Assembly: GCA_043819135.1 (NCBI GenBank)
Contig: JBDRFG010000109.1
Coordinates: 1 to 13,159 of the forward strand
Length of the DNA: 13,159 bases
Source of the DNA: Candidatus Eiseniibacteriota bacterium
GTDB taxonomy: Bacteria; Joyebacterota; Joyebacteria; Joyebacterales; Joyebacteraceae
Direction: 5' to 3'
Part shown: positions 1-13,159 of the stretch, piece by piece
Layout of the letters: the number at the start of each line of letters is the position of its first letter
How positions within the stretch are numbered: position 1 is the stretch's first letter
The notes under the pieces: model-generated
What the model was told of the DNA's origin: nothing
Seen by the model: the letters and a program-made list of their open reading frames with translations, nothing else
The model's database searches: none
Translations under genes and position numbers: made by a program

Positions 1-71
1 TCCTCGCCGCCGCCCTTCTGCGCAGCCTCAAGCCGCTCGTCCAGCTCTCTGAACTTATCTTCTCTCGACAT
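1..71 (-). CDS. 5' end (partial, runs off the window) of a probable acyl-CoA carboxyltransferase beta subunit (PccB/MmdA-like)
   Basis: ATG at 71-69, 2 nt after the stop of the MBL-fold gene. It translates to MSREDKFRELDERLEAAQKGGGE, matching the N-terminal helix + GGG that precedes ERIxKQHxKGK in carboxyltransferase subunits. Only 23 codons are visible; the acyl-CoA mutase context supports the call. Confidence 0.65.
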   Translation of the reverse strand, partial: MSREDKFRELDERLEAAQKGGGE

Positions 72-73
72 GG

Positions 74-928
74 TCAGGCCCCTATGTCTCTGAAGGCGAA
101 CCGACCCTTCTCGTCCTGCACGATCCGTCCGATGTTGCCGGTGACGTCGTGGTCGAGGATGACGACCCAGTCCTCGGCAACGGCAGTTTCGAGCATTTGT
201 CTTTTGCTCTCGATGACATCGAGCGGGAAGAGATCGATGCCCGCGATGTACGGCACGCGCACGTGGTGCCTGGTGGGAATGAGGTCCGCGGGGTACACGG
301 CCTTCCCCGCGTCCGTGCGTACGTAGACCGCCATGTGCCCGGCAGTGTGCCCGCCCGTGCGCCCGACGCTGACGCCGTCGCCCAGGTCGTGCGAGTCCCC
401 GACAAGGTCCAGCTGGCCTGCGCGCTCGATCGGCACGAAATCGTCCGGCCTGTATGCCGCCGAGCTTCTGGCGTCGGGGTGATTGGCCGCCTCCCACTCC
501 GTCTCGTTCACTATGTAGCGCGCGCGAGGGAACGTGGTCACCGCACCGTCGCCGCCATCGCTCGTGGAACCCGCGGCGTGGTCGGCGTGAAGGTGCGTGA
601 GCACCACGGTGTCGATGTCAGAGGGGGCGAGCCCCTCGTCCGCCAGTGCGGTGACGACCGTGACGGCGGGGTCGAACCCCCAGATCTTGAGGTCCCGCTC
701 TGTGTGCCTGCTGCCGTATCCGACGTCAACCACGATGTTGCGCGAGCCCGTCCGAACGAGCAGCGGGGACAGCGTAAGGATGATGCGGTTGAACTCGTCG
801 ACGGGCGTCAGATTGCTCCAGATGACCTTGGGGACGCCGCCGAACATCGCGCCGCCGTCGTACGGGAAGCTCCCCGCGTCGAGGCTCACGAGTTCGGTAT
901 CGCCCAGTGTGGTCCGTACGTTGGCCAT
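74..928 (-). CDS. Metallo-beta-lactamase-fold hydrolase (YtnP-like), 284 aa
   Basis: THLHADH (HxHxDH) metal motif, GHTAGH, ADLIP, terminal HD, and N-terminal DGGAMFGGVPKVIW typical of the YtnP-like subfamily. GAGGGA Shine-Dalgarno-like sequence before the ATG. Confidence 0.9.
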   Translation of the reverse strand: MANVRTTLGDTELVSLDAGSFPYDGGAMFGGVPKVIWSNLTPVDEFNRIILTLSPLLVRTGSRNIVVDVGYGSRHTERDLKIWGFDPAVTVVTALADEGLAPSDIDTVVLTHLHADHAAGSTSDGGDGAVTTFPRARYIVNETEWEAANHPDARSSAAYRPDDFVPIERAGQLDLVGDSHDLGDGVSVGRTGGHTAGHMAVYVRTDAGKAVYPADLIPTRHHVRVPYIAGIDLFPLDVIESKRQMLETAVAEDWVVILDHDVTGNIGRIVQDEKGRFAFRDIGA

Positions 929-1006
929 CGTCCCTCTCGAGTGTGGGGCCTGGCCCTTCAGTTCGTGCCCGTCGAGCGTCGGTCCCTCTACGTGAGGCCG
1001 GATCCG

Positions 1007-1411
1007 CTAGCCACGCCTTGCGGTGACGGCCTCGCGGATGTAGGCGGCGATCTCCCGGGTGTCGCTGCCCGGTCCGAAGAGCCTGTCGACGCCCATCTTC
1101 GCGAGCTCTTCCATATCCTCGGCGGGGATGATCCCGCCGCCGGTGATGACAACATCGTCCACGCCGGCCTCCCTGAGAAGCTCGAGGACCCGTGGGAACA
1201 TCGTCATGTGCGCACCGGAGAGGATACTGAGCGCGACGACGTCAACGTCTTCCTGGACGGCGGCGTTGACGATCATCTCGGGCGTCTGGTGAAGACCCGT
1301 GTAGATGACCTCCATGCCCGCGTCCCTCAAGGCGCTGGCAACCACCTTGGCGCCCCTGTCGTGGCCATCGAGTCCGGGCTTCGCTACCAGAACACGGATT
1401 CGGTCTGCCAT
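1007..1411 (-). CDS. Cobalamin-binding small subunit of acyl-CoA mutase (IcmB / MCM C-terminal domain type), 134 aa
   Basis: [13 protein letters not shown] (DxHxxG base-off/His-on motif), SILSGAH, GGGIIP. Lies directly downstream of the mutase large subunit. Confidence 0.95.
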
Positions 1412-1442
1412 ACGTCTTTCGTCTCCTCTACCATCGTCCCCT

Positions 1443-3111
<1,669 letters not shown>

Positions 3112-3119
<8 letters not shown>

Positions 3120-5091
3120 TGCTTCCTCCGATGAGAGCGAGCACCTGCGCCCGCATCTGTCCCGATGTGAAGTGGCTGGTCGACATGGCGCCGGACGGGC
3201 AGGCGGCCCCGCAGGTGCCGCACCCCTTGCAAAGCGCCTCGTTGACCCTCGAGACCTTGTCCTTCTCGTCGTACGAGATAGCGCCGTACGGACAGACGCT
3301 CACGCATATCCGGCAGCCGGAGCAGCGGTCCTCGTCCACCACCGCTGAGATGGCCTCAATCCTCACCGTGCCGCGCGACATCGGTATGATCGCCGAGGAG
3401 GCCGCGGCCTTGGCCTGCGACACGGTGTCCGGAATGTCTTTGGGGCCCTGGCAGCACCCGGCAAGGAACACGCCGTCGGTCGCCGTGTCCACGGGCCGGA
3501 GCTTCGGGTGCGCCTCCATGAGGAAGCGGTCGGACGACTTCGAGAGCTTGAGTATCTTCGCTATCGAGTCGGTGTGCTCGCTGGCCGTCAGTCCGGCAGC
3601 CAGCACTACGAGGTCGGCCTCGACCTCCATCGCCTCACCGATCAGAGTGTCCTCTCCCCTGACGACGACGCGGTCCCCGCGCTTGTAGATCTCGGAGACG
3701 CTGCCACGTCTGTAGACAACGTTCTCGCCTCTGACGCGATCGTAGAACTCCTCGTAGCCCTTCCCGAACGCCCTGACGTCCATATAGAAGACAGTGATAT
3801 TAGCGTCGGGCAGCTTCTCGCGTATCAGGTGCGCCTGCTTCGCCGTGAACATGCAGCAGACCCTGGAGCACCACTCGTTGCCTATCGACTGGTCGCGCGA
3901 CCCCACGCACTTGATGAAGACGACGTCCTTGGGCTCCTTCGCGCCAAACTCGATCTTGCCCTCGGTCGGGCCCGACGCGGAACATATTCGCTCGAACTCG
4001 AGTCCGGTGATGACGTTGTCGTAGATCCCGTACCCGAGTTCGGGTTTGATGTTGGGATCGAACTCGTCGAAACCGGTCGCCACGATGATCGTGCCCACCT
4101 TGAGCTCGACCACCTCGTCTTCCATCGAGTAGTCGATGGCGTTCAGAGTGCAGACCTTCTCGCACACGCCGCACTTCCCGTCCTTCAGGAAGTACGTGCA
4201 GTGCTCGCGGTCGATGACCGGCTCGCTGGGTACGGCCTGCGGGAACGGCGTGTAGATGGCCTTGCGCTCGCCGTACCCCTCGTCGAACTCCGACGGGACC
4301 TTGGACGGGCACTTGGCTATGCAGTCGCCGCAGCTGTTGCACAGATGCCGGTCGACGCTCGTGGCCCTCTTCCGGACCTTGACAGTGAAGTTGCCGACGT
4401 ACCCGGTGATGTCCTCGACCTCCGAGTAGACCATGAGGTTGATGTTCGGATGTCTTCCTACGTCGACCATCTTGGGCGTCAGGATGCAGGCCGAACAGTC
4501 GAGCGTCGGGAACGTCTTGTCGAGCTGCGCCATGTGCCCGCCGATCGACGGCTCCTTCTCGACCAGGTGCACCTTGTATCCGGCCTCGGCGATGTCGAAC
4601 GCCGCCTGTATGCCTGCTATGCCCGCGCCTATGACAAGGGCCTCGGGCGTCACCTCGATCTCACGCTCTGTAAGATCCTCGAGGTAGGCCGCCCTCGCCA
4701 CGGCGGACCGCACGAGGTCGATCGCCTTCTCGGTGGCATCCCCCTTGTCGTCGTGAATCCACGAGCAGTGCTCGCGTATGTTTGCCATGTCGAACATGTA
4801 GGGATTCAGGCCGACTGAAGCCACGGCTGCGCGGAACGTCGGCTCGTGCATTCTCGGCGAGCACGCGGCGACGACAACGCCCGTGAGGCCGTGCTCCTCG
4901 ATGTCCGCGCAGATGAGACTCTGCCCGGGGTCGGAGCACATGTAGGGATAGGTCTTGGCTATCGCGACACCAGGGAGTTTTGCGGTCGCCTCGGCCACCT
5001 TCTCGACATCGACGGTGTGCGCGATGTTGATGCCGCAGTGGCAGATGTAGACGCCGAGTCTGGTCTCGCGCATTGTGCTCTTCTCGGCCAC
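3112..5091 (-). CDS. hdrA: Heterodisulfide reductase subunit A-like flavo-iron-sulfur protein, 659 aa
   Basis: [33 protein letters not shown] motif, [21 protein letters not shown], inserted ferredoxin ([20 protein letters not shown]), CVGSRD...CSRVCC, C-terminal 2x CxxCxxCxxxCP. GTG start with GGAGG upstream. Its 3' end overlaps the mutase start by 8 nt. Confidence 0.95.
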
Positions 5092-5127
5092 GCGTTTCCT
5101 CCGGTTCGTGCCCTGTCCGGCCTGCGC

Positions 5128-6102
5128 TTAGGCGCGCGCCTCCGCTATCTTCTCCTTGAGCGCCGGGACGATCTTGAACAGGTCTCCGACGATGCCGTAG
5201 TCGGCCTTTGAGAAGATGGGGGCCTTGGGGTCCTTGTTGATGGCGACGATGGTCTCGGCCGCCTTCATTCCGCTCATGTGTTGGAACTGCCCGCTGATAC
5301 CGACCGCGATGTACAGCTTCGGCTTGACGGTCTTGCCGGAGGACCCGACCTGCCGGTCCTTCGGAAGCCACCCGGCGTCGACAACGGGCCGCGAGCAGCC
5401 GACAACCCCGCCAAGAAGCTCCGCGAGCTCTTCGACGAGCGCCAGATTCTCTTCTTCCTTTATGCCGCGACCGACCGCGATGATGACGTCGGACTTCGTG
5501 ATGTCGACGTCCCCGACGGCGGCCTCCACGTACTCCACGAAGCGGCGGATCGCCGGCTCGTCGGGCACGGTCACGTCGGGCTCGGACACGCTGCCGCTCC
5601 GCGTTCCGTCCTCTACCGGGAACGCAGCGGCGCGCACGGTCACGAGGGCGGTCGTCGCGTCGCAGAAACTCACGCGCTCGTCGATCTTTCCCTCGTAGAT
5701 CTGCCTGGTTACGGAGACCACGCCTCCGTCCACGGCGATGCCGATGCAGTCGCTCGCGAGCGGAGACCTGAGAGCGACGGCCAGACTCGGCGCCAGGTCG
5801 ACACCGAAGGCCGTGTTGCCGATCATGACCAGCGAGGGCCCGCGCGACTTCACGATTTCTGCGACGACCGGCTGGTAGACGGCCGAGTTGAAGCTGATGA
5901 GGTTGCCGTGATCGACGACGAGCACCTCGTCGGCGTAGCTCTTGAGCCTGCTCGCCATGTCCCCCACGCCCGCTCCGAGAAGCAGCGCGGTCACCGTCCC
6001 ACCCGACGACTCGGCCAGCGCTCCGGCCTTGCCCAGCATCTCGAAGGTGACGTCCCTGAGCTCGCCGCCCCTGTGTTCCGCAAGAACAAGAATTTCGTTC
6101 AT
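5128..6102 (-). CDS. etfA: Electron transfer flavoprotein alpha subunit, 324 aa
   Basis: GRG...GCSRPVVDAGW...QVGSSGKTVKPKLYIAVGISG...AINKDPKAPIF...DYGIVGDLF FAD-domain signature. The ATG abuts the etfB stop (TAGATG). Confidence 0.95.
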   Translation of the reverse strand: MNEILVLAEHRGGELRDVTFEMLGKAGALAESSGGTVTALLLGAGVGDMASRLKSYADEVLVVDHGNLISFNSAVYQPVVAEIVKSRGPSLVMIGNTAFGVDLAPSLAVALRSPLASDCIGIAVDGGVVSVTRQIYEGKIDERVSFCDATTALVTVRAAAFPVEDGTRSGSVSEPDVTVPDEPAIRRFVEYVEAAVGDVDITKSDVIIAVGRGIKEEENLALVEELAELLGGVVGCSRPVVDAGWLPKDRQVGSSGKTVKPKLYIAVGISGQFQHMSGMKAAETIVAINKDPKAPIFSKADYGIVGDLFKIVPALKEKIAEARA

Positions 6103-6891
6103 CTAGGCGAACCCTTTCTCCTTCAGAATGTCGGCGAGTTTCCCCGACGCTTCGGACGGCGTGCCTTCAAGTATCTCGGCGCCGGCGCCCGCCGGTGGGA
6201 ATGTCAGTTCCTCGAGCGTGGTCCCCGACCCGGCCTCCCCGACGGAGGATGCGTCCAGTCCGAGGTCGCCCGCGCTCTTCAGCTCTATCTCGCGCTTCGA
6301 CGCCTTCGCGATGCCCATGATGGACGCGTAGCGCGGCTCGTTGATACCGGTCTGGATGCCCAGCACGCACGGCAGCTTGATGACGAGCTTCTCGACGAGC
6401 CCGCCCTCGAGTTCGCGTCCGACGGTCACCTCACCGTCACCGACCTCGACCTCGGTGACGTACGTCGCGTGCGGAATACCCAGAAGCTCTGCGAGCGCAA
6501 CGCCGACCTGTGAGGCGCCGTCGTCCGAGGCCATGCACCCGGTGAGAACCAGGTCGTACTGCAGGCGCTTGATGGCCGCCGCCAGCGCCGTCGCGGTAGC
6601 TATCGCGTCGCCCCCGTCGAACGCCGGGTCGGCGACACGGACCGCGGTCGCCGCGCCCTTGGCCATGCTCATCCGGAGAACCTCCTCCGACGACTCGTGG
6701 CCGAGGGTCATGACGGTGATGTCACCGTCGTGCTTCTCAGTGATGAGAAGCGCCTCCTCGAGGGCGTAGTTGTCCGACTCGTTGATCTGAAGAGCCAGGC
6801 CCTCCTCGACGATGCCCTTGCCGCCGGCGGCGATCCTAAGATCGGCCTCGGCCGTCTCTGGCACCTGCTTCACACAGACGACTATGTTCAT
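6103..6891 (-). CDS. etfB: Electron transfer flavoprotein beta subunit, about 262 aa
   Basis: MNIVVCVKQVPE start (ATG 6891, preferred over the ORF-track start at 6951), INESDNYALEEAL, INEPRYAS motifs. Confidence 0.95.
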   Translation of the reverse strand: MNIVVCVKQVPETAEADLRIAAGGKGIVEEGLALQINESDNYALEEALLITEKHDGDITVMTLGHESSEEVLRMSMAKGAATAVRVADPAFDGGDAIATATALAAAIKRLQYDLVLTGCMASDDGASQVGVALAELLGIPHATYVTEVEVGDGEVTVGRELEGGLVEKLVIKLPCVLGIQTGINEPRYASIMGIAKASKREIELKSAGDLGLDASSVGEAGSGTTLEELTFPPAGAGAEILEGTPSEASGKLADILKEKGFA

Positions 6892-6961
6892 GTGTTCCCT
6901 GTTCCTCCGGAGTCGCGGTTGCGTGCGCGACCCAGCAAGAGGACGCGCCACTGCTCCCGGC

Positions 6962-8086
6962 CTAGAGCGCCATCGCGGCGAGTTCGGCCAGATCTATTAT
7001 TTCGATCTTTCCCTCGTTCCCGCTGGTCTTCACGGCGTCCTCGAGCGTCAAAAGGCAGAACGGACACGCCGTCACGAGGTAGTCGGCGCCCAGCGCCACC
7101 GCATCCTTGACGCGCGTCTCCGCCAGTCTCTCGCCCCGCTCCTCGGTCGCCTCCACCCACATCCGGCCGCCCCCGCCCTCGCAGCACAGCGCGCGCTCGC
7201 GCGAGCGGTCCATCTCGACGAACTCGACGCCGGGGATCCGCTCGAGCACCTCTCGCGGCTCGTCGTAGATGTCGTTGTGCTTGCCCAGGAAGCAGGCGTC
7301 GTGGAACGTCACCTTCTTCTCTACGCTTCCTGTGAACGTGAGCTTCCCGTCCTTCAGGAGCGTGGCGAGTAGCTGCGAGTAGTGGACCACGTCGCTCGGA
7401 AGCTCACCGTACTCGTTCTTGAATGTGTTCATGCAGTGAGGGGACCCGGTGACGATGGCGCCGATCTCGTGACCGTCGAACGTCTCACGGTTCCCGTCGA
7501 CCAGCATCTCAAAGAGCCCCTCTTCGCCCATCCGCTTGATCTCGTTGCCGCAGCACGATTCATTGGTCCCGAGCGTTGAGTACTCGAGTCCGGCGGCGGC
7601 GAAGAGCGCTACCAGCGACTGCGCTATCGACTGCGCTCTCGGATCGTATGCGGGCGTGCAGCCGACGTAAAAGAGAAGCGGGATGGCCTCGCCGTCTGCC
7701 GCGACCGGAACGGAAAGCTCGGCGGCCCATTCGGTTCTCTTGTCACGAATGCGGCCCCACGGATTGCCGTGCTTGAACGTGCTCTCCAGAGCGTCGCGGA
7801 TTGTCGGCTCTATCTTGCCCTTCTCGATGGCCGCAGACCGGAGGCCGATCAGCAGTTCCATCGGCTTGACGCCCTTAGGACATCGCTCGGTGCAATTCGA
7901 GCACGTCGTGCAGTTCCAGGCCTCGGGACGCCCCTTGGCGTCCTTCGGGCCCGTGCCGGTCATACCGTCGTAAACGACCCTCCGCACGTTTAGATACGTG
8001 CGAGCCGAGACGGGGCAGCCTGCCGTGCAGCGTCCACACTGGATGCATCCCAGGAGCTCGTACTTCTCTTGAAGCGAGACTCGCAT
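6962..8086 (-). CDS. Soluble HdrD/GlpC-like Fe-S oxidoreductase (two [4Fe-4S] motifs + two CCG domains), 374 aa
   Basis: CIQCGRCTAGCP and CTTCSNCTERCP; YVGC...CCG...SPHC; HDAC...CCEGGGG...CPFC. No obvious transmembrane segment. Confidence 0.9.
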   Translation of the reverse strand: MRVSLQEKYELLGCIQCGRCTAGCPVSARTYLNVRRVVYDGMTGTGPKDAKGRPEAWNCTTCSNCTERCPKGVKPMELLIGLRSAAIEKGKIEPTIRDALESTFKHGNPWGRIRDKRTEWAAELSVPVAADGEAIPLLFYVGCTPAYDPRAQSIAQSLVALFAAAGLEYSTLGTNESCCGNEIKRMGEEGLFEMLVDGNRETFDGHEIGAIVTGSPHCMNTFKNEYGELPSDVVHYSQLLATLLKDGKLTFTGSVEKKVTFHDACFLGKHNDIYDEPREVLERIPGVEFVEMDRSRERALCCEGGGGRMWVEATEERGERLAETRVKDAVALGADYLVTACPFCLLTLEDAVKTSGNEGKIEIIDLAELAAMAL

Positions 8087-8161
8087 GCGAGTGCCTTCTC
8101 CCGTCGTGTTCCGCCGGCCGGCGTACGAAAGCCTGCCCCGGCGGTTGGAGCCGTCCTCCGA

Positions 8162-9304
8162 TTACCTCAGAGCGTCGCGGGCAATGACTATCTTCTGGAT
8201 CTGGCTTGTGCCCTCGTAGATCTCGACGATCTTCGCGTCGCGGTACATCCGCTCGACCGGGTACTCCTTCGAGTAGCCGTTGCCGCCGTGGATCTGGACC
8301 GCCATTCTGGTCACGGCGACCACCGTCTCGGCAGCGAAGTACTTCGCTATCGCCGCCTCGCGCGTGAACCGCGTGGCGCCCGCGTCCTTCATCGAGCCCG
8401 CGCGGTAGACCAGAAGCCTCGCGGCGTCCGTCTGCGCCGACATCTGGGCGATCATGTCCTGGATCATTTCAAACTCAGCGATGGGCTTCCCGAACTGGAC
8501 GCGCTCCTTGGCGTACTTGATCGAGGCGTCGAGTGCTCCCTGCGAGATGCCGACGCCCTGCGCGCCGATGTCGATCCGGGAGACGTCGAGCGTGTGCATG
8601 ACGATCTTGAAACCGCCGCCCAGCTCGCCGAGGAGGTTCTCCTTCGGGACGATGCACTCGTCCATGATGAGCTCGCAGTTGCCGGTCGCGCGGATGCCCA
8701 TGAGGTTCTCGTGCTTGCCGACGCTGAAGCCGTCGAAGTCCTTCTCGACGACGAACGCGCTCATCCCCTTGTGGCGCTGCTCGGGGTCGGTGTAAGCGAA
8801 CACGACGAACGTCCCTGCGTCGGTCCCGTTCGTGATCCACGCCTTGGTCCCGTTCAGAACGTAGTGGTCGCCCTTGTCGACGGCGGTCGTCTCCATCGAG
8901 GCCGGGTCGGACCCGGCGTTCGGCTCGGTGATGCCGAAGGCGCCGAACTTCTTGCCCGAGCAGAGATCGGGCAGGTACTTCTTGCGCAGCTCTTCGGTCC
9001 CGAAGTGATAGATGGGATAGGCGCACAGTGAGTTATTGACCGCCGTTATGACGCCGTGCGAGGCGCAGACGCGCGAGATCTCCTCGCAGATGATGGCGAG
9101 GGTCGTGAAGTCCAGGCCCGCCCCGCCGTACTTCTCGGGAATGACGACGCCCATCAGTCCGAGCCCGGCCATCTTCTTGAGAGTGGCCGTCGGAAACTCG
9201 CGGCTCTCGTCGATCTCCGCCGCGATGGGCTCCAGTTCCTTCTCGGCGAATTCGCGCACCATGTCTCGGACCATCTTCTGGTCCTGGGTGAGTGCGAAGT
9301 CCAT
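8162..9304 (-). CDS. Short-chain acyl-CoA dehydrogenase (butyryl-CoA dehydrogenase-like), 380 aa
   Basis: GITEPNAGSD, LNGTKAWITNG, RVQFGKPI, QIHGGNGY, RDAKIVEIYEGTSQIQ with the catalytic Glu in IYEG. Confidence 0.95.
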   Translation of the reverse strand: MDFALTQDQKMVRDMVREFAEKELEPIAAEIDESREFPTATLKKMAGLGLMGVVIPEKYGGAGLDFTTLAIICEEISRVCASHGVITAVNNSLCAYPIYHFGTEELRKKYLPDLCSGKKFGAFGITEPNAGSDPASMETTAVDKGDHYVLNGTKAWITNGTDAGTFVVFAYTDPEQRHKGMSAFVVEKDFDGFSVGKHENLMGIRATGNCELIMDECIVPKENLLGELGGGFKIVMHTLDVSRIDIGAQGVGISQGALDASIKYAKERVQFGKPIAEFEMIQDMIAQMSAQTDAARLLVYRAGSMKDAGATRFTREAAIAKYFAAETVVAVTRMAVQIHGGNGYSKEYPVERMYRDAKIVEIYEGTSQIQKIVIARDALR

Positions 9305-9342
9305 GCAGTCCGCTCCCTTCTGAAACCTGCTCTTCGGATTCC

Positions 9343-10308
9343 CTAGGACGTTCCTCCGTCCATTCCGTCTATAACTTCCGTGGCAACCTGATAGGGGGAC
9401 CTGTACCCCCCGGTCACATCTTCTATCATCGCGTCGAGTCCGGACTCGCCACCCAGCCGCTCGTAGAGCTTCCGCTCGAGCCTGCTGACGATGATGCCCC
9501 GAACCTGCGACTTGAAGTGGTCGCGCCTTCGCTTCTGAAGCAGCCCGCCGTCGAGCAGGAACTGCCTGTGCTTCTCTATCGTCCCGGCAACCTCCGCTAT
9601 TCCCTCACCGGTAGACGCCACGGTCTTGAGAACCGGAGGATGCCAGCCGTTCGGGTCGTCTTTGAGGGTCAGCATCGAGCTGATCTCGGCCTCCGTCATG
9701 TCGGCGCCGTCGCGGTCGGCCTTGTTGACGATGAAGATCTCGCCGATCTCCATCAGTCCCGCCTTCATCGCCTGGATGCTGTCGCCGGACTCCGGAACCA
9801 GGACGATGACCGTGGTATCCGCGGCCTCGGCGATGTCGAGTTCAGACTGCCCGACACCGACGGTCTCGAAGATGACGTAGTCCAGCCCGGCCGCGTCCAT
9901 GGCGGCCGCGACGCTCGGCGCCGCGCGGGACAGACCTCCCAGTCCGCCGCGGGTCGCCATGCTGCGGATGAAGACGCCCTCGCGGGTGCCCAGCCCCTGC
10001 ATCCGAATGCGGTCGCCCAGGAGCGCGCCGCCCGTGAAGGGGCTCGTCGGATCGACCGCGATGATCCCGACCGTGTGTCCCGCATCCAGAAGGTGCTCGG
10101 TCAGACCGTCGACCAGGGTGCTCTTCCCCGCGCCGGGCGGTCCGGAGATCCCTATCCGGTAGGACCTGCCGCTGTCCGGATATATGACATTCAGGAGCTC
10201 GAGGCCGCACGCGTCCTCGTTCTCGATCCAGGAGATGGCCCGCGCCAGCGCGAGCGCCTCGCCCTTCTTCAATCTCTCGATCAGTTCCGGAACGCCTGCG
10301 CTCCTCAC
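9343..10308 (-). CDS. meaB: MeaB/ArgK-family mutase-associated GTPase (B12 chaperone), 321 aa
   Basis: GPPGAGKST P-loop, AVDPTSPFTGGALLGDRIRM, FIRSMATRG, ETVGVGQSE, NKAD. GTG start with GGAGG upstream. Confidence 0.95.
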   Translation of the reverse strand: MRSAGVPELIERLKKGEALALARAISWIENEDACGLELLNVIYPDSGRSYRIGISGPPGAGKSTLVDGLTEHLLDAGHTVGIIAVDPTSPFTGGALLGDRIRMQGLGTREGVFIRSMATRGGLGGLSRAAPSVAAAMDAAGLDYVIFETVGVGQSELDIAEAADTTVIVLVPESGDSIQAMKAGLMEIGEIFIVNKADRDGADMTEAEISSMLTLKDDPNGWHPPVLKTVASTGEGIAEVAGTIEKHRQFLLDGGLLQKRRRDHFKSQVRGIIVSRLERKLYERLGGESGLDAMIEDVTGGYRSPYQVATEVIDGMDGGTS

Positions 10309-10334
10309 TACTCCTCCATGCTGCCGCCGGTGGC

Positions 10335-10862
10335 TTAGTACTCTATGCCCTCTCGCGCCTCCACTCCGGCGTCGTAGTGGTGTCTGATGTTCAGTACTTC
10401 GCTGACAAGATCGGCGGCCCTGACTACGTCGGGATGAGCGGAGCGGCCCGTCAGGATGAGTTCGACGTGCGCGGGTCTCGTCTCGATAAGAGAGAGAATG
10501 TCATCGAGGCTTATCAGTCCGAAGTCAAGCGCGACGTTGGCCTCATCGAGGATGACGATGTCGTAGTCGCCGCTCTCGACGGCCGCCCGCGCCTTCGCGA
10601 GACCCTGGGCGGCCAGCTCGATGTCGACCTGCGCCGGGTTCTTCTTGTCGACGAACTCGTCGCGGCCCGACTGCTCGATCGTGAAGCCCGGTAGCTTCTC
10701 TGCCGAAGTCAGCTCGCCGTAGTTCGAGCTGCCCTTCATGAACTGCAGCATGTATACGGAGAGGCCGTGGCCGACGGCCCGGATAGCCAGCCCGAGCGCG
10801 GCGGTCGTCTTGCCCTTCCCGTCACCGGTGTAGACCTGCACGGTGCCACGCCTCTCGGGCAC
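10335..10862 (-). CDS. cobO: CobA/CobO/BtuR-type cob(I)alamin adenosyltransferase, about 175 aa
   Basis: VYTGDGKGKTTAA short P-loop, QFMKG, ILDE, LTGR, HYDAGVEAREGIEY C-terminus. Start placed at GTG 10862 because GGAGG lies 5 nt upstream; the in-frame ATG at 10892 is an alternative. Confidence 0.92.
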   Translation of the reverse strand: MPERRGTVQVYTGDGKGKTTAALGLAIRAVGHGLSVYMLQFMKGSSNYGELTSAEKLPGFTIEQSGRDEFVDKKNPAQVDIELAAQGLAKARAAVESGDYDIVILDEANVALDFGLISLDDILSLIETRPAHVELILTGRSAHPDVVRAADLVSEVLNIRHHYDAGVEAREGIEY

Positions 10863-10985
10863 TGGCTCCTCCGTGGATTCAGGATATGCCATCGGTACGT
10901 AACCCGACGGTTCGACGCGTAGCCTCGAAACTCGAATTGTGGGGGCGTAGGCGCCCACACAGGCTGGAACTGGCAAATCCGGCAA

Positions 10986-11015
10986 ATGCTAGCATGTAGG
11001 GACCCGTAGCGTCAA
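10986..11015 (-). promoter_or_regulatory. Putative sigma70-type promoter of the cobO-meaB-acd-hdr-etf-mutase operon
   Basis: Minus strand reads TTGACG (11015-11010), 18-nt spacer, TAGCAT (10991-10986), with an extended -10 TG (TGcTAGCAT). Confidence 0.65.
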
Positions 11016-11285
11016 GAACGGTCCAGTGAGCGCGTCCCGGCCCCGGCCGTGCGCGCACCTCGATCACCCCCACGAGCGGCGGGCTCAGGAACCGCCGAGG
11101 GGTACCGACCAAGCTGACCGAGCGATCAATCGAGACCCGCCCGGGAGAGACAGGAGCGCGTGATTTCGCTTCGAAACGCTCTCGATGACTCAATCTGAAC
11201 TCGTTACGATGCCCCGTGTTTTCGGCAGGTATTTGGTCCGTCGTCCTGTTTGGTGAGCGGCAGCCTAGAATGAAGAGGTGGAGGA

Positions 11286-11480
11286 GTGAGGCACCTGCTA
11301 ATCGTGTTGCTGGTGTTGTCCGTCGCCGTGTCCGCCGGCGCGAGGAGCATCGCGGGCGGCTGGTGCCTGAAGGGAGACATCTGGGGCGAGCCGCCGCACG
11401 GAGTTTGCGGATCCATCGATATCCGGGTGACGCCGGTCGAGGTATCGACGTGGGGCGCTATCAAGGCCATGTATGACTAG
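11286..11480 (+). CDS. Small secreted protein (64 aa): signal peptide + two-Cys core + C-terminal TPVE-x-STWGAIKAMY tail
   Basis: GTG start preceded by GAGGTG. MRHLLIVLLVLSVAVSAGA is a typical Sec signal (basic n-region, hydrophobic core, AxA cleavage). The stop is followed 25 nt later by a strong hairpin. Confidence 0.75.
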   Translation: MRHLLIVLLVLSVAVSAGARSIAGGWCLKGDIWGEPPHGVCGSIDIRVTPVEVSTWGAIKAMYD

Positions 11481-11505
11481 CACGGCACGAGCAGTATAAC
11501 ATAGC

Positions 11506-11538
11506 AGAAGGCCCCGGTCGCGATGACCGGGGCCTTCT
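11506..11538. terminator. Hairpin between the convergent mini-protein and tmRNA genes; probable bidirectional intrinsic terminator
   Basis: Perfect 14-bp inverted repeat AGAAGGCCCCGGTC-gcgat-GACCGGGGCCTTCT, 8 nt beyond the tmRNA CCA end. U-tracts are weak on both strands (TTCT...). Confidence 0.75.
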
Positions 11539-11546
11539 CTATGTAC

Positions 11547-11918
11547 TGGTGGAGGCGGCGGGAATCGAACCCGCGTCCGAAAGTGGTTCCGCGCGGACAT
11601 CTACATGCATAGCCCGATGTCTAGATCTCGCTCCCCGGGTCTCCGACGGGCGGGATACCCAGGATGCCAGCCGCCGTGTTCACTTCGCTTCCTCCCCCAG
11701 CGGTCAAGTTCGGAAGCTAGCCCGTGTAAGCGACGCCCCATCCCGGCACCACGAGCCAAACCGGGCGGGACGCGTCAGTTCTAACTAGTGGAACTAGTTA
11801 GCAGACGTATGCCGGTGTGTAGTCGGCAGTTGAAAAGTCCCCGTTTGTTTTACGAGCCAACGGGACCTCGACATGCCATCCGCGTTTCTCTCACCCCCGT
11901 CGAAACCGGATCGCCCCC
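11547..11918 (-). ncRNA. ssrA: tmRNA (transfer-messenger RNA), one-piece, 372 nt
   Basis: 5' GGGGGCGATCCGGTTTCGAC; 3' GGACGCGGGTTCGATTCCCGCCGCCTCCACCA (T-arm + encoded CCA). Acceptor stem GGGGGCG/CGCCTCC has the G3:U alanine identity pair. A pk1-like pseudoknot (CGAG/CTCG stem; loop GTCCCGTT pairing with AACGGGGAC) precedes the tag frame. Confidence 0.97.
11798..11827 (-). other. tmRNA tag reading frame: (A)ADYTPAYVC-stop
   Basis: After pk1 the RNA reads TTTTCAACT GCC GAC TAC ACA CCG GCA TAC GTC TGC TAA. The GCC resume codon sits in the usual context, and the stop is embedded in the hairpin CTAACTAG-ttcca-CTAGTTAG. Confidence 0.8.
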
Positions 11919-11962
11919 ATACAGAGTTGTCAATGAGCCGTGCGCATCAGCGCACACGCTTC

Positions 11963-11991
11963 AATCTACCGAGAAAACGACACGCTGTCAA
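11963..11991 (-). promoter_or_regulatory. Putative sigma70-type promoter of ssrA
   Basis: Minus strand reads TTGACA (11991-11986), 17-nt spacer, TAGATT (11968-11963), about 45 nt upstream of the mature tmRNA 5' end. Confidence 0.8.
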
Positions 11992-12024
11992 GCGGGCGGC
12001 ACTCGCGCCCCGACCATGGACCCG

Positions 12025-12402
12025 CTATTTCCCCCCCGTCGAGACCATCTTGAAGACCTCGTAGGAGCGTCCCTCGTGAAGAATGGGCTTCTCGAAGGCC
12101 TCACGCAGGGCGTCCGGGTCCGTCTGCGTCGGGTCGTACTCGATGAGCGCCGTGTGGGTACGCGAGTAGGCGACGAAGCTGACGACGCCGGGCACGGCCT
12201 GGATCTGCTGCGAGAACGCCATCGCGGTCCCGCGACATTTGAGCCCCGAGACCTCGAATTCGACCGTCGACACCGTGGCCGGACGGTCGCCTTCCTCTAC
12301 GAACGTGACGTCCGCCGTGGGAACGCGATACGCGTTCGTGGTCGCGAATGCCAGGAGCACGACGAGAGCTATGGCAAGCGGGATGATGGCTGACTTCTTC
12401 AT
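12025..12402 (-). CDS. Exported or membrane-anchored heavy-metal-associated (HMA)-fold protein, 125 aa
   Basis: ATG 12402 with a purine-rich upstream sequence (GGGGAAGG). MKKSAIIPLAIALVVLLAFATTNA is a signal/anchor. VEFEVSGLKCRGT...VPGV...ALIEYDP follows the HMA pattern but has only one Cys. Confidence 0.75.
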   Translation of the reverse strand: MKKSAIIPLAIALVVLLAFATTNAYRVPTADVTFVEEGDRPATVSTVEFEVSGLKCRGTAMAFSQQIQAVPGVVSFVAYSRTHTALIEYDPTQTDPDALREAFEKPILHEGRSYEVFKMVSTGGK

Positions 12403-12421
12403 GTCGGTTCCTTCCCCCGAT

Positions 12422-13159
12422 CTACTTTCCGAACCAGGAGAGCTCAAGCGCGCCGTCCACCGGGCACTCCTCGATGCACTCGAGGCAGTTCGTGCAGTCC
12501 CTCGCCGTCACCTCGTCGACCTGCGACACGGGGATCGCGTGAGGGCACGCCCTGTCGCAGGCCCCGCAGTTCGTGCACGTCTTCTTGTTGCGACGGACCC
12601 GGAGCGCTCCCGCCCGGGACAGCGGGTCCATGGCGGCTCCCATCGGACAGAGGTAGCGGCACCAGAGGAACGGAACGAAGAGCGCCGCGCCGAGAACACC
12701 GACGACGATGAGGAAGCTCAGTGCGGCCGTCCCGTGCCCTCCCCAGGTGAACAGGATGTAAAAGGGATCGAACGCCCTGAAGCCGAGGTCGAACTTCCAT
12801 ACCGTGACCGTCAGCACCGGAACGGCGACGAGGACGACGTAACGCAGGTTCTTGAGCACACGGTCCGCGCGAGTTGGAAGGCGGAAGCGTCTGCGGAAGA
12901 TCTTCCCGCCCAGCCGGCCCAGCCACTCCTGGACGGTCCCCAGCGGACAGACCCAACCGCAGAACGACTTCTTCGACAGGAGCGTCAGCACGAGCACCGA
13001 CACCAGCAGCGCGACGTTCAGCTCCGTCAGTGCGCACGCGTAGGACTTGTAGCGCACGAGCGGATAGAGGGCGACGAGCCCTCCGAACGGGCAATAGAAC
13101 TCGCACGTGTTGGGCGTGTGGCCCGCAAGCCCCCTGATGAACAGCGCCACCACGCCCGC
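12422..13159 (-). CDS. Membrane-bound 4Fe-4S binding protein (NapH/MauN-like polyferredoxin), 5'-partial
   Basis: CEFYCPFGG, FCGWVCPLG and WCRYLCPMG (CxxxCP motifs) flank hydrophobic segments; C-terminal CTNCGACDRACP and CTNCLECIEECP. The frame stays open to the window edge. Confidence 0.88.
   Translation of the reverse strand, partial: AGVVALFIRGLAGHTPNTCEFYCPFGGLVALYPLVRYKSYACALTELNVALLVSVLVLTLLSKKSFCGWVCPLGTVQEWLGRLGGKIFRRRFRLPTRADRVLKNLRYVVLVAVPVLTVTVWKFDLGFRAFDPFYILFTWGGHGTAALSFLIVVGVLGAALFVPFLWCRYLCPMGAAMDPLSRAGALRVRRNKKTCTNCGACDRACPHAIPVSQVDEVTARDCTNCLECIEECPVDGALELSWFGK

Follow-up and report, generated by a model that had tools for sequence, protein, structure and literature searches.

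The stretch of DNA analyzed here (the window, 13,159 nt) contains eleven genes, all co-oriented on the minus strand and separated by gaps of less than 80 nt (in run order, 26, 38, 75, 70, 0, 36, -8, 31, 78, and 2 nt). The etfB and etfA genes abut, and hdrA shares 8 nt with the gene for a mutase large subunit. A first-pass annotation had described this layout, which we found again in full, and the gene identities that it gave agree with our profile and open reading frame (ORF) calls. The eleven genes also stand, but the placement of the end of the run at base 1 does not, as the contig stops there while the run carries on. The gene at this edge (1 to 71) is cut off after 23 codons and begins a carboxyltransferase of the propionyl-CoA carboxylase type, 516 amino acids (aa) long in relatives, the C-terminal part of which is located on contig C155 of the window's own genome (G000). 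It is preceded by a gene for a metallo-beta-lactamase (MBL)-fold hydrolase (74 to 928), with a YtnP-like match below the cutoff, that is kept in the operon of relatives.

Ahead of the run lies a sigma-70-type promoter (10986 to 11015, minus strand) with a -35 element TTGACG, an 18-nt spacer, and an extended -10 element TG-TAGCAT. This pattern is weak by itself, with 4 matches in the window compared to 1.7 ± 1.2 in shuffles, but it is conserved in 14/14 aligned upstream regions (including one identical pair), in agreement with the single promoter-like element noted before. The 5' leader contains an inverted repeat rich in GC (10938 to 10961, minus strand), perhaps a hairpin or an operator, that is kept in relatives; the same stem is predicted in 13/13 distinct leaders, with folding z-scores that are not significant. 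The upstream alignment supports a GTG at 10862 as the start of cobO, and an ATG at 10892 is not conserved. Within the run, the minus-strand terminator-like matches are 5-pair stems inside the CCG gene, and the count for the whole window (9 versus 5.1 ± 2.5) does not exceed chance. Gene order is kept, as far as contigs reach, in 16/16 loci with an orthologous hdrA, which come from all 15 family genomes in which such an hdrA was retrieved, bearing out the earlier view of one conserved operon, presumably cotranscribed. The operon's mutase, Acd, and ETF genes are all missing from four loci with a paralogous hdrA. The operon genes are codistributed in five of eight genera, and three genera are without the whole run; since the genes form one operon, this codistribution is not independent evidence.

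The operon begins with genes for a cobO/btuR-type ATP:corrinoid adenosyltransferase (10335 to 10862; TIGR00708 and NF004637 above the cutoff) and the mutase-chaperone GTPase MeaB (9343 to 10308; TIGR00750 at 329 bits against a cutoff of 241). An acyl-CoA mutase large subunit (1443 to 3119; TIGR00641, with RQFSGF and KEYIAQK) and a B12-binding small subunit (1007 to 1411; TIGR00640, with DGHDRG) are encoded further downstream. In isobutyryl-CoA mutase, Phe and Gln reportedly replace Tyr89 and Arg207 of methylmalonyl-CoA mutase as a signature. In alignments, F86 and Q204 of the window mutase face Y and R of human MCM, I and Q of 4R3U, and F of the 5REQ chain. Together with the separate DxHxxG B12 subunit, MeaB, and the adenosyltransferase, these residues agree with stand-alone IcmA/IcmB and support the earlier call of an isobutyryl-CoA-type mutase, predicted to interconvert isobutyryl-CoA and n-butyryl-CoA; the Tyr and Arg substrate residues of methylmalonyl-CoA mutase are absent. 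A second large subunit, encoded on contigs C155 and C60, is of the Y/R type (RQYAGF and KEYAARG), with the methylmalonyl-CoA mutase residues present. A single cobO, a single meaB, and a single B12 subunit were found in the genome, and their products likely serve both mutases.

The redox block lies between these two groups of genes. The product of acd1 (8162 to 9304) is, by Pfam and by its best PDB matches (5OL2 chain C, 4L1F, 9W60, and SCAD), a short-chain acyl-CoA dehydrogenase of the butyryl-CoA type, and the anaerobic acyl-CoA redox role previously assigned to the block is upheld. EtfB (6103 to 6891; best PDB match, 1O94) carries the nonbifurcating (AMP-type) motif GCMASDDGASQVG, and EtfA (5128 to 6102) has the Pfam ETF and ETF_alpha domains only, without a ferredoxin domain. 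Bifurcating (group 2) ETFs are reportedly marked by a beta-subunit flavin/NADH motif of the IDGDT type. The window EtfB reads SDDGA where 6FAH, 4KPU, 5OL2, and a paralog on contig C113 read IDGDT, as does 7KOE; the group 2 motif is missing, and the operon's ETF is likely nonbifurcating. The C113 paralog belongs to a separate bcd-etfBA locus of the canonical bifurcating type in the same genome.

The gene between acd1 and etfB (6962 to 8086) encodes a soluble Fe-S/CCG protein of the EtfD/BamD type, 374 aa long, with two cubane motifs, two CCG domains, and no membrane domain (no NarI-type domain in Pfam). It matches EtfD at an E value of 1e-62, compared to 9e-16 for HdrC and 4e-6 for HdrB, and EtfD 9OJN is its best solved relative. 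The ligands are C143, C178-C179, and S215-P-H217-C218 in one domain and C265, C301-C302, C341, and C344 in the other, that is, nine cysteines, S215, and a His plug (H217) at the CoM site. HdrBC and HdrD, according to the available text of a recent preprint (bioRxiv 10.64898/2026.08.18.745454), have ten cysteines for two noncubane clusters and an open CoM/CoB site. The protein, previously called HdrD-like, is therefore ruled out as a heterodisulfide reductase, and the proposed Hdr-like complex fails in that sense. SPHC occurs in 98/100 homologs of the CCG protein at ≥48% identity, and several distant hdrA-linked paralogs without ETF retain CPEC, CPSC, or CPEG. The NarI-type membrane domain (PF02665) was found in 0/31 family genomes; the same model did detect ORFs of 721 and 727 aa in genome G051, and in one of these a CCG region shares 38% identity with the protein of the window. 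UbiA-family genes occur in 31/31 family genomes, and MqnA/D were tested in G000 only; this was counted against inferring that quinones are absent.

HdrA (3112 to 5091; alternative ATG at 5073) is full length, with an E value of 2e-247 to 5ODC chain A (residues 1 to 644) and no fused MvhD. Its cluster motifs are kept, and K412 aligns with Lys409 of 5ODC. A conserved Lys at the flavin N5 is given as a hallmark of bifurcating HdrA in the available text of bioRxiv 10.64898/2026.04.10.717634; with the cluster cysteines and this Lys, the protein appears from its sequence to be intact and of the bifurcating type, as suggested earlier. The Lys is present in every HdrA whose motif pattern matched (39/47 loci), and the C-terminal ferredoxin domain is intact. 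No MvhD-type adaptor, adjacent or fused, was found in the operon. Because the four mvhD matches in the genome all lie in other loci, and flxBA-like genes belong to an Mbh hydrogenase operon in five relatives, the mid-potential partner of HdrA remains a candidate only. In other lineages, NAD(P)H-handling modules accompany the HdrA-CCG-ETF block in various forms: as mvhD-flxCBA-like genes with the block (L051, L059, L065, L078, L079, and L096), as NuoE/NuoF spliced into HdrA (G010, G013, L171, and L172), as nuoEFG alongside (L094, L169, and L170), or as a GltD insert in HdrA (L168, L173, and L174). The NuoEF and GltD modules sit in the inserted ferredoxin domain of HdrA, normally the low-potential arm.

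The window's genes form the front third of a conserved run of 32 genes and at least 34 kb in what is an uncultured anaerobe. The continuation is contiguous in G005, G008, G010, G014, G016, and G046 (at least 34.3 kb in the last) and is split in the window's genome over contigs C155, C60, and C140, with overlaps of 115 and 93 nt. The run contains the second, methylmalonyl-type mutase, two biotin carboxylases, three acyl-CoA dehydrogenases, two genes of the Leu/Val dehydrogenase family, butyrate kinase, an HMG-CoA synthase/thiolase/DUF35 trio, and a biotin ligase that likely serves both carboxylases. Both biotin enzymes encode ATP-dependent biotin carboxylase subunits, and the HMG-CoA synthase is bona fide (TIGR00748 above the cutoff; E value of 4e-139 to 6ESQ). 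HMG-CoA lyase was found in 0/31 family genomes, as was the HMGL-like family that includes the lyase and LeuA; HMG-CoA reductase was found in 3/31 and DXR in 30/31. The scarcity of ilvD (1/31) and hisB (0/5) suggests amino acid auxotrophs.

Elsewhere, the redox module is seldom accompanied by a mutase. In a set of 80 CCG protein loci from metagenomes, etf lies near 60, hdrA near 41, acd near 39, and a mutase near 3, all of them ≥70% identical to the window; among 80 HdrA loci, a mutase lies near the block in 4 of the 25 that bear etf. For loci with wide flanks, etf adjoins the CCG subfamily in 24/28, and a CCG-etfBA-acd block without nearby hdrA, a point against the HdrA link proposed below, was seen in 11/28, several archaeal-looking. 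A special coupling of mutase and redox chemistry, as first proposed, is thus not borne out, and since the redox module mostly occurs without a mutase elsewhere, the link to the mutase is one of pathway coregulation.

On balance, HdrA (likely a soluble, methanogen-type electron-splitting flavoprotein), the membrane-less EtfD/BamD-type protein, and the likely nonbifurcating ETF probably constitute a soluble electron-confurcating link within a branched-chain acyl-CoA run, one that would allow its three acyl-CoA dehydrogenases to do without a membrane ETF:quinone enzyme. The sequences show gene content, order, motifs, and distribution; that the proteins form a complex, that HdrA bifurcates, what its mid-potential partner is, and that the run works oxidatively are inferences. 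Judging from gene identities, valine would yield isobutyryl-CoA, converted by the window mutase to n-butyryl-CoA and by Acd1, crotonase, 3-hydroxyacyl-CoA dehydrogenase, and thiolase to two acetyl-CoA. Isoleucine would yield propionyl-CoA and, through carboxylase, epimerase, and the second mutase, succinyl-CoA, and leucine would pass through isovaleryl-CoA, methylcrotonyl-CoA, and methylglutaconyl-CoA to HMG-CoA. With no HMG-CoA lyase found in the 31 genomes, this last branch would depend on the HMG-CoA synthase trio working in reverse, a point against the oxidative scheme. By analogy with the BamDE-ETF arm of class II benzoyl-CoA reductase, electrons may move from acyl-CoA through Acd and a diffusible ETF to the noncubane and cubane clusters of the CCG protein and on to the HdrA flavin, where reduced ferredoxin from 2-oxoacid:ferredoxin oxidoreductases would supply a low-potential electron. 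The paired electrons would then pass, via an MvhD-type adaptor encoded elsewhere, to an acceptor of middle potential, for which NAD(P)+ is the likeliest candidate. A broader reading is more tentative: a stand-alone, membrane-free "HdrA-type ETF:ferredoxin:NAD oxidoreductase" could use confurcation to carry an anaerobe's oxidation of valine, leucine, and isoleucine beyond the acyl-CoA dehydrogenases, which would add a third strategy to EMO and bifurcating ETF. Leucine breakdown would then end in a reversal of the archaeal thiolase/HMG-CoA synthase/DUF35 complex, yielding three acetyl-CoA with no need for a lyase.

The oxidative direction is thermodynamically marginal: textbook potentials place the oxidation of acyl-CoA through 1:1 confurcation 10 to 25 kJ/mol uphill unless enoyl-CoA is kept ~100-fold low. 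The same complex could work in reverse, with HdrA bifurcating NAD(P)H to ETF and ferredoxin, acetyl-CoA leading through HMG-CoA and methylcrotonyl-CoA to isovaleryl-CoA, and crotonyl-CoA leading through butyryl-CoA to isobutyryl-CoA. Run this way, it would dispose of electrons or supply branched acyl-CoAs, or even Val, Leu, and Ile. We consider this rather unlikely, although it would be downhill by 10 to 25 kJ/mol on the same potentials, it is the direction of class II benzoyl-CoA reductase (BCR II) in the available text of bioRxiv 10.64898/2026.04.10.717634, and it fits the bona fide HMG-CoA synthase, the butyrate kinase, and the counts for HMGL-like proteins, HMG-CoA reductase, DXR, and ilvD. 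Biotin carboxylase subunits in both biotin enzymes, as in carboxylases, and the separate bifurcating Bcd-EtfAB, which already covers crotonyl-CoA reduction, suggest the catabolic direction, as does the likely auxotrophy: with histidine synthesis missing as well and three genera lacking the run, de novo Val, Leu, and Ile synthesis is not required in the family.

HdrA might instead be a two-ended wire that, without MvhD, connects ETF (via the CCG protein) with ferredoxin or with an NAD(P) module at the inserted ferredoxin domain. Neither the window nor any of L056, L074, L109, L130, L178, L184, L185, L193, and L194 has an mvhD match close to hdrA-ccg-etf, the spliced NuoEF and GltD modules occupy that domain, and in BCR II electrons short-circuited in vitro from reduced ferredoxin to ETF, while coupled bifurcation could not be measured (bioRxiv 10.64898/2026.04.10.717634, available text). 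Still, this is improbable, given the flavin Lys in all matched motifs and the intact C-terminal ferredoxin domain, the normal MvhD relay; a plain wire also could not oxidize acyl-CoAs and would waste ~90 kJ per reduction (textbook potentials). The dedicated pathway of the first-pass annotation, in which an Hdr-like complex ties isobutyryl-CoA/n-butyryl-CoA isomerization to acyl-CoA redox, seems less plausible again: the F/Q mutase and the butyryl-CoA-type Acd1 would suit it, and an F/Q mutase accompanies ccg-etf-hdrA in L056, L065, L074, and L094 (two other phyla), but the mutase reaction is redox neutral, mutases are infrequent near the block, and the genes head a Val/Leu/Ile-type cluster whose remaining 21 genes belong to the Leu and Ile branches, and the cofactor genes are likely shared with the second mutase. 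Very improbable is a true disulfide reductase (HdrA-HdrD) acting on some thiol pair with ETF as a mere neighbor, despite homology of the CCG protein to HdrC and HdrB and soluble HdrD genes beside hdrA in Desulfobacterium autotrophicum (PMC2702500, available text), in view of the missing tenth cysteine, the His at the CoM site, the frequency of etf beside this subfamily, and canonical hdrCB genes elsewhere in the genome.

For the energetics of syntrophic and sediment metabolism, one central problem is how anaerobes dispose of high-potential electrons from acyl-CoA dehydrogenases. The established route is a membrane ETF:menaquinone enzyme driven by proton motive force. The locus suggests that no more than four electron transfer genes may provide a soluble alternative in a lineage without a detected membrane enzyme, and it may account for some of the HdrA and Flx-Hdr loci in bacteria for which the presumed disulfide partner never turned up. 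The arrangement had been thought uncharacterized, which seems to hold for the stand-alone HdrA-CCG-ETF-Acd combination, with no characterization found in the literature searched; it does not hold for the HdrA-CCG-ETF wiring, already shown within BCR II in the available preprint text. The parts themselves are known. As the locus represents a minimal form of the HdrA-BamD-ETF wiring of a 1-MDa complex, it offers a practical object for testing whether HdrA can couple ETF, ferredoxin, and NAD(H).

The mutase part by itself is ordinary. As described in the available portions of the sources cited here and below, the Icm cluster of Syntrophothermus lipocalidus (icmA, icmB, adenosyltransferase, and meaB; PMC5017805) has the same four gene types, with isobutyryl-CoA isomerized before beta-oxidation, whereas here the redox block splits them, and a Y/R-type large subunit without its own small subunit comes later in the run. 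The leucine/isovalerate route of Desulfococcus multivorans, via methylcrotonyl-CoA carboxylase and HMG-CoA lyase (PMC5109826), likewise has carboxylase, hydratase, and acyl-CoA dehydrogenase genes, which are also downstream in the run, but in place of the lyase the run has the archaeal-type trio (PDB 6ESQ). Bcd-EtfAB and CarCDE (5OL2, 4KPU, and 6FAH; PMC6085437) are soluble and share the predicted overall reaction of enoyl-CoA/acyl-CoA, ferredoxin, and NAD(H); in them the ETF beta-flavin bifurcates within a fixed complex, whereas the predicted site here is HdrA. FlxABCD-HdrABC (PMC6687939) also links NAD(H), ferredoxin, and a high-potential partner through HdrA, but the proposed partner is a disulfide (DsrC) at HdrB rather than ETF; flxDCBA is absent in the window, and relatives in other phyla carry ccg-etfBA-hdrA-mvhD-flxCBA (six loci).

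EMO and mycobacterial EtfD (PMC13083937; bioRxiv 10.64898/2026.08.18.745454; 9OJN) share with the CCG protein two cubanes, two CCG domains, a His at the CoM site (His534 blocks it in EMO), an altered distal cluster, and etf and acd neighbors. The distal ligands differ, with C179 kept where EtfD has T539 and S215 where it has C581, and the N-terminal membrane heme b domain of EMO/EtfD is lacking, HdrA taking its place in gene order. Closest is the BamDE(F)-ETF arm of Geobacter metallireducens (bioRxiv 10.64898/2026.04.10.717634), which shares an HdrA-type flavoprotein with the flavin Lys, a fused HdrC/B-like partner whose Cys-to-Ser distal cluster and His ligand look alike by description, and a nonbifurcating ETF as the high-potential partner, with a HydBC-like NAD module in some relatives; in BCR II the ETF is bound in situ, and the enzyme reduced ETF in vitro. 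The spacing of H217/W310/F343 fits that of H230/W325/Y356 in BamD, which was compared by description only. No tungsten BamBC, BamF, or BamGHI was found in the 32-gene run, matches to the AOR family being on other contigs, and no EMO was found to reoxidize ETF. In contrast to the Bam complex, the operon has a single HdrA rather than a fused dimer and acyl-CoA dehydrogenases as ETF partners, and it is predicted to run the opposite way.

The window is an entire contig (C109, 13,159 nt) of a genome that is 92% complete with 64% GC, and eleven genes run on its minus strand from position 10862 to the contig end, separated by intergenic gaps of 26, 38, 75, 70, 0, 36, -8, 31, 78, and 2 nt. All eleven gene identities proposed in the first-pass annotation agree with family and domain matches, and its count of eleven co-oriented genes with gaps under 80 nt holds on measurement (-8 to 78 nt). 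The promoter-like element it described (11015-10986), though statistically unremarkable alone, is kept in 14/14 aligned upstream regions. No credible internal terminator was detected within the run, and we infer that the eleven genes are co-transcribed. About 25 nt past the -10 box, a GC-rich inverted repeat (10938-10961, minus strand) is kept in 13 distinct leaders; the window copy is altered on both arms, folding z-scores are not significant, and the repeat is a candidate hairpin or regulator site. Rfam gave no credible match for positions 10850-11560, and its only match in the window is a tmRNA (RF00023, 201 bits; 11547-11918, minus strand), which has a promoter-like site of its own (11991-11963) and, at 11506-11538, a hairpin of 14 pairs. 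A 64-aa open reading frame (ORF) at 11286-11480 (plus strand) begins like a signal peptide, ends in a short tail, and looks internally shortened, as relatives carry 173-174-aa versions at the same place. Positions 12025-13159 (minus strand) encode an HMA-domain protein and a NapH-like membrane 4Fe-4S protein; in G008 the NapH-like gene, and in G046 both genes, are likewise found upstream of cobO. An MBL-fold hydrolase at 74-928 (minus strand) is kept within the operon at 62-91% identity among relatives, and a thioester-hydrolase or clean-up role would be a guess.

The HdrA search covered 41 genomes, from which we fetched 16 orthologous loci (15 family genomes) and four paralogous loci. Up to contig limits, the gene order is kept in 16/16 orthologous loci, so the failure of conservation in relatives that the first-pass annotation had named as evidence against its operon was not seen there; the paralogous loci are without mutase, Acd, or ETF genes. 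A phylum-level search gave the same 31 genomes as the family-level search, and one CCG protein homologue (P0025, 75% identical) carries the NCBI label Candidatus Eisenbacteria. Small departures occur: a sulfatase gene is inserted in G010 and G016, and hdrA is split in G010 and G013. An apparent acd-ccg fusion in G014 (L032, 6550-6653) proved to be a scaffold N gap artifact. The first-pass annotation placed the operon at 1..10862, which is correct as one co-oriented run, but in relatives the run goes well past the window's end. A second acyl-CoA dehydrogenase gene (acd2), not found in the window's genome, follows the small subunit in all relatives with contigs spanning that stretch, and a co-oriented continuation is present in six genomes (G005, G008, G010, G014, G016, and G046). 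It comprises genes for a carboxyltransferase, biotin carboxylase, biotin carrier, second mutase large subunit, and methylmalonyl-CoA epimerase; then a Leu/Val-dehydrogenase-family gene, HMG-CoA synthase, thiolase, DUF35, and methylcrotonyl-CoA-carboxylase-type subunits with a hydratase; and last a third dehydrogenase (acd3), butyrate kinase, crotonase, a second dehydrogenase-family gene, and biotin ligase. G046 extends further, with a thymidine kinase, a 3-hydroxyacyl-CoA dehydrogenase, and an additional thiolase-like gene (all three named by motifs), which brings the run to 32 genes and at least 34.3 kb. The window's genome has its copies on contigs C155, C60, and C140, whose sequences overlap directly, by 115 nt and by 93 nt; no overlap joins C109 to C155. 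The CCG protein (18/31 genomes), mutases (18/31), HMG-CoA synthase (17/31), and carboxylase (19/31) are found in one shared set of five genera out of eight, the carboxylase also once in a sixth; this shared distribution reflects one operon and is not independent evidence.

Within the redox block (acd, ccg, etfB, etfA, and hdrA), the 374-aa CCG protein (6962..8086, minus strand) matches mycobacterial EtfD (E 1e-62), HdrC (9e-16), and HdrB (4e-6). It has nine CCG cysteines, and its distal site reads S215-P-H217-C218; SPHC is found in 98/100 homologues at ≥48% identity and in 3/22 more distant ones, and the genome's own CCG paralogue reads CPEG at this position. EtfB most resembles the ETF of 1O94 and is without the IDGDT motif, which we take to mark bifurcating ETFs; the other ETF of the genome (C113) carries it. 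HdrA can be aligned with 5ODC over its full length and retains the flavin lysine. A NarI-type domain, detected by the same model in ORFs of the size of the membrane ETF:(methyl)menaquinone oxidoreductase (EMO) in G051, was found in 0/31 family genomes. PF01040 matches occur in 31/31 genomes and do not discriminate quinone presence.

The mutase large subunit has F86 and Q204 at the positions of Tyr and Arg in methylmalonyl-CoA mutase, a pair that we presume to be the isobutyryl-CoA mutase signature; in the downstream large subunit these positions are Y and R. Since a single copy each of the B12-binding subunit, meaB, and cobO was found in the genome, these likely serve both mutases. The closest relatives of the window's dehydrogenase, Acd1, are butyryl-CoA dehydrogenases, consistent with Acd1 oxidizing the product of the mutase.

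The first-pass annotation coupled mutase and redox genes, and their association does recur, in three phyla, but it is not the rule. Two sets of loci, both seeded by the window's proteins and both containing related sequences, were counted. The best 80 of 132 metagenome CCG loci contain etf in 60, hdrA in 41, acd in 39, etf and hdrA together in 28, and a mutase in 3. Among the 28 of these with wide flanks, etf occurs in 24, hdrA in 17, acd in 21, all three in 10, and a mutase in 2. In the best 80 of 607 HdrA loci from named genomes, 25 have etf within the fetched flank and 4/25 also a mutase (L056, L065, L074, and L094), with the F/Q residues. These counts indicate that the redox block is a mobile unit. 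No hdrA lies within 7 kb in 11/28 wide-flank CCG loci, and in two it is just beyond nuoEFG. The order ccg-etfB-etfA-acd is found without nearby hdrA at L204-L206, L210, L218, and L221-L225. The several hdrA-less loci inspected look archaeal (TFIIB and SMC neighbors), and in none of them does a membrane partner adjoin the CCG gene.

HdrA-type bifurcation requires a mid-potential partner. Other lineages encode partners in cis (mvhD with flxCBA-like genes, nuoEFG, or a GltD insert), and HdrA of G010 and G013 has NuoE/NuoF/2Fe-2S modules spliced into its inserted ferredoxin domain; the window has none of these NAD(P)H or adaptor modules. In the split loci (L043, 7023-12109, G010; L042, 6571-11722, G013; L171; L172), the N half is fused to NuoE, NuoF lies between, and the C half carries a 2Fe-2S/ferredoxin segment; HdrA is also split, without nuoF, in L166 and L083. 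Elsewhere the window's genome has four mvhD matches, one NuoEF-GltD set, five 2-oxoacid oxidoreductase matches, and an Mbh-type hydrogenase; searches of the 92% recovered found no Rnf, [FeFe]-hydrogenase, or MqnA/D. At the end of C13, an mvhD gene precedes genes for a 2Fe-2S protein, a flavoprotein (FAD_binding_2), and a protease-like protein (L144, 9559-12958); this locus is a candidate partner for an HdrA. A second Hdr cluster (L135, C152) encodes an HdrA with an in-frame TGA (likely selenocysteine), a 970-aa HdrA, mvhD, and the CPEG-type CCG paralogue. The flxBA-like genes on C151 were rejected as the NAD partner, as they head an Mbh hydrogenase operon in five relatives. This Mbh/Mrp-type operon (L255-L259 in G005, G006, G010, G014, and G008; C151/C28 in the window's genome) opens with AsrA-like, PyrK-like, NuoG-like (560 aa), and Fe-S (160 aa) genes, which points to a module for NAD(P)H input.

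Computed from textbook potentials, the reaction of butyryl-CoA with reduced ferredoxin and NAD+ is uphill by 10-25 kJ/mol, and on these potentials acyl-CoA oxidation would be feasible only with enoyl-CoA held low, as ATP-driven carboxylation and thiolysis could do. We lean toward oxidation by HdrA confurcation, given the biotin carboxylase subunits and amino acid dehydrogenases in the run, the missing ilvD and hisB, and the separately encoded bifurcating Bcd-EtfAB. A reductively running HdrA system we consider unlikely. Speaking against oxidation, HMG-CoA lyase is found in 0/31 family genomes and an intact HMG-CoA synthase/thiolase/DUF35 trio stands in its place, which in most genomes has no mevalonate pathway to supply. 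The trio is archaeal type and lies beside methylcrotonyl-CoA carboxylase (L132, 8037-10804, C60); a mevalonate role is rejected for most of the family, given the occurrence of HMG-CoA reductase in 3/31 genomes and DXR in 30/31. Either the trio works backwards or the leucine branch starts from acetyl-CoA. That HdrA is a plain wire seems highly doubtful.

The open-access literature, with subscription papers and preprint supplements outside our scope, yielded no description of a stand-alone HdrA-CCG-ETF-Acd unit and no paper joining most elements of the trio-with-carboxylase idea. Such clusters may already be listed in the review of HdrA modules by Appel (2021) or in the papers on class II benzoyl-CoA reductase (BCR II) from 2019. 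The accessible portions of PMC6085437, PMC5736913, PMC2702500, PMC7382037, PMC5109826, PMC6687939, PMC7764203, and bioRxiv 10.1101/2024.08.04.606487 do not contain one, and BamD, HdrA, ETF, and an acyl-CoA dehydrogenase appear together only in the BCR II preprint (bioRxiv 10.64898/2026.04.10.717634) among the papers searched. Every part is known, and the HdrA-BamD-ETF wiring has already been shown within BCR II. The window contributes the smallest form of the HdrA-CCG-ETF module and its full setting, with one B12 subunit for two mutases and one ETF for three dehydrogenases. In the Syntrophothermus lipocalidus icm cluster, as far as PMC5017805 is accessible, mutase, cobO, and meaB are likewise grouped. 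In EMO, the CoM site is blocked by His534, according to the available text of bioRxiv 10.64898/2026.08.18.745454. BamD, as described in the accessible part of the BCR II preprint, has a Cys-to-Ser change at its distal cluster with a His ligand, binds a nonbifurcating ETF in cells, and is associated with ETF reduction in vitro.
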